A DNA stretch of 64,000 nucleotides from contig OY762209.1 in assembly GCA_963665295.1 (NCBI GenBank), positions 2,400,001 to 2,464,000 of the forward strand. The letters are read 5' to 3'. The notes below the pieces were generated by a model that ran no database searches, had not been told where the DNA came from, and was given only the letters and a program-made list of their open reading frames with translations. Shown in pieces: positions 1-64,000 of this stretch (position 1 is its first letter; each line of letters begins with the position of its first letter). Made by a program: the position numbers and the translations under genes. The stretch comes from Syntrophorhabdaceae bacterium (GTDB lineage Bacteria; Desulfobacterota; Syntrophorhabdia; Syntrophorhabdales; Syntrophorhabdaceae).

Positions 1-339
1 TTGCGACGGACGATGCTGAAGGAGAACCTGGGTTTGACCGGCACGGAAGTATCTGTCAATCGTTTGCCGGCAGGCGAAAGCCTTCCCTTCGTACATGCCC
101 ACAAAAGGAATGAGGAAGTATATCTTTTCATCAAGGGCAACGGTGTGTTCTGGATTGACGGTGAAACCTTTGACCTTCGCGAAGGGACGACCGTTAAGGT
201 CGCCCCGGCAGGTGGCCGCAGCCTGAAGGCGGGTGAAAATGAAGATCTCTATTATATCTGCATTCAGGCACAGGAACGCTCATTGGTTCAGGCCACACGG
301 GAGGACGGGATAATGGTCGATGCGAAGACCGGCTGGTAG
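1..339 (+). CDS. Cupin-domain protein (probably 5'-truncated by window edge)
   Basis: Cupin motif PFVHAHKRNEEVYLFIKGNG...LREGTTVKVAP. Confidence 0.8.
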   Translation: MRRTMLKENLGLTGTEVSVNRLPAGESLPFVHAHKRNEEVYLFIKGNGVFWIDGETFDLREGTTVKVAPAGGRSLKAGENEDLYYICIQAQERSLVQATREDGIMVDAKTGW

Positions 340-342
340 GGA

Positions 343-597
343 TTGGAAAAGGAAGACATGGGTCAAACCCGTACCGGTTGTTGTGCTACTTTTTGTACCA
401 CCGAAATGTACCCCGGGGGTCTCCAGGATTCCGACGGGAAATACTTCGTAAAAGAACAGATCGCGACGGCAAAGAAAGGGGGCGGTTGGGTGGATTACAA
501 GTTCACCAATCCCGCGACCGGGAAGATCCAGCAGAAGACGAGCTATGTGCAGAAACTGGACGATAACTATTACGCAGGTTGCGGTGCCTTCAAGTAA
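343..597 (+). pseudogene. Fragment of a single Cache-domain protein
   Basis: C-terminal Cache-like motif DSDGKYFVKEQIATAKKGGGWVDYKFTNPATGKIQQKTSYV; no signal peptide and no N-terminal half. Confidence 0.6.
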
Positions 598-1043
598 GGT
601 GGCAGGCAACCGGCTTTTTCCGGCAGGTCCGGGGTGTCGGCTCCGGGCCTGCCACTCTTACAAAGGGCCCCGGCCTATCCGAGCCGGGATCCCTGAAGAG
701 TAAGTACTCTCTCTGAGCCGTAAAACCGGTCCACCATGGTGATATGCTTCCTTAAACAAGGATATCCCGATCCGGCCTGAATGACCTCAAACAAACCGGA
801 AGCAGCACATGATATAGTATGGGGTTGAATCCATACGGTCCGGGGAGTTGAAATCCCGCGGGCAGTCCCTTGGGTTCGCCTCGACCCATGGGTCAGCTTC
901 GTGTTGCTAAATCGGCCTTCTTCTGCTAATCTTTGACGGTCTCCACAATATTGCCCGGTTTGCCCTGCCGTACAGGAAAAGGGACAATCTCAGGCGCAGG
1001 ACAAGGGCAGGTTGAGAGACAAATTCGTAGAGAGAGGATTTTT

Positions 1044-1787
1044 ATGAAGACAATCATGTTGGCTTTGTGTGTTCTATCCCTGGTCTTTTGTTCCTGCGGG
1101 AAAAAGGAGGAGTCCAAAACCATCAGTGTCGCGGTCTGCCCTACGTCGCCCCCGAACATGTTTGAGGAAGACGGACAATTCAAGGGGCTTGATCTGGAAA
1201 TATTCAAGGGGTTCTGCGAGTCCCGGGGCTATAAGTACAAGATCACTGCCTATGACTGGCAGGGCATGCTTGGGGCCATCATATCGGGACAGGCCGATAC
1301 GGCATTTTCCGCCATATCGATCACGGACCAGCGCAAAGAAAAGATGGACTTCTCTCAGCCTTACATGGATAACACGTGGAACCTCGTGAGTCTTAAAAGC
1401 CGGAACATCGTCGTGAAGGACGTGGGCGAATTGAAGAAGTACTCCATCGGGTATCCGAGGGGTATGGCGTACAGCACATTCATCAAGGAAAATCTCGAAC
1501 CCAAAGGGGTGTACCGGTTGAGTGACGTGAAGATGTATCCTACCTACAACGAGGTGATAGCCGATCTGCAGAACGGCAACCTCGATCTCGCCTTCCTTGA
1601 CGGGTCCGTTGCTTCGGTGTACAAGAAGAAGATCCCTGTTCAGGATAGTTACGTCTTCTCGGGATTTGATGTATTCGGCTTTGCCTTTCCCAAGGGCTCG
1701 GCATTGCGATCCGACTTCGACCAATATTTGAAGAAGGACCTGGGACCGGAGAAGCTCAAGGCACTGATAAAGAAGTATATGGAATAG
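1044..1787 (+). CDS. Polar amino-acid ABC transporter substrate-binding lipoprotein
   Basis: Lipobox-like FCSC; SBP_bac_3-like motifs GLDLEI, ITDQRKEKMDFSQPY; ATG at 1044 after GAGAGG. Confidence 0.9.
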   Translation: MKTIMLALCVLSLVFCSCGKKEESKTISVAVCPTSPPNMFEEDGQFKGLDLEIFKGFCESRGYKYKITAYDWQGMLGAIISGQADTAFSAISITDQRKEKMDFSQPYMDNTWNLVSLKSRNIVVKDVGELKKYSIGYPRGMAYSTFIKENLEPKGVYRLSDVKMYPTYNEVIADLQNGNLDLAFLDGSVASVYKKKIPVQDSYVFSGFDVFGFAFPKGSALRSDFDQYLKKDLGPEKLKALIKKYME

Positions 1788-1803
1788 GTCCCCCTTCGAA
1801 CGG

Positions 1804-2457
1804 ATGACATTCGCACGCATATTCCAGGCCCTGGCCATGGGCATAGGTTACACGGTCCTCGTAACCCTCGTCTGCTTCTCCACGGGACTGATAATCGGCC
1901 TTGCTACCGCGCTCATGAGCAGGTTGCGCCGAAGGCCGCTCGATCTCGCGATCCTGACGTTTACCTATGTTTTTCGCGGAGTGCCGGTGCTCGTGCTCCT
2001 TTTCATCGTGTTCTTCGGTCTGCCCATGGTGGGCATCAGGGTATCGTCCATCGTGTCGATGATTCTCAGCCTGGGTTTCATTTCCGGGGCGTACCTGTCG
2101 GAAATTTTCAGAGGCGCAATGAATGCCATAGGCGAGGACGAGATTACCGCGGCCCGGGCCATGGGGATGACCACGGTGCAGATCTTCTTCTATATCGAAT
2201 TCCCCCAGATGTTCAGGTTTTCCATCCCCGGCATGGTTAACGAGTTTACTTCCGTGTTGAAGTATTCACCCTTCGCCTATACGGTGGGGATTCCCGAGAT
2301 CATGAAGGAGGCTATGAGCCTCACTGCGGTGACTTTACGGGGTCTGGAGATTTACGTGGCGGTAGGGATCATGTATTTTGCCATCTACAGGGCCTTCCGC
2401 ACGCTTTTTACAATCGTTGCAAGAAAATATGAGGTTCCCGGGCTCTCCGCGGACTAG
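1804..2457 (+). CDS. Amino-acid ABC transporter permease
   Basis: FRGVPVLVLL, AYLSEIFRG and EAA-like loop (AARAMGMT). Confidence 0.9.
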   Translation: MTFARIFQALAMGIGYTVLVTLVCFSTGLIIGLATALMSRLRRRPLDLAILTFTYVFRGVPVLVLLFIVFFGLPMVGIRVSSIVSMILSLGFISGAYLSEIFRGAMNAIGEDEITAARAMGMTTVQIFFYIEFPQMFRFSIPGMVNEFTSVLKYSPFAYTVGIPEIMKEAMSLTAVTLRGLEIYVAVGIMYFAIYRAFRTLFTIVARKYEVPGLSAD

Positions 2458-2475
2458 ATTGGGATAGATGGTGAA

Positions 2476-3213
2476 ATGGCGCTTATCGAAGTAAAGAATC
2501 TCGTGAAAAAGTTCGGCGCCAATGCGGTGCTGAACGGAGTGAATTTTGAGTTGAACGAGGGTCAGGTGAAGGTGATCATGGGGCCTTCCGGATGCGGAAA
2601 ATCAACCTTGCTCCGGTGTATGAACCTCCTTGAAACACCCACCTCGGGAGAAATTATCTTCAGGGGTGAGGATATTACCAGGCCGGGTGTGGATATTCGC
2701 AGGCTCCGCCAGAGCATCGGGTTTGTGTTTCAACACTTTGCCCTTTACAGGCACCTCACGGTCTTGGAGAACGCGACGCTCGGGCTCCGCAAGATCAAGA
2801 AGATGAGCGTTAAAGAGGCCACTGCAAAGGCATTTCATGAACTCGAACGGGTCGGCATGATGGAACATCGGGATAAATACCCGGCACAGCTTTCCGGTGG
2901 GCAGAAGCAGAGGGCAGCCATCGTGAGGGCCCTGGCAATGGACCCTGTGGTGATGTTCTTCGACGAACCGACATCAGCCCTCGACCCTCAGATGTCGAAG
3001 GAAGTTGTGACGGTGATCAATAAGCTCTTTCTGGATAACGTGACCATGCTCTGCGTCACCCATGACGCCTTTTTGGCAAGATATATCTCGGATCGCGTCC
3101 TCTTTATGGACAAAGGGGTCATTGTTGAGGAAGATATCGCGGAAAGGCTGTTCTATGACCACTCGAATGCCGCCGTCCGGGAGTTCTACCAAACCGTCAT
3201 CGACCTGAAGTGA
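2476..3213 (+). CDS. Amino-acid ABC transporter ATP-binding protein (GlnQ-like)
   Basis: Walker A GPSGCGKS, signature LSGGQKQR, Walker B FFDEPTSALD. Confidence 0.95.
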   Translation: MALIEVKNLVKKFGANAVLNGVNFELNEGQVKVIMGPSGCGKSTLLRCMNLLETPTSGEIIFRGEDITRPGVDIRRLRQSIGFVFQHFALYRHLTVLENATLGLRKIKKMSVKEATAKAFHELERVGMMEHRDKYPAQLSGGQKQRAAIVRALAMDPVVMFFDEPTSALDPQMSKEVVTVINKLFLDNVTMLCVTHDAFLARYISDRVLFMDKGVIVEEDIAERLFYDHSNAAVREFYQTVIDLK

Positions 3214-3217
3214 CAAT

Positions 3218-3883
3218 ATGAACTCCTTTATCCATGATCTCATCGGTTTCCTGCCGCACATGCTTACGGGTCTGAAACATACGGTCCTTCTCATGGCCAT
3301 CATCTCCGTTACGGGCTTTTTTGGCGGTCTCGTCGTGTTTTTCCTGAAAGTGAACGGCAATCGCCTGTGCCGTGCAGTGATGGACCGTTACATCTCGTTT
3401 TTTATAGGCACTCCCTTACTGGTCCACCTGTTTCTTATGTATTATGGACTCCCTGAGATGGGTATTCGCATGTCCCCGCTGGTCATATCGGTTATCGGCT
3501 TCACTTTGAATGTCTCCGCTTACAACGCCCACTATCTCATGTCCGCGTACCAGGGCCTCGACCGCATGGAATTCGAGGCGGCGAGAGCGCAGGGGTTCAC
3601 GTCATCGGAGATATTCCGCTCCATCGTCCTTCCTCAGACGATCCGGTTTTCCATACCCTCGTTGACCAACCAGGTCATACAAAACCTGAAGGACACATCG
3701 GTAGCCTTTCTTATTCAGTACCAGGATTTTTTTGTGACAGTCCAGGAATTTGCAGCCACCAATTTTGAATTCTTCAAGGCCTATGTGATGGCCGGTCTCG
3801 TCTATCTTGTGATGGTTTCGTGTGTCGTCTTCATCGCCCGGATCGTGGAACGACGGATATTTCTTCCGGGGTTCGGCCGGTGA
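3218..3883 (+). CDS. Amino-acid ABC transporter permease
   Basis: GTPLLVHL, EAARAQGF, LKDTS motifs. Confidence 0.9.
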   Translation: MNSFIHDLIGFLPHMLTGLKHTVLLMAIISVTGFFGGLVVFFLKVNGNRLCRAVMDRYISFFIGTPLLVHLFLMYYGLPEMGIRMSPLVISVIGFTLNVSAYNAHYLMSAYQGLDRMEFEAARAQGFTSSEIFRSIVLPQTIRFSIPSLTNQVIQNLKDTSVAFLIQYQDFFVTVQEFAATNFEFFKAYVMAGLVYLVMVSCVVFIARIVERRIFLPGFGR

Positions 3884-3920
3884 GGCCGTAGTTAAGGTCC
3901 GTATGTGCTCCCCGCAGCCT

Positions 3921-4412
3921 TCACTCATCTTTGTGTTCAATCACATACTTGAGCAGGATATCGTCCGTCATTTTGAGTCTGCGGGCAATATCCCGGGCTA
4001 TGTTCATCATCAGGAGGGCGAACAATTCAATATCCTCTTCGTGCAGCGCGAGAAGGGCCTGCCTTGAGAGAACCATGATCTCGCTGTCCTCGGCTGCCAC
4101 CGCGGTCACCATGTGGGTCTGCATGGCCATCAATGCAGCGATGCCGAAAGACCCGCCGGTTCTTACCGTCTCCTTGCGAAAGGTGACGTCCCCCTCTGAG
4201 GCCAGAAGATCGATTGCCCCGCTCTTTACAATGTAAACGTGTGTAGGCTGGTCCCCCTTGCGGAAGACATATTCACCCTTCCTGAAGGTGCCGACCTCCA
4301 ACTGCCTGTAAATCTTCTCCTGTTGTTCGTTCGTCAGGCCTCCCCAGACCGAAATCCGGGACAGGACCGCGATTACGGAGTCAACATCTTTCAGAGGAGC
4401 GTATGCGGTCAT
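3921..4412 (-). CDS. Cyclic-nucleotide-binding domain protein
   Basis: cNMP fold pattern FRKGEYVFRKGD...YIVKSG...GGSFG...TAVAAEDSEI; no HTH. Confidence 0.8.
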   Translation of the reverse strand: MTAYAPLKDVDSVIAVLSRISVWGGLTNEQQEKIYRQLEVGTFRKGEYVFRKGDQPTHVYIVKSGAIDLLASEGDVTFRKETVRTGGSFGIAALMAMQTHMVTAVAAEDSEIMVLSRQALLALHEEDIELFALLMMNIARDIARRLKMTDDILLKYVIEHKDE

Positions 4413-4738
4413 AATCCTTCTCCATCACGATCCTTCGATTGGGTCTCATGGCCGGTCCATGGTGAATCCGGCTTCAAGGCGCACCACATAAAGATGTCGG
4501 CGCCGCCCGGATAAGGAGCCGATCGTGTCCTATCATCATTTTAGCACGTAGGAACGATAAGTGAACAGTCATGTGGCATTGTCCCGTTTTTTTTCGGGGA
4601 AATTGCCGGTTTGAGAAGCAATGAAAGTTGAGATGCGGCAGTCGGTCATGTCCACCCGGGGCCGTGACGAGGAACCATTGACAACCCATGTCCTGACCCT
4701 GTAAATTGCTGAGAACACATTGAGTCTGCGAAGAGGTT

Positions 4739-5908
4739 ATGCTGATGATGAAAGGGAAGGAATTGTCTTACGAGATCGGGCCTATCAGGCCGCCCAGCGA
4801 AGCCTATAGCCTCCTGGTGCGATTTACCCGGAACTGCCCGTGGAACAGGTGTGCATTCTGCAATCTTTACAAGAGGACAAGGTTTCAGAAGAGAACAATT
4901 GAAGAAATCAAGCAGGATATTGACACAATAAAGGGCATCCATGACCACATCAGGGACATGTCGCTCGCAAGGGGCTGGGGCGGCCGCACTACCCGATCCC
5001 TGGCGCAGGAAATATGTTCAAACAGCGCCATGAATGAATGTTACAGGAGCGTTGCCGTCTGGATGTATTTCGGCGGCAAAAATGTTTTTATTCAGGACGC
5101 CCATTCCCTTGCCATGAACCCCGGCAGCTTTCTGGAATGCCTCATGTACCTGAAAGAGACATTTCCCCGCATCGACCGGATAACCTCGTATGCCCGGGCG
5201 CGGACCATATCGGAGAGGCTGTCCGTTGAGGATCTGGTAAAAATGAGGAGGGCGGGGCTTACAAGACTGCACATCGGTTTTGAATCAGGAAGCGACAAAG
5301 TGCTCGCGTTCATGAAGAAGGGCGTCACAAAGGCCCAGCAGATCGAATGCGGGCAGAAGGTGAAGGCGTCAGGGATTGAACTGTCCGAGTATGTCATCCT
5401 CGGCCTGGGCGGAAAGACATGGCGGGAGGAACACGCGTGGGAGAGTGCCTATGCGATCAACCGCATCGATCCCGATTATATTCGGATGAGGACCCTGGAA
5501 GTGAGCAAACATATGCCCCTCTATGAAAAGATCCGAAGCGGTGAATTTCTCATCCCCGACCCGGAGGGCCTGCTCCATGAGGAACGTCTCTTCATAGAGA
5601 GCCTGATGGATATTTCGAGCATCGTAAAGAGCGACCACATAGGGAACCTTCTTGAGGAAGTAGATGGCCGGCTGCCCGGGGATAAGGGGAAGATCCTTTC
5701 CGTGATCGACCGTTACTTTGAGTTGAATGAGGAAGAGAGGGGGGTTTTCCGGTTCGGCCGGAGACTGGGGGCGTTGAGGAGCACTGATGATCTTTGCGAT
5801 ATGTCCCTCTACGACCGCATAAAGAAGACCATGGAAGAGATGGAATCAAAGGCGCCGGGGAGCGTCGAGAAGGCTGTCTCCCCCTTTCCTGGAGATGATA
5901 TGAACTGA
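4739..5908 (+). CDS. Radical SAM protein
   Basis: CxxxCxxC motif CPWNRCAFC; GPIRPPSEA N-terminus; GFESGSD. Confidence 0.9.
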   Translation: MLMMKGKELSYEIGPIRPPSEAYSLLVRFTRNCPWNRCAFCNLYKRTRFQKRTIEEIKQDIDTIKGIHDHIRDMSLARGWGGRTTRSLAQEICSNSAMNECYRSVAVWMYFGGKNVFIQDAHSLAMNPGSFLECLMYLKETFPRIDRITSYARARTISERLSVEDLVKMRRAGLTRLHIGFESGSDKVLAFMKKGVTKAQQIECGQKVKASGIELSEYVILGLGGKTWREEHAWESAYAINRIDPDYIRMRTLEVSKHMPLYEKIRSGEFLIPDPEGLLHEERLFIESLMDISSIVKSDHIGNLLEEVDGRLPGDKGKILSVIDRYFELNEEERGVFRFGRRLGALRSTDDLCDMSLYDRIKKTMEEMESKAPGSVEKAVSPFPGDDMN

Positions 5909-6102
5909 GCAGGAAGGTGCGGGGAATCAACCGGATACGGGGGGAATTACGATTTTGCTTGCAAGTTTTCCTTTCGTGATGAGACTATGTATGCAGGTAA
6001 TGCGGCGCCCGCGGGCGCCGGAACGGGCTATGGGGCCCGTATTTCAGACTGTTCTCGGTGGTGAGGCGTTCTCGCTGCCATGCACGAGCGGGGGGATATG
6101 AT

Positions 6103-6879
6103 ATGAATGATCTGTTGGACTATCCGTTAATTGTTTTCGTGATCTTTTTCTTCGTACTATGGTTTTCGGCTTTGATCGGGGCGTTTCTTTTCAGGGGACG
6201 GGGGAAGAAGGAAGAAAAAAGTGAGGATATCGGCATTGTCCTGGCTGCCACACTGACCCTCCTTGGCCTCATCATCGGATTCAGCTTTTCCATGGCCACA
6301 AACCGATACGATCAGCGGAAGAACTACGAGGAGGCCGAGGCCAACGCAATCGGCACGGAATATGTGCGGGCGGACCTCCTGCCTGCCGCGGACGGCGAAA
6401 AGGTGCGGACCCTCCTTGGGAAGTACCTCGACCAGCGGATCTCGTTTTATTCTACCCGCAATAAGAAGCGCCTTGCCGAGATCAATGCCGATACCCTTCG
6501 GTTGCAGGCCGAATTATGGTCCGCGGTCAAGGGCCCTGCCGCGGCGCAGCCGACGCCCATTGTCGCCCTGGTTGTTTCGGGCATGAACGACGTGCTCAAT
6601 TCGCAAGGATATACCCAGGCCTCCTGGTGGAACCGGATACCCCTCGAGGCATGGGTCCTGATGACGGCCATCGCGATCTGCTGCAACCTGTTAATCGGCT
6701 ATAGCGAGCGGGGCGTCAGAGGCGGGCCCATCCTGCTCCTCATCCTGCCGATCGTTGTGTCCATCTCGTTTTCTCTTATCGCGGACATAGACAGCCCGCG
6801 GGGAGGCGTCATTCGCGTGAGCCCGCAAAACATCATAAGCCTCTCCGACTCCCTCCTTGCCCACCAGGCCCCGCGGTAA
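6103..6879 (+). CDS. Membrane protein, DUF4239/bestrophin-like
   Basis: LLGLIIGFSFSMA..RYDQR..EANAIGT and DIDSPRGG motifs; 4 TM segments. Confidence 0.65.
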   Translation: MNDLLDYPLIVFVIFFFVLWFSALIGAFLFRGRGKKEEKSEDIGIVLAATLTLLGLIIGFSFSMATNRYDQRKNYEEAEANAIGTEYVRADLLPAADGEKVRTLLGKYLDQRISFYSTRNKKRLAEINADTLRLQAELWSAVKGPAAAQPTPIVALVVSGMNDVLNSQGYTQASWWNRIPLEAWVLMTAIAICCNLLIGYSERGVRGGPILLLILPIVVSISFSLIADIDSPRGGVIRVSPQNIISLSDSLLAHQAPR

Positions 6880-6997
6880 CGCGCCGCCCGCAGGACTGTT
6901 TCTTGATATACTTTGGAAAGCATATTACAGTATTATCAGGCCACCGGGCTGCGTGTGCCCGTTTATATGATCGTTCTCTTCATGGGAGGATGGGCGG

Positions 6998-8341
6998 ATG
7001 GGGCGTAACAAGATAAGGGAATTGCCGTTGAGGGCAATCATCATCCCAATCCTCGTGGTTCTCGTTCTCTTGCTCGGAGTGAGCTTCTTCTACATCAAAC
7101 CGTTTCCGCCCGGATCCCTGGTCATGGCCACGGGCATGAAAGGCGGGGCCTTTGCCGTTTTTGGCGAGCGTTACAGACAGATACTGGCCCGCGACAAGAT
7201 CAGCGTCGAATTGCGCCCGTCGTCGGGGGCAGTGGAGAACCTGCGGTTCCTGAAAGATAAAGCCCGGGGCGTTGACGCGGGTTTCGTCCAGGGAGGCATA
7301 GCGAAGGTCGAGGAAACGGCGGACCTCGTTTCTCTCGGCAACCTGACCTACACGCCCCTCTGGGTGTTTTACCGGGGAAATGCGACCCTTGACGATCTGT
7401 CCGATCTCCACGGAAAGAGGATCGCCATCGGCCCCGAGGGGAGCGGCATACGACAGTTCGCCCTTGACCTCTTGAAGACCGCGAACGTAACCGGGCCGCC
7501 CACGGTCTTTCATGAGCTTTCTTACGAGGCTGCCGATAAGGCGATAAAGGAAGGGAGCCTCGATGTGGTCATGGCTTTCGGCGCGGCGGATAACCGGTTT
7601 GTGGTGAGCCTGTTGAACGCGAAGGACCTCAAACTGATGAACTTTGTCCAGGCCGAGGCGTACACAAGGAGGTTTCCGGACCTTGCCCACGTGATCTTGC
7701 CCATGGGCGTCCTTAATCCCTCGAAAAGAGTCCCTTCTTCGGATACCCACCTTCTGTCTCCGAGGGTGGACCTCATTGTGCGCAAGAACCTGCATCCGGC
7801 TCTGGCCTATCTCCTTCTCAAGGCCTCGGTGGAGATTCACGGCGGCGCCGGATGGGTCCATAAGGCGGGGGAGTTCCCGTCCCTCACCAAGCAGGATTTT
7901 GTGATCAGCGACCAGGCCCGGCGGTTTTACAAATCGGGCGGGTCCTTCCTCTATGATTATCTGCCCTTCTGGGCCGCCACATTCGTCGACCGTATGACAC
8001 TGGTGCTGGTCCCCCTTGGCGTGGTCCTCATACCGTTGATCGGGATCATGCCATGGATATATACGTGGCGGAACCGGTCGAAATATTACCGCTGGTACAA
8101 GAAGTTGAGGAGCATCGAGAGGGAGGCGACCCTTTGCACGGAACAGGAAAAGGTGAGGCGCTTGCAGGCCGAGCTCGACGGGATCGAGGAAGCCGTGGGC
8201 AGGATTCGCGTATCCATTGTCTTCTTCGATGAACTTTTCATTTTGAAGGAGCACATACATATGGTCCGCCGTCATCTTTCCCATGCCTTCCGTGCGGCGC
8301 CGGAGGGGTCCGACGACAAGGGCGGCAAAAAGCAGGCATGA
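6998..8341 (+). CDS. TAXI-family TRAP solute-binding protein with C-terminal TM extension
   Basis: MATG..GG, SSGAVENL, GKRIAIGPEGSG motifs. Confidence 0.8.
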   Translation: MGRNKIRELPLRAIIIPILVVLVLLLGVSFFYIKPFPPGSLVMATGMKGGAFAVFGERYRQILARDKISVELRPSSGAVENLRFLKDKARGVDAGFVQGGIAKVEETADLVSLGNLTYTPLWVFYRGNATLDDLSDLHGKRIAIGPEGSGIRQFALDLLKTANVTGPPTVFHELSYEAADKAIKEGSLDVVMAFGAADNRFVVSLLNAKDLKLMNFVQAEAYTRRFPDLAHVILPMGVLNPSKRVPSSDTHLLSPRVDLIVRKNLHPALAYLLLKASVEIHGGAGWVHKAGEFPSLTKQDFVISDQARRFYKSGGSFLYDYLPFWAATFVDRMTLVLVPLGVVLIPLIGIMPWIYTWRNRSKYYRWYKKLRSIEREATLCTEQEKVRRLQAELDGIEEAVGRIRVSIVFFDELFILKEHIHMVRRHLSHAFRAAPEGSDDKGGKKQA

Positions 8342-8480
8342 GGAAGGACAGGCAGCTTTCGCGTCGTCCCCTGGGGCGTCACGTGAAAAGTGGTAACCTC
8401 GGAGAGCCGGACAGCCCCGCGTGGGATATCCTGGTCCGGTAAACCCATTGCAGGGATATTCCTCCCCGACAGGATTGCGC

Positions 8481-9428
8481 GTGGACGAAGGTTTATCAAG
8501 GAAAGGACTGTTTCATTTGTGCATGGTCTATAGTGTCTGGAGCACCACCTACCTGGCCATGCGTGTGGGAGTAGGTTTCTCCAGCGGGTTCCCTCCGTTT
8601 ATGTTCGGTATGTTCCGTATGCCCGTGGCCGCCCTCATCCTCCTCTTGATCGCGCGCATGCAGGGGCTCAAGATGAGACCCACGTCCGCCGAATGGTGGT
8701 CCCTCTGTGTGGCGGGTAACCTCATGTGGGTGGGCGGCCACGGACTGATACTCTGGGCATCCCAGTACGCCGATTCGGGATTCACATGCCTCATGGCCTC
8801 GTCGGCGCCCATCTGGGCCGCCGCTATCGAATTGTTTATATACAAGAAACGTATATCGGTTTCGCTGGTCCTGTCCCTCCTTGTCGGGTTCGGAGGGATG
8901 GCCATTCTCAGTTCAACCTTCCCGGCGAGGAACGGGTCCACCGGCTTCTTCGTGGTCGCGGCCCTCGCACTGGGTCCTCTCGGGTGGGCCCTCGGTTCCA
9001 CATGGCAGGCGCGCCGCGCCGTGAACCTTGCGCCCCAGGTAATGTCCGCGTACCATCACCTGGGGGCCTGCGCGGGTTTCTTCATCGTGGCCATGGCGCT
9101 CAGGGAACCGGTTCCCCATCCCACACTCACCGCGTGGGCCGCCTGGGGATATCTGGTGGTCTTCGGCTCGGTCTTCGCCTTCACCTCCTACGTGATCACC
9201 TTGAAGTTGCTGCCCATCAGCATCGTCATGACCTATGCCTACGTCAACCCGGTGTTGGCCCTGTCCCTTGGCTGGGTGTTTCTCGGGGAGCCCATCACGG
9301 CGAGGACCCTCCTCGGCGCGGGACTGGTCCTAACCAGCGTCTTTGCCATTTTCAACGTGAGGCAGGCCGCGGTTGGGGGAGGCGCCGGGAACCCTCGGCC
9401 CCCGTCCGTACCCACAGGCGGCAGGTGA
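8481..9428 (+). CDS. EamA/DMT family transporter
   Basis: VWSTTYLA, YLVVFGSVFAF, YAYVNPVLA..LG; ~10 TM; start codon uncertain. Confidence 0.85.
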   Translation: MDEGLSRKGLFHLCMVYSVWSTTYLAMRVGVGFSSGFPPFMFGMFRMPVAALILLLIARMQGLKMRPTSAEWWSLCVAGNLMWVGGHGLILWASQYADSGFTCLMASSAPIWAAAIELFIYKKRISVSLVLSLLVGFGGMAILSSTFPARNGSTGFFVVAALALGPLGWALGSTWQARRAVNLAPQVMSAYHHLGACAGFFIVAMALREPVPHPTLTAWAAWGYLVVFGSVFAFTSYVITLKLLPISIVMTYAYVNPVLALSLGWVFLGEPITARTLLGAGLVLTSVFAIFNVRQAAVGGGAGNPRPPSVPTGGR

Positions 9429-9527
9429 GGGAGGACCCCGTGACGAGGGCAAGGAGGCGACGGCTTTTCGGGCCGGGGCGGTTTAGTGTTGTAACGGGCT
9501 GGTGATTAAGGTTAGTATATAACCCTT

Positions 9528-10700
9528 ATGATCTCTCTTATCGTGAAACAGAACCGTATCGGTCCCATTGTGGGCGGCCATCCTTGGGTATTCTCACAGG
9601 CCCTTGCCTCTTTCCCCGACAACATCCCTGCAGGGGAGCCCGTGACGCTTATGACAGGGAACGGTGACTTCCTCGCCCTCGGATATTTCAGTTCCTATTC
9701 ACAGATTACGGTCCGCATATGGGGCCACGACAAGAATGAACAGGTAGATGACCGCTTCTTCGTGAAGAGGGTTGAACGGGCCTACCGGCTGAGACGGAAG
9801 TACGTGGAGGGGCCGCATACGGACGCCTTCCGTCTGATCAATGCCGAGAACGACCTTCTGCCCGGCCTTATCGTCGATAAGTACGGGGATTACCTGGTGG
9901 TCCAGTTTCACACGAAAGGGATAGAACGCTGGAAAATGCAGATTGTGACGGCCCTCGAAGAAGTCCTGAAGCCAAAGGGCATTTATGAGCGTTCGGACAT
10001 GAGCGCCCGTAAGGTTGAGCAGATGGAGAGCAATACGGGACTCCTCTCAGGGTCGGTGCCGGACCTCATCACCATAAAGGAAAACGGGCTCACGTTCCTC
10101 GTGGACGTAAAGAAAGGACAGAAGACAGGATTCTTCCTCGACCAAAGGGACAAGAGGAACGCCTTTTCCCGTTACACGAAGGGCGCATCGGTGCTCAACT
10201 GTTTTTCCTACACGGGCGGTTTTTCCGTCTACGCCTTGAGAGGAGGGGCTTCGCGAGTGGTGCATGTCGATACCTCCGCACCCGCCCTCGAACTTGCGAA
10301 GGAGAATATCGCCCTCAACGGTTTCAACCTGGAATCCTGCGAGTTTGTGTGCGCCGACGTCAAAGGATATCTGAAAAACCCTCACGAGCAGTTCGACACG
10401 GTGGTGCTCGATCCCCCCGCCTTTGTCAAAGACAGGAAAAAGAAAAAGGAAGGGGTAATAGGGTACAGGGGCATTAATGAATCCGCCCTGAGACTCGTCC
10501 GGGAAGAAGGCATCCTCCTCACCTGTTCGTGTTCGGCCCACCTTACTCCGGAGGAATTCAGGTTCGTCCTTTCCGAGGCAGGGGGAAGGACCAGAAGGAC
10601 CCTTACGCTCCTCGAATCGTATACCCATGGCATCGACCATCCTCTTCTCGTTCCCTTCACTGAAGGTCAATATCTCAAGTGTCTTATTCTCAGCACGTAA
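9528..10700 (+). CDS. rlmI: 23S rRNA m5C1962 methyltransferase (RlmI-like)
   Basis: PUA-like GHPWVF, GQKTGFFLDQR, LNCFSYTGGF, LDPPAF. Confidence 0.85.
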   Translation: MISLIVKQNRIGPIVGGHPWVFSQALASFPDNIPAGEPVTLMTGNGDFLALGYFSSYSQITVRIWGHDKNEQVDDRFFVKRVERAYRLRRKYVEGPHTDAFRLINAENDLLPGLIVDKYGDYLVVQFHTKGIERWKMQIVTALEEVLKPKGIYERSDMSARKVEQMESNTGLLSGSVPDLITIKENGLTFLVDVKKGQKTGFFLDQRDKRNAFSRYTKGASVLNCFSYTGGFSVYALRGGASRVVHVDTSAPALELAKENIALNGFNLESCEFVCADVKGYLKNPHEQFDTVVLDPPAFVKDRKKKKEGVIGYRGINESALRLVREEGILLTCSCSAHLTPEEFRFVLSEAGGRTRRTLTLLESYTHGIDHPLLVPFTEGQYLKCLILST

Positions 10701-10811
10701 GCCTTTAAAAAATAAAGGGATGCGGTGAACCATTGCAAGAAATGGTTTTTTCCCCGTTGTCCCGGTCCGTATTCGTGTATATTATAATTAAATAAACTGC
10801 AGGAGGGGTCT

Positions 10812-12467
10812 ATGGCTTTGCACAGTCTGGCAGGTAAACCGGTTCCCGGAGAGATGCTCGTCAATATTCCGCGCCTCGTGAGCGCATACTATACGGAGGG
10901 GCCGGACGTCTCGGTAAAGTCCCAGATGATCGAATTCGGCACCTCGGGGCACAGGGGAAGCTCTTTCGCGAAAAGCTTCAACGAAGCCCATATTCTTGCC
11001 GTGTCCCAGGCGGTCTGTGATTACCGGTCCATGAGGAAGATAACAGGTCCCCTTTTTCTCGGCATGGACACCCATGCCCTCTCGGAACCGAGCCACATCA
11101 CCACTGTGGAGGTCCTTGCGGCGAACGGAGTTGTCACCATGGTCGCCAAAGACCTGAATTATACCCCCACGCCGGTCATCTCCCATGCGATCCTCGTCCA
11201 TAACAGGGGGAAGGTGTCCGGTCTGGCGGACGGTATTGTAATTACGCCGTCCCATAACCCGCCGGAGGACGGCGGATTCAAGTACAACCCGCCCCACGGC
11301 GGGCCTGCCGACGTGGACGTCACCGGTTGGATAGAGGCCAGGGCAAACGAGCTCCTTTCCCACGGGAACAAGGGGGTGAGAAGGCTGTATCTCAGGGACG
11401 CCCTTTCGTCGGGGATGGTCCGTGAGTACGACTACATGGGGCCTTACGTGGACGACCTCAAAAATATTGTCGATATGGAAGCCATAAAGGCTTCAGGGGT
11501 TAGGATCGGGGTAGACCCCATGGGCGGGGCATCGCTCCCCTACTGGGAGCCCATTTTGGAGAAGTACGGTATCGACCTCAACGTGGTAAACCACGAGGTG
11601 GACCCCGCCTTCCGTTTCATGACCGTGGATAAGGACGGGAAGGTGAGGATGGACTGCTCGTCGCCCTGCGCAATGGCCCGCCTCGTGACCCTGAAGGATG
11701 ATTACGATATCGCCTTCGGCAACGACCCGGACTCCGACCGGCACGGAATAGTCGCGAAGAGCACGGGCCTCCTGAACCCCAACCACTACCTCTCCGTGGC
11801 AATCTGGTACCTCTTCCAGCACAGGCCGGGCTGGAAAGCGAGCGCCGCGGTAGGCAAGACGCTGGTGAGCAGCAGCATGATCGACAGGATCGCAGCCGGC
11901 CTGAAGAGAAGACTCTCGGAGGTGCCCGTAGGGTTCAAGTGGTTCGTGGACGGCCTGATCGACGGGAGCTACGGGTTCGGAGGTGAAGAAAGCGCGGGGG
12001 CGTCCTTCCTCCGGAATGACGGAACAGTATGGACCACGGACAAGGACGGGATCATTATGGACCTCCTGGCTGCGGAAATCACCGCAAAGACGGGAGAAGA
12101 CCCGGGTATCCACTACGAGGCCCTTGCCGAGGTATTCGGAAACCCCGTATATGAACGTATCGATGCCCCTGCAACGCCGGAGCAGAAGGCGGTCCTCAAG
12201 AAACTTTCTCCCGACAGGGTGAAGACTTCCACTCTCGGAGGGGAAGAGATAAAGGCGAAACTCACCGAGGCGCCGGGAAACGGGGCACCTATTGGCGGCC
12301 TCAAGGTGGTGACTCAGAACGGATGGTTCGCCGCCCGTCCTTCCGGGACCGAAAATATCTATAAGGTTTATAGCGAGAGTTTTTTAGGCAAGGTCCATCT
12401 CCTCCGTCTGCAGGAAGAGGCGATGGAGATGATAAACAGGGTCTTCGAAGAGGCGGGGGTCCGTTAA
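10812..12467 (+). CDS. pgm: Phosphoglucomutase
   Basis: FGTSGHRG, catalytic TPSHNP, metal loop DPDSDR, GEESAG, RPSGTE. Confidence 0.95.
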
Positions 12468-12567
12468 GGCATGTGGGCAGGTATTGCCTGCACGGTTAAA
12501 CACACACATAAAGAGTGCGGGTCCGGCTTTGACCGCACGGGAAATCTACTTTTAAAGAGGAGGGTAT

Positions 12568-13041
12568 ATGCTGAAGATAGACGCGCGTGATGTTTTGCAG
12601 TTCGCCATCCGCATAGAGGAAGACGGGGAAATGTTTTATTCCAGGGCAGCCTTTACAGCGGACGACAAGAACGTGGCCGACCTGTTCAATGAGCTTGCCG
12701 CTGAAGAGGTACGGCACAAACTGGCGTTTGAGGACCTCCTTTCCCGGGCAAAGGAGATTGCGCCTCCCGAGAGTTATCCGGGTGAGTATATCGGTTACCT
12801 GAGGGACTACATAGACGGCAAGATCGTTTTTTCCAGGTCGAAGAAGACGGAATTGGAGAATGTACACGACGTGGCCGCGGCCCTTGATTTCGCTATCGGG
12901 AGGGAAGCTGATTCCATTACGTATTATCAGGAACTCAGGGCCTATGTGTCGCCCGGTGAACGGCCACCCATAGAGAAGATCATCAATGAAGAACGGACGC
13001 ACCTTGAAAAGCTCTCCGGGCTGAGAAAGAATTACCCCTAG
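12568..13041 (+). CDS. Rubrerythrin/ferritin-like protein
   Basis: AIRIEEDG..FY, EEVRH, EERTH di-iron ExxH motifs. Confidence 0.85.
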   Translation: MLKIDARDVLQFAIRIEEDGEMFYSRAAFTADDKNVADLFNELAAEEVRHKLAFEDLLSRAKEIAPPESYPGEYIGYLRDYIDGKIVFSRSKKTELENVHDVAAALDFAIGREADSITYYQELRAYVSPGERPPIEKIINEERTHLEKLSGLRKNYP

Positions 13042-13052
13042 CCTTTGCCGGT

Positions 13053-14210
13053 TCAGTTGGAGATGCGGCTTCTTTTCCCGAGCGCGATGTACTCGGGCTC
13101 CATGTTGGTATTGAGGCCGTAGCGGGCCGTCAGGGCCTCCCATTCCGGTCTTTCCATAATCGCGGTAAGGGCGAGGTTCAGGGGCCGCCTCAGGGGACTT
13201 CCCTTGGGAAAGGCGAAGGCGCACCGTTGCGGCTTGAATTCCGTGGTATGGACATGGAACGGTTTTTCCGTCTCCTTGGCCGCGTAGTAGTGGAGGGGAA
13301 GCTCGTCGATGAAAAAACCGTCGATCTTGTTCGCTTTCAAGGCCCGAAGCGCGTCTATCTCGGAGTTGAAGACCGTATATTTGCCTCCCATCTTCCGGAC
13401 CAGCGAGTACTGAAGGGTGCCCGCCAGAACTCCGAGGTGAAGGCTCCGGAGCTTGTTTGTATCATAGACCTGAATCTGCTGTCGCTCGGTAAGGAGGGTG
13501 GACGCGAGGGAGGCGGTGAAGGCGCTGAAGGCGAGGGCGGACAAGAGTATCCAGACAAGGCCGATAATCCTTGCCGGCAAGGATTTGAGGGCCACGTCGA
13601 AACACGCGCCCGCGGCGAGGGTGGAGCCTACCCAGTATGCCCCGGTGCCTATGCCCTTAAAGGGGCGGCCGTCAAAATGGTCGGGGTTCAGGTCCCGCTC
13701 GATGCGCCACAAGATAAACCCGAGGGCAAAGAGCAAGGCGACAAAGGCGAGGATCGTCTTGATTATATCCCAGGAGAAGAATATCTTCACCACCCTGAGC
13801 CAGGGGTAAGGGTCCCGTCCCTCCGGGACCGCCACGGCCAGTCGCGTGGAGCCGATGGCGGTAGAGAAATCGAAGAGACGGAGCCGGTCCGCCGTCTCAA
13901 AGAGGGCCGCAATGGAAAGGTCGATCGTCCCCGCCTGAAGGGCGTTCTGGAGCCCCTTGAACGTCATTTCCTTCAGTTCGTAGTCCAGCTGCAAATCGGC
14001 TGCGAGATAACGCCACAGGTCAACGGCGAACCCGGTCCACTGGCCCCTTTCGTTCTTCATGGTGATGGGCGGGTCGTTGACGACCCCTACTATGAGCTTC
14101 CGATGGGGCAGGGGACCCTGCGGTTCCGCCATGGCGGGCGTGGACGTGAAAAAGGCCGGGAACGATATGAGAAAGACGATAATCAGCAGTCCGGAGATTC
14201 TTGTTCGCAT
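13053..14210 (-). CDS. Prokaryotic glutamate-receptor-like protein (split SBP_bac_3 domain plus two TM helices and pore loop)
   Basis: Signal peptide, S1 lobe (GFAVDLW), TM1, ERxxNPDHF, pore helix YWVGSTL, TM2 FTASLAS, S2 lobe. Confidence 0.8.
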   Translation of the reverse strand: MRTRISGLLIIVFLISFPAFFTSTPAMAEPQGPLPHRKLIVGVVNDPPITMKNERGQWTGFAVDLWRYLAADLQLDYELKEMTFKGLQNALQAGTIDLSIAALFETADRLRLFDFSTAIGSTRLAVAVPEGRDPYPWLRVVKIFFSWDIIKTILAFVALLFALGFILWRIERDLNPDHFDGRPFKGIGTGAYWVGSTLAAGACFDVALKSLPARIIGLVWILLSALAFSAFTASLASTLLTERQQIQVYDTNKLRSLHLGVLAGTLQYSLVRKMGGKYTVFNSEIDALRALKANKIDGFFIDELPLHYYAAKETEKPFHVHTTEFKPQRCAFAFPKGSPLRRPLNLALTAIMERPEWEALTARYGLNTNMEPEYIALGKRSRISN

Positions 14211-14212
14211 GT

Positions 14213-15385
14213 CTATATCCCCTTCTTCCTGATGGGCTTTAAATCAGGGGTAAGACCGTAACGGGCGGCAAGGGTTTCCCAGGCGGGGCTTTCCATGAAC
14301 GCCATGAGAGACGTATTCACGTATTCCCTCAGGGGGCTGTTCGCGGGGAAGGCGAAGCCGAATCGCATCTTCTTGAGGGCAGTAAGGCGGACGGATATCT
14401 TCTTCCGGTATCTCAGTTCCTCATAATGCAAGAGCCGGTCGCTGCTCAAAAAACCGTCGATCTTGTTTGCGAGCAACGCCTGGATGCCGTCATCCGTCTT
14501 TTCGAAGAGGGTGTAGTTGCCCCCCAGTTTTTCCAGGATGGATGCCTGGGTGGTGCCCGTGACGGCCCCCGCGTGAATTCTCCTCAGGGTGCTCGTATCA
14601 AAGGCATAGGTCGTCGCCTGACGGCGCGCGATAAGGGTGGATGCAATGGAGGCGGTGAGGGCCCCGAAAGCGACCGCTCCCACGAGGATCCACAAGAGGC
14701 CCATAATCCTCCCTGGAGTGGTCTTGAGGCTGACCCCGGTGCAGATGCCGGAGACGAGGGTGGAGCCTACCCAGTATACGCCCGTGGCGATGCCCTTCAG
14801 GGGGTGTCCGCCGAAATGGTCCGGGTTCTGCTTCCTTTCGCTCATCCAGAAGATGAACCCCGCGAAAATGAGGATGAAAAGGACAACGACCGCGATTTCG
14901 ACAAGGCTCCAGGAGAAGAAGACCTTTATGGCCGCGAGGAAGGGGTGGACATCCTTTTCCGCAGGCACCGCCACCGCGAGGTGCGAGACGCCGATGAAGC
15001 TGGAAAAGTCGAGAAACCGTTGCCGGTCTATCGTTTCGTAAAGAGGGGCAACCGTAAGGTCCGCCGCGCCTGTGCGGAGGGCGTTCTCGACTTCGCTGAA
15101 ACGCATCTCCCTGAGTTCATATTCTACGCCCAGGTCCTTCGCGATGTGACGCCATAAGTCTACACTGAAGCCGCTCCATTCGCCGTTTGCGGCCTTAATT
15201 ACCATGGGAGGGTCGTCAACAACAACGGCGATGAGTTTTTTGTGAACCGGGAAGGGGGACGTGACCGCGTCGAGGCGTGAAACGAGACCCTGGAAAAGGG
15301 TAAAAAGGGCAAACATGACTATGGCAAGAAGCACTCTGCCCGGAAAAGCGTGTTTTTCATTTCCGTCCATCATCTTTCCTGTCAT
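14213..15385 (-). CDS. Prokaryotic glutamate-receptor-like protein, tandem paralog
   Basis: Same architecture: GFSVDLW, ERKQNPDHF, YWVGSTL, LTASIAS. Confidence 0.8.
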   Translation of the reverse strand: MTGKMMDGNEKHAFPGRVLLAIVMFALFTLFQGLVSRLDAVTSPFPVHKKLIAVVVDDPPMVIKAANGEWSGFSVDLWRHIAKDLGVEYELREMRFSEVENALRTGAADLTVAPLYETIDRQRFLDFSSFIGVSHLAVAVPAEKDVHPFLAAIKVFFSWSLVEIAVVVLFILIFAGFIFWMSERKQNPDHFGGHPLKGIATGVYWVGSTLVSGICTGVSLKTTPGRIMGLLWILVGAVAFGALTASIASTLIARRQATTYAFDTSTLRRIHAGAVTGTTQASILEKLGGNYTLFEKTDDGIQALLANKIDGFLSSDRLLHYEELRYRKKISVRLTALKKMRFGFAFPANSPLREYVNTSLMAFMESPAWETLAARYGLTPDLKPIRKKGI

Positions 15386-15482
15386 TGTCTTACACTATGG
15401 CGTAATTTGCAAGGGGAATCAGCCGGTGCGCCGGGGCCCTTTGACAGGAGCGTCCCCGGTGCGCGGCGAAGGGCGCGCGATC

Positions 15483-15941
15483 TCAGCAGACCTCGAGGGT
15501 GCATCGCCGGACGTTGGCCACGATCCGCCTCAACACCTTGAGGGTTGTCGCTTCATCGCGATCAGGGACGCCGTCAAGCAACTCGTCGAGATGCCTTATG
15601 ACGACCGGCGTGAGTGCCTCCCTGACTTTGTGCCCCCTTTCCGTAAGAAAGATACGAAAGATCCTTTTATCCGAACTATCGGCCCGCCGTTCAATGTGGC
15701 CGTGTTTTTCGAGAAGGTTGAGGATCCTCGTCATGTTGTGACGGTCTTTCAGCATCCGCTCGCCAAGCTGGGTCTGATTCATCCCTTCCTCCAGGCCCAG
15801 ACGGGCCAGGACGCCGAACTGCTCCGGCGTGACGTCATAACCGGCTTGTTTGAACCTCCTTAAGAGCAGTGTCGTTCCCTCGGTCTGAACCCGGTAGGCC
15901 CAGTGAAGGAGAAGCTCCTCAATCGGATAGAGTTCCGCCAT
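15483..15941 (-). CDS. MarR-family transcriptional regulator
   Basis: VTPEQFGVL, TRILNLLEKHGHIER..DKR..LTERG. Confidence 0.9.
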   Translation of the reverse strand: MAELYPIEELLLHWAYRVQTEGTTLLLRRFKQAGYDVTPEQFGVLARLGLEEGMNQTQLGERMLKDRHNMTRILNLLEKHGHIERRADSSDKRIFRIFLTERGHKVREALTPVVIRHLDELLDGVPDRDEATTLKVLRRIVANVRRCTLEVC

Positions 15942-17373
15942 TCTTTCCTCCTTCTGTGAGTCCATCCGCTTTTGCCACCCAGCCCCCGCCCATGGACTTA
16001 TAAAGGTTTACGAGGGAGCGGAAAAGGGTATCCTGCGTCTGCGTATAGGCAAGCTCGGCATTGAAGAGACTCCTCTCCGCGTCGAGGACCTCGAGGTAAC
16101 TGGTGTAGCCGTTCTCGTAGCGTAGGCTTGCGAGACTCGCATAGCTGGTGAGGGCTTCCACCCGCTGTTTCTGGATGACGAGTTGCTCCCGCGATTTGCG
16201 CTGGTCGATGAGAGCGTCATCCACCTCCCGGAATGCCTGCTGGATTACCTGCTGGTACCTGACAAGGTTCTGGTCCGTCACCGCTTCCGCTGCTTGCACC
16301 TGTCCCGCGATGGCCCCTGCGGTAAATACGGGCATCGTGGCAGGCACCACGTAATTCCACATTTTGGCGGGTCCCAGGAAGAGGTTCGAAAGGTCCGTAC
16401 TCTCCACGCCGAAGGAACCGGTGAGGGTGACAGAGGGGAAATAGAGGGCCTTCGCCACACCGATTCGTGCGTTGGCCGCTATGAGGTTCTGCTCGGCCTG
16501 TCGCAAATCGGGCCGCCTGTCGAGGAGTCCGGAGGGCAAACCTGACGGCACCGTGGGAAGAGTGAGGTCATCAAGACGCTTGCCCCGCGGTATGGGGCCG
16601 GGATTACGGCCGAGGAGTACACTCAAGACGTTTTCCTGCTGGGTGATAAGCTTCTGGACCAAGGGAATCGTGGCAAGGGCGAGTTGGTATTCGGATTCCA
16701 CCTGGCGTAGCTCCAACTCTGAGATCAGGCCCCGGTCGAAGCGGAGCTTGAAGAGTTCAAAGGAATACTCACGGCTCTTCGCGGTCCGTTCGGCGATCTC
16801 CAACTGCTTGTCCAAGTGGCACAGGTCCACATAAGACGTCGCCACCGCCGCCACCACCGTGAGGACCACGGCCCTTCGTCCTTCCTCGGTGCTGAGAAGG
16901 TCGGCCCTAGCAGCCTCCGTGGAACGGCGAATACGCCCCCATATGTCGATCTCCCAGCTCGCGGCGAGGAAACCCTGAAAGTCATTATAGGGGTTATCCG
17001 CCGCATAGGACCAGGGAGGGTTGACATAACGGCTTACCGCCTTCCTCTGTGCGACGCCTGCCGCCGCCACCTGGGGAAAGAGGGCGGCCCTCGTTGTGCC
17101 GTATCGTCCCATGAATTCATCGACCCTTGCCGCGGCGATGCGGAGATCCTTGTTTTCCTTAAGTGCCGAGGCGATAAGTTCGTTAAGGACGGGGTCGCCG
17201 AACTGTTCCCACCAGGCCGTGTCCGCAAGGTCCTTCGCCTCGGGCTCCGTGAGACGCCATGTATCCGGTGCGTCGATGGAAGGCCGCCGGTAATCGGGTC
17301 CGATAGCACAGCCGCAAAAGGAGAGGACGAGAAGCAGGGCGATAATCGCCCTCTGCGGGTTCATCCTATGCAT
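15919..17373 (-). CDS. RND efflux outer-membrane lipoprotein (NodT/OprM family)
   Basis: Lipobox CGC, WWEQFGDPVL, PSGLLDRRPD, LYKSMGGGW. Confidence 0.92.
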   Translation of the reverse strand: MHRMNPQRAIIALLLVLSFCGCAIGPDYRRPSIDAPDTWRLTEPEAKDLADTAWWEQFGDPVLNELIASALKENKDLRIAAARVDEFMGRYGTTRAALFPQVAAAGVAQRKAVSRYVNPPWSYAADNPYNDFQGFLAASWEIDIWGRIRRSTEAARADLLSTEEGRRAVVLTVVAAVATSYVDLCHLDKQLEIAERTAKSREYSFELFKLRFDRGLISELELRQVESEYQLALATIPLVQKLITQQENVLSVLLGRNPGPIPRGKRLDDLTLPTVPSGLPSGLLDRRPDLRQAEQNLIAANARIGVAKALYFPSVTLTGSFGVESTDLSNLFLGPAKMWNYVVPATMPVFTAGAIAGQVQAAEAVTDQNLVRYQQVIQQAFREVDDALIDQRKSREQLVIQKQRVEALTSYASLASLRYENGYTSYLEVLDAERSLFNAELAYTQTQDTLFRSLVNLYKSMGGGWVAKADGLTEGGKNGGTLSD

Positions 17374-20300
17374 GGTCGTCCTCCTTCCTCGCAACAGGGG
17401 GCGCCTTCTTTTTCTTTCGCCGACCCGCAACCTTCTCTACTGCATAGAAAGTGACGGGGATGAGGAAGATCGCAATTACCGACGCCGCCGCGGTCCCTCC
17501 CATTACCGCAGTCCCCATGGTCTGATGGGCGTTTGCTCCCGCCCCGGTCGAAATCGCAAGGGGGAGCACCCCGAGGAGAAAGGCAAAGGACGTCATGAGG
17601 ATGGGTCTCAGACGAAGCTGGGCCCCTTCGAGGGCGGCATCGATGAGCCCCTTCCCCTGCTGGTGCCTTGTTTTTGCAAACTCCACGATGAGGATAGCGT
17701 TCTTTGCCGCCAACCCGATGAGGACGATGAGGGCGATCTGGGCATACACGTTGTTTTCCATGCCCCGCAACCACATGGCGGCGAAGGCGCCGAAAACGGC
17801 AACAGGCGTGCCGAGAAGCACGCTGAGGGGCAGGGACCAGCTCTCATAGAGAGCCGCAAGGATAAGAAAGACGCAGAACAAGGAAAAGGCGAAGATGGCC
17901 GATGCGGGGAGACCTTCCCGGGCCTTTTTTTCCTGGAAGCTCATGCCGATATAATCGAGGCCAATGTCGGAGGGCATGGTCTGTTTGTACACCTCTTCCA
18001 GGGCGTTCATCACCTGTCCCGAACTGTACCCCCGCTTGCCGGTGGCGTTGATCTGGGCGGAACGATAGAGGTTGTAACGCATGGTGAATTCGGGACCGGG
18101 CCGTGACTCCACGGTGGTGAGCGCCGAAAGCGGCACCGGGTCGCCCCTGTCGTTATTCACATAGAACCGTCGTATATTCTCGGCCTTTGCCCGGTAGGTC
18201 CCTTCCGCCTGCACATAGACCTGCCACTGGCGGCCGAACCGGTTGAAGTAATTTACGAAGTAGCCTCCCATGAAGGTTTGCAGGGTCTGGTAGACCTCCC
18301 TGAGATCGATGCCCTGCTTGATAACCTTGTCGCGGTCGACGTTCACGAAGAGTTGAGGCACGGCAGGAAGAAACGTGGTGATTACGTTCTCGAGCTCCGG
18401 CCTCTTGCGCGCGGCCTCGATGAATTTGTTCACGTTCTCCGCGAGAAAACTGATGTCTTTGCCTGCCCGGTCCTGGAGGACGACCTGGGCGCCTCCGGCC
18501 AGTCCTATGCCCTGGATCGGGGGCGGGGGAAAGACAAAGGAAACGCCTTCGGGAAATTTCCGCAACTCCCGTCGCAGGTGGTCCATAATCGCCTGATACT
18601 TTTCCTCGGGCCTCTTTCGGTCCTGCCAGCCTTTCAGGGTCACAAAAGCGAAGCCGCTGTAAGTGTTCTGGGCAATGCTCATGAGGCTCAGACCTGAAAT
18701 GGTCTGGTAGTGCTCGATCCCCGGCGTTTTGCTCAAGACTTTCTCAACGTTCTTCATGACCTCCGTGGTGCGCTGGAGCGACGCGGCATTGGGAAGGGCC
18801 ATGTTTATGTAAAAATATCCGACGTCCTCGTTAGGAAGGAAACTCGCGGGGAGTCCCTTGCCGAGAATGCCGGAAAGGAGCGCGATAAAGCCCAGGAAGA
18901 GAAGGCTGAGAACGCTCCTCCGGATCAACGACCGGCACACGCTGACGTAGCCCTTGGAAGCCCTGTTGAATACCCGGTTGAACCAGGTAAAGAACGCTCC
19001 AAGGGGTCCGTGTGTTTTTCCCGGTCTGAGGAGAAGGGCGCAGAGGGCCGGGCTTAGGGTCAGGGCGTTAAAGGCTGAAATGATGACCGAGATCGCGATG
19101 GTCACCGCAAACTGCTGATAGAGCCTGCCGGTAATGCCCGGGATGAAGATGGTGGGGATAAAGACGGCAGCGAGAATAAGGGCGATCGCCATAACAGGGC
19201 CGGAAACCTCCTTCATGGCCTTGAGTGACGCCTCCTTTGGCGACAGTCCTTCCTCGATGTGGCGCTCCACCGCTTCAACCACGATGATGGCGTCGTCCAC
19301 CACGAGGCCGATGGCAAGGACCAGGCCGAAAAGGGAAAGGGTGTTGATGGAAAAGCCCAGAAGCGGAAAGACGGCGAAGGTACCTATGAGCGAAATGGGG
19401 ACGGCCAACGCGGGAATGAGGGTTGCCCTCCAGCCCTGAAGGAAGAGAAAGACCACGAGGATTACGAGGGCCAGGGCCTCCAGGAGGGTCTTCATGATCT
19501 CGTGGATACCTTCATTGATGGACCGGGTCGTGTCGAGGGTGATGGTATATTCCAGATCGGCGGGAAACCGTTTGCTTGCCTCTTCGAGCACCTTCTTTAC
19601 CCCTGCCACGGTGGCGAGGGCATTGGACCCGGGCAACTGGTAAACGCCCAGCATGGCGGCGGGCCTTCCATCAACACGGGCATTCACATTGTACGTTTGG
19701 GCTCCGAGTTCGATACGGGCCACGTCTTTCAGCCGGACAATCGATCCATCGGGGCTTGCCCGGACCACGATGGACTCGAAATCTTCGAGTGTCGAAAGGC
19801 GGCCCTTTGCCCGGACCGTATAGGTGAATTCCTGCTTCGGAGGCGCGGGTTCCGCCCCGATCTGTCCCGCGGGGTTGACCGTGTTCTGTTTCTCGACAGC
19901 CTTCACAAGGTCCGGGACGGTGAGTCCCAGTTTGCCCAGCGTATCCGGGTTCACCCATATCCGCATCGCGTAGTCTCCCGCGCCGAACAGGTTGACCTGG
20001 GCGACACCCGGCGTTCGGAGCAACTGGTCGATGAGGTTGATATTCGCATAGTTTCCCAGGAATGTAGAGTCGTGGGTGCCTTTCGGCGAGGAAAGTCCCA
20101 GGATCATGAGAGGCGACGACCTCGATTTCTGGATGTTCACCCCGTAATTGCGAACATCGATGGGGAGTTGGGATTGTGAAAGGGCCTGACGTATCTGGGT
20201 GAAGATGAGGTCGGTATTGGGATCGGTCTTGACGTCGAAATTGACGAAGACGCGCATGCTCCCGTTGCTCGCATTGACCGAGTACATGTAGTTCATGTTG

Positions 20301-20518
20301 TCTACGCCGCTCAGCTTCTGCTCCATGGGCGTGGCGACCGACTGCTCCACGGTTTCCGCGTCCGCGCCCGTGTAGGTTGTCCAGATCTGGACCTCAGGGG
20401 GGACGATCTCGGGGAATTGCGCCACCGGTAACTGAAACATCGCCACCAGTCCGAGGACAATGAACATGATGGAGATAACCATCGCAACGATGGGGCGGTT
20501 TATGAAGAACCTTGACAT
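17366..20518 (-). CDS. RND efflux permease (HAE1, AcrB/MexB-like)
   Basis: MSRFFINRPI, GLVVDDAIIVVE, AKNAILIVEF, RLRPILMTS. Confidence 0.95.
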   Translation of the reverse strand: MSRFFINRPIVAMVISIMFIVLGLVAMFQLPVAQFPEIVPPEVQIWTTYTGADAETVEQSVATPMEQKLSGVDNMNYMYSVNASNGSMRVFVNFDVKTDPNTDLIFTQIRQALSQSQLPIDVRNYGVNIQKSRSSPLMILGLSSPKGTHDSTFLGNYANINLIDQLLRTPGVAQVNLFGAGDYAMRIWVNPDTLGKLGLTVPDLVKAVEKQNTVNPAGQIGAEPAPPKQEFTYTVRAKGRLSTLEDFESIVVRASPDGSIVRLKDVARIELGAQTYNVNARVDGRPAAMLGVYQLPGSNALATVAGVKKVLEEASKRFPADLEYTITLDTTRSINEGIHEIMKTLLEALALVILVVFLFLQGWRATLIPALAVPISLIGTFAVFPLLGFSINTLSLFGLVLAIGLVVDDAIIVVEAVERHIEEGLSPKEASLKAMKEVSGPVMAIALILAAVFIPTIFIPGITGRLYQQFAVTIAISVIISAFNALTLSPALCALLLRPGKTHGPLGAFFTWFNRVFNRASKGYVSVCRSLIRRSVLSLLFLGFIALLSGILGKGLPASFLPNEDVGYFYINMALPNAASLQRTTEVMKNVEKVLSKTPGIEHYQTISGLSLMSIAQNTYSGFAFVTLKGWQDRKRPEEKYQAIMDHLRRELRKFPEGVSFVFPPPPIQGIGLAGGAQVVLQDRAGKDISFLAENVNKFIEAARKRPELENVITTFLPAVPQLFVNVDRDKVIKQGIDLREVYQTLQTFMGGYFVNYFNRFGRQWQVYVQAEGTYRAKAENIRRFYVNNDRGDPVPLSALTTVESRPGPEFTMRYNLYRSAQINATGKRGYSSGQVMNALEEVYKQTMPSDIGLDYIGMSFQEKKAREGLPASAIFAFSLFCVFLILAALYESWSLPLSVLLGTPVAVFGAFAAMWLRGMENNVYAQIALIVLIGLAAKNAILIVEFAKTRHQQGKGLIDAALEGAQLRLRPILMTSFAFLLGVLPLAISTGAGANAHQTMGTAVMGGTAAASVIAIFLIPVTFYAVEKVAGRRKKKKAPPVARKEDDHA

Positions 20519-20533
20519 GCGGCGAGCCCTCCC

Positions 20534-21757
20534 CTATCCCTTCTGGGGTTTGGTCCGAGACCCTGCTCCCGGCACGGGGCCGCCTCCGCCGGGCGTCCGG
20601 GGAGTCTTCTGTTGTCCGTCAGCCTGCTTGGCAACAAAGGGTTTTACGGTTACCACGGTCCCTTCCTTCACCTTCTGGACTCCCTCGGCAATGACCCGTT
20701 CGCCCCGTTTGAGGCCGCTCTCTATGACCCAAAAGTCATCGACCCGCTCCGCAACCTCGACAGGCCGGATATTGACCTTGTTATCCGGCGCTACGACAGC
20801 TACCTGGAACCCTCCCTGAAGCTCCGTCACCGCCCGCTGCGGCACGAGGAAGGCACCTTTCTTGATCGCTGTCTCTGCAATGACCCGGGCGAATTGACCC
20901 GGCCGGACTACGTTTCCGGGATTGGGGAAGAGGGCGGCGACTTTGATGGTTCCTGTCCTCACGTCCACCTGCCGGTCCGCAAAGGCGAAGCTTCCCTTGT
21001 GGGGATGAAGGCGGCCGTCGGCAAGGATCAACTGAAGGGGCAATCTCTGACCCCGTTCACCGCCGGACTGAACATACCGCAGATATTCCGGTTCACTCAT
21101 GGATATATAGACCTTGATGGGGTTCACAGTCGACACGGTGGTCAGTTCCTCTACGGAGCCGGTACCTACCAGGTTGCCGATCTGGGCTTTGGCGATGCCC
21201 GCGATACCGGCTATGGGTGAAGTGATCTTCGTGAATTCCACGTCAACCTTGGCCTTGTCGACTACCGCCTGCGCTTCTACCACGGCGGCCTTGGCCGCCT
21301 GCTCGGTGCCGACCGCGTCATCATAGTCTTTGAGGCTGATGGCCCTCCGCTGCACCAGGGGTTTGATGCGCTCCAGGTTCGCCTTGGCAATTTCCCAGCG
21401 GGCCTGCTGCTGGCCGAGCTGTCCGTTGGCCTTTTCCAGGGCGGCCACGAAGGTTCGGGGGTCGATCTTGAAGAGGACCTGACCCTTCTTGACGAAATCG
21501 CCCTCCTTATAATCCTGCTCAGTCAGATAACCCTGGACCTGGGCGCGGATGACGGCATTCACCAGGCCGTCGGTGGAAGCTGTCCATTCCGAATAAACAG
21601 GAACATCCTTTATCACGATGTCCGTCACGGCGACAATGGGCGGCTGCGCGATTTCCTTGGTCCGGCCGTTCTTGCAGCCGGGCAGGCACAGGGCTGCCGC
21701 ACATGTCATGATCATGCCTATACAAAAGATACCGGTTGCCTTTTGTTTCCAGGCCAT
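20534..21757 (-). CDS. RND efflux periplasmic adaptor (MFP)
   Basis: Lipobox LPGC, IRAQVQGYL, EGDFVKKGQVLFKID, ITSPIAG. Confidence 0.93.
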   Translation of the reverse strand: MAWKQKATGIFCIGMIMTCAAALCLPGCKNGRTKEIAQPPIVAVTDIVIKDVPVYSEWTASTDGLVNAVIRAQVQGYLTEQDYKEGDFVKKGQVLFKIDPRTFVAALEKANGQLGQQQARWEIAKANLERIKPLVQRRAISLKDYDDAVGTEQAAKAAVVEAQAVVDKAKVDVEFTKITSPIAGIAGIAKAQIGNLVGTGSVEELTTVSTVNPIKVYISMSEPEYLRYVQSGGERGQRLPLQLILADGRLHPHKGSFAFADRQVDVRTGTIKVAALFPNPGNVVRPGQFARVIAETAIKKGAFLVPQRAVTELQGGFQVAVVAPDNKVNIRPVEVAERVDDFWVIESGLKRGERVIAEGVQKVKEGTVVTVKPFVAKQADGQQKTPRTPGGGGPVPGAGSRTKPQKG

Positions 21758-21820
21758 TCAACACCCTCCTCGCCTATGCTCGGGTCCCCCGTCCCTTGGT
21801 TTTTACGCTTTAGCAGCTAT

Positions 21821-21848
21821 ATTACCATAACAACATTGCCATGACAAT
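21821..21848. promoter_or_regulatory. Putative tandem MarR operator upstream of the efflux operon
   Basis: Two adjacent 14-mers ATTACCATAACAAC and ATTGCCATGACAAT; the second is a near-perfect palindrome. Confidence 0.5.
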
Positions 21849-22002
21849 GACGTTATAATAGGGGGCGGCAATATGACGGCACGATTTCTATCCTTTTGAA
21901 AAAGTTGGTTTTCTTAGGTTTTCAACGAGGCTCCTGCCGGCCCCTTCGCTCTTCCGGCCCTTCGTTTCCGCTGGACTTGGGCCGGCCCTATGACCTACAA
22001 TA

Positions 22003-22425
22003 ATGGGCATGGGCAAGGACAGACCACAGTGCGGGCTCCTCATAGAGAACAGGGAAGGGAAGGTGTTGCTTCAACTGAGGGACAACATACCGGATATCCC
22101 GTGGCCCGGCATGTGGGGGACCTTCGGCGGACAAGTTGAAAAGGGAGAGAGTTCCCTGGAAGCGATCGTAAGGGAGCTCAGGGAGGAACTTGCCTACGAC
22201 CTCCACGATCCCGAGTACTTCGGCAATTTCCCCTATGACGGCTACGACATATTCATGTACAGGAAGATAGTTCCCGACATTACCCTCGACGACGTGACCG
22301 TCTGCGAGGGAGAGAGGGCTGCCTTTTTCTCTCTGGAGGAGATAAAGGGGACGGAATGCGCGGCGAACTGCAAAGAAATCATACTTGCATACTACGAGAT
22401 GTTCCACGGAGGCCGGGGGCGTTAA
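22003..22425 (+). CDS. NUDIX hydrolase
   Basis: Nudix box GGQVEKGESSLEAIVRELREE. Confidence 0.9.
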   Translation: MGMGKDRPQCGLLIENREGKVLLQLRDNIPDIPWPGMWGTFGGQVEKGESSLEAIVRELREELAYDLHDPEYFGNFPYDGYDIFMYRKIVPDITLDDVTVCEGERAAFFSLEEIKGTECAANCKEIILAYYEMFHGGRGR

Positions 22426-22429
22426 CCCG

Positions 22430-23302
22430 TTACGGTTTTTGATTCCCCTGGGCCCGCCCGGGCAGCGATGCGAGGCAGCGGGAGATGATCTCCTCCACCG
22501 ACCCCACATCGAGAGCGTTTTCCCCCTGCTTGAGGACGTGGCCTGTACCTCTCGGCCGCCACACAGAGGGATCGAAATCGGTAAACAGGGTAATCGTGGT
22601 GAGTCCGAGCATCCCCGCAAAGTGGGCCATGCCGGAATCATTTGAAACAAATATGCCGCCCCCTTCCAGAAATTCTTTCACATCGGCCAATTCGGGCAGG
22701 GACAGGCTGTCCGGAAGCCCGAGGGCAAGGTCGAAGGGTTCGATGATGCGGACCTCCGTACCTTTTGACTTCAGGACATGGTAGAGGTCGATGAAGTTCC
22801 GGTAATGCCACTTCTCCTTCTTGAACCCTTTTTCAGGGTAGAGGATTACCCTGGAGGACGGCTTCAAGGGCGGCTCTATCTTTAGCGCCTCGACGCCGTA
22901 TCGGGGAAGCTGGGCCAATTGGTAGTCCTCGACGTGCACTCCCGCCGGTCCGGGCCGGGGGGCGCCGAAGGCGTTCTCGGGATACATGTCGATAAAGAGA
23001 AGGGGGTTTCGGGAGAAGCGCTGCCACCTTTCTCTCAGGCTGCCCTCGCGATCCTTGCCGAGGAATATGATCCGTTCCCACGTGATGTCTGTGGGGCGGC
23101 TGGAAAAGAGGTAGAGCCATCGTGCGGACTCTATGCCGTGAACCTCGGTGAAATAGTCTTTGAAGAGGTTGAGGAACCTCCTGGTGCCCAGGGCTGCCAC
23201 GGGTTGCCTGAAGTGGCGGGAGACGGAATGGAAGACGGATTCGGAAAGACAACAGTCCCCGAGCCCTCCCATGTGGATAAGAAGGATATCTTTAAATTCC
23301 AT
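22430..23302 (-). CDS. Glycosyltransferase family 9 (heptosyltransferase-like)
   Basis: GGLGD N-terminal motif; FVSNDSGMAHFA; WRP. Confidence 0.85.
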   Translation of the reverse strand: MEFKDILLIHMGGLGDCCLSESVFHSVSRHFRQPVAALGTRRFLNLFKDYFTEVHGIESARWLYLFSSRPTDITWERIIFLGKDREGSLRERWQRFSRNPLLFIDMYPENAFGAPRPGPAGVHVEDYQLAQLPRYGVEALKIEPPLKPSSRVILYPEKGFKKEKWHYRNFIDLYHVLKSKGTEVRIIEPFDLALGLPDSLSLPELADVKEFLEGGGIFVSNDSGMAHFAGMLGLTTITLFTDFDPSVWRPRGTGHVLKQGENALDVGSVEEIISRCLASLPGRAQGNQKP

Positions 23303-23401
23303 ATCCGACGAAGCTCGTTTTATGGGGGTCACGCCGACGGGATGATGAAGACGGAGTCGGCGGCAGGGGGTACTTGGGCCGGAAAGACAGCCGAAGATAT
23401 C

Positions 23402-23989
23402 TCACTTGAGACTGGTGAGGGCCTTGATGATGTCTGCTCCCCCTTTATATACTTCCTTCTTATCTCCGTTGATTATGACACAGGAAGGGGTCTCCATGAT
23501 CTTGTCTTCCTTGATATACCCTTCCAGCATGACGAACACGGGTTTCACATCGAAGAGCTTGAACCTCAGGAAATGTTTGTTGAGGTAATCCTCCAGTTGA
23601 CCCTGCTCCGTGATCCCTGATTTCGACGCCTCGAAAAGCAGGCTCCTTGCCCGGAGGATATAGTCGATATCCGCTCTCTCTTTTGCAATAAAGAGGAAAT
23701 ATTTCGTGTAGAGGGACGAATTTTTGTGGAATGGCGCGTCGATAAGGGTGAGGGTGATGACGTTCCTCTTTACGAGGTCGGCGAGGACAGGCTCGATCTT
23801 GGGCTCCAGGGCCCGGCACGGGGTGCAGTAGTAGTCTGCGTAAAGCCGTACCTTGATCTTTCCGGTCCCGAAAACGGGGGCAAAATCCCTCACGGAGAGG
23901 GCCCCCCGGTCCTGACCGGCAGCGGGAATTGAGAGGAAGAGCGACAGGCAGAGAATCGCCATTATGAACCGGAGAGAAGACTTTTGCAT
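23402..23989 (-). CDS. DsbA/thioredoxin-fold secreted protein
   Basis: Signal peptide, CTPC motif, cis-Pro ETP. Confidence 0.8.
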   Translation of the reverse strand: MQKSSLRFIMAILCLSLFLSIPAAGQDRGALSVRDFAPVFGTGKIKVRLYADYYCTPCRALEPKIEPVLADLVKRNVITLTLIDAPFHKNSSLYTKYFLFIAKERADIDYILRARSLLFEASKSGITEQGQLEDYLNKHFLRFKLFDVKPVFVMLEGYIKEDKIMETPSCVIINGDKKEVYKGGADIIKALTSLK

Positions 23990-24170
23990 GCAATATTCTA
24001 CTCACCCGCACCCCCTTTTGTAAAGTGATATATCCTCCCTCGTGGGGCGGGGTATCGGGGGCGACGGGGACGGGAGGCGTTGCTCCGTGTTTTGTGTGCC
24101 GTCGCTTCCGCTATGGGTTGACAGGGCCGGGGGTGGATTGATAGCATTAGGGAGAGTCTAAGGAGGACTG

Positions 24171-24509
24171 ATGGCGGAAACGGATAATTGGGGCGCCGAC
24201 CCCCAGGTGAGGTACTTGAGGCGGATATTTTCGAGGATAGAAGAAATGCAGGCTGCATTGCTCACGCGGCTCGGCGTCGGGTCATCCGATTACCGGCTGC
24301 GGCGCGTGCGCGAGTCAACGCTCAAGCTTTTCGAACAGGGCTGGATGCTCGCCCAAAGGAACGGGGTGGTCGGCTCCGACGAGGAAATCGCCGTCCTTTA
24401 CCTCTATTGTTTTGCCCGGATGCTCGGCGCGAACCGCATACCCGTGGCTCCGGAAGAACTGCCCGCCCATGATGGAATAGCTGCCTTTGTAAAGGAGGTG
24501 CTCAAGTGA
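24171..24509 (+). CDS. Hypothetical protein
   Basis: AGGAGG RBS; stop overlaps next start (GTGA). Confidence 0.65.
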   Translation: MAETDNWGADPQVRYLRRIFSRIEEMQAALLTRLGVGSSDYRLRRVRESTLKLFEQGWMLAQRNGVVGSDEEIAVLYLYCFARMLGANRIPVAPEELPAHDGIAAFVKEVLK

Positions 24510-24841
24510 TCCGCCTGCGTCTCTTCGGCCGGTGCCGCATCTACCATGACCCTGTGAGCCCGGTGGCCAAGGCCCCTGCCCAGGTCGGCTGGACTGCCTG
24601 GTACCGTACTATCGACCTCGTGACGCCCCAGCAATTGAAAGGCGAAGAGCTGCTCCGGAGGACCCGGGGATGGTGGACCGTTGACCCCGCCGATGTCGCC
24701 CTGGTGGTGAAGGAGTACGGACGGCTCGTGGTGGGAGACGGAGGGGAGTTGATGGTGGAGTTCGAGGACGGAGAGAAAGCTGAAGCCCTTTCCGGGGCGC
24801 TGAAGGAGAGGTTTCAGGACCAGGTGCAGCTCGCCCCGTAA
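24506..24841 (+). CDS. Hypothetical protein
   Basis: GGAGG RBS; translationally coupled to upstream ORF. Confidence 0.65.
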   Translation: MIRLRLFGRCRIYHDPVSPVAKAPAQVGWTAWYRTIDLVTPQQLKGEELLRRTRGWWTVDPADVALVVKEYGRLVVGDGGELMVEFEDGEKAEALSGALKERFQDQVQLAP

Positions 24842-24872
24842 TGCCGGTTTTACGGCGGGCGCTTCGAGGCCG

Positions 24873-26900
24873 TCACGATCTTTCGTCCAGTGTAAGGCGT
24901 ATTACCTTCGCAAGTTCATGCTTTGCCATGGGCTTCATGATGAAACCCCGGATGCCCGACAGCCTTGCGGTCTCGGCTGAAACCTCGTGACTGTAGCCGG
25001 TACAAAGGATAACAGGCAGGTCCGGCCTGATTTTCAGGAAGTCGCCGGCGAGATCGAGACCCGTGACCTCGGGCATGGTGTGGTCCGTGAATACGAGGTC
25101 GAACCTTGCGGGATCACTGGAAAAGGATTCCAGCGCTTCCATGCCGTCGGTCATGGCCGTCACCTGATACCCCAGTCTTTCCAGCACCTCCTTGCCCCAC
25201 CGCGCGAGGACCTCTTCGTCGTCGATAAAGAGGATATGCTCTGTGCCGCCCGGGGTCTCGTCCATGGTGACGGGTATAGGGGTATGGTTCTCCATCAACC
25301 TGGGAATATAGACGTGGAATGAGGAGCCTGCGCCCGGGACGCTCTCCACGGTTATTTCCCCGTTAAGGTTTTGTATGATCCCATAGACTACCGCAAGGCC
25401 CATGCCGGTGCCTTCACCCAGCGCTTTCGTGGTAAAGAAGGGCTCGAATATCCTTTCCATGACCCCCGCGTCGATGCCTGTCCCCGTGTCCTGCACGGTG
25501 AGGCGCACGTATTGGCCGGGTAAAATCCGCCGGGCCATTCCCTTGCCGGGTACGCCCTCCGTCCTGGTGAGGGATATGACCAGCCTGCCGCCCTTTAGCC
25601 GCATGGCATGGGCCGCATTGGTGCAGAGGTTCATGAGTACCTCCTGGACTTCCGTAGGGTTGGCGAGGACCACGAGGGGCTGGGGGGCCACCTTCGCCGT
25701 AATGCGCACGGTGGCGGGCAATGACGCGCGAAGCATCTTTACCGTCTCTTTCACGAGGGGCGCGAGTAAGAGAGGCTGTCTCTCGTAGTTGGTCTTTCTG
25801 CAGAACGTAAGGATCTGCTTCACAAGCTCCCGGCCCCTGAACCCGCTCTTGAGCACCAGTTCCAGCCGTTGGCGCTCGGGGCTGTCAAGGGGCATATCTT
25901 CGATCACCATCTCCGTGAAACCGATGATGGCCGCGAGGACATTGTTGAAATCGTGGGCTATGCCGCCCGCCAGGGTGCCCACGGCCTCCATTTTCTGGGC
26001 CTGCCGGAGTTGTTCTTCGAGCCTGCGGTGTTCCGTGACGTCGGTGAGCATGGCAAAGGCGCCATAGGTGTGTCCCTGATCGTCGGTCATGGGACACGCG
26101 GAAACCCGGCAGAGGATAACCTTGCCGTCTTTCTTCCTGAGACGGGCGTAATACTGGTCCCGTATCCCGCTCAGCCTTTCCTCCATGTTCCGCCGTTCCC
26201 CCAGCGTGTCTTCCTCGATGAAAAACCTTGTATAATCCTGCCCCATAAGCTCGTCTGCCGTGTACCCGAGCATTTGGGCCATCTTCCGGTTTACGAAGGT
26301 GATGATCGAGTCGAGGCCAACGGCCCAGATGCCTTCCTCGGCAGTCTCGACAAGACGCCGGTGACGCATTTCGCTGTCCCGCAGGGCCTGTTCCACGCGC
26401 TTCTGCCCGGTGAGGTCGGTGACCGTGAGACAGAGAGCACTTGTACCGCCTTCCAGGGGCATCATGGAGAGGTAGGTCGCTATCTCCTTGTTGTCCGGGG
26501 TCTTCAAGGTGAACTCGCCCCTCGATCCTCCGAGACCGCATCTTTCGGCCATGAGATGAAGAGGCTCCGACTCGACGGGCAGAATAAAGTCATGAAGGGA
26601 CGTGCCTATTATTGTGTTGAGAGGCATGTTGACCATGTCCGCGAAGCGCCGGTTGGCGTAAAGCACCACGCCGTCCCGTGTCATGGTTATGGCGCCTTCG
26701 TTCATGGTCTCAACGAAAGCCCGATACGGCTGTTCGGCGCCGTCAAGGGTGAACACCCGGTGTCCTTCGGGGCCGTCGATGACGAGGGCGTCCACCTCAT
26801 GTACCGAGATAGCCCTCAGTGCATCTTCCGCGTCTTCGAGACGCGTCCTGAGCTGCGTTATTTCCGCTTCCAGGGCTTCGCAGGTCTTTACAGGTTTCAT
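24873..26900 (-). CDS. PAS-PAS hybrid sensor histidine kinase/response regulator
   Basis: H-box GGIAHDFNN, N-box NLCTNAAHAM, G boxes DTGTG/GTGMGL, receiver DLVFTDHTMP. Confidence 0.92.
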   Translation of the reverse strand: MKPVKTCEALEAEITQLRTRLEDAEDALRAISVHEVDALVIDGPEGHRVFTLDGAEQPYRAFVETMNEGAITMTRDGVVLYANRRFADMVNMPLNTIIGTSLHDFILPVESEPLHLMAERCGLGGSRGEFTLKTPDNKEIATYLSMMPLEGGTSALCLTVTDLTGQKRVEQALRDSEMRHRRLVETAEEGIWAVGLDSIITFVNRKMAQMLGYTADELMGQDYTRFFIEEDTLGERRNMEERLSGIRDQYYARLRKKDGKVILCRVSACPMTDDQGHTYGAFAMLTDVTEHRRLEEQLRQAQKMEAVGTLAGGIAHDFNNVLAAIIGFTEMVIEDMPLDSPERQRLELVLKSGFRGRELVKQILTFCRKTNYERQPLLLAPLVKETVKMLRASLPATVRITAKVAPQPLVVLANPTEVQEVLMNLCTNAAHAMRLKGGRLVISLTRTEGVPGKGMARRILPGQYVRLTVQDTGTGIDAGVMERIFEPFFTTKALGEGTGMGLAVVYGIIQNLNGEITVESVPGAGSSFHVYIPRLMENHTPIPVTMDETPGGTEHILFIDDEEVLARWGKEVLERLGYQVTAMTDGMEALESFSSDPARFDLVFTDHTMPEVTGLDLAGDFLKIRPDLPVILCTGYSHEVSAETARLSGIRGFIMKPMAKHELAKVIRLTLDERS

Positions 26901-27280
26901 GACCGCTCCCGGTGATGGGGCATCAAGCCGTGAACCTCCCGGACGCACGCAGGGATTATGGTTTCAGAACAGGGGTGAGTGAAAGGGGGCGGTCCTCCCT
27001 TTGCGGCCTCGTCGAGTCCTTCAGTTTTTGCTTTGCATCTTTGCAGCCGGATCGACAGGTGCAGCGGGATATTCTTCTGTTTCACGATTTACTCCCCCCT
27101 CAGGCATTGCTGCGTACGAACACAACAAACAATAGAATGCTTAGCCGTTTGGCAGAACAGCCCAAAATAAACCGTATTCAACAAGTCTACACCCCAAAAA
27201 TAGCATTTGTAAAGGGTAAAACGACCTAATTTTACAGGATAAAAGGAAAATAGGCGTCATAGGGTGAGGCGAAGCCCGTA

Positions 27281-27316
27281 AAAACAAACAAGGGGCAGGA
27301 TGTCATCCTGCCCCTT
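27281..27316 (-). terminator. Intrinsic terminator of dnaK-lon
   Basis: Stem AAGGGGCAGGAT/ATCCTGCCCCTT followed on the minus strand by GTTTGTTTTT. Confidence 0.75.
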
Positions 27317-27383
27317 GATGTGTGTCAAAGTGTCCTTGCCGCCGTTAGTCGATCGACCGGCGGTCTCATGCTCTACAAATGCG

Positions 27384-29738
27384 TCATACCTCGGTGAGGC
27401 AGAACTTTACCGCCTCCTCCATCTTTTCCATGAACTTGAATTCCATGTTCTCTTTGATGCTCTCCGGCACCTCTTCCAGGTCCTTTTCGTTCATCTTGGG
27501 AAGGGCTACGATGTTGATGCCCGCCCGCTTTGCAGCGAGGACCTTCTCTTTTATGCCGCCCACGGGCAGGACGAGGCCTCTCAGGGTTATCTCACCCGTC
27601 ATGGCTACATCGTTCCTTACGTGTTTGTCCGTGAGAAGGGACACGAGAGAGACGAGCATGGTAACGCCCGCCGACGGTCCGTCCTTGGGAATGGCCCCTG
27701 CGGGCACATGAATATGGATGTCGTTCTTCTCGAAGGTCTCCTCGTCGATATTGAAATCACGGGCTTTGCTCCGTATATAGCTCAATGCCGCCTGGGCCGA
27801 TTCTTTCATTACGTCGCCAAGCTGGCCTGTGAGGGTGAGGTTCCCCTTACCCCTCATCTTGGTGGATTCGATAAACAGGATATCGCCGCCTGTAGGCGTC
27901 CATGCGAGTCCCGTGGCCACTCCCGAATACTTCGTCCTTGCCGCGACTTCAGAGAAGAACTTTATGGGACCGAGGTATCCGTGGATGCTCTCCGCGGTGA
28001 TTATCTTCTTCGTGGTTTCGCCTTCCGCCACGTCCCTTGCCACTGCCCTGCAGATAGCGGCGAGTTCCCTTTCCAGGTTCCTCACTCCGGACTCCTTGGT
28101 GTGGGAGCGGATGACCACCTTTATTCCTTCATCGTCAAACTCTATGTGTTCTTCGTTCAGCCCGTGCTCGCCCCTCTCCTTGGGGATGAGAAACTGCTTT
28201 GCGATCATAAGCTTCTCTTCCTCCGTATAACCGGGGAGTTCGAGCACTTCCATCCTGTCCTTGAGGGCAGGCGGAATCGGGTCGAGCATATTCGCCGTGG
28301 CGATGAACATGACCTTCGAGAGGTCGAAGGGCACTTCAAGATAGTGGTCGCTGAAGGAGAAATTCTGCTCAGGGTCCAGTACCTCGAGGAGCGCGCTTGA
28401 CGGGTCCCCACGAAAATCCATACCGATCTTATCCACTTCATCGAGCATGAAGATGGGGTTATTCGACCCCGACTTCTTTATGCCCTGTACTATTCTTCCG
28501 GGCAAGGCCCCCACGTAGGTCCTGCGGTGCCCCCTGATCTCGGCCTCGTCACGTATGCCTCCGAGAGACATGCGCATGAACTTCCTTCCGAGGGCCCTGG
28601 CAATGGACTTGCCGAGGGATGTCTTTCCCACGCCGGGAGGCCCGACGAAGCAGAGGATGGGCCCCTTCATGTCCGCCTTGAGCTTCCTTACCGCAAGGTA
28701 TTCGAGGATCCTTTTCTTGACCTTGGCAAGGTCATAATGGTCCTCGTCAAGTATCCTGCTCGCATCCTTTATGTCCAGGTTGTCGTCCGTGGAGAGCGAC
28801 CACGGCAGTTCCGTGAGCCAGTCGAGGTAGGTCCTCGACACGGTGTACTCAGCGGACATGGTGCTCATCTTCGAGAGCCTGTCAAGCTCCTTTTCCGCGA
28901 CTTTCTGGACGTCGGGCGGCATCTTCGCTTCCGTGATCTTCTTCCTTATCTCATCCATTTCCTGGAGCCGGTCGTCCGTCTCCCCGAGTTCTTTCTGGAT
29001 GGCCTTGAGTTGTTCCCTGAGATAATACTCCCTCTGGGTCTTGTCTATGCCTTCCTTCACGTGGGACTGGATCCGGCTGCTCAGTTCAAGGGTCTCCACT
29101 TCCCTGTTCAGGAGGACGGTGACCTTTTTAAGTCTCTCTCTCAGGTCGATCTTTTCGAGTATCTCCTGCTTCTCGGTCACACCGATGTTGATGGTGGACG
29201 CGATGAGGTCGGCGAGATTCCCCGGGTTCTCTATCTTCGTGGCTATCTGCGTGAGCTCCGAAGAGAGGTAAGGCGCCATCTCGATGGCCTTCTTGTAAAG
29301 GTTCTTGAGATTGATGTACATGGCGTCTATCTCGATATCCTTCTGATACTCCTCGAAGATAGGCAGTACTCTCGCGGTCAGGTGGGGTTCCTTTCCGGTG
29401 AACTCGATGAGTTTGAACCTGCAGAGGCCCTGCACCACCACCCTCTGACTCCCGTCCACCATCTTTACCATCTTCATTATGGTAGCTATGGTTCCGATGG
29501 TATAGAGGTCGTCAATGCCGGGATCCTCTATGTCCGGGTTCTTCTGGGTGATGATACCGATCATCTTGTCTTTGTTCATCGCCTCGTCAACGAGACGTAT
29601 GGACCTTTCCCTTCCTACTATGAGAGGCATTACAAGATCAGGGTATGCCACGGTCCCGCGCAAAGGCAGTATGGGGACCTCCGCGGGGATAAACAGCCTG
29701 TCTTTTGCAGCCTTATCGTTCTTAAATCCTATTACCAT
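27384..29738 (-). CDS. lon: ATP-dependent protease La
   Basis: Walker A GPPGVGKTS, RGHRRTYVG, catalytic PKDGPSAG and KEK. Confidence 0.97.
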   Translation of the reverse strand: MVIGFKNDKAAKDRLFIPAEVPILPLRGTVAYPDLVMPLIVGRERSIRLVDEAMNKDKMIGIITQKNPDIEDPGIDDLYTIGTIATIMKMVKMVDGSQRVVVQGLCRFKLIEFTGKEPHLTARVLPIFEEYQKDIEIDAMYINLKNLYKKAIEMAPYLSSELTQIATKIENPGNLADLIASTINIGVTEKQEILEKIDLRERLKKVTVLLNREVETLELSSRIQSHVKEGIDKTQREYYLREQLKAIQKELGETDDRLQEMDEIRKKITEAKMPPDVQKVAEKELDRLSKMSTMSAEYTVSRTYLDWLTELPWSLSTDDNLDIKDASRILDEDHYDLAKVKKRILEYLAVRKLKADMKGPILCFVGPPGVGKTSLGKSIARALGRKFMRMSLGGIRDEAEIRGHRRTYVGALPGRIVQGIKKSGSNNPIFMLDEVDKIGMDFRGDPSSALLEVLDPEQNFSFSDHYLEVPFDLSKVMFIATANMLDPIPPALKDRMEVLELPGYTEEEKLMIAKQFLIPKERGEHGLNEEHIEFDDEGIKVVIRSHTKESGVRNLERELAAICRAVARDVAEGETTKKIITAESIHGYLGPIKFFSEVAARTKYSGVATGLAWTPTGGDILFIESTKMRGKGNLTLTGQLGDVMKESAQAALSYIRSKARDFNIDEETFEKNDIHIHVPAGAIPKDGPSAGVTMLVSLVSLLTDKHVRNDVAMTGEITLRGLVLPVGGIKEKVLAAKRAGINIVALPKMNEKDLEEVPESIKENMEFKFMEKMEEAVKFCLTEV

Positions 29739-29747
29739 TCAAACCCC

Positions 29748-31667
29748 CTATTTTTTCACGTCCTCAAACTCGGCATCAACTACGTCATCGTCGCCTCTTG
29801 AGCCTCCCTGGGGTCCGCCTTGTCCGGGACCCTGAGGTCCTCCTTCACCCGGCCCTGAAGTCGTTGAAGTCTTCTTGTAAAGGGTCTCCGCGAGTTTGTG
29901 GGACGCCTTGGTGAGGTCGTCCGACGCCCTCTGGATCCTGTCGGTGTCGCCGCTCTTTATCGCTTCCTTCGCTGCTGTCACGGCATCTTCCACAGGTCTG
30001 ATATCGTCGGCGGTCAGTTTGTCCTTGCTTTCGTTCAGCGTCTTCTCTGTGGTGTATACCAGGTTATCAAGCTGATTTCTCATCTCGATCTCCTGCTTCC
30101 TCTTCTTGTCCTCTTCCGAATGGACTGCCGCGTCATCCACCATCTTCTTGATTTCCTGCTCATTGAGGCCGGTGGATGCCGTTATGGTTATGTTCTGCTC
30201 CTTGCCTGTGGCGATGTCCTTGGCCGCCACATGGAGTATGCCGTTCGCATCTATGTCGAAGGTGACTTCGATCTGAGGTATCCCTCTCGGCGCGGGCGGC
30301 AGGCCTATAAGATGGAACCTGCCCAATGTCCTGTTGTCCCTCGCGAATTCTCTTTCGCCCTGAAGTACGTGTATCTCAACACTGGTCTGACTGTCTTCGG
30401 CAGTGGTGAAAATCTGGCTCTTCTTCGTAGGAATGGTGGTGTTCCTCTCGATGATCTTTGTCATGACCCCGCCCAGGGTTTCAATCCCGAGGGAAAGAGG
30501 GGTAACGTCGAGGAGGAGCACATCCTTTACCTCGCCTGCCAGGACGCCGGCCTGTACTGCCGCGCCGAGGGCAACCACCTCATCCGGGTTAACGCCCCTG
30601 TGAGGTTCCTTGCCGAAGAATTCCTTTACCAGGTCCTGGACCTTCGGGATTCTCGTCGAGCCGCCTACGAGGACGACTTCGTCGATCTGTGAGGCGTTCA
30701 GTTTGGCGTCATCGAGGGCCCTCTTGCACGGTCCCATGGACCTCTGGATAATGTCGTCCGCCAACTGTTCGAGCTCCGACCTTCTCATCCTCATGTTGAG
30801 GTGTTTCGGGCCGGACTGGTCGGCAGTCACGAAGGGCAGGTTTATTTCCGTCTCCATGGTAGTGGAGAGTTCGATCTTCGCCCTTTCCGCGGCCTCTTTC
30901 AGTCTCTGGAGGGCCATCCTGTCCTTGGAGAGGTCTATGCCCTGTTCTTTCATGAACTCGGCCACGATCCAGTCGATGATCTTCTGGTCTATGTCGTCGC
31001 CGCCGAGATGGGTGTCGCCGTTTGTGGACTTCACTTCCACCACGTTGTCTCCCACTTCGAGTATGGAGATATCGAATGTGCCGCCGCCGAAGTCATAGAC
31101 GGCGATTGTCTCGTTTTTCTTCTTGTCGAGACCGTATGCAAGGGCCGATGCAGTCGGTTCGTTGATGATCCTGAGCACGTTCAGAGCGGCGATTCTTCCC
31201 GCATCCTTGGTCGCCTGCCTCTGGGAGTCGTTGAAATAAGCGGGAACGGTCACTACCGCGTCTTCAATGGTCTGGCCCAGATATGCTTCGGCCGATTTTC
31301 TCAATTTCTGGAGGATAAAGGCTGAAATCTCCTGCGGCGTATACTGCTTACCTCTTACGTCAACACGGGCATTGCCTTCCTGGTCTGCTACGACCCTGTA
31401 AGGCACTGTCTTGATCTCCGACTGAACCTCGCTATACCTTCTGCCCATAAATCTTTTGATTGAGAATATGGTGTTCTCCGGGTTGGTAATAGCCTGCCTT
31501 TTTGCGGTCTGGCCTACGAGTATCTGTCCATCCTTCGTAAAGGCGACTACGCTGGGCGTGAGTCGGCTGCCTTCTTCATTGATGATTACTTTCGGATCTC
31601 CGCCTTCCATGACGGCTACTACTGAGTTCGTGGTTCCTAAATCGATTCCGATTACTTTTTTTGCCAT
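29748..31667 (-). CDS. dnaK: Chaperone DnaK
   Basis: [26 protein letters not shown]-terminal DAEFEDV. Confidence 0.98.
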
Positions 31668-31697
31668 ATACAGCCCCCTCGTTGCTGGATTGAATTT

Positions 31698-32558
31698 TCA
31701 ACTAAATATAATGATTGAAACTCCCATTGTCAATATGATTAGCTTATAAACCATGGAAACCTTTACATTTTTGTAAATAAAGAGCGTCAGGAAAACGATG
31801 AAATTCAGGATAACGATAGTCGCCCCCGTGGGGAGGTCCGCGAGAAAGGAGACAAATATTCCGAGGACCACGGAGACTACCCCTATGAGACCGGCGATAA
31901 TCATGGTGGCCCTGAACCCCTTGGCCAACTGGAGCGCGGTGACCGCAGGAAGCACCAGAAGGGCGGAAATGAGCATGACCCCCACCACGCGCATGGCCAG
32001 GACAACCGTAAGGGCCGTAAGGAGGACGAGGATCGTATTCATCGCCTTGACCTTGACGCCCGTCGCCCTGGCGGATTCCTCGTCGAGTGCCACGGAAAGC
32101 ATGTCGTGATAAAAGAAGACCAACATGCCGATGAGGATCACGGAGAGGGCGATGGAAGATATTACCTCGGCGCAGCTTATGGCGAGGATGTTCCCGAAGA
32201 GGTAGCTGAAGAGATCGACGTTGAAGCCCCCTGCCACGCTCGCGAGGAGAATGCCCCCGGATATGCCGAGGGAAGATACGATGGCGATGGCGGCGTCTCC
32301 GTACATGCGCGCCTTGTCGGTGAGTTTCATTATGCCCAGGGAACTGAGCATCACCAGAGGGGCCGCCACCCATACGGGATAGACCCTGAGGAGGAGGCCG
32401 ACCGCAACGCTGCCGAATGTCACGTGGGCAAGGCCGTCGCCGATAAGAGAGAGCCTTCTCAGAACAAGAAACACCCCCAGGGTGGAGCACAAGACGGCGA
32501 TGAAGGAGCCCGCGATGAGCGCCCTTTGAACGAACCCGTGAGAGAGGAAATCGAGCAT
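31698..32558 (-). CDS. znuB: Zn/Mn ABC transporter permease
   Basis: LIGDGLAHV, YLFGNIL, VGVMLISALLVLP. Confidence 0.88.
   Translation of the reverse strand: MLDFLSHGFVQRALIAGSFIAVLCSTLGVFLVLRRLSLIGDGLAHVTFGSVAVGLLLRVYPVWVAAPLVMLSSLGIMKLTDKARMYGDAAIAIVSSLGISGGILLASVAGGFNVDLFSYLFGNILAISCAEVISSIALSVILIGMLVFFYHDMLSVALDEESARATGVKVKAMNTILVLLTALTVVLAMRVVGVMLISALLVLPAVTALQLAKGFRATMIIAGLIGVVSVVLGIFVSFLADLPTGATIVILNFIVFLTLFIYKNVKVSMVYKLIILTMGVSIIIFS
31705..31733 (-). promoter_or_regulatory. Sigma70-type promoter for dnaK
   Basis: Minus strand TTGACA-17nt-TATATT, ~40 nt upstream of the dnaK ATG. Confidence 0.6.
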
Positions 32559-33334
32559 CAGCCCCTTGCCCCCAATACCCCGTCGTGCCTGTGGCATATG
32601 AGGTGCTGTGAGAATTCCCCGAAATAGGATGTCATCCCGCTCGACATGCAGAAGGCCTCGAAGGTGCCGCAGAAGACTACCGTCTTGTCGAGATAGAGCA
32701 ATTTGGAGGCGTGCTCCCCGATAGTGCCGAGGTCATGGGTAATGATGACCACTGTTACCATTTTCTGCCTGTTCAGGTCCCTCAGGGTGCCGAAGAACCT
32801 TTCCCGGGTTTCGGGGTCGAGGGCCGCCGTCGGCTCGTCGAGGATCAGGAACTCCGGTTCCCCCACCAGGGCCTTTGCGAGGAAGGCCCTCTGCTGCTGT
32901 CCCCCGGACAACTCCCCGATCAGTTTGTCCCGGATGCTTCCGATGTCCATAAGGTCCAGCGCCCTGTCAACACGCTCCCTGTCCGAACGGTTCATCCGTT
33001 TTGGGAAGGTCTTCGTCGAGAGGAGTCCCAGGCCTACCACCTCCCGCACGGTTGCGGGAAAACGGGGGTTGAAGGAGGCCATCCTCTGGGGTAAATATCC
33101 CACCCGGCGCCATTCCCTGAACCCGGACGGGTCCTGTCCGAAAAGGCGGACGGTCCCCTCGGACGGTTTAAGAAACCCGAGGACCAGTCTTATGAGGGTC
33201 GTCTTTCCCGAGCCGTTAGGCCCCACGAGCCCGAGGTAATCGCCCTTTTCAAGGACAAAGGAGGCGTCGGTGAGCACGTCCGCAGAGTTATACCGGAAAC
33301 CGGCTTTTTCCACCGAGATCACGTCTACCGGCAT
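32558..33334 (-). CDS. znuC: Zn/Mn ABC transporter ATP-binding protein
   Basis: GPNGSGKT, LSGGQQQR, LDEPT; His/Cys tail. Confidence 0.88.
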   Translation of the reverse strand: MPVDVISVEKAGFRYNSADVLTDASFVLEKGDYLGLVGPNGSGKTTLIRLVLGFLKPSEGTVRLFGQDPSGFREWRRVGYLPQRMASFNPRFPATVREVVGLGLLSTKTFPKRMNRSDRERVDRALDLMDIGSIRDKLIGELSGGQQQRAFLAKALVGEPEFLILDEPTAALDPETRERFFGTLRDLNRQKMVTVVIITHDLGTIGEHASKLLYLDKTVVFCGTFEAFCMSSGMTSYFGEFSQHLICHRHDGVLGARG

Positions 33335-34293
33335 TCGAGCCCCTTTTGCAGCATGATAAGGTTCGTCTCCATAAGGGAAATGAAGGTGGCCCCTTTCTCC
33401 AGGTCGTCCTTGCTTATGTTGTGGGCCCCGTGGAGGGGCAAAAGGGTGGTCTTTGTTTCTCTCGCCACTACCTCCGCCACCCGGGGCGTGATCAATTCCT
33501 CGTAATATATGTATTTAACGTGGTTATCCATCACCAGTTTTTTCAACTCCAGTATCTTCCTCGGAGTCGGTTCGGCGTTGGGAGACCCCTCGTACGCAGA
33601 GACATAGGTGAGGTCATAACGCTTCGCCATGTAGTTGAAGGCGAAATGTCCTCCATGGACAAAAAGGCGGTGCGTGCAGTTCGCGAGGCCGCGCCTGAAC
33701 CGCTCATCGAGGTCCGTAAGCCTCGCGTCGTATCCGGCCGCGTTTTTCGCATAAAATTCCTTTTGGGCCGGGTCCTTCGTCACGAAACCGTCCCGAATAT
33801 TGTCCACCATCTTCCGGGCCCTCTCGAAATCGAGCCAGATATGGGGGTCCAGTTTCCCCCCCGCATGATGGTCCAGTTCGCCCTTATCATGGCCGTGTTC
33901 GTCGGGACCGACACGGGCGAGGAGCTTTATGCCCCGGCTCGCGTCGACTACGACGAGGCCCTTGTTATCCGTTGCCTTGAGCAGGTTTTCCACCCATGGC
34001 TCCATGTTGCTGCCTGTATAGATGAAAACATCCGCCGAATCGATCTGCCGGATATCTCCCGGCTTCGGCTCAAAACTATGGGGCTCCACGCCGGGAGGGA
34101 CGAGGAGTGTCACGTACGCGTGGTCTCCCCCCACATTCCGCGCAAAATCAAAGAGGGGGAAAAGGGTCGTCACGACCTTGAGTTTGCCCTTGCCCGGGTT
34201 CTCCGTTTTTTGTCCGCACGAAAAGAGGCAACCCATGCCGAATACCACAAGGAGGGCGAGGACAAAAGGCGAAATCCTTAAAGAAGCCCTCAT
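33325..34293 (-). CDS. znuA: Zn ABC transporter substrate-binding lipoprotein
   Basis: EPHSFEP, His-rich loop, DPHIW. Confidence 0.88.
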   Translation of the reverse strand: MRASLRISPFVLALLVVFGMGCLFSCGQKTENPGKGKLKVVTTLFPLFDFARNVGGDHAYVTLLVPPGVEPHSFEPKPGDIRQIDSADVFIYTGSNMEPWVENLLKATDNKGLVVVDASRGIKLLARVGPDEHGHDKGELDHHAGGKLDPHIWLDFERARKMVDNIRDGFVTKDPAQKEFYAKNAAGYDARLTDLDERFRRGLANCTHRLFVHGGHFAFNYMAKRYDLTYVSAYEGSPNAEPTPRKILELKKLVMDNHVKYIYYEELITPRVAEVVARETKTTLLPLHGAHNISKDDLEKGATFISLMETNLIMLQKGLECR

Positions 34294-34715
34294 ATGCCGC
34301 ACCGCTCGCAGATGCCGAACACCTGCAGGAGGTGGGTGACCACGGACCCTTTTAGATTGCTTTTCACTTCCCGCTCAATCTCATCGAGGCCGCAGAAATT
34401 CAGGTCCAGGACCCTCCGGCAGGAGATGCAGACGAAATGGTGGTGGTGACTGCCTTCCAGGTTATGACAAAAATAATAATAGAGCTTACGGTCCGGGTGG
34501 ACGATCTTTATGATGATTCCCCCTTCGGAAAGCTCCTCAAGATTGCGGTACACGGTGGAAAGGCCGATCTTCCCGAACCGCTCCTTCATCTTCTGCCAGA
34601 CCTTTTCAGGGCTCACATACCCGGGCTCACCGGCCAGTATATCAAGGATGGCGAGCCTTTTAGGCGTAACCTTGAGGTGGAGGCTTCTGATTGATGAGGG
34701 AAAGTCCGCGGTCAA
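34290..34715 (-). CDS. zur: Fur-family regulator, probably Zur
   Basis: TVYRNL, HHHHFVCISC, CERC; heads the znuACB operon. Confidence 0.8.
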   Translation of the reverse strand: MTADFPSSIRSLHLKVTPKRLAILDILAGEPGYVSPEKVWQKMKERFGKIGLSTVYRNLEELSEGGIIIKIVHPDRKLYYYFCHNLEGSHHHHFVCISCRRVLDLNFCGLDEIEREVKSNLKGSVVTHLLQVFGICERCGI

Positions 34716-34731
34716 AATGTCTCCCGGAGCT

Positions 34732-34782
34732 AAACGAAAATAATTTCTATTAGAGTATATGTACTAATCCCCGTGGCGTCAA
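34732..34782 (-). promoter_or_regulatory. Sigma70 promoter plus Fur-family-like operator for zur-znuACB
   Basis: Minus strand TTGACG-17nt-TATACT (34782-34754); AT-rich dyad GAAAATAATTTC just downstream. Confidence 0.55.
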
Positions 34783-34883
34783 GGGGTAAGGAAGTGTGGG
34801 GTTGATTAATGTCGGCGGGAGGGAAGGGAATAAGGCCGGAAACTTAGTTCACTTACTCATCGGGATCCGTTGTTTGGCGGGGC

Positions 34884-35074
34884 AGGGAGAACCCCTCTTT
34901 CACCCCCGCGCGCCGACGCTCCAGGCAGAGAAAACTTGGCGTGAAAATCCCCGGCGAATGCCACCCCCCATCCCCCTAGAATTCGAGGGGGCTCTCTACC
35001 TCGCCAGGGATTTTCGCTGAGTTTTCTTGACTGCCCTCCGCAATGCACGCAGGGGTGAAAGAGGGATTCTCCCT
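34884..35074. repeat. Long (~190 bp) imperfect inverted repeat
   Basis: Outer arms 34884-34910 / 35048-35074 pair at 25 of 27 positions; inner arms ~34924-34957 / 35001-35035; apical CCCCCT/AGGGGG hairpin. Confidence 0.8.
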
Positions 35075-35388
35075 CATGAGGGTTTTCGAAGGTGCGGCAT
35101 GAAGCGGGGAGATCAAGAAGCAACAGCTGGACGGGATCAGCCTCCGAGGCGGTCGAGAATTCTTAAACTAATCTTCGCGAGACTGACATACTGTTGGCAG
35201 TAGGGCTGTGGTAAATCAACGTAAAGCGACGACATGCAGTACGGTTCGGTCCACTTTATGATTGAAATACCCGACAGAGGGGAGCAGAATTGAAGAAGAA
35301 GGGAACAGGCAAGTCAAACGGTTCAAATGAACGGGTTTTCTCCGGCCGGACTTTACCGGAGCGAGACCAAAGCCAACCGCCGCCACAA

Positions 35389-37959
35389 ATGGATGATATG
35401 ACTTACTTTTGGGCAAAAACCACATCAGACGGTAAACCAGGGATTTCAGTTTACAATCATATGTTGAATGTCGGGTACGTTGCCCGTTGTATTGCCGAAA
35501 TGTCTCCGAAGGTTCTCGAGAGATTCGGTTTGAGATCGGTCGAGGTCGGTGCTTTGGCTGCCCTCCACGATCTGGGCAAGATTTCCCCCGGTTTCCAACG
35601 AAAATGCGAAGTCTGGCTGGAGGAAAACGGTTTGGTGAAGGTCGCTCGCAACGGATGTTGGGACACTGGTATGGAACCTGATCATGGCAAGACTTCACAT
35701 TCCGCAGTGCAGGATTTTCTCATGGGTCGAGGTATTGCAAGGAATATTGCCATGTATTTGGCGGCCGTTCTCGGTGCACATCATGGAAGGATCAAGTTCC
35801 ATCCCAACCCTCGTGGAATAAGGCCGCCGATCATCAGACAGATTGCTGATAGCAACAGCGGCATCGATTGGGACAATGAGCGTCTCAAATGCGCGGAACG
35901 ACTCTGGGTTGATTTTAACGCTCAAACCTCTCTCCTTTCTCCGAAGCATGAAGTGTCTGCCCTCTGGTGGCTTGCCGGACTTACGTCGGTAGCAGACTGG
36001 ATCGGCTCCGACGAACGGTTCTTTCCCGCGGATAAACGCCCGGTTAACCTCCCGGCTAATGCGCTTCAGGCCCTCAATGCTATCGGATTCGGACAAACGG
36101 AATTTGTTGAAAATCTTTCATTTCATGATTTGTTCCATGATGAAGCAAAGCCCGATGTCCGGTGGATACCCAATGAGATGCAGGAAGCAACTCTCGCCGC
36201 AGTTCGCCGCCCCGGAATTTATGTTATCGAAGCCCCAATGGGTATGGGCAAGACTGAGGCAGCGTTATGGGCGGCATATCGGATGCTCGTGTCCGGAAAA
36301 GCGACGGGGATCTATTTTGCCCTTCCCACTCAAGCCACCAGTAATCGGATGCACGTGCGAATGAACGCATTTGTGCGGCGCATATCCCGCACTTACAGCG
36401 CGAGTCGCCTGATTCATGGTAATTCTTGGCTCATGGACCAAAAAGTCACATTATTGCCCGTTGGTACAACGCTTGGTTCATCAGTTGAAGATGCTCGAGC
36501 CGGACAAGACTGGTTTTCTTCAGCAAAACGGTCGCTGCTTGCCCCTTTCGGAGTTGGAACGGTTGACCAAGCCCTGCTCGGTGTGGCGGCCGCCAAGCAC
36601 TTTTTTGTCCGTCATTTTGCGCTTGCCGGAAAAGTGGTGATAATAGATGAGGTGCATTCCTACGACGTCTACACGGGACGGCTTATAGACACGCTCATGG
36701 AGGCACTTGAAGGGCTGGGATGCACGATCATTGTTCTGTCGGCAACACTTACGGGGAAACGGCGCAGACAGATCATCGCCTGCTCCGGCGACATGGCGGA
36801 TGACCCAGAGCAGCCGTATCCCCTCCTTACCGGCCAAGCAGAAGGAGAAACTCTCAAACCGGTTGCCTCGACGCCGCCTGATCCGCGTGTTATCAAAGTA
36901 GACTTCCTGTCAGAGGCGAAGGCAACCGAAGAGGCTATCAGGCTGGGCCAAAACGGAGGAGCAGTAATCTGGATTTGTAATACGGTTGAGGCGGCACAAA
37001 GGCAATACGAACGGCTAACGCAAATTGTCAGGAAAGAGTTCCCTGTAGGCCTTTTGCACGCGCGCTTTCCGTTTTGGCGGCGCGAAGAACTTGAGACGGA
37101 ATGGATGGGAAGGTTCGGCAAGGATGGGGCAACCCGATGCGGTTCGATTCTTGTGTCTACTCAAATAGTCGAACAGAGCGTTGACCTCGATGCGGACCTC
37201 TTGATTACGGAGTTGGCACCTACCGACATGTTGCTGCAGCGTCTCGGTCGCCTCTGGAGACACAACCGGCCGAATCGGCCGGTTGACAGTCCGCGTATCT
37301 GTATCGTCGATGAAGAGGCAGACCTTGAAGAACTACGGGTGATGGAGCCGAACACTATCGTCACGGCGCTCGGCAAGAAAGCAAAGGTATATGCGCCGTT
37401 CATCCTTCTTCGGTCGCTTGAGGTTTGGAAAGATTTGCCGCAGGAAGTGACGATCCCTTTACAGATTCGAAAATTGATCGAATCGACCTATGAGGATCGG
37501 GAAAATGAGCCGGACTCATGGTTGAAGCTTCGCAGTGAGTGGTTTGGAACTGATTCAGCAAAAAAAATGTTTGCGTTGCGAAATACCAACATCTGGCAGT
37601 TGGCGTTGGAAGATCAGGAAGGCATGCAGACCAGAACTAATGAGATGCCGACGGTTCCCATGGTGCTTTGCCGGAGCATGAGTAAGCAGGAAGCGTCGTT
37701 TATCGACGGTACATCAGAGAATTTGGGCGAAGATAAGTTCCGGCTCTCATTGGCACAGGCAATTCACAGGAATCTGGTGAGAATACCGGAATATTGCTTC
37801 GACCATGTTGAATTACACCTCCCGTTTGCCGACTATCTGCATGGCCCGCAGTGTGCCGGTATCGTTTCCGAGAATGGAGGTGTGAAAACGAATGGCCTGC
37901 AAAAAGGGGTTAGCCTCCACTATTCCGACGTGTTGGGCCTTGTTATTGATGAAATATAG
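35389..37959 (+). CDS. cas3: CRISPR-associated helicase/nuclease Cas3
   Basis: HD motif LHDLGK, APMGMGKTEAA, DEVH, SAT, QRLGRLWRH; start could be 35290, 35389 or 35398. Confidence 0.95.
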   Translation: MDDMTYFWAKTTSDGKPGISVYNHMLNVGYVARCIAEMSPKVLERFGLRSVEVGALAALHDLGKISPGFQRKCEVWLEENGLVKVARNGCWDTGMEPDHGKTSHSAVQDFLMGRGIARNIAMYLAAVLGAHHGRIKFHPNPRGIRPPIIRQIADSNSGIDWDNERLKCAERLWVDFNAQTSLLSPKHEVSALWWLAGLTSVADWIGSDERFFPADKRPVNLPANALQALNAIGFGQTEFVENLSFHDLFHDEAKPDVRWIPNEMQEATLAAVRRPGIYVIEAPMGMGKTEAALWAAYRMLVSGKATGIYFALPTQATSNRMHVRMNAFVRRISRTYSASRLIHGNSWLMDQKVTLLPVGTTLGSSVEDARAGQDWFSSAKRSLLAPFGVGTVDQALLGVAAAKHFFVRHFALAGKVVIIDEVHSYDVYTGRLIDTLMEALEGLGCTIIVLSATLTGKRRRQIIACSGDMADDPEQPYPLLTGQAEGETLKPVASTPPDPRVIKVDFLSEAKATEEAIRLGQNGGAVIWICNTVEAAQRQYERLTQIVRKEFPVGLLHARFPFWRREELETEWMGRFGKDGATRCGSILVSTQIVEQSVDLDADLLITELAPTDMLLQRLGRLWRHNRPNRPVDSPRICIVDEEADLEELRVMEPNTIVTALGKKAKVYAPFILLRSLEVWKDLPQEVTIPLQIRKLIESTYEDRENEPDSWLKLRSEWFGTDSAKKMFALRNTNIWQLALEDQEGMQTRTNEMPTVPMVLCRSMSKQEASFIDGTSENLGEDKFRLSLAQAIHRNLVRIPEYCFDHVELHLPFADYLHGPQCAGIVSENGGVKTNGLQKGVSLHYSDVLGLVIDEI

Positions 37960-37973
37960 GTGAAGGAGGGGAT

Positions 37974-39614
37974 ATGAATGTTGCCTTTGATGCATGGATA
38001 CCGGTTGTAATCACCGGAGGCAAACCGCACTTGGCAAGCCTTTGCAGTGTGTTCACCGAGGGAGATCAATACGCCGACCTCGCGGTGCGCCCCCACGAAA
38101 GAGTCGCCTTAATGCGACTCTTTCTCTGTGTCGCTCATGCCGCGCTCGAGGGGCCTAAGAATGACGAAGGATGGTGCGATGTCCCAAAAAGACTACCTGG
38201 AGCGGCGAGAGATTATCTTAAAACGTGGGAAGATTCTTTCGAGCTTTTCCATAAGACCAAGCCATGGTTGCAGGTGGCTGAATTAAAGGGGGTCGAAACG
38301 AGCGGTCCTGATTCCAGAAAGACCTCGCCGGTCGCACTTCTTGATTTTGAATTGGCAACAGGAAACAACTCGACTCTTTACGACCACGAAGGTTCCTTGA
38401 TCTCTCGTCACGTTGATCTCGAACGAGTCGCCCTGAATTTGCTGACGTTTCAGAACTTTTCCTCCGGGGGCGGTTCACCTGTTGCGCAGTGGAAAATGGT
38501 CGGCACCTCTCAGATAGGCAATCCGGACGCCCCTTGTCTGTCTCAATCCATGGCGCACTGTCTGTTACGCGGAAGATCGTTGGGAGACACTATATGGTTT
38601 AATCTGCCTTCATTCGAGACAATTAAGAGAACATACAGAATGCATTCGTCCGATAAGAAGAAGGGTGATACCTTTGCCGACGTCGCGCTAGGCAGGCCTG
38701 TATGGGAGTCTTTCCCTCAATGGCCCGAAAGCGAGTCGGACGACGCCATCAATGCCACAAGGACTTACCTTGGCCGGCTGGTGCCAATATCTCGATGGAT
38801 TCGTCTTATTCACGGTACGGATCAAATGTATTGCTGTAACGGGTTCAAATACATCACATTCAAAGGCGGGTTTGCTCCGGAGCCTACCTCGGCAAGCCGG
38901 TTGATTACGAAAAAGGATAAGAAAGGAATTGCGACCCAAGAGAGGAGGATTGTAAAGGTGGACCCGTCCAAGGCTTTGTGGCGGGAGTTGTCCTCCCTGC
39001 TCATAAAACGTTCCGCAGATGGAATGGGTGGACCGTTGGCGATGAACAACGCTCCATATGACACAGAGTTCGATTTCCAGGTGTGTGCAATCACACGAGA
39101 CCAAGCCTCTATGGATATTGCCTTGGAGTCCGTATTCAATATTACCCCGGCACTTCAGCGAAATTTATCTTCTTATCAGGCCGAGGTGGCCGGAGGTGAG
39201 AAAGTCATCGGGGCAGAAGGTTACGCTCGAAAACTCAGATGGGCGATAGAGGATTATCGCTCAGCAATTGACAGCGATTGGCAACCTCGTGTCAAGAGAA
39301 CCCAGCCGAAAGAGCGCGAGGCTTTGCGAGACAGGCTAGCGTCAACAGCCCTTATGTCGTATTGGACCACTGTAGAAAGGAATCTTCCGCTCCTTATGGC
39401 GCACATCGAAGCCATCGGCACCGATGCTGCCGTTCCCACCCGCGAAGCATGGCGAAAAACGCTCTTTCGCGCTGCCCATGACGCATATAGAATAGCCTGC
39501 GGACAGGAAACACCACGACAGATGAAAGCGTTTGTTAGAGGGCTACAAAAACTGCAAAAAGTAAAGGACGATACTAAACCAAATACCAACGGAGAAGAGG
39601 AGGAGAAAGAATGA
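37974..39614 (+). CDS. casA: Type I-E Cascade large subunit Cse1/CasA (Cas8e)
   Basis: WIPV N-terminus, FELFH..PWLQ; position directly after cas3. Confidence 0.88.
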   Translation: MNVAFDAWIPVVITGGKPHLASLCSVFTEGDQYADLAVRPHERVALMRLFLCVAHAALEGPKNDEGWCDVPKRLPGAARDYLKTWEDSFELFHKTKPWLQVAELKGVETSGPDSRKTSPVALLDFELATGNNSTLYDHEGSLISRHVDLERVALNLLTFQNFSSGGGSPVAQWKMVGTSQIGNPDAPCLSQSMAHCLLRGRSLGDTIWFNLPSFETIKRTYRMHSSDKKKGDTFADVALGRPVWESFPQWPESESDDAINATRTYLGRLVPISRWIRLIHGTDQMYCCNGFKYITFKGGFAPEPTSASRLITKKDKKGIATQERRIVKVDPSKALWRELSSLLIKRSADGMGGPLAMNNAPYDTEFDFQVCAITRDQASMDIALESVFNITPALQRNLSSYQAEVAGGEKVIGAEGYARKLRWAIEDYRSAIDSDWQPRVKRTQPKEREALRDRLASTALMSYWTTVERNLPLLMAHIEAIGTDAAVPTREAWRKTLFRAAHDAYRIACGQETPRQMKAFVRGLQKLQKVKDDTKPNTNGEEEEKE

Positions 39615-40108
39615 GCCGACTTCTTGAAGAACTGCGCAAGTGCAAGGCGCAAGATGATCGGGGGATGATGGCTGATCTTCGATGTATACTTGTTGATAGT
39701 AAGAAACACCGCGCCTGGCCCGCATTAAACCGCCTGGGGGTGCCGATCAACGAAGAGGTCTCGTCGTTTATTGCCGGACTTTACGCTACCCATCCCGATG
39801 AAACGTCCAGCGGAAATTTCGGCACAACCTGTAGGGTGATTAAACAGAGGCGGGATGACAGTGGACGTGACGACAGCAAACTAACCCCAACTGAACGGCG
39901 ATTCCAGCACTTGCTGGCTGCTGAACGTGGCGGAGAACTGCACGCGCGAATTCTAAGGATGGTCCTGATCGCAAAAGCAGAGGGTGTTCCGGTTAACTAT
40001 GCCCGGCTGGAGACCGACCTCAGAAGAAATGATGATTGGAGAAAAACAGAATGGGCGACCTCTTTCTGGATGCAAGACAAAACGCCTGGGCCTGAGGGGG
40101 CTCTATGA
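39611..40108 (+). CDS. casB: Type I-E small subunit Cse2/CasB (Cas11)
   Basis: ADLR, ERRFQHLL, VNYARL..DL..W; operon position. Confidence 0.85.
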   Translation: MSRLLEELRKCKAQDDRGMMADLRCILVDSKKHRAWPALNRLGVPINEEVSSFIAGLYATHPDETSSGNFGTTCRVIKQRRDDSGRDDSKLTPTERRFQHLLAAERGGELHARILRMVLIAKAEGVPVNYARLETDLRRNDDWRKTEWATSFWMQDKTPGPEGAL

Positions 40109-40824
40109 GTTGGCTCGCACGTTTGGAAGTTGATGCAAAGACAATTCGCAATCAAGGTATTTCGGATGACGTTTACACATGGCACAAGATGTTGTGGGAC
40201 TGTTACCCGAATTCACCGGACGCCGAGCGCGATTTCCTGACACGGATTGACCACCTTGAAGGAGCATACCGATTTTGGGTTATGGCCAAACGCAAGCCGG
40301 CTTGTCCCAAATGGTGCCCGGCTGATGGTTTTTCTCTCAATGAGATCAGGTCATCCTTCCTCAGTTATCGCTACTATGCCTTTGACGTGCGTGTCAATCC
40401 CACGAAATGCATAGCCCAAAAGGGTCCCGGCGGAGAAATCCTTTTTCAAAGGGACTCAAACGGAGAAATCCTACGCAATGCTGATGGAAGGCCAAAACGG
40501 AAACACGGAAAACGCGTGCCCTTGATGAAACCAGATGATTTGCGCGCATGGCTGATTCGCAAGGGGAGAGTACGCTGCACGAAAGATGGTAACGACACGC
40601 CGGGAGGATTCAGGGTCCTGGATGAAAAGCCGCTCGAAATCAGTCCCATGGTCGAGAATCATTTCCGCAAGAAAGGGCATACGGGTTATCACGGAGGAGT
40701 TCAGTTTCGCGGGGTTTTGGAAGTTACCGACCGCGAAAAGTTTGTTGAAACCTACGAATGCGGTCTGGGCAGCGCCAAAAGCTTCGGCTTTGGCCTGTTG
40801 CTTCTTGCACCGGTAAGCATATAA
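40105..40824 (+). CDS. cas6e: Cas6e/Cse3 crRNA processing endonuclease
   Basis: HKMLW, NPTK, C-terminal GLGSAKSFGFGLL. Confidence 0.92.
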   Translation: MSWLARLEVDAKTIRNQGISDDVYTWHKMLWDCYPNSPDAERDFLTRIDHLEGAYRFWVMAKRKPACPKWCPADGFSLNEIRSSFLSYRYYAFDVRVNPTKCIAQKGPGGEILFQRDSNGEILRNADGRPKRKHGKRVPLMKPDDLRAWLIRKGRVRCTKDGNDTPGGFRVLDEKPLEISPMVENHFRKKGHTGYHGGVQFRGVLEVTDREKFVETYECGLGSAKSFGFGLLLLAPVSI

Positions 40825-40845
40825 AAGACGATAAGGAGAATTCAC

Positions 40846-42120
40846 ATGAAACATATGGAATTGCACATCATTCAGTCCGTTCCTGTAGCCTGTCTTAATC
40901 GTGACGATCTCAACTCGCCCAAAACGGCAGTTTTCGGGGGCGTTCAGCGGGCGCGCGTTTCCAGCCAATCCTGGAAGCGGGCTATTCGGGAGACGGCGGA
41001 AAAGGAAGTCGATGCCTCTGGTCAATTTCGGGGGAAGCGTAGCCGCCTGTTTATTGAGAAAATCTCTTCGGCGCTCCAGGCTTTGGGGGAGGGTGAAATC
41101 ACCGCTCGTGCCCTGGCTATTTGCGTCGGCCATTATCTCGCAAAACTCGATCCGAAACAGGAGGGAAAAGTAAAGACTCTCGTGTTTCTTTCACCGCTGG
41201 AATATCAAATACTTGCAAAGGCCCTTTTTGTTTTGGATGACGACGCAAAAAAGACTTTGGTATCGGCTGTCGGCTCTGTGGACATATCAAAATTGGCAAC
41301 CGATGATGACAATAAAGAAGAAGGCGAGGACGATAAAGCCGAGAAACCAAAAAAAGGTGAGAACAAACTGTCTGCCAAAAAGTTCACTCAGTTGGTAGCC
41401 AGAATCATGAAATCTCCGATAGAAAAGGCATTCAGGGGAGAAAAGAAAGAACTGAAAAGCCTTCCTAAAGATGCCGCCGACATTGCCCTTTTTGGCCGCA
41501 TGGTCGCCAACGATCATTCTTTGACGGTCGAAGCCGCTTCTATGTTTTCGCATGCGCTGTCAACGCACAAGGCAGATAATGAAATCGACTTCTTTGCCGC
41601 CGTGGATGACTTGCAGCCAAAAGATGAATCGGGAGCAGGTATGACCAGCACGTTAGAGTTCAATTCCGCCACATACTATCGTTTTGCCGCCCTCAATCTC
41701 GACATGCTTGCCGATGCAGATCACCTCAAGGATTTGACTTGGAAAGAGCGGCAAGAGGTGGTGCGCACCTTCGTGGAAGCAACCATAAAGGCGGTTCCCG
41801 GAGCTCGTATGAACACCATGAACAGCAATACGCTCCCTGCCTATGTGCTCGGCGTGGTGCGAGAAAAGGGCCATCCGATCCAATTGGTCAATGCCTTCGA
41901 AGCCGCAGTGCGCCCTTCGGTGAGAGGCTTCGTTGTTGACTCCGTAAACAGGATGAATATCGAGTATTCAGATCTTAAGGATACGTGGGGCATTGACTCC
42001 GTCTTTGCAAAGGCGGTCGCAAAGGGAAACCTGAAAAACGCCATTAAAGATGATCTTGGCGCCATCGAAACTTGTTCGCTGGACGATCTCATTAACGGGA
42101 TGGTGGCTCATGTCATCTGA
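40846..42120 (+). CDS. cas7e: Cas7e/Cse4 backbone subunit
   Basis: LNRDDLNSPK..FGG..RARVSSQSWKR, DIALFGRM, DFFAAVDD. Confidence 0.95.
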   Translation: MKHMELHIIQSVPVACLNRDDLNSPKTAVFGGVQRARVSSQSWKRAIRETAEKEVDASGQFRGKRSRLFIEKISSALQALGEGEITARALAICVGHYLAKLDPKQEGKVKTLVFLSPLEYQILAKALFVLDDDAKKTLVSAVGSVDISKLATDDDNKEEGEDDKAEKPKKGENKLSAKKFTQLVARIMKSPIEKAFRGEKKELKSLPKDAADIALFGRMVANDHSLTVEAASMFSHALSTHKADNEIDFFAAVDDLQPKDESGAGMTSTLEFNSATYYRFAALNLDMLADADHLKDLTWKERQEVVRTFVEATIKAVPGARMNTMNSNTLPAYVLGVVREKGHPIQLVNAFEAAVRPSVRGFVVDSVNRMNIEYSDLKDTWGIDSVFAKAVAKGNLKNAIKDDLGAIETCSLDDLINGMVAHVI

Positions 42121-42805
42121 CAAGTCTTTCCTGGCTCTTCGCTTGCAGGGTCCCCTTCAATCGTGGGGGTTTGACGGCCAGTACAGCCGCCGCAATACCG
42201 GTCTGATACCCACCAAAAGCGCCATCGGCGGGATGTGCTGCGCGGCGCTCGGTTGGTCGCGGGGCAGCAGAGAAGAGGAGAACTTTCTCGCATTATTCGG
42301 GGATATACGGATGACCGCCATCGTCATTCCAAGAATCAGGTCCGGGAGACAGATGCCGGTTCGTCGGCTGCAAGACTATCATACAGTACAGAATACTAGA
42401 ACCGCGGACGGCAAAACCAAAGATTGCCACATTACTCGTCGGCAATATCTCACAGACGCATGTTTCGGGATTCTTCTTGACGGCGACACAAGTCTGCTAA
42501 GCCGGATAGCCGCAGCTCTTGCCGACCCAATTTGGGGGATATGGCTTGGCCGCAAGGCATGCATCCCGTCGGCCCCGGTCCTTGCGGGATTGCGGAACAA
42601 TCGGGACGATGCGCTATGTCTCCTCATCGGCGATACGCCTGTCGAATCGTTTACACGGCAGGAAGAGGTCGAAGACTTCGCGGAGGGTCACGATTCCCTC
42701 CCGGATGCACCAGTTTCGTTTGCCGTGGGAAAAAGGTTGTTCTCGCCAAGAAGAGTGCGAACACTGCAAGGAGCAGCACGGCCACAGTATGACGGGAATC
42801 AGTAA
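42110..42805 (+). CDS. cas5e: Cas5e/CasD
   Basis: LQGPLQSWG, PTKSAIGG, DYHTV, LGRKAC. Confidence 0.93.
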   Translation: MSSDKSFLALRLQGPLQSWGFDGQYSRRNTGLIPTKSAIGGMCCAALGWSRGSREEENFLALFGDIRMTAIVIPRIRSGRQMPVRRLQDYHTVQNTRTADGKTKDCHITRRQYLTDACFGILLDGDTSLLSRIAAALADPIWGIWLGRKACIPSAPVLAGLRNNRDDALCLLIGDTPVESFTRQEEVEDFAEGHDSLPDAPVSFAVGKRLFSPRRVRTLQGAARPQYDGNQ

Positions 42806-42837
42806 GATGAAGAGTAACGGCTTCGAAGGGTGGTAGA

Positions 42838-43290
42838 ATGGAGTCTCACATAGCCGTTTTCAAAAGCAAGGAAATAGAAAGGACGATTCATAGGAACGAG
42901 TGGTGGATTGCTGTCCGGGAAGAGCTTACCGATGAGTGGAAGAAACGAGATGTGCGCCTGGAACAGGAGTACACAATTCTCACGGCGGAGATTGCAGGAG
43001 CGGCTTTAGGGGTTACTCCCGATGAGCATAGGGAGTTGAAGGGCCGGAAACGTCGGAACCTACGTGACCACGTGACCGATCTCGAACTGATCTTCTCCAT
43101 ATTAGGAGAACCAGCCACGACCAAGATAACAGGGATTGAAGATGCAAAGGGACTCTAAGGAAACGAACAGGCTGCTCGTAAAGGTGGAGAACCGGCAGGT
43201 GCGGCAAGAAGAGACCTCGAAGAAGAGACGGGCAAACCTGGTGTGGCGCCTGAGAATTACCTTCAGGGCCACAAGGATCGAAGAAGATAA
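42838..43290 (+). pseudogene. Degraded Bro-N/antirepressor-like gene
   Basis: IAVFKSKEI..NEWW joined directly to IAVREELTDEW..NLRDH.TDLELIF; in-frame TAA at 43156-43158 followed by AARKGG..AG.ARRDLE..TGK..ENYL. Confidence 0.65.
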
Positions 43291-43305
43291 AAGGGAAGTG
43301 ATGCC

Positions 43306-44518
<1,213 letters not shown>

Positions 44519-44580
44519 AATTTGTTGGTAGAAGTTTGCTCTTTGACAATTGACCTTTATTTCCAGCGGTTGCAAGAAAT
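44519..44580 (+). promoter_or_regulatory. CRISPR leader
   Basis: AT-rich segment between cas2 and the first repeat with GTTGGTAGA motif typical of I-E leaders. Confidence 0.65.
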
Positions 44581-46075
44581 ATGTTCCCCGCATACGCGGG
44601 GATGAACCGTACAGGTCACTTTCCAATAAGGGACCGCAGGGATGTTCCCCGCATACGCGGGGATGAACCGCCACCCGGCCCACCCGGCCACAGGGACCGA
44701 GGATGTTCCCCGCATACGCGGGGATGAACCGGTTGAGCACCAGGCCACATTATATAAGCTGACATGTTCCCCGCATACGCGGGGATGAACCGACAATCCG
44801 GGCGATTTACGCGCGCGTGGGCGGATGTTCCCCGCATACGCGGGGATGAACCGGTAGAAATCGGCATAGGGGCAGGGGTGACGACATGTTCCCCGCATAC
44901 GCGGGGATGAACCGGCTCCTGCCATTCGGGGCAAAAGCAATTCCGGATGTTCCCCGCATACGCGGGGATGAACCGTTTCATTTGAATTTGAGATAGATCA
45001 GGTCCCGATGTTCCCCGCATACGCGGGGATGAACCGGCATTCGGCTCCATGTCGGACGCCCTTTCTGAATGTTCCCCGCACACGCGGGGATGAACCGCCA
45101 AGGAAAACGGTCTTGTGGTGGTCTTTGGAATGTTCCCCGCACACGCGGGGATGAACCGGCAGCGTGCTGGGCCTGCATTTTGTTGAAGGAATGTTCCCCG
45201 CACACAAGGGGATGAACCGATGTGCTACAAGTAAGGGCATGGGGAAAGAGAATGTTCCCCGCACACGCGGGGATGAACCGTGAGCATACCCATTTATCAG
45301 GCACTCAATGAGATGTTCCCCGCACACGCGGGGATGAACCGGCGAGGGCGTAGGGCCATACTTTACGGGCAACATGTTCCCCGCACACGCGGGGATGAAC
45401 CGGGCCGGGAAATATTTATCAGCCTGCGGGACGTATGTTCCCCGCACACGCGGGGATGAACCGCCTCGACACCGCCTTTGACGGCACCAGTTCCACATGT
45501 TCCCCGCACACGCGGGGATGAACCGCCATCTTCGGGGTGGTCTTCTTCTCATGGCTCATGTTCCCCGCACACGCGGGGATGAACCGGCCATGGAAGGCGT
45601 GGGCTACGAACCGGGCATCATGTTCCCCGCACACGCGGGGATGAACCGATACTGGGGATTGTATGACGATGGACGTTCAGATGTTCCCTGCACACGCGGG
45701 GATGAACCGGTGTGGGCCGCGAAAATGGCGTGGGAATGCCGATGTTCCCCGCACACGCGGGGATGAACCGTTAAACACGGCGTACCCTATCTACGTTACA
45801 GAATGTTCCCCGCACACGCGGGGATGAACCGCGGCAGTAGTTGTAGGCGACCTGTGCTTTGTAATGTTCCCCGCACGCGCGGGGATGAACCGGACCCGTC
45901 AATTCCCAATGCTTACTACGTTCAATGTTCCCCGCACACGCGGGGATGAACCGTCACCAGGAATAAAACGGGTCGGGGCGGTTTCACGTTCCCCGCACAC
46001 GCGGGGATGAACCGATGTACGCCGGTCTCGACAGCGAGATCATCAAATGTTCCCCACACACGCGGGGATGAACCG
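44581..46075 (+). CRISPR. Type I-E CRISPR array, 25 repeats and 24 spacers
   Basis: 29-nt repeat ATGTTCCCCGCA(T/C)ACGCGGGGATGAACCG with 32-33 nt spacers, 61-62 nt period. Confidence 0.99.
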
Positions 46076-46327
46076 AGGTCCGCTCTGTTGAGGAGGGAAA
46101 GGGCATCCCTGATGCTGTTGCTGGATATGACGCGGTGTGGTGGGACACCGAAGACCCGCCCTCGTGTATGTGTCGGCAGGGCCGGAACGGACATCGAGAT
46201 TGTCGTTAGGGTAAGCTATAAAGTGAAAGGGCAGCAGGACCCTGTCAAGCTCTATACGACCGCGGGAAAGGTCCAGCGACAAGCCCTCGCAACTAAAAGA
46301 TATTAGCTTATAGGGGGAAAATCGTGA
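46075..46327 (+). pseudogene. 3' remnant of a MuF-type phage head protein with BECR-like C-terminal domain
   Basis: Joining three frames gives IPDAVAGYDAVWWDTEDP/ALVYV/..EIVVRVSYKVKG..YTTAGKV..RY*LIGGKS*; two frameshifts and one TAG; similarity recognised by eye. Confidence 0.55.
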
Positions 46328-46433
46328 TGGGGCTGGAGGGGCGCCACATCCCTCATAGGGCGGTTGGCTCTGACTTTGTCAAGGCCTCGTGTCCAACTGG
46401 CCACGGCGACTTTCCAGTTGTCAGCCTCATCAC
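46324..46433 (-). ncRNA. Candidate cloverleaf (tRNA-like) non-coding RNA
   Basis: 12-bp closing stem (11/12), three internal hairpins, complementary loops, consensus promoter immediately upstream on the minus strand. Confidence 0.6.
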
Positions 46434-46438
46434 TGGAA

Positions 46439-46466
46439 ATTATACCACAGCGAAAGGATGTGTCAA
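46439..46466 (-). promoter_or_regulatory. Consensus sigma70 promoter
   Basis: Minus strand TTGACA-16nt-TATAAT with extended -10 TGn. Confidence 0.75.
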
Positions 46467-46569
46467 ATGACCCTCCGGATAAGGGCTGAGATCAAGGACG
46501 AGGAGCTAAGAGATTTCCTCCGAAACCCGGAGGAAAGGGCCGCGAACCCTGCCCCGGCAATGAAAGAGG
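46467..46569 (+). pseudogene. 5' remnant of a Mu-like virion morphogenesis gene (gpG-like)
   Basis: MTLRIRAEIKDEELRDFLRNPEERAANPAPAMKE, cut off by the repeat at 46570; follows the MuF-like remnant as in Mu-like phages. Confidence 0.55.
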
Positions 46570-46598
46570 ATGTTCCACGAGCACGCGGGAATGAACCG
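46570..46598 (+). CRISPR. Degenerate terminal CRISPR repeat
   Basis: ATGTTCCACGAGCACGCGGGAATGAACCG, 25/29 identical to the CACAC repeat. Confidence 0.85.
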
Positions 46599-46626
46599 CG
46601 ACTGGGCAACCGAGAAGTTGTAATCC

Positions 46627-47061
46627 TTGACCGCGCAACTCCTCCCCGTTGCCTTTTCCGAAAACTGTTCCATATTTCCGGGTCGGTGTCCCCTTATCCT
46701 TTTCGGAATGCCGGGCTGCGAAAAGGATCACAGAAGAGACACAAAGCAGGGCATCCCGGAGGTGACGCTCCTGACTGTAGACTATTTCATCTGGGACGAA
46801 TTACAGGTGGAGGACAACCTCAGGGAGATCTTCGCGAAAGGGAAAGAGGAAAAGAAGGCAGTGCCTCCCATAGAGGCCGTAGACAAGGAGACGTCGGATT
46901 TCATCCACAATGAAGTCAGGGACAAACCGGCGGATATCGGTACACGGCTCGGGTTCGCCGGCCGGACGGAGCGCAAGGTAGCCGAGGGCGTCGGCTTCCC
47001 ACCCGTCTGGTTCCAGGGGATGCAGGAGATCAGGGTTCTTTTAACATCGATTATCTGCTAG
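46627..47061 (+). pseudogene. Gene fragment, possibly restriction-endonuclease-like
   Basis: Protein-like stretch LLTVDYFIWDELQVE..FIHNEVRDK.ADIG..LGF...TERKVAEG with no credible start. Confidence 0.35.
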
Positions 47062-47127
47062 ACTTCTATCGAAGGTTTGGTGAATATACTGCCACTGCTA
47101 TTGCAGAATAAACGGGAGGGGCTTTTT

Positions 47128-49122
47128 ATGGATTGGGGGGCTGCGAAGAGGTATTTTTTCCTAAGGGACGGATTCAGAACAGTTGTCCTGGGGGTCTTTG
47201 TCTGTTCGATTCTTATTCTTACCTCCGTCACGGCCTTTTCCGGGTCGGACGGGGGTTTGTCGGCGAGCGGGCCGCGTCGGCTTGTCTTTAGAGCGGACCC
47301 GAACCTGTCGAGTTCGACCGTGGAGCCGCCTGCGGGATTTCTTGAGGAGCGGGCGAGGGGCCTCAGGTTGTCAAGGACCCAGTTTGCGATAACCTATGCC
47401 GCCAAAGGCGCCAAGCACAGCGAGTACGAATGCGGGGAATGGCCCGCGCAGGCCAAGGAAGCCCTTAATTACGCCACGGACATATGGGCATACTATCTCC
47501 GCTCCACGCCGAAGATAAATATCGAGACATGCTGGGTTGTGAGCGGTATGGATGCCGATACTCTCGGAACTGCGGATGAACCCGATTTCCGTCACGATTT
47601 TGCAGGAGCCAAAAAGCAGAAGACCTGGTATACCATTGCCCTTGCGAACAGCCTTCACGGGTCTGATCTCCAGCCCGGCCACACGGACATGTACCTTTCC
47701 TACAACAGCAAATTTGGATGGTACTTCGGCACGGACGGCCAGGTGCCCGACGGCAAATACGACTTCGTGTCCGTGGTCCTCCATGAGATCACCCACGGTC
47801 TCGGCATGTTCGGTACCGCGAGTGTCGACGGGAAGACGTTGAATGGAAGCTGGGGGAAAAAGGACGGCACAAACAATTATCCCGATGCATGGGACGGCTT
47901 TATCGAAAACGGGAACAAGCAAAGTCTCGTCGATACTCAGGTATTTGCCAACCCTTCCGAGGCGCTTGCGAAAGAGCTTACGGGACAAAACCTTTTCTTC
48001 AACGGTCCGGGCGCGACACAGGCGAACGGCGACAAAACCGTCAAGATATATGCGCCTGCAGAGTGGAAAGACGGTTCGAGCTATTCGCACCTCGATGAAC
48101 AGACCTTCAAGGACTCGGAAGATTCCCTCATGATTCCTGCCATCGAACCGAAGAAGTACAAGCACTCCGCGGGTCCGGTGATCCTCGGTATCCTCAGCGA
48201 TATGGGTTGGACGGCTACCGCGTATACCCTTAATGTAGTCATGGCAGGCAACAAGAAAGGGTCCGTCAAGGCGACGGGCCTTACATGCGGGAGCAATTCC
48301 ACGTGCAAAGGAGGCTATCAGAAGGGGGAGACGGTGGACATCACCGCCACCGCTACCTCGGGCTCCGTCTTTTACGGCTGGACCGGGTGCACTTCCGTGA
48401 GCGGTTCCGTCTGCCGTGTGACGATGAACGGGTCTATGACCGTCACCGCCACATTCGATTCCCGGCCTGCGGCCTCGGTAAGTCCCGGGTCCATCAACTT
48501 CGGAGCAACCGACATTGCGGGTCCCTTCACCTCCAGGAAGATCACCGTCACGAATAAGGGCACCGCGACCCTCAACATCACTTCCGTGGCCGTTTCCGGA
48601 GCCTTTGAGGCCCGGAGTAACGGCTGCACCAGCCTCGCGGGGAATGAGACCTGTACGGTGGAGGTCGCCCCCAAGCCGGAGAGTGCAGACTCCTATGGCA
48701 CAAAAACAGGGAAGGTCGTGATGACGTCAAATGACCCCCATTCACCGGATACGGTAAAACTGTCGGTGAACTTTTCACCTCCCAATATCTCGGCGCCTTC
48801 GACAGTAAACTTCGGCACCGAACCCATCGGCGATTCCGATACGAAGACGATTACCGTAAAGAATACGGGTGTATCCACCCTTACACTCACCAACATAAGC
48901 CTCAGGAATTCGAGTTCGGCCCTTACGCTGCATTCCAGCGGGTGCGCGGACCTTACGAAGAACGCGCACTGCAACATGTCGGTTGAATTCACCCCCGAAG
49001 ATACGACCCAGGTGACCGACTATATCGACATCACCTCGAATGATCCGGACTACAGCGGAAAAGTGAAGACTATTACCGTCACCGGCAGGGGAGTGGAGGC
49101 AAAGAGAAAGACAGGGAAGTGA
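47128..49122 (+). CDS. Secreted zinc metalloprotease-like protein with divergent InlB-B repeat and two ASH/choice-of-anchor D Ig domains
   Basis: Signal peptide, LHEITHGLG, SSYSHLDE, GSVFYGWTGC, two ITVxNxG..L.I Ig repeats. Confidence 0.78.
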   Translation: MDWGAAKRYFFLRDGFRTVVLGVFVCSILILTSVTAFSGSDGGLSASGPRRLVFRADPNLSSSTVEPPAGFLEERARGLRLSRTQFAITYAAKGAKHSEYECGEWPAQAKEALNYATDIWAYYLRSTPKINIETCWVVSGMDADTLGTADEPDFRHDFAGAKKQKTWYTIALANSLHGSDLQPGHTDMYLSYNSKFGWYFGTDGQVPDGKYDFVSVVLHEITHGLGMFGTASVDGKTLNGSWGKKDGTNNYPDAWDGFIENGNKQSLVDTQVFANPSEALAKELTGQNLFFNGPGATQANGDKTVKIYAPAEWKDGSSYSHLDEQTFKDSEDSLMIPAIEPKKYKHSAGPVILGILSDMGWTATAYTLNVVMAGNKKGSVKATGLTCGSNSTCKGGYQKGETVDITATATSGSVFYGWTGCTSVSGSVCRVTMNGSMTVTATFDSRPAASVSPGSINFGATDIAGPFTSRKITVTNKGTATLNITSVAVSGAFEARSNGCTSLAGNETCTVEVAPKPESADSYGTKTGKVVMTSNDPHSPDTVKLSVNFSPPNISAPSTVNFGTEPIGDSDTKTITVKNTGVSTLTLTNISLRNSSSALTLHSSGCADLTKNAHCNMSVEFTPEDTTQVTDYIDITSNDPDYSGKVKTITVTGRGVEAKRKTGK

Positions 49123-49214
49123 AGGTGACTGAATGCAGCAAGGAGGAAGGCCTCCCTTGAACCGACGTGAGCCGGTCTCACGAGAGGCCTTCCCTGAACA
49201 GAAAAAAACTGTCC

Positions 49215-50321
49215 TTATTTTTTGAAGACCAGCATCGTTGAAGTCTGGTTGATGTGCCCGAGGTAGGCTTCACCATAGGTGCTGAACCCTATTGTCGGTA
49301 TGTTGTCGAAGATCGCCCCATACGCTTTGCACCGGTCTTTCTGCGTAAGCTCAAGAGTTCTGAGGATGCAGTGGAAATTGATGATGCCTTCCACGTCTCC
49401 GAGGGCCTTCAACTTCTCTTCAACGGCCTGTTTTGTGTCATTCACAATATCGGTGGATTCCAGGACCTTCAGTTCCATTCCTTCCTTGATGTTGCAGTAG
49501 AAGACCATGCCGGATCCCTGCGTTTGCTGGGGGCTTCGCACATATGGTTCATCGCCGACCATAAGCCCCACAGGATTAGTCATGAAATAGTCCGCCGCCT
49601 CACCGGGTTTCGCGCCGAGGGCCAATTCGTAAGCTTCTGTCGCGGGCACGTTATTGAAGGATATTACCTTCCTGCTCGCCTCATCTACTTCTGTTGCAGT
49701 GAGTGTTTTATCGAGGACGCGAAAACTCTGCGTCTTGATCACGTCGAAGCCGTTGGGGACTTGAAGCAGGGCTACGACCGCCGCGTTTGAATAGGCTTTT
49801 CCGTCAGCAAAGACATGCGTTTTTTTAAACGCGAGGTCATCGCCTGCCGAACCGCCGATGAAAGTCACATCCGTGAGGTCTCCTATTTTATCCATAAGTT
49901 TTTCCTCGGCAGCCGTAAGCCCGTCCGCGAGGATGATGCCCACAAATCTTTCGATATCCAGGGAAGCCATGGGTGTCTTGTGGTGCTCTTCAAACTTTTG
50001 AAACGCAAGGGGGATACGGTTTTCCGTGATGATGTTTTCGACGACCTCGATTGCCGCGTCCGCGACTGTTTCGTTATCGAGGGCCATGGCCACAACCGAG
50101 TTCTTCAGCATCTGCCCCGATATAATCTCTCCGGCCGTGGAGCATCCGAAAACGGAGGCGCCTTGAAAAACAGCGTGCATGTCGCTGCTCAGCCTGTCGG
50201 GATCGTGCATTGAAGAGGCGAAGTAAAGGACCATGGTTGCCTCGAAATTGCCCAGTTGTCCTCTCAGGTCTTTTGCGACATGGTCGATACCTTTCGTGGA
50301 ATGAACTGTTTTGATTGACAT
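49215..50321 (-). CDS. FIST N/C-domain protein
   Basis: GCSTAGEI, IGGSAGD, GFSTYGE..HINQT. Confidence 0.88.
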   Translation of the reverse strand: MSIKTVHSTKGIDHVAKDLRGQLGNFEATMVLYFASSMHDPDRLSSDMHAVFQGASVFGCSTAGEIISGQMLKNSVVAMALDNETVADAAIEVVENIITENRIPLAFQKFEEHHKTPMASLDIERFVGIILADGLTAAEEKLMDKIGDLTDVTFIGGSAGDDLAFKKTHVFADGKAYSNAAVVALLQVPNGFDVIKTQSFRVLDKTLTATEVDEASRKVISFNNVPATEAYELALGAKPGEAADYFMTNPVGLMVGDEPYVRSPQQTQGSGMVFYCNIKEGMELKVLESTDIVNDTKQAVEEKLKALGDVEGIINFHCILRTLELTQKDRCKAYGAIFDNIPTIGFSTYGEAYLGHINQTSTMLVFKK

Positions 50322-50333
50322 AGGTCTACCTCC

Positions 50334-50534
50334 TTAGGTTCTCACGCCGAGTTCGACGGCGATTTGTTTTACTTTTGCGACCACAGCGGGGTCGTCCTGC
50401 GACGCCGACGTATAACTATCGACATTAATCCCCTTGAGGATGATCTTTGTCTTTGTCGTTGCTATGATTGCCGAATTACCTTTGGAACGTTCATCGATGA
50501 TCTTGTCCAAGAGCCTTTTGATTTCACCTGCCAT
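50334..50534 (-). CDS. Small hypothetical protein co-transcribed with the FIST gene
   Basis: GGGAGG RBS; 66 aa; 12 nt upstream of the FIST start. Confidence 0.75.
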   Translation of the reverse strand: MAGEIKRLLDKIIDERSKGNSAIIATTKTKIILKGINVDSYTSASQDDPAVVAKVKQIAVELGVRT

Positions 50535-50905
50535 GCAATACCTCCCTTGTCCTGGATTGATTGGGTTTGTAGAGACTATGAAAAATGGACGAATTCAAAT
50601 TCCTGCTAGTCTTTCGGCACGATCCTGAAAAACTTAACCGGCCATTTGATCAAGGGTGCGAAGGTTTCCTTTTCGGCGAGGAGTTCGCAATTTGTCCGGA
50701 AGTTCCCACAAACGAGGGCGATAGTCGGCCGATCCTGGGCAGCTTTTTGGGTTTTTTTGACTACAACCACAAAAAGACCTTGACATTACTGTGACTTATG
50801 CTAATAATTGACGCAGACGACCGTTTCTACGGTATTCTTCACAACAGGCACGGCATACTTGCCTGATAATTATAGATACATTCCCTATACACCAAGGAGG
50901 TCGAA

Positions 50906-51247
50906 ATGACCAAGGCAGAAATCATCGCAAAGGTGGCAGAAGAGGCTAAAATTACCAAGGCAGTTGCAGGCACGGCGTTCGAGGCAGTCATTACATCAAT
51001 ACGGGAATCGCTCAAGAAGGGTGAGAAGACGACAATCGTAGGATTCGGGACGTTTTCTGTCGCAGAGAGAAAAGCAAGAACCGGAAGGAACCCCCGAACC
51101 GGAAAAGAAGTGAAGATCGCCGCAAAGAAAGCCCCCAAGTTCTCGGCGGGAGCGCCTCTAAAGGCGGCAGTCAATGAAGTTTTGAAACCGGCAAAAAAAG
51201 CAGCCAAGAAGGCTCCCGCAAAACCGGCGGCGAAGGCCAAGAAGTAG
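50906..51247 (+). CDS. hup: HU DNA-binding protein with Lys/Ala-rich tail
   Basis: GFGTF, RKARTGRNPRTG, PKFSAG; PAKKAAKKAPAK tail. Confidence 0.95.
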   Translation: MTKAEIIAKVAEEAKITKAVAGTAFEAVITSIRESLKKGEKTTIVGFGTFSVAERKARTGRNPRTGKEVKIAAKKAPKFSAGAPLKAAVNEVLKPAKKAAKKAPAKPAAKAKK

Positions 51248-51256
51248 ATGACTATG

Positions 51257-51282
51257 GGCGGACCTCCGGGTCCGCCTTCTTT
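51257..51282 (+). terminator. Intrinsic terminator after hup
   Basis: GGCGGACC-TCCG-GGTCCGCC followed by TTCTTT. Confidence 0.75.
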
Positions 51283-51872
51283 AACCTCATGGGAGGCGTG
51301 GAGGGAAGAAGTACCCTCATCGGAATGTCACTCCCGTGGTAATATCCCCCTTTCTATGAGAGCGAACACAGCCCGCCGCCGGTACCGGTTCTCGTCAGGC
51401 TGCCCCCGTTACGACAGGTTTCTGCCCGGAATATAGGATTATGAGTGATAATAAGGAGTTCCGTGGGCCTGTGTTGATTGATGGCCCCGGTGAACGCGTG
51501 GGCAGGTATTTTTCTTCTTGACAAACAGGCGTGGTTGGCAGTAAGTCATGATAGGGGAAGTGTCTCCCACACCACGTTACGTAATGCCCATCCCCGTAAG
51601 AACTCCGTTGTGTTGTGCTGTAACAAACCTTCAGAAAGAAGGGGGCTATGAAGGTGAGAAAGCTCATCCGTCACCATTACTTTCGTTTTTTCTACCATGT
51701 GCGACAGTTCAGGCGGGCAAGAAGCGGGTCAGCCCGGAATCGGATAAAAGATGACATTGATCATTTACTTTATCGGTGCCATGACGTAATACCCTGACAG
51801 AATACCTGGTATATGGCCGGCGCGGGGCTTCACAAATATCGCAGTTCAAACAATTAAGGGAGGGACACCAAT

Positions 51873-53615
51873 ATGAAACGATTTATGATCTAAGGTTTAT
51901 TTGCTCTTTTCTTGCTGCTCGGCAGCATCGGACAGGCTCTGGCCTTCACCACCATCGATACGACGCCTTATTGGAATGGAACCGCGTATATCTCGTCCTT
52001 CGGCTACCCGGATACCGCAACCTATGGACAGGTGATCACCACGCCCACGAACACGGATGTGGTGCTTCGAAGTTTCTCCTTCCACATGAAGCTGCCTGAG
52101 ACCTGCACTTTCAGGGGCTATGTCTACGCCTGGGATGGAACGAAGGCCACGGGGACGGCCTTGTACAGAAGTTCAACCATGGCGACACTCGGTTCCGGTA
52201 CTTTTGAAGAGGTTGACTTCAAAACAGAGGGAATCACGCTGGCTGCGGGTACCCAGTATGTGCTTTTCGCCAGCGTTTCCGAAGAGACCGGTTCAGGCTA
52301 CGGTAACTGGGGGTCTACCGCGGAGACCGCGTATCCCGGCAGCGGGAACAGCTTCGTATACATCAACAACGGCACCGATACGACACAATGGACAACGACC
52401 AACTGGTCGAATATTGGGATGGACCTCGCATTTAAAGCCACTTTTGTGACCCCAACCCGAAAGGTCCTCTACTGGAATGACGGCGCCGTCGGAACGGATT
52501 ACCTGAAGCAGGCTCTTGTCAATGTTGCAAACACCTATTCCACATCTACGACGATTGCCGCGGATTTGGCCGATTTCGAAACCAAAGTTGCTGCAGGCGG
52601 ATGGGATCTTGTTGCCCTTATGATCCAGGTAAACCCTCATTCCACACCGAATTTCAATAGCTATGTCTCCGCGGGTGGAAGGGCCGTTCTTGCAGATTAC
52701 AGCAAGGATGCCGAAAGGGGAGCGCTTTTCGGAGTGACCTATACGGGGAGCGATAATCAGGATGTTGTCAGGATTACCGATGATTTCCTCTCTGACGGCG
52801 TGGTTGAGCTTATGTCTTTAACCAATCCCGGCTATGGTATTTTCAGTATGGGGATGGCCGCGACGAGTGGAGCCGGAAGCGGGCCTGTTCCGAACGGAGA
52901 TGCCGCCATTGTCGTGGGAGCCAACGAAAAAACTATTGTGAACGGTTTTCTCGCAGATACCCCCACGTCCGCTGATGACGGCGTTACTTTCTTCGAAAAC
53001 CAACTTCTGATGATCTTGCCGTTTATCGTAGCCAGTCCGAACGGAGGAGAAAGAGTGCCCGCGGGCGGCGTTTTTTACTTAGCCTGGATACCTGAATCCG
53101 CAGCGAGCTTTAATGTCGATATTTCAACAAATAAGGGTTCTTCATGGAAACCCCTTGTACAACAGTACGGAGGCAGTGTCTTTGAATGGCGGGTACCCCT
53201 TCAGAAGGACAACATGCCGAACGGTAAAATCAGAGTAACCGCTTTTAATGAAAACGGCGTGAAGATCGCTCAGGATGTATCGGACAGTCCGTTCACCATC
53301 GAAGTGGTGAGGCTGATATCGCCCAACGGCGGAGAGACGCTTACATCGAACACCGCGAACACGATCATGTGGACAACGAATAAAACCATGGGCGATGTGG
53401 TAAGCACACAGCTGTTCTACACGTTAAATGGAAAGAAATGGTTTCCCATGACCATTCTCGGCGGTAATCCGGGCACCTATTCCTGGACCACGCCGACTGT
53501 AACGGCCGCCACTGCAACGTGCAAGGTAAAGGTTCTGCTTAAGAGTGCGGCTGCCGCCAAGGGCAAGACTCTCGGCACTGCCATCAGCGAGGCTTCTTTC
53601 ACAATCCAGCCGTAA
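51873..53615 (+). pseudogene. Secreted multi-domain surface protein with a nonsense codon in its signal peptide
   Basis: RBS plus ATG at 51873 reads MKRFMI*GLFALFLLLGSIGQALA in frame with the 567-aa ORF; two SPNGGE Ig-like repeats near the C-terminus. Confidence 0.7.
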
Positions 53616-53896
53616 AAAGCTGACAGAGAGGATTGACGACGGGGTCGGGGGACAAACTCCCGGCCCCGTCGTTTCTTCTGCACGAAAAGCCCCGAGGGTC
53701 GATCTGATACCGCCCATGGCGGGGAATGTAAACTGCAACGAGACCGTGCAGTACGAAAGGGGGCCCATCGCCGTCACGCTCAACCGTTGGCAGCAAAAGC
53801 CGGCAGGGACGTTGCGGGCCCGCAACAAAGTATTCTTCCGGACAATCATTGTCAAGAAGGGGAATGCCCTGATTCCGTCTTGAAAAGAGGAACGGA

Positions 53897-54739
53897 ATGG
53901 TGTATAGAAAACACGCAATGAAGATCGATTTCCATACCCACGTTTATCCTGATCGCGTTGCCCCCGGAACAGTCCGGGCGGTTTGTCAACGATCCGGGAT
54001 CGATGCCTATACGGACGGCACCCTGGAGGGACTGAAAAGGTCCATGTCGGCCGCAGGGATCGATCTTTCCGTGGTGGCGGCTGTCGCGACAAAGCCGGAA
54101 CAGGTTGCATCCATTCAACGATGGTTGACAGCGATCCGGCAACCGGGCATCGAAGTGCTGGCGGCCATGCACCCTGCCGATCCCTTGAGCCCCGGGCAGA
54201 TGAAAATATTGAGGCGGGAAGGGTTCCGGGGTTTCAAGCTCCACCCGGATTATCAGGACTTCTTTGTTGATGATCCCCACATGTATCCCCTCTACGAAGC
54301 GGTGGCGGCGGAAGGCATGTTCATTCTCTTTCATGCGGGAATGGACCGGGGGCTTCCCTACCCGGTCCACGCGACTCCGAAGCGTCTGGCCGCGGTGCAC
54401 AAGGCCGTTCCGGAGCTTTGCATAATCGCCGCCCATCTGGGAGGGGAAGAAGCTTACGAGGAAACAGCGGTACATTTACTGGGGCAAGACCTCTATCTGG
54501 ACACGTCCTTTGTGCTGCGCAAGATACCGGAGATATTCCGGGAACGCTTCCTTAAAGAACATCCGGCGGATCGTCTGATATTCGCGTCGGACAGCCCATG
54601 GACAGACCAGGGGGAGGAGCTTCGGTTTTTCCTGCAACTCCCTTTTCTCACGGAAAGCGACAAGGAAAAAATCTGCTACTCCAATGCGGCGCGGCTTTTG
54701 GGATTGGAGCAGAGGACGGTCGAGGGGGTCGGTCCCTGA
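53897..54739 (+). CDS. Amidohydrolase-family protein
   Basis: IDFHTH, GFKLHP, FHAG, AAHLGG, FASDSPW. Confidence 0.9.
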   Translation: MVYRKHAMKIDFHTHVYPDRVAPGTVRAVCQRSGIDAYTDGTLEGLKRSMSAAGIDLSVVAAVATKPEQVASIQRWLTAIRQPGIEVLAAMHPADPLSPGQMKILRREGFRGFKLHPDYQDFFVDDPHMYPLYEAVAAEGMFILFHAGMDRGLPYPVHATPKRLAAVHKAVPELCIIAAHLGGEEAYEETAVHLLGQDLYLDTSFVLRKIPEIFRERFLKEHPADRLIFASDSPWTDQGEELRFFLQLPFLTESDKEKICYSNAARLLGLEQRTVEGVGP

Positions 54740-55264
54740 AGACCGGGACACCGGTATAAGGGCTACCCGAGGGGTGACCCGACCGAACCTCAAGGCTCAA
54801 GGGTTGACTGCTTTTGACAAGGAGTAATGTTCTTCACCCCGCGCCCCAATGCTTTGTCCGGACCGTCCCTCTCAAAACCCTTGCGCGCATTGCTTATCCT
54901 CCTTTTGCATTATGTATTTATATGGAATCGCCTATTGCACGGAGGTCGCATCTTTTTTATCCGTAGGAAGGCCCGGGGCTGAAATGGAAGAAGACGTGGA
55001 GCAGGACAAGAGACGGCAGAGCCGCGAGGGATGCGGCCTTTGTATATCTCAAGTGCGGCGAGGGCTTTCCTCGATTTCATTCAGACTCCCGGAAGGAAAT
55101 GGAAAATGTCGTAGAAAGAGGGTTCAAATCAAGGAACCGCAGGGAAAGGCAAAGGCCGGCCCCGGGCCCCTCCTCCTTTGTGGCCGTGGAACACGGGTGT
55201 GTATCCCGCATCCCATCGACTGCCGTGGAACCCCGGGCCTGACGGCTGCCCGCTACGAGGGGGG

Positions 55265-55831
55265 CTATCCGGGCCGGGCGATCCGTTGCGTAGGCCCCTC
55301 CGAAGGGAACCGGGCCTCGTAGACCTTACCGCCTGTGGACACATACTCGATGGAAACCGATATACGCCTGAGGAGGGAACCGAAGGATTCGAGATTAGGG
55401 ATTTGGTCCTTTATGCCTCCAAACAGGAGGATTTCCTGCCCCGCGCCAAGGGTTGTTCCCTGTAGAGCGGGTATCGTGAGCAGTTCGAACCCGATCGGCT
55501 CACCCGGGAAGCCGATCCTGGAAATCAGACTCCACGCCTCGCTTGGGTTGCCGATCCGTTTCCGGTCAAAATGGATACGGATACCGGTGATCTTTGCCGG
55601 GCGCATTCCGTGGTTGCGAATGAAGAGGCCGAAGTGTGAAGCTTGCGGCCGGGAGTCTCCCACTTCTACGTCCAACAACGGCCGGAACGCATCCTCAGAC
55701 CTCCACCCGGCATTGACCAGGGCAAAGATGGAAACGAGAAGGGTTATGGACGCTATTACGAACTTCGGGTCCCAGAGGCCCTGCACCATAGTAACCTTCC
55801 AGTCTCCTCTCTTGTCATCCGGTGCATTCAT
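55265..55831 (-). CDS. Hypothetical single-TM protein
   Basis: N-terminal hydrophobic helix; last gene of a tightly packed operon. Confidence 0.6.
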   Translation of the reverse strand: MNAPDDKRGDWKVTMVQGLWDPKFVIASITLLVSIFALVNAGWRSEDAFRPLLDVEVGDSRPQASHFGLFIRNHGMRPAKITGIRIHFDRKRIGNPSEAWSLISRIGFPGEPIGFELLTIPALQGTTLGAGQEILLFGGIKDQIPNLESFGSLLRRISVSIEYVSTGGKVYEARFPSEGPTQRIARPG

Positions 55832-55838
55832 ACGAACC

Positions 55839-56381
55839 TCACTCGAATTTGATGAAGTTTACATATATCTTGCACGCTGAATTGCGGCGAAAGACAAACT
55901 CTGTAATTACATGGAGTTTCTGCAGGTCCGCTGTGACAAAGTCCCGTAAGGTGAAACGGTATGGTGAATACTCTCGCGTCAAGGTCACCGTCTTTTTCGT
56001 CTCCGACCCGTCATCAGGATCGGTGCGGTCTTTTATGCCTATATCGACCCGCTCTCCGCCCCGCGCCCCCCTCATTGATATGACGAGGGTATCGAAGTTC
56101 GAGAAATTCTTCGATTGCCGTTCTCCGGGGGAGGGACGGGGCTGTCCGACCGTGACAAGGACCGCGCCCCAGGTTTGTCCTCTCGGGTAAGCCATGACGA
56201 ACTCGTTCCCCCTGTCCTTCAGCCAATTATGCACGCCGCGGGACGAGTTGACCCCCATGCCATAGCCTTGCCTGAGGTCTCTCCCGTCATATATCACGTA
56301 CTCCCGCGGTGATTGCCCGAAAGAGACGGCAGGCATGACCAAGAACAAAGCGAGTATGAATAAGCTCCCGGACCTTTTCAT
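55839..56381 (-). CDS. Secreted protein with a probable carbohydrate-binding (galactose-binding-like/CIA30-like) domain
   Basis: Signal peptide; YP.GQTWGAV, NFS.FDTL.I.MRGA.GGE.V.IGIKD, Y.F.L.DF pattern. Confidence 0.6.
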   Translation of the reverse strand: MKRSGSLFILALFLVMPAVSFGQSPREYVIYDGRDLRQGYGMGVNSSRGVHNWLKDRGNEFVMAYPRGQTWGAVLVTVGQPRPSPGERQSKNFSNFDTLVISMRGARGGERVDIGIKDRTDPDDGSETKKTVTLTREYSPYRFTLRDFVTADLQKLHVITEFVFRRNSACKIYVNFIKFE

Positions 56382-57277
56382 TGAGACACCTCCTTGACCG
56401 GGACCGTTACGGGGCTTTGTTCTGCCCTGTTCCCGGCGTCGCCTTCATATCTCATGGTAAGGTTGTAGGGCCGCCCGCCGCGAGCGGCTTCCTTGGCTTT
56501 CGGCTGCGTTTCAGGCCTGCCTTTCGGGCCGCCCGACAATATTTCCGCGATGATCCCACAAAACCCGGCCTCAACATCGGCCCACGGGACGGCCCTAAGG
56601 ATACTCTCTTTCGTCTCCTCATACTTCTCGGACCGGCTTGGAGACTGTCGCAACGTTTGCCCGGACGGCACGAGAAGAACAAGCAACCTGGGACCGTTGT
56701 GTCCCCTGGAGACTGATCGACGAGACCTGTCGCAGGTTTCCATACCGTCGCTGACGACGATGTGGAAACCTTCCCCGGCCGCGCTCACCGAGATACGCCT
56801 GAAGACATCATTCATGGCTGTACAGGAAGACGAGGCCTTGGGGCGCAAGAGGAGCGCCTTCTTTAAAGACTCACAGACGTTGAGAAGCTTACCGTCCACT
56901 TCACGTTGCCTGGAAGCCTCTCTCCGGCGGCACTCGCTTTCGCCGTAATCCTTGATCGCCCTGAATACGCGAGCTTCGTTACGCCGGTTCAAATCGCGGC
57001 AAAGGTTCGCCCTATCCGGGACCTGTTCGATAGGGAAGGTTTGGGGTCCGGTAGTCCACCCGTCGCTGCCGAAGTGGTACACTCTTACCCTGTCGATACG
57101 AAGGCGGTTTATCACCTCGGGCAACTGTTCGGTCAAATTCCTGATTGCCTCGTGCATTCCGTCCCAATTCGTGCTTTTGGTATCGTCAATCCAGATCGCC
57201 AACTCGGCCGCGTGAAGGACCGTCGAAAAGAACAGCATAGCAGTGACGAAGGCAATGTTACGCAATATCGGTTTCAT
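56378..57277 (-). CDS. Secreted vWA-like protein
   Basis: Signal peptide; MIDAS-like IDDTKS ... CT ... VVSDG. Confidence 0.6.
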   Translation of the reverse strand: MKPILRNIAFVTAMLFFSTVLHAAELAIWIDDTKSTNWDGMHEAIRNLTEQLPEVINRLRIDRVRVYHFGSDGWTTGPQTFPIEQVPDRANLCRDLNRRNEARVFRAIKDYGESECRRREASRQREVDGKLLNVCESLKKALLLRPKASSSCTAMNDVFRRISVSAAGEGFHIVVSDGMETCDRSRRSVSRGHNGPRLLVLLVPSGQTLRQSPSRSEKYEETKESILRAVPWADVEAGFCGIIAEILSGGPKGRPETQPKAKEAARGGRPYNLTMRYEGDAGNRAEQSPVTVPVKEVSQ

Positions 57278-58028
57278 GTGCGCCTCCTCTTTCATCAAGG
57301 TCGAAGACTGCATGGATCCAGTCCAATACCCCTTCAAACTCGCTGCGCGCGATCACCAGGTCGGCATAGGCCTTCGCATAGCGGGACGACCACGCGAAAT
57401 GCTGATGGGCTGCCAGGAGGGTGCCGGAAATAAAAGGCAAGATGAGGCCGACACCGCCCAGACAGGGACCGACCAGAGCGGACAGGAGGCGGAGCAACCC
57501 TTCGGAAGGGCTACGGGTCATCAGGATTACCGCCATCAGCAAAATGAACACGGCCAGACTCCAGAAGGCGATGCGCCGTAGCGCGCGAGCGGTCTTTCGT
57601 GGCTGACGGCCCGTGGTTACATAGGATATTGCCCCTTCGAAAAGAAATGAAAGGAGGGCGGCCACAGCCACCCCTATCGCGGCGGCCCCTGCAGGCGGCA
57701 CGTCAAGCCATGATTGTGAGAGTAATCCCGCGACCGCAACCTCCAGGGTCAACGCAGAATACGCTCCTGTCGCCGCCCAGCGGGAAAGGGCCATGTCGGA
57801 CCGAATAATCGCGGGCTCTGGAGAGACCGGGTCTTCCCCGGTCCTTAACCTGTATTCACCGGCGTACTCATCCCGAAAGGATTTTGCCTGCAGATCCAAC
57901 GTTGATACTTTGGCTTTCGCCACCGGGCGCAGTTCTAACGCTTTGTTTTTTTGGCTTAAATGGTCTCCTGAATCTTGAATTAACCTTGAAAAGCTGCGGG
58001 CCGAATACTTGCTGTCCTTTCCCACCAT
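57258..58028 (-). CDS. Four-TM membrane protein of unknown function
   Basis: AGGAGG RBS; helical N-terminus then four hydrophobic segments. Confidence 0.7.
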   Translation of the reverse strand: MVGKDSKYSARSFSRLIQDSGDHLSQKNKALELRPVAKAKVSTLDLQAKSFRDEYAGEYRLRTGEDPVSPEPAIIRSDMALSRWAATGAYSALTLEVAVAGLLSQSWLDVPPAGAAAIGVAVAALLSFLFEGAISYVTTGRQPRKTARALRRIAFWSLAVFILLMAVILMTRSPSEGLLRLLSALVGPCLGGVGLILPFISGTLLAAHQHFAWSSRYAKAYADLVIARSEFEGVLDWIHAVFDLDERGGAHETDIA

Positions 58029-58458
58029 AGCCACCTCCTGAGCTTTTTGTGGTAAGTAAACAATGAACCTGTTCGCGCCGGCGCTCTTTATGTCTTATTA
58101 TTGTGTACCACGCTTGTGAAAAGCTTGTCAAGTGAAATAGAAACAAATTTGAGACAACTATATAAACGTGAAAGCAAAACAATATGAGAGCTAGATAGAA
58201 TCAAATACAACTAAAGAGAGAACATATATAAACTATTACAAAATGTAAAATGACAAAGTGAAACTCAGTACAAACTAATATTGGTCGCGGTAGAGACACG
58301 TTTTCATTGCACAAGGAGGCTGAAACAGTGTATGGAGCGAGGAAGATACAAGGGATATTCAGTAGTTTGCGGGGAGCTTGCAAGATTTATGTAGAAGTAT
58401 TAAACTTAATGTCAAGCACCGTATGCCGATAACATGAGAAAACAGGAGATTGAGGTAC

Positions 58459-59313
58459 ATGAAACGAACGAGTCTGAACGCCAAACAAAAACAGTTTCTC
58501 TCCAAACTCGTCGAGCACGGCGAGGCGGACATAGGTGAGCTTAAAGACGAACTTGGCCTCACAAGACAGAGCATTTACAATTATTTCGAGGAGATAAAGA
58601 ATCTGCTCACAATCGAAAGGCAAAAGGGGAAGCTCTATCTCTACCTTAAAGACGAAGCGGGGTCTGATACCTTTGTGAACAGACTGCTGCGAAATCAGGA
58701 CTTGAAGAAAAAGATAGCCGATTATGTGGTTGACAGATACATCGAGCCTGGAGATGCGGTTTTCATGGACTGCGGCTCAACAGTCTCGGTCCTGGCCGAC
58801 ACCGTCAAAGAGAGAGAGGTGGACGACTTGACCGTTTATACGGTTAATCCCTATGTTCTCACTTTACAATCCTACAAAAAACTCAGGAGACTCGCGGTGT
58901 TCGGAGGGACTCTGAACGGCGATGCGGGATCAATTGCGGGCCCGTGGGTAATGACCCTGCTGGAAGAGTTGAAATCGAAACTTACGTTCAGGCGTGCATT
59001 TCTCGGCGTCGATGGGTTGAGTCTGGTGGAGTCTTCAAGGGAGATCCGCATGACTTTGAGCAATGATAGCGAAATCGAGCAAAAGTTGAAAATTATGGAG
59101 ATGTCGGAGGAGGTATATGTCTTGCTCGATTCCTCAAAGATCGGGGCTGGAGGTGTGACCCTTCAAACGTACAATGAGAACAACCGGGTTCCGGGCCACG
59201 TCAAATTCGTACTGGGCCTCAGAAAGGCGGATCAGGAGAAGGCTGAAAAGATCAGGAGTCTCAAGGATATCCTCGGCGACAAACTCGAGCTTGTGGAAGT
59301 GGATGCTCAATAG
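58459..59313 (+). CDS. DeoR/GlpR-family transcriptional regulator
   Basis: N-terminal HTH; DeoRC motifs KKKIA, FMDCGSTV, AFLGVDG, LLDSSKIG. Confidence 0.85.
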   Translation: MKRTSLNAKQKQFLSKLVEHGEADIGELKDELGLTRQSIYNYFEEIKNLLTIERQKGKLYLYLKDEAGSDTFVNRLLRNQDLKKKIADYVVDRYIEPGDAVFMDCGSTVSVLADTVKEREVDDLTVYTVNPYVLTLQSYKKLRRLAVFGGTLNGDAGSIAGPWVMTLLEELKSKLTFRRAFLGVDGLSLVESSREIRMTLSNDSEIEQKLKIMEMSEEVYVLLDSSKIGAGGVTLQTYNENNRVPGHVKFVLGLRKADQEKAEKIRSLKDILGDKLELVEVDAQ

Positions 59314-59460
59314 ATGGGCGGCTTGAGAGCCGGCTGGAATTCATGGGAATCGACCATAGGGGCGGCACGGTGATTTAACTGTTCCCCGATGACGATGTCC
59401 CGCACGGAGTCCATTCCGTCAATTTCACGTTAAAAATGGGGATGTCCGCTTCGTCCCCCT

Positions 59461-62265
59461 TTATTCCCCTCCTTTCAGCCGCGCCGCGGGGTCGCCGAAA
59501 AGGGTGTAGGTCCGGAGCATGTTCTCCGACCCTCCTTTTGAGAAAGCCTCGATCTTGGCGCCCGTGGTAACCTTGCCGATCACCCGTTCCCCTGCTTCAA
59601 AGAGGAAGGAGAAGACGGCGTTTCCGAGTACCGAAAAATCAGAATAAAGGCCGAAACCGCTCGGTGAAAAGGCCGCTATGGCGGCGGTCTTCTTGGGGAC
59701 CACGAAGGACTCACCCATGGAGTAGGACAAGGGGAAACCGAAGAATCCGTTCATGCAATCGAAGGTAAGCACGAAGGTAAGCTTGCCCGAGTTGGAGATG
59801 CTCGCGATATTTTTTGTCTCGAATAAAGGCGCAAAAGACCATTGCGAGTATGCCCCGTGACCCACGTAGGTGGTAAGGAGCATGCCCTGCTTGATGGTGG
59901 AGGTGATATCCTTTGTGGCCTGAGGCCACTTTTTTTGCGGATATGTCGAGAGGTAGACCTTCTTGGCGGTCATCCCGCTCGGCAGATATGAAATATAACT
60001 CTCGCTCATTGTCTCAAAAATAGGCTCTCCCCAGTCGGCCGCGAAGAGGGATGCCGCGGGGTTGTAAGTGGAGAGACTCTCGTAGGCCAGGACCTTTTTC
60101 ACCATGTCCGAGACCGCGGCGGCGCTCGCGGCAGGTATCCGCCCGATGATCATTTCGGGGAGCGCGTCCTCTCCCTCCACCGCGACATACCAGTTGTCGT
60201 CCGGCAGATGTTCAAGACCGTTATTGTTTACGAAAGACAGGTGGGCGGGCACCCGGTTCTTCTTTTTCGTGTTATAGTAGTTCCTGTAATCCCAGTTTGC
60301 GTCCCCCATAAGGAGCACGTAGGTCGGCGCGGGTTTCTGCCAGCTTGCATAGGCATAAGTGAGGAAATCCTTGATGGCCTGGGGGTCGGGAGACCCAAAG
60401 GCGAATTCATCGTAAATGTCCTCAACTGCGACCGCCATCACTCTGAGGCCCTGCTTCTGCCGGGCGGCGACGAGGGCGGTGACGGAAGGAAGGAACTCTT
60501 TCGCGGTGATGATGATGTAGTCCGCCCCATTGGACTCGTCTTTCAGACCCGCGGGACTCCATGCGGCGAAGGAGGCAGGAGGTTTCACCGTTTGAGTTGT
60601 CACGAGATAGGATTTCCGACCTGAAATCGTGTCCTCAAAGGTGAGTGTTCCACGGGTGAGAGTCCAGTTGACGACAGTGCCTGCGTTTGCCGGGTCGGTA
60701 ACATCCAGGACCTGCACTTTCGGGGTGCCCACTTTGGTGATGCCCATCTTCTTTCTGCCTTCTCCCTGAACGGTGAAGGCGAGCTGGTTGGCCGCGGCCT
60801 CAAACCGTCTCCAGTAGGAGACTTCGATCCAGTTGAGATAGAGGCTGTCCAGAGATGCTTCCGTGTCTCCGGGTAATTCTATGGTAACGGTATTCTTCCC
60901 TTCCTTGAGAAGGCTCATGGGTATCGTGGCTTCCTGAATAAACTCGATGGTCCCATCCCAGTGCTCATCCGATACGGGCGTGCCGTTCAACGATATCTTC
61001 GTATGATGGTCCGGATCCGGTGTGACGGAGGAGATACCTCTGAATTTCACCCGTATCGTTCCCGTTCCCGTGGTGGCTCCTATGGCGGGTATGGTTACGG
61101 TATAGCTCTTCTTGTCGGGTGCGGTGAACTTGTCCCAGAACCAGATGTCCGCGTCGGCTTCGGGCACTTCCAGCCAGTATTGGGTGTTCTGCTCGGTGTG
61201 CACGGTGCTGAGGAAAGAGCTTTGCGCTTCTCCCTGACCGGTGACGGTCCCGTCAACGGTGGTCATTCTTTTCCCTGAGTCGCCTCCCCACACGAGGTAA
61301 TAGACATTCGTATCGGTAAATGTGGTGTTGAGGCCCTCTGCATAGAAATCCATATAACTGCCCTTCGCAAAGCTGTCCGGCGAGACGACCCTGATTGCCA
61401 TCTCCTCTTCTCCATTAAGAAGGCGCATGGTATTCGCGGTTATCGTTTCCCCGACTATGCCTATCTTTTTGAGGTCATTGTAAGTGATGCGGTAGAACCC
61501 GTCGTGGTTCACCATGATCTTGACGCCCGTAGGTGATGCAACAGCCAGGGAACGGGGGCGGCCGGACCCCGCGGTTTCATTACCATAGGCGGGAGTGTGG
61601 TTGATGAGGGTATTTTGAAACAGTTGACCGTACGCGTTATGGGCGGAGGAGACTGATGGGCGCTGCTCCGGAGCAAGGGGGTTTTCGAAAAAAACCTTTA
61701 CAGTAATCTTTTGCCGGCACAACAGGTCCCTTGTGGAGGGGTTCCATTGAAATGGATGGAATATGACCCTCGCCACAGCGGTCCCCCGCATGGTCCCGAC
61801 GCGTTCCACCTTTGCAGTGTCAAAAGGAAGAGGCGCGGAGGAAGCATATACGGATTCGTTGATAACGTGCCGGGTGGTATTGAGGTCTTCTCCGGAACGT
61901 TCCAATGTAGGAACAGGAAGCACAAGAAGGCCGGGAATCGTAGAGGGGGTGTCCCCGGTGACGGCAACCGTGATATTGCCGGTAGGGGGCACTTCGATGA
62001 GAACAGCGGCGACGGGCAGTTCCGGATGGCCGGAGAGGACTGTTGTGGCCCATTTCGGCACCCGCACCCGTGAGTAGGAAACCCCCTCCGCATAAACCTG
62101 TTCTATGATGGGGGAAGGGGTGGTAAGTTCAAGGGTGAGTCCCCCGGCATCGGCAGCGATAAGTTTGACATCCGGAGTCCCCCCGTGAACCGGGAAGGCG
62201 GCGAATAACAGGGTCAGGGTCAGGATCATGCCGGAGGCAAGGACTGCTGATAGTGAACGGGACAT
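59461..62265 (-). CDS. Peptidase C25 (gingipain/PorU-like) secreted cysteine protease
   Basis: Signal peptide, C25 propeptide (GHPELP), ADYIII, IYDEF, YVLLMGD, IGRIP, catalytic YVGHG and FDC, YTLFGDP. Confidence 0.88.
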   Translation of the reverse strand: MSRSLSAVLASGMILTLTLLFAAFPVHGGTPDVKLIAADAGGLTLELTTPSPIIEQVYAEGVSYSRVRVPKWATTVLSGHPELPVAAVLIEVPPTGNITVAVTGDTPSTIPGLLVLPVPTLERSGEDLNTTRHVINESVYASSAPLPFDTAKVERVGTMRGTAVARVIFHPFQWNPSTRDLLCRQKITVKVFFENPLAPEQRPSVSSAHNAYGQLFQNTLINHTPAYGNETAGSGRPRSLAVASPTGVKIMVNHDGFYRITYNDLKKIGIVGETITANTMRLLNGEEEMAIRVVSPDSFAKGSYMDFYAEGLNTTFTDTNVYYLVWGGDSGKRMTTVDGTVTGQGEAQSSFLSTVHTEQNTQYWLEVPEADADIWFWDKFTAPDKKSYTVTIPAIGATTGTGTIRVKFRGISSVTPDPDHHTKISLNGTPVSDEHWDGTIEFIQEATIPMSLLKEGKNTVTIELPGDTEASLDSLYLNWIEVSYWRRFEAAANQLAFTVQGEGRKKMGITKVGTPKVQVLDVTDPANAGTVVNWTLTRGTLTFEDTISGRKSYLVTTQTVKPPASFAAWSPAGLKDESNGADYIIITAKEFLPSVTALVAARQKQGLRVMAVAVEDIYDEFAFGSPDPQAIKDFLTYAYASWQKPAPTYVLLMGDANWDYRNYYNTKKKNRVPAHLSFVNNNGLEHLPDDNWYVAVEGEDALPEMIIGRIPAASAAAVSDMVKKVLAYESLSTYNPAASLFAADWGEPIFETMSESYISYLPSGMTAKKVYLSTYPQKKWPQATKDITSTIKQGMLLTTYVGHGAYSQWSFAPLFETKNIASISNSGKLTFVLTFDCMNGFFGFPLSYSMGESFVVPKKTAAIAAFSPSGFGLYSDFSVLGNAVFSFLFEAGERVIGKVTTGAKIEAFSKGGSENMLRTYTLFGDPAARLKGGE

Positions 62266-62357
62266 ATGATGGCTCCTTCAAATTACGGCAGATCGTTGCG
62301 TCTTCTACGCCGGGCGGGGCGCGATGCGTCGGCCCGGCTGAAGAAAGACGGATGTCA

Positions 62358-64000
62358 CTATTTGATCTGCACCGGTACGGGACCGTGGAGAGCGCTTTTG
62401 CCGTGGGTATCGATATCTTCAAGCTGATAATAATACGTTTTTTTCCGCTGCACACCCTTGTCGGTATAGGTATACGAGGCTCCTTTGACGACGGTTCCCT
62501 TTGCGGGGATGATCCGCGCATTGACCCGTTCGTATCCGCCGTTTGCGCTTACCGACCTTACGAGGTAGAAACCTGCATTCTCGAATTCCGAGGCAGTCTT
62601 CCACTGAAGGGTGACCTTTCCTCCGCTGTATTTCGCGGTGAAGCTTTTGAGGGTGATGAGTGTGTACTGAACCTTGAAATTGGCCGTTATTGATTTGCTT
62701 GCCGTCATGGTGACCGTGCAGGTTCCCGTGCCCGAGCATCCTCCGGACCAGCCGGTAAAAGTCGAACCGGCGGCAGGGGTAGCAGTGAGGGTGACCACGG
62801 CATCCGTCAGGAAGCCGGCGGAACAGACGGCTCCGCAGTTGATGCCGGCGGGAGAACTCGTGACCGAGCCTGAACCTGTGCCCGACTTGGAAACGGAAAG
62901 AGAGAAGCCATTGTCCGTGCAAACCGGCCACACGTGGAGAGGGAAGCCGGTTTTGGGGGGACTGGCTGTGCCGCCTCCCTGCATCTCGATGACCCATACG
63001 GTGGTCGAGTCCAGCAGACGCGTGGTGGATGACCACGATCTTTCCGAATGGGTACCCGTAAAGGGGTTGCCCGCGGGGAGGGGAGGGTCATATTTGGAGC
63101 GGTCAAAAAGGCTCAGGAGTTCCTTCCTGTTCGGAAGACGCCAGCAGGAGAGACCTGCGTAATTCTGGGCATTCAGGCAATCCACGTAGTCGAGAGCCTC
63201 GCGCCAGATCTTGTTCACGGCCGGGGCACATGCCGCCGGTCCCGGTGTATTCATATCTTTCGTCCACATGAGACCTGTAAGGTTATCGGTGACCGTTTCG
63301 TTGGCGTGTTCGGTAAACCGTGGGGACGGCCATGCCACCCCGGCCTGAATCTCCCCGTCCTGACCGGTACCCGCACAGGCAATCACGCTGCCTGTCGCAT
63401 TATAACACACGGTCTGTCCTGTCTTCGGAAGGGACCCGCTGTTGCCGCGCACGGGCCACACGTAGCAGGCGCTGCCCTTGGTGCTGACAGTCACCCCGCC
63501 TCCGTTCGATGTGCTGAGGGTCCAGTCGTAATCATGGGCACCGGACCTCGCTAATGTCGTGGATGAGCAGTATAAGCCCGTTTTTACATCGGTAAACCCT
63601 TCCGAGGGCGACATCAACCATGCGGTAATGTCCGCCTCGCCCGCATCTACGAGGCTTTCCAATTCGCTGATGTTCGGGAGTCTCCAGTCGGTATAGCCGC
63701 AAAGACTGAGGGCATTGGCATAGCTGAGGGCGGCGTTCCAGGTCATTGTAGTACCCGCGAGATTCGCGCTCTTCGGCCACATGAGGCCCGTAAGGTTGTC
63801 CGTTATACAGTCTGTTTCCGTACCGGTTCCTGCAATGAAACGTGGGGAAGGCCATACCGTCCCTGCCTGAATGTCCCCGTCCTGGCCGGTATCCGTGCAT
63901 GATATCGGGTCGGCGCAACTGCACGTTTCGCTATAGCACGTTGTCTGGCCTGTCTTGGGTAAGGCGACTGTTCCGGCGGCGTGACCGAGCGAAACCACAC
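62358..64000 (-). CDS. DUF1566 (Lcl) repeat protein with InlB-B-like repeat and C-terminal Ig-like domain (start outside window)
   Basis: Two LPKTGQT..DNLTGLMW..WRLPN..EL repeats; GSTFTGWSGGC; terminal ITLKSFTA..WKTASE..HGPV domain. Confidence 0.85.
   Translation of the reverse strand, partial: VVSLGHAAGTVALPKTGQTTCYSETCSCADPISCTDTGQDGDIQAGTVWPSPRFIAGTGTETDCITDNLTGLMWPKSANLAGTTMTWNAALSYANALSLCGYTDWRLPNISELESLVDAGEADITAWLMSPSEGFTDVKTGLYCSSTTLARSGAHDYDWTLSTSNGGGVTVSTKGSACYVWPVRGNSGSLPKTGQTVCYNATGSVIACAGTGQDGEIQAGVAWPSPRFTEHANETVTDNLTGLMWTKDMNTPGPAACAPAVNKIWREALDYVDCLNAQNYAGLSCWRLPNRKELLSLFDRSKYDPPLPAGNPFTGTHSERSWSSTTRLLDSTTVWVIEMQGGGTASPPKTGFPLHVWPVCTDNGFSLSVSKSGTGSGSVTSSPAGINCGAVCSAGFLTDAVVTLTATPAAGSTFTGWSGGCSGTGTCTVTMTASKSITANFKVQYTLITLKSFTAKYSGGKVTLQWKTASEFENAGFYLVRSVSANGGYERVNARIIPAKGTVVKGASYTYTDKGVQRKKTYYYQLEDIDTHGKSALHGPVPVQIK

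Follow-up and report, generated by a model that had tools for sequence, protein, structure and literature searches.

Introduction

Pseudo-spacers, in which foreign mobile-element DNA lies between the repeats of a CRISPR array, have been reported since 2009–2013, and their origin has been left between faulty integration and spacer-guided recombination. SiL-E1, a pING1-like pseudo-spacer of ~2 kb in CRISPR_2 of Sulfolobus islandicus LAL14/1, was suggested by Jaubert et al. 2013 (PMC3718332) to have arisen either by faulty processing or by recombination with pre-existing spacers. In S. solfataricus, a review (PMC4390879) mentions an 899-bp pNOB8-like fragment between two repeats, the size of which approximates 13 repeats plus 14 spacers. 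Two related events are outlined in a further source (10.1101/2020.10.09.333658): recombination between a targeting spacer and the phage genome, which enhances the transduction of CRISPR systems (citing Varble et al. 2019), and the integration of a prophage, phiAP1.1 of Streptococcus pyogenes, into CRISPR repeats. The literature on unusually long spacers, the Sulfolobus pseudo-spacers apart, yielded nothing relevant except a CRISPRDetect remark on mutated repeats.

The locus described here lies in a stretch of 64,000 nucleotides (the window) from a Syntrophorhabdaceae bacterium (assembly GCA_963665295.1, contig OY762209.1, positions 2,400,001 to 2,464,000). Its array holds a 494-bp insert which, as SiL-E1 is described, consists of foreign mobile-element DNA collinear with a known element (81% identity, ~82% in SiL-E1) and which is likewise flanked by co-oriented array repeats. 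The homology of SiL-E1 is reported to reach the repeats, whereas that of the insert stops within 2 nt of the right repeat and leaves 8 nt on the left unaccounted for. According to the same description, SiL-E1 comes from a conjugative plasmid, contains five ORFs, belongs to an archaeal array, has perfect flanking repeats and is followed by further units; in contrast, the insert is phage DNA in a bacterial type I-E array, occupies the last slot before a degenerate repeat and contains an internal PAM that appears to mark a former spacer. With the S. solfataricus case, as reviewed, it shares a mobile-element fragment in the position of a spacer, which is plasmid-derived there. Conservation of unit length as in that 899-bp fragment was considered and rejected, since 494 bp does not fit 61-bp units (eight give 459 bp and nine give 520 bp).

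The likeness to the remaining two events is more partial. As summarised in the source cited above, the recombination of Varble et al. 2019 is driven by homology between spacer and target, which is also what is proposed for the insert, but its product is a phage with CRISPR DNA and the product proposed here is an array with phage DNA. Phage DNA between array repeats is common to phiAP1.1 and the insert; phiAP1.1, however, is described as a whole prophage that integrates site-specifically through an attP mimicking the repeat, whereas the insert amounts to 0.5 kb from the interior of a phage, and nothing resembling the repeat is found at the corresponding site of the related prophage. The kind of element is already known, as a rare one, from archaea (the two published Sulfolobus cases), and what is new is a bacterial type I-E example with an internal PAM.

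Results and Discussion

The type I-E locus and its array

The cas operon and the array form a complete type I-E locus. The genes are arranged in the order cas3, cse1, cse2, cas6e, cas7, cas5, a 106-aa ORF without a family, cas1e and cas2e, and all of the signature genes (cse1, cse2, cas7, cas5, cas6e, cas3, cas1e and cas2e) match NCBIfam models. Seven of the Cas proteins cleared the curated NCBIfam cut-offs, and Cas3 scored below the full-length equivalog cut-off and above both domain cut-offs. The leader contains the motif GGTAGA..TTTGCTCTTTGACAATT, also present upstream of the first repeat in six of the seven relatives' arrays with enough upstream sequence (the exception being L046; L048, with only 5 nt upstream, was left out of the count). 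The position of the leader fixes the polarity of the array, and the 494-bp insert is thus in the trailer-most, oldest slot. The coordinates of all features are collected in Table 1.

Table 1. Features of the type I-E locus and of the insert (positions in the window).
Feature	Position	Strand	Basis or remark
Type I-E cas operon	35290..44518	+	NCBIfam and Pfam matches for 8/9 ORFs; every frame open
CRISPR leader, 62 nt	44519..44580	+	Between cas2 and repeat 1
Regular array, 25 repeats of 29 nt and 24 spacers of 32–33 nt	44581..46075	+
Repeat 25, left border of the insert	46047..46075	+	1 mismatch
Pseudo-spacer, contiguous piece of a Mu-like phage late region	46076..46569	+	Collinear with prophage copy
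First 8 nt of the insert, uncertain origin (diverged phage or filler)	46076..46083	+	2/8 nt match the prophage
Decayed MuF 3′ end	46084..46327	+	Aligns to residues ~295–381 of the intact copy
Conserved structured RNA element, five helices	46325..46432	.	Covariance model R1; overlaps the MuF stop codon
Sigma-70-type promoter, TTGACA-16 nt-TATAAT with upstream TG (extended −10)	46439..46466	−	Matches 12/12
gpG/virion-morphogenesis gene start, ATG at 46467, first 34 codons plus 1 nt	46467..46569	+
Internal AAG, the PAM of the system	46535..46537	+	Followed at once by the final 32 nt of the insert
Putative former ordinary 32-nt spacer, homology anchor	46538..46569	+	PAM position and exact right junction
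Degenerate terminal repeat	46570..46598	+	25/29 match (4 mismatches)
Trailer, including a 144-aa ORF without known family	46599..47061	+	Pfam, PHROGs: 0 matches

The 25 regular repeats were found by a regex scan with ATGTTCCCCGCACACGCGGGGATGAACCG allowing at most two mismatches, and are spaced by 61–62 nt. Beyond these and the terminal repeat, no further repeat copy was present on either strand of the 5.5-Mb genome. The terminal copy is taken as a genuine repeat because its 25 matches out of 29 exceed the best chance match, 19/29, obtained in 500 shuffles of the downstream 502 bp; hidden degenerate repeats above the shuffle level were found neither inside the insert (best 15/29) nor downstream (best 14/29). 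As read from the sequence, the mismatches break three of the six stem pairs of the terminal repeat. This loss of the hairpin in the downstream repeat, together with a length of 494 nt in place of the canonical 32–33 nt of a type I-E spacer, leaves the insert unable to give a normal crRNA.

Three spacers of the array match the host chromosome near 2.49–2.51 Mb (33/33, 30/32 and 28/32), and a 5′ AAG precedes the protospacer in all three cases, which establishes both the PAM and the orientation for this system.

An ancestral form of the array was sought in three genomes of the same genus, which have neither this trailer nor this repeat, and the trailers of eight related type I-E arrays are unrelated to that of the present one. 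Among the 290 spacers of these eight arrays, nine measure 30–33 nt rather than 32 nt, and no contiguous oversized insert free of a repeat remnant was found, two N-masked slots being left unjudged. Three long spacers (73–79 nt) in the related arrays each include a truncated repeat and were for this reason rejected as examples of the same phenomenon.

Identity and decay of the insert

A second copy of the insert, present in the same genome (G000) at positions 5451715–5452199, is collinear with it and 81% identical over insert positions 15–492. This copy belongs to an apparently intact prophage, in which the genes for Portal_Mu, Phage_Mu_F (381 aa) and Phage_tail_S/gpG (144 aa) follow one another in that order, and it spans the junction between the Phage_Mu_F gene (Pfam E-value 1.7e-25) and the Phage_tail_S/gpG gene (9.2e-24). 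The insert comprises the last ~85 codons of MuF, the F-G spacer, the ribosome-binding site and start of gpG, and 34 gpG codons. Its identity to the prophage amounts to 86% in the F-G spacer, 80% in the MuF part and 73% in the gpG part.

The MuF part was aligned by tblastn as two segments in different frames, with 61% and 62% identity. It has suffered 1-nt deletions in the C-run at 46155–46157 and between 46189 and 46190, as well as a CAG-to-TAG change at 46304–46306; the ancestral TGA stop codon is found at 46325–46327. The gpG part is 61% identical to residues 6–36 of intact gpG, the full-length homologue of which matches Phage_tail_S. Judged from its sequence, the insert has decayed since its capture; no sign of selection on it was found, and it contains no tRNA or tmRNA.

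A sequence-only reading of the window had already described a Mu-like phage fragment between repeat 25 and a degenerate repeat, with the 3′ end of a MuF-type gene (two frameshifts and one TAG) to the left and the first 34 codons of a gpG-like gene to the right, in the F-then-G order of Mu-like phages and with the phage homology ending at the second repeat. The regex scan placed both repeats exactly where that reading had put them, and the prophage bears out the gene content, the gene order and all three lesions. Past position 46598 no phage homology was detected by Pfam or PHROGs, and tblastx and blastn against the genome found nothing in either prophage.

Junctions and PAM register

The same reading had the phage DNA abutting both repeats, which is correct, to within 2 nt, for the right junction. 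For the left junction it has to be amended: the first three codons of the insert (E-V-R) depart from the family, in which L, V or I takes the place of the R in 139 of 150 members, and they match the prophage poorly, so that homology is demonstrable only from 46084. The first 8 nt were also compared with the putative old spacer, as a possible stub of it, and the similarity was not significant (P about 0.10).

An AAG is located at exactly 35–33 nt before the right junction, and the same AAG is kept in the closest prophage. The triplet occurs 16 times in the 494 nt of the insert, i.e. at 3.3% per position, or about 6.5% if spacers of 33 nt are allowed as well. The last 32 nt of the insert probably were once an ordinary spacer, which would have anchored the homologous capture of the adjoining phage DNA; the recombination route is supported at the sequence level by the PAM retained within the insert, exactly in register with the repeat to its right.

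At the left end, the residue aligned just before the insert is glycine in 101 of 150 relatives of the MuF tail and lysine in four, according to the protein alignment. Since none of the glycine codons offers the AA that an AAG requires, a canonical PAM is unlikely at this end. The closest copy found, that of the prophage with its 81% identity, has GTA at the position of the left PAM.

A closer donor was sought by several routes. Comparison of the insert with 50,697 phage records by blastn gave no match, and only the central RNA part was recovered when 69 genomes were searched across the family and the viral, genome and metagenome collections were scanned for exact motifs. Thirty viral loci that share this MuF tail were compared, none being closer than the 81% prophage, and a word-indexed protein search returned only two matches, one of which was the query itself.

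Origin of the insert

The insert is best explained, with a probability of about one half, as a pseudo-spacer made by homology and not by normal spacer integration, versions with one and with two anchors being taken together. The oldest slot would first have held an ordinary 32-nt spacer acquired, beside an AAG PAM, from the gpG start of a Mu-like phage. When the phage was met again, as an invader or as a similar prophage resident in the genome, the spacer would have paired with its protospacer, and the phage DNA upstream of the protospacer would have been recombined or copied into the array up to repeat 25, bringing in the PAM, the gpG start, the intergenic RNA gene and the MuF tail. Two routes to the left join can be envisaged. 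One is a double crossover, in which an adjacent spacer derived from the same strand of the phage recombined as well and the repeat separating the pair was lost; in the other, templated synthesis was followed by the sealing of a break or nick where repeat and spacer meet. With a single anchor, the end of the spacer would invade the phage, synthesis or recombination would proceed leftward, and the end would be sealed to repeat 25. The left junction is compatible with this single-anchor model.

Both borders of the insert are at repeats, it is collinear with the phage region from 46084 to within 2 nt of the right repeat and no hidden repeat interrupts it, all of which is in favour of the homology route. 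Against it stand the reliance on one PAM coincidence (likelihood ratio roughly 15–30), the very short homology arm that 32 bp represents, and the first 8 nt, which are not demonstrably phage. The trailer-most slot and the three disabling lesions of the MuF part point to an old event.

Two origins had been offered by the sequence-only reading, namely oversized integration and recombination of an invading phage with two spacers matching it ~500 bp apart. The AAG at the right junction lends support to the spacer-homology route as such, but the strict version with two canonical spacers is weakened by the glycine-dominated column at the left, as is oversized integration, because both predict a left AAG. 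In oversized integration, Cas1-Cas2 would have joined both 3′ ends of an untrimmed phage fragment of ~0.5 kb to the borders of one repeat and duplicated that repeat, as happens with a normal spacer. The integrase works at repeat borders, and the two junctions are found there or close by; cas1e and cas2e are intact at the locus; 'faulty protospacer processing' is moreover among the options listed for SiL-E1 (Jaubert et al. 2013, PMC3718332). Such integration, however, gives no reason for an AAG in register with the right junction, which would then be a coincidence of 3–6%, and oversized spacers without a repeat remnant numbered 0 of 290 in the eight related arrays. The ruler of type I-E Cas1-Cas2 sets prespacers at 33 bp. 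This origin is considered unlikely.

An insertion independent of CRISPR, in which illegitimate end-joining captured a phage fragment within the last spacer or next to it and the borders became flush with the repeats by coincidence or through later deletions, would account for the 8 nt that are not demonstrably phage. Insertions and deletions are stated to accumulate at the trailer ends of arrays (PMC4869251), and truncated repeats are present in the arrays of relatives. It is nevertheless quite improbable, as the right junction comes within 2 nt of its repeat and is in PAM register, the left one lies within 8 nt of an intact repeat, and no spacer remnants are identifiable. An assembly artefact fusing the array to prophage sequence was entertained because a related copy elsewhere in the genome splits short-read graphs; the only graph break was indeed at 46325–46432, the segment common to the insert and the prophage copy. 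The insert differs from that copy by 19%, however, and Logan contigs of four public runs from two studies, one of which runs may be the source sample, cross both junctions: the left junction is bridged with 0 differences (e.g. by 45950–46354), and the right one by 46397–46720, running on for 26 kb. No alternative joint was seen at either junction in these runs. The MuF lesions are unchanged in the short-read contigs and are therefore not assembly errors. The sequencing data thus span both junctions, as the sequence-only reading had asked, and an artefact can for practical purposes be dismissed. If the homology route is the correct one, a CRISPR memory would be convertible into the kilobase-scale uptake of the element that it targets.

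The MuF tail

The sequence-only reading had called the tail of the MuF gene BECR-like. This finds support only at the level of the family: a profile search gave 874 relatives of the tail, and among 30 family representatives that were scanned, eight match PBECR3, 15 match MuF_C and one matches PBECR2 (20 distinct representatives in all), two of the 30 lying above the curated Pfam cut-off. For the closest intact MuF tail itself the assignment falls short, since it reaches 16 bits against PBECR3 (E-value 0.011), the cut-off being 30. A search of PDB sequences with the tail profile gave only a chance-level match (E-value 0.057).

An RNA element and its promoter within the insert

A by-product of the analysis of the insert, absent from the sequence-only reading, is an RNA element with its own conserved promoter. 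The F-G spacer of the insert, roughly 160 nt in length, is its best-conserved part and the only part found in other genomes; a 21-nt core of the RNA element occurs in five viral, two genome and nine metagenome contigs. The copy in the insert scored 127 bits with covariance model R1. In an alignment of 10 sequences, 95.5% of the cells are paired, as against at most 52% when the partner is slid. The corresponding values for 14 sequences are 93.8% and at most 51%, with both sides changed in 18 of the 29 pairs, in an alignment that favours structure, since five of its members were found only by the covariance model and it was fitted to that model. An indel in a variable hairpin shifts the frame of an apparent small ORF, from which it follows that the element is not protein-coding. 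Rfam gave no relevant match, two hits with E-values of 0.29 and 0.92 belonging to eukaryotic and archaeal families and lying outside the element, and 0 matches over the 20-kb prophage region. The element abuts the MuF stop codon in nine of the 30 viral loci with this tail type.

The promoter points at the RNA element, and its −35 hexamer abuts the gpG start codon. An equivalent site scoring at least 9/12 was found in 11 of the 14 loci, and in the promoter-bearing loci 3–12 nt separate the end of the −10 hexamer from the outer base of helix P1, which closes the structure. Given this arrangement, the RNA is probably transcribed on its own from the minus strand, in antisense to the F-G junction. 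Counts of G-U against A-C pairs, 27 vs 12, are ambiguous as to the strand, 21 of the 27 being located in two near-invariant pairs. The promoter has also been kept in another Mu-like prophage of the same genome, a degraded one at 1.75 Mb, which differs in the sequence downstream and carries the remnant of a PBECR2-type tail. The two prophages, a sample of two, hint at an association of RNA type with tail type.

The RNA, linked to MuF proteins with nuclease-like tails and undescribed, may be a new phage regulatory or antitoxin RNA. It is a long shot that the captured fragment represents a complete, self-promoted phage small-RNA gene, with a covarying RNA of ~108 nt, and that the host may express a regulator or antitoxin-like RNA from its array. 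Were this so, the captured RNA could act, for example, against related Mu-like phages or against their MuF-borne nuclease-like tail, and the CRISPR array would be a landing pad for gene capture.

Self-matching spacers and CRISPR interference

Three spacers of the array match the host's own chromosome, and an AAG PAM adjoins each of their targets. These targets lie in three ORFs, one tape-measure-like, one for a small membrane protein and one ParB-like; the chromosomal region hit looks like a resident prophage. Since these self-matching spacers with AAG coexist with a cas operon that appears intact, CRISPR interference in this host is presumably silenced or inhibited. Between cas5 and cas1 lies an ORF of 106 aa, for which searches of Pfam and NCBIfam gave no match.

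Structured RNA beside MuF genes

A strongly covarying RNA element that forms five helices and is about 108 nt long adjoins the stop codon in MuF genes of one tail type. A conserved sigma-70 promoter is predicted on the minus strand, pointing toward the element. No Rfam family was matched by the element, and this structured RNA next to the MuF stop codon is undescribed.

Coordinates of features in the window, in examined loci (L) and in the host genome (G000)
Feature	Location	Chromosomal target (outside window)	Match
Spacer	window 45342-45373	G000 2492707-38	28/32
Spacer	window 45587-45619	G000 2487342-74	33/33
Spacer	window 46015-46046	G000 2512974-3005	30/32
106-aa ORF	window 42838-43158
Chimeric ORF	window 46467-46913
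RNA element and predicted minus-strand promoter	window 46325-46466; L002 1733-1870
Further loci of this RNA element	L012, L013, L015, L017, L018, L023, L026, L056-L058, L064, L079
Degraded Mu-like prophage (L010)	G000 1747166-1750396

Phage remnants and related arrays

A chimeric ORF of 148 codons, which uses the gpG start codon and ribosome-binding site brought in with the insert, runs through the degenerate terminal repeat into the trailer; it matches no family and is probably meaningless. The host also carries a second, degraded Mu-like prophage, in which the portal gene is truncated, little more of MuF survives than an end of 54 aa of PBECR2 type, and residues ~4-66 of gpG are absent; the part corresponding to the insert in the array falls within the missing stretch. 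Three units of 73-79 nt in related arrays (L043 in genome G026 and L044 in G039) each consist of a spacer joined to a repeat of which only the 3' half is left, and are deletion scars within these arrays.

Follow-up and report, generated by a model that had tools for sequence, protein, structure and literature searches.

The window analyzed here, a stretch of 64,000 nucleotides from contig OY762209.1 of a Syntrophorhabdaceae bacterium (positions 2,400,001–2,464,000), raises the question of what a PorU-like C25 peptidase does next to a protein that ends in a sorting-like module. The initial annotation had proposed a cleavage and surface-anchoring system that would not depend on type IX secretion (T9SS). 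The enzyme gene and two cargo genes directly upstream of it (cargo A and cargo B) form a three-gene cassette (Table 1) in a 5.5 Mb, single-contig, 98% complete genome of a diderm bacterium. According to a whole-genome search, the sole C25 gene and the sole two module copies of this genome are these neighbors, so that exactly two proteins end in the module, both beside C25. We favor, at a probability of roughly 45%, the reading that the C25 protein is a dedicated processing enzyme for exported FN3-tagged proteins, which cuts a Thr linker and likely passes the cargo to an envelope amine, without the T9SS translocon or its C-terminal domain (CTD). The observed basis consists of an intact catalytic dyad, a terminal tag with its fold model, a many-to-one pairing, co-occurrence, adjacency or fusion of the two partners, and searches in which no T9SS marker was found.

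Table 1. Features of the cassette, in window coordinates unless marked as contig or residue positions.
Feature	Position	Strand	Basis or remark
PorU-like C25 cysteine peptidase (934 aa) with a signal-peptide-like start	59461..62265	-	Profiles, sequence
Gingipain-type propeptide, Propeptide_C25 (PF08126)	Residues 28-201		Pfam
PorU-type N-terminal domains	Residues about 244-575		NF033707 profile
Catalytic domain, Peptidase_C25 (PF01364)	Residues 583-930		Pfam
FSPSG motif; Gly870 at the position of PorU's conserved Arg	59656..59670	-	Alignment
Catalytic Cys837 (FDC, 59755-59763)	59755..59757	-	Invariant in 45/45 aligned relatives
Catalytic His803 (YVGHG, 59854-59868)	59857..59859	-	Invariant in 45/45 aligned relatives
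Cargo A, 560 aa, signal-peptide-like start	62358..64000, start codon 40 bases past window end	-	
Cargo A domains, N to C: 2x Lcl_C (PF07603), Flg_new_2 repeat, terminal module			Pfam
Terminal module of cargo A, about 100 aa	62361..62675	-	Predicted FN3-type beta-sandwich
Thr460, coil preceding the module's first strand; candidate cut site on either side	62661..62663	-	Predicted model
Sigma-70-like site TTGACA-17-TATTAT	Contig 2464070-2464098, outside window		Consensus match only
Cargo B, 278 aa	Contig 2464426-2465262, outside window	-	Passenger without named family plus second module copy

Re-reading of the sequence located the motifs quoted in the initial annotation (KIMVNHDGFYRITY at 61480–61521, MAIRV, FYAEG, DTNVYYL, YVGHG and FDC) where they had been placed, and its upstream DUF1566 protein corresponds to cargo A, in which two Lcl_C stretches precede the terminal module. 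The propeptide, the start of cargo A past the window and cargo B are additions to that account. The Lcl part of cargo A has five paralogs in the genome, each with a different C-terminal end. Inspection of the three local protein sequences revealed no membrane anchor (0/3), and no acceptor gene lies within the cassette. Sigma-70-like sites number four in the region versus a shuffled mean of 4.1.

The enzyme belongs to the C25 family, its PF01364 match covering the entire profile at 262 bits (cut-off 23). Its His and Cys, already recognized as retained, align with the dyad of the PorU structure 6ZA2. The claimed likeness of the pre-catalytic region to PorU is borne out by sequence matches to the PorU profile NF033707, starting at residue 244, and to 6ZA2, starting at residue 377. 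The NF033707 match spans profile positions 4–733 of 1095 and reaches 287 bits, under the cut-off of 420, and the PorU2 profile NF052324 likewise scores under its cut-off (201 versus 450 bits). The protein terminates 8 residues beyond the GDP motif, just past the catalytic domain as first described, with the IgSF/CTD tail absent. PorU carries a conserved Arg 32 residues past the catalytic Cys (7/7 PorU proteins versus 0/32 CTD-less enzymes); the relevant section of PMC4560394 describes it as conserved among PorU orthologs and proposes a sortase-like role. An unrooted FastTree tree sets the CTD-less enzymes, whose catalytic residues are intact, apart from the others (support 99).

We searched for T9SS markers using SprA/Sov, GldN/PorN, PorV and CTD profiles, the set on which the absence rests. 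SprA/Sov (TIGR04189) was found in none of 17 genomes, this one included (control G001 positive), and GldN/PorN (PF19841) in none of 24 (control positive); in this genome, neither PorV (NF033709; control positive) nor the T9SS CTD (TIGR04183; control positive) was found. The initial annotation had stated that a full T9SS in the genome would speak against its proposal, and these marker searches support the independence from T9SS; the absent Arg and anchor weigh against the anchoring part. That the enzyme and the module are a part or remnant of a T9SS would fit their kinship with PorU and with a pre-CTD domain, respectively, but these marker absences, together with the separate tree side of the catalytically intact CTD-less enzymes, oppose it; this reading is largely refuted and, in our judgment, almost certainly wrong.

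No Pfam or NCBIfam family was found for the terminal module. With its predicted model (pLDDT 93), Foldseek returned the Fn3-like structure 3MPC as the best match (E 1.7e-4), and the leading VIA rows were FN3 domains (Z up to 10.9, 95–100 aligned), among them Ihog FN3 (Z 10.9, rmsd 2.5, 100 aligned). Judged from this model, the module is an uncatalogued domain of predicted FN3 fold. From the earlier Ig-like reading, the relation to a domain preceding T9SS CTDs was recovered by sequence search, which links the module to the 'LPVEL' domain, and the fold itself is FN3-type in the predicted model. The T9SS CTD profiles TIGR04183 and PF18962 gave no match to 36 module sequences at E ≤ 0.01, and the listed fold matches include no CTD rows, which does not by itself mark a different fold. 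Atlas look-ups returned unnamed clusters; the nearest named cluster for the module is Por_Secre_tail (0.86), a lead only. The module is no chance resemblance, as matches occur in 305 proteins at E ≤ 1e-5 and nearly always lie at the C-terminal end in the proteins examined for this. At E ≤ 1e-10, module-like sequences number 19,165 cluster representatives, plain FN3 repeats included.

The passengers of module-bearing proteins are mutually unrelated, and one of the tagged proteins, P0065, is a plain gingipain-like protein. In 117 of the 121 proteins examined, no more than 30 residues follow the last module, usually without a helix and with short, lineage-specific tails, and some modules begin just past the signal peptide, with little left to remove. 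A Thr is present in the linker of 262/276 terminal modules, followed two places later by Ile or Val (273/276). The residue after Thr is Leu in 131/276, as in both local cargos, and A or S in 72/276. The cargo B module is 68% identical to that of cargo A, with Ser in place of Thr. In Table 2 of PMC4560394, 9 of the 17 mapped cleavage sites of P. gingivalis PorU have a Thr just before the cut, EPT/AT being one of them, and G, S or A follows the cut in 16 of 17. This use of Thr by PorU and the location of the module Thr in a coil, outside the fold of the predicted model, support the reading that we favor; the preference of PorU for G/S/A past the cut counts against it, since the module Thr mostly precedes other residues.

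The link between module and PorU-like C25 that the initial annotation anticipated was found in two phyla. Among 251 genomes of the same phylum, the module is present in 14 of the 15 with a long PorU-like match versus 3 of the 236 without; among 201 Chloroflexota genomes, it occurs in 29 of the 30 with a catalytic-domain match and in none of the other 171. Fisher values for this co-occurrence are overstated because kin are not independent. At the level of the order (96 genomes), the four genomes with the enzyme all carry modules near it, once in broken frames, and the 92 without it carry none. As a control, the passenger domain PF07603 was found in 100 genomes of the phylum, just 11 of which have the enzyme. 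The pair adjoins or is fused in 9 of the 15 phylum genomes, and in five phylum genomes 1–3 enzyme genes accompany 11 to at least 20 module matches, three genomes having the enzyme and at least 20 modules each. Among metagenome loci, many of them short, a PorU-like enzyme was identified in 3/79 (L056, L089 and L090); metagenome 'C25' labels derived from query P0065 were left out, as they stem from its own module. A two-sequence-alignment scan of genome contigs yielded 13 loci, 12 with the Bacteroidota-type domain, and says little on neighborhood. Our full-text literature search, over a collection with few subscription papers, found no description of the enzyme–module pair.

Since enzyme and domain keep company in bacterial groups that are far apart, we hold it likely that the enzyme removes the tag from its cargo, and we read it as a tag-directed cutting enzyme that is likely sortase-like. 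Counting against tag cutting are three phylum genomes with modules in which C25 was not found (G196, G104 and G144), the first of them 93% complete and carrying at least 20 modules, and the 61 of 337 modules that are non-terminal. In the mechanism we propose, all three cassette proteins would be exported by Sec, the enzyme would lose its propeptide, and it would recognize and bind the folded tag. It would then cut in the Thr-containing linker preceding the tag (for cargo A, at T↓L or Y↓T) and hand the cargo to an envelope amine by PorU-like transpeptidation. Its cargo may in this way become attached to the cell envelope; caution is called for here, as PorU's Arg is missing and the local cassette has no anchor.

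These two features favor tag-directed cutting only, in which hydrolytic removal of the tag releases or matures the cargo and nothing is anchored. The absence of PorU's Arg from all 32 CTD-less enzymes favors it, as does the order cargo–module–transmembrane tail in several relatives, where a cut would therefore release the cargo from the membrane. According to a passage in PMC5445135, the Arg is absent from gingipains as well. Yet the enzyme retains PorU-type N-terminal domains, about 330 residues long, to which the gingipain matches do not extend, and the role of the Arg was itself proposed from alignment in the section of PMC4560394 concerned; we regard cutting without attachment as rather unlikely.

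Non-covalent docking, with the module plugging uncut into the C25 protein as in a cohesin/dockerin-like hub or as an activating partner, would account for several arrangements. In the fusions L097, L112 and L181–L184, the module occupies the usual place of the propeptide; in the Chloroflexota loci L003, L109, L111 and L115, membrane-tethered proteins with an N-terminal module lie directly upstream of short, propeptide-less enzymes; and two or three modules are present in some single proteins. It fits poorly with the excess of modules over enzyme genes in the five phylum genomes, the invariant catalytic dyad and the conserved Thr outside the predicted fold, and we judge it unlikely.

A further explanation is that enzyme and module co-travel without contact, sharing a dependence on a third factor, for instance an envelope polymer or a product of the kinase, radical-SAM or lasso-like genes that neighbor many of these enzymes. 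At six scanned loci (L056, L089, L104, L105, L106 and L108), the gene directly upstream of the enzyme encodes an HprK-related kinase, and radical-SAM genes occur at three loci and an Asn-synthase/lasso-cyclase-like gene at one. By contrast, the local cassette has no such genes, and in hosts with relatives that carry neither partner (0/3 same-genus genomes) the two genes stand alone next to each other. Some hosts of the pair have BamA and secretins and others lack them, and the two partners are fused in several, which makes this explanation quite improbable. The need for a linked kinase or lasso cluster was ruled out for this genome, where the sole kinase match belongs to a separate cluster at a distance of about 2 Mb. 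Four secretins are present in this genome.

In Bacteroidota, the LPVEL domain was found in 48 of 49 genomes with a long PorU2-like paralog, versus 2 of 38 with canonical PorU alone, and in all 14 genomes with PorU2 over the curated cut-off (NF052324). A self-match was rejected as the source of this co-occurrence, as the domain reached at least 22 bits in 0/13 long paralogs and 0/7 PorU proteins. PorU's Arg is absent from the long paralogs (0/13), most of which have a small-x-Gly motif there. A broader reading, which we hold as a tentative and rather doubtful possibility, is that a second branch of C25 sortases, as yet undescribed, is directed to its cargo by the FN3-type module as recognition signal, forming a T9SS-free, portable cut-and-anchor cassette in Chloroflexota and deltaproteobacteria-like hosts. 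The pairing would persist within T9SS in Bacteroidota, where PorU2-like paralogs would cut at the pre-CTD LPVEL domain; with two stacked signals (LPVEL and CTD), T9SS cargo would therefore be routed to two enzymes. Tethered modules with a free N-terminus could then be acceptors, onto which the cargo would be transferred from its soluble tag. A signal-peptidase site in register with the Thr site was clear by eye in just one of six membrane-tethered modules (L115), and the acceptor idea is therefore speculative.

If the preferred reading of a dedicated processing enzyme is true, Chloroflexota and diderm deltaproteobacteria-like bacteria would have an added protein-sorting system, a common uncatalogued domain would gain a testable function, and PorU-type chemistry would be separable from T9SS. 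The local cassette is small, with one enzyme and two soluble cargos, and is therefore a convenient unit for reconstitution. The Bacteroidota result provides a direct hypothesis for the uncharacterized PorU2 and bears on the choice between release and attachment of effectors, posed as an open question in the pertinent part of a 2023 review (PMC10202324).

Among known systems, PorU is the closest in several respects: 6ZA2 is the best solved-structure match of the local enzyme by sequence (E 1.5e-15, residues 377–930), and both share the His/Cys dyad, N-terminal domains, one enzyme per many C-terminally tagged proteins and a Thr at the candidate cut. Unlike PorU, the local enzyme falls under the family cut-off, lacks profile positions 734–1095 including the CTD, has no conserved Arg and carries a gingipain propeptide; SprA, GldN and PorV were not found, and its tag is predicted to be FN3-type, without a CTD profile match. 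PorU2 and its long paralogs share the absence of the Arg. The PorU2-like paralogs are frames of 1500–2400 aa from a T9SS-bearing phylum, and their LPVEL partner domain is followed by a CTD-like stretch, with an L/T-P-V/I motif versus P-T-A/L-I in local-type modules; the tree, being unrooted, gives neither the closer group nor an order of events. The gingipains RgpB and Kgp (PDB 1CVR, 4IEF and 5MUN) have PF08126 and PF01364 in common with the local enzyme, and PorU's Arg is absent in both, whereas the local enzyme has about 330 extra PorU-type residues between propeptide and catalytic domain and no IgSF/CTD. The signals of LPXTG, PEP-CTERM, GlyGly-CTERM and MYXO-CTERM consist of a short motif, a transmembrane helix and a basic tail. 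In these systems, which phylogenetic profiling brought to light (LPXTG/SrtA, PEP-CTERM/exosortase, GlyGly-CTERM/rhombosortase and MYXO-CTERM/myxosortase), a signal at the C-terminus likewise has its own dedicated protease, many to one and with a patchy distribution, and MYXO-CTERM is called tripartite in PMC11980579. The local tag differs from all of these in being a folded domain of 100 aa that is usually helix-free.

The window (positions 2400001-2464000 of contig C1 in the host genome, G000) belongs to a 5.51-Mb, single-contig genome that is 98.1% complete. The host is a diderm, because G000 contains BamA over the cut-off and four secretins; in the compared genome G002, neither BamA nor a secretin was matched. 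The cassette encodes two bearers of the FN3-type module, cargo A and cargo B, and a PorU-like C25 peptidase. All three share a hydrophobic, signal-peptide-like start, and no other stretch in any of them exceeds 1.7 in hydropathy. The cassette is flanked by LuxR-type and threonine synthase genes at one end and by a DeoR regulator at the opposite end.

Genes of the C25 cassette (bare positions count within the window)
Feature	Length (aa)	Position	Strand	Remark
Cargo B	278	C1:2464426-2465262	minus	outside the window
Cargo A	560	62358, extending 40 bases beyond the window	minus	
C25 gene	934	59461-62265	minus	92 bases beyond cargo A

Roughly 8 kb separates the cassette from prophage-like tail genes upstream of it (Phage-tail_3 match; C1:2473248-2488382, L001 and L002). 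Four co-oriented minus-strand genes at 55265-58034, from which a DeoR regulator diverges, gave no match in a Pfam scan and lie in a lower-GC stretch (GC 0.44 at C1:2458000); an exported-looking 567-aa protein at 51912-53615 likewise gave no Pfam match.

The enzyme, the sole C25 protein in G000, comprises Propeptide_C25 (residues 28-201) and Peptidase_C25 (583-930) domains according to Pfam. The initial annotation had described a retained catalytic His and Cys and a PorU-like pre-catalytic region, and both descriptions hold: His803 and Cys837 are invariant in 45/45 aligned relatives, and the ~330 residues between propeptide and catalytic domain match the PorU profile (NF033707) from its start. 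With 287 bits this profile match falls below the cut-off (420), and it reaches only profile position 733 (of 1095). The best solved-structure match of the enzyme is 6ZA2 (PorU), with gingipain R ranking behind. A relative with 41% identity to the enzyme carries a Thermodesulfobacteriota label, which suggests a deltaproteobacteria-like host. PorU orthologs carry an Arg 32 residues past the catalytic Cys, according to PMC4560394; this Arg was present in 7/7 PorU-length Bacteroidota proteins, 0/13 long PorU2-like proteins and 0/32 CTD-less enzymes. An unrooted FastTree of 52 rows placed all 32 non-Bacteroidota enzymes on one side of a branch (support 99), with supports of 100 for PorU and 84 for the long paralogs, and clustered the G000 enzyme with two from other families. 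Because of the profile score, the Arg column and the tree placement, the enzyme is, as judged from its sequence, PorU-like and not a PorU.

Counting the proteins that end in the module in G000, as had been suggested, gave two, cargo A and cargo B, with one copy each. AlphaFold2 modeled the module as a confident β-sandwich (pLDDT 93.4) with residues 1-6 as coil; two fold searches with this model returned FN3 domains, none of which stands out, and a Pfam and NCBIfam scan of 36 members yielded only scattered weak matches, with at most four members per family. Passengers ending in the module are mutually unrelated, covering many different Pfam families, and in 117/121 proteins no more than 30 residues separate the end of the last copy from the C-terminus. 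Among 337 distinct modules with the first strand, a set that leaves out those below 55-60 bits or lacking this strand and is biased towards near relatives of the query, 276 are terminal. A Thr precedes the first strand in 262 of these, followed by L (131), A (68), V (47), I (13) or S (4); the next position is I/V in 273 of the 276, and Pro directly precedes the Thr in 139. Short tails beyond terminal modules vary between lineages: 149 are PRL-type, 46 are YLPL-type, 21 are nearly absent and 60 are of other kinds. Since five G000 paralogs of the Lcl part of cargo A and dozens of Flg_new-like proteins have other endings, the module looks to have been grafted onto a host-type passenger. Genome-wide, dozens of exported-looking Flg_new_2-repeat proteins (for example, window 47077-49122) end in ASH/Cep192-like or other β domains with Lys-rich ends, possibly a host-native terminal signal.

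The pair had been proposed to act independently of a T9SS, and searches for four T9SS markers agree: they were negative for SprA in 17 genomes, for GldN in 24, for the type A CTD in G000 and G002, and for PorV in G000, which also lacked SprA and GldN matches, with positive Flammeovirga controls throughout. PorV-family matches in three other genomes of the phylum were weak, all below cut-off.

The expected correlation between module and enzyme was borne out across genomes and neighborhoods. Among 251 own-phylum genomes (each at least 85% complete), the enzyme matched 17 at E≤1e-10, comprising 15 long matches (E<1e-75) and two weak, catalytic-domain-only matches that were set aside; the module profile matched 37 at E≤1e-6, 17 of them at 1e-11 or better and 20 as weaker, partial FN3-like hits. 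At these thresholds, which were chosen after the tables were seen and leave little margin between the weakest accepted module (9.9e-12, adjoining an enzyme gene) and the best rejected one (4.7e-11), both occur together in 14 genomes (15 with enzyme, 17 with module); in 9 of the 15 enzyme genomes the two lie side by side or are fused. G013 has the enzyme without the module, but its enzyme gene is truncated at the contig start, and the congener G054 has a module fused upstream. Three queries found no C25 in the module-bearing G196, G104 and G144; G196, with at least 20 modules, is a real exception unless its C25 locus is unassembled. The passenger control PF07603 was present in 100/251 genomes, 11 of them with the enzyme. 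Of 96 genomes from the own order, only four encode the enzyme; three of these have the module at threshold and the fourth has it in broken frames just upstream, while it is absent from the other 92, including three of the same genus. In Chloroflexota (201 genomes), all 29 module genomes fall within the 31 that match the enzyme, the remaining two being a propeptide-only and a partial match. Some form of direct functional partnership between enzyme and module is highly probable.

Elsewhere, in a scan of 33 hand-picked proteins, the enzyme often has HprK-related kinase, radical-SAM and lasso-cyclase-like genes as neighbors, which would suit mere co-travel of enzyme and module, a quite improbable reading; none flanks the enzyme in G000. 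Such neighborhoods, which among them include HprK-related kinase, radical-SAM/SPASM, signal-peptidase-like and Asn-synthase/lasso-cyclase-like genes, occur at L056, L089, L104, L105, L106, L108, L099, L112 and L113. Separately, G000:C1:380818-393255 holds six tail-collar-like paralogs (by eye) beside PqqD-, Asn-synthase-, HprK-, sulfotransferase-, radical-SAM-like and ABC genes, without linkage to the C25 cassette.

The commonest architecture elsewhere is cargo-module-short tail; others are cargo-module-transmembrane tail, propeptide-less cargo-module-enzyme fusions, and signal peptide-module-linker-transmembrane tail proteins directly upstream of short, propeptide-less enzymes. These fusions and N-terminal modules favor docking of the module to the enzyme without cutting, which we consider unlikely. 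Loci L180-L184 (G655, G657) encode cargo-module-module-enzyme fusions, of which one genome has three copies and several are in broken frames. In four Chloroflexota genomes, the module minus its first strand occurs in small membrane or lipoprotein-like proteins (L003:5685-6143, L118, L119, L120, L129, L115:14518-15081); two gave no match in a Pfam scan, and these proteins are possible strand-complementation partners. CFI-box-CTERM (NF041770) ends one enzyme (L098:4136-7411) and one module protein (L102:8890-9783); other sorting tails therefore stack behind enzyme and module alike.

PMC10202324 and PMC4560394 describe PorU as cutting a C-terminal domain at T/E/D/N↓G/A/S and passing cargo to an amine of A-LPS or to free amines, and PMC5445135 describes low specificity at the cut site. 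By analogy, the G000 enzyme would recognize and bind the folded module, cut beside the linker Thr (Thr460 in cargo A) and resolve the thioester on an envelope amine, a reading to which we assign a probability of roughly 0.45. Candidate registers would be T↓L-I, or Y↓T-L and Y↓S-L, the latter two nearer to PorU's small-then-aliphatic preference. Removal of the module without anchoring of the cargo seems doubtful, although PorU's Arg is missing from the enzyme and the G000 cassette is anchor-free.

Literature searches, covering listings and the openings of abstracts, found no description of a pair of PorU-like C25 and FN3-type module; a term search of the myxosortase preprint was likewise negative, and look-ups by module sequence and for a PorU2-LPVEL link returned no match. 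The likeness of the module to a domain preceding T9SS CTDs was supported in Bacteroidota, where the related LPVEL domain has the motif L/T-P-V/I at the module's Thr register in 13/13 copies. Behind this domain comes another stretch, CTD-like and ~75-95 residues long in most copies. In 121 Bacteroidota genomes (each at least 90% complete; paralog frame lengths tallied by hand), NF052324 (PorU2, named by NCBIfam as putative only) matched 87, 49 with a paralog frame of at least 1500 aa and 38 with PorU-length frames only, leaving 34 with none. The LPVEL profile matched 51 genomes: 48/49, 2/38 and 1/34, respectively; shared ancestry and functional coupling are not separable in these counts, because the genomes carried no kinship labels. 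At the curated PorU2 cut-off alone, 14/14 genomes have the LPVEL domain, which is not contained in any of 13 long paralogs fetched. At L161:3-9597, an LPVEL-domain cargo adjoins a long PorU2-like paralog. The LPVEL-type pre-CTD domain tracks long PorU2-like paralogs, not canonical PorU alone.
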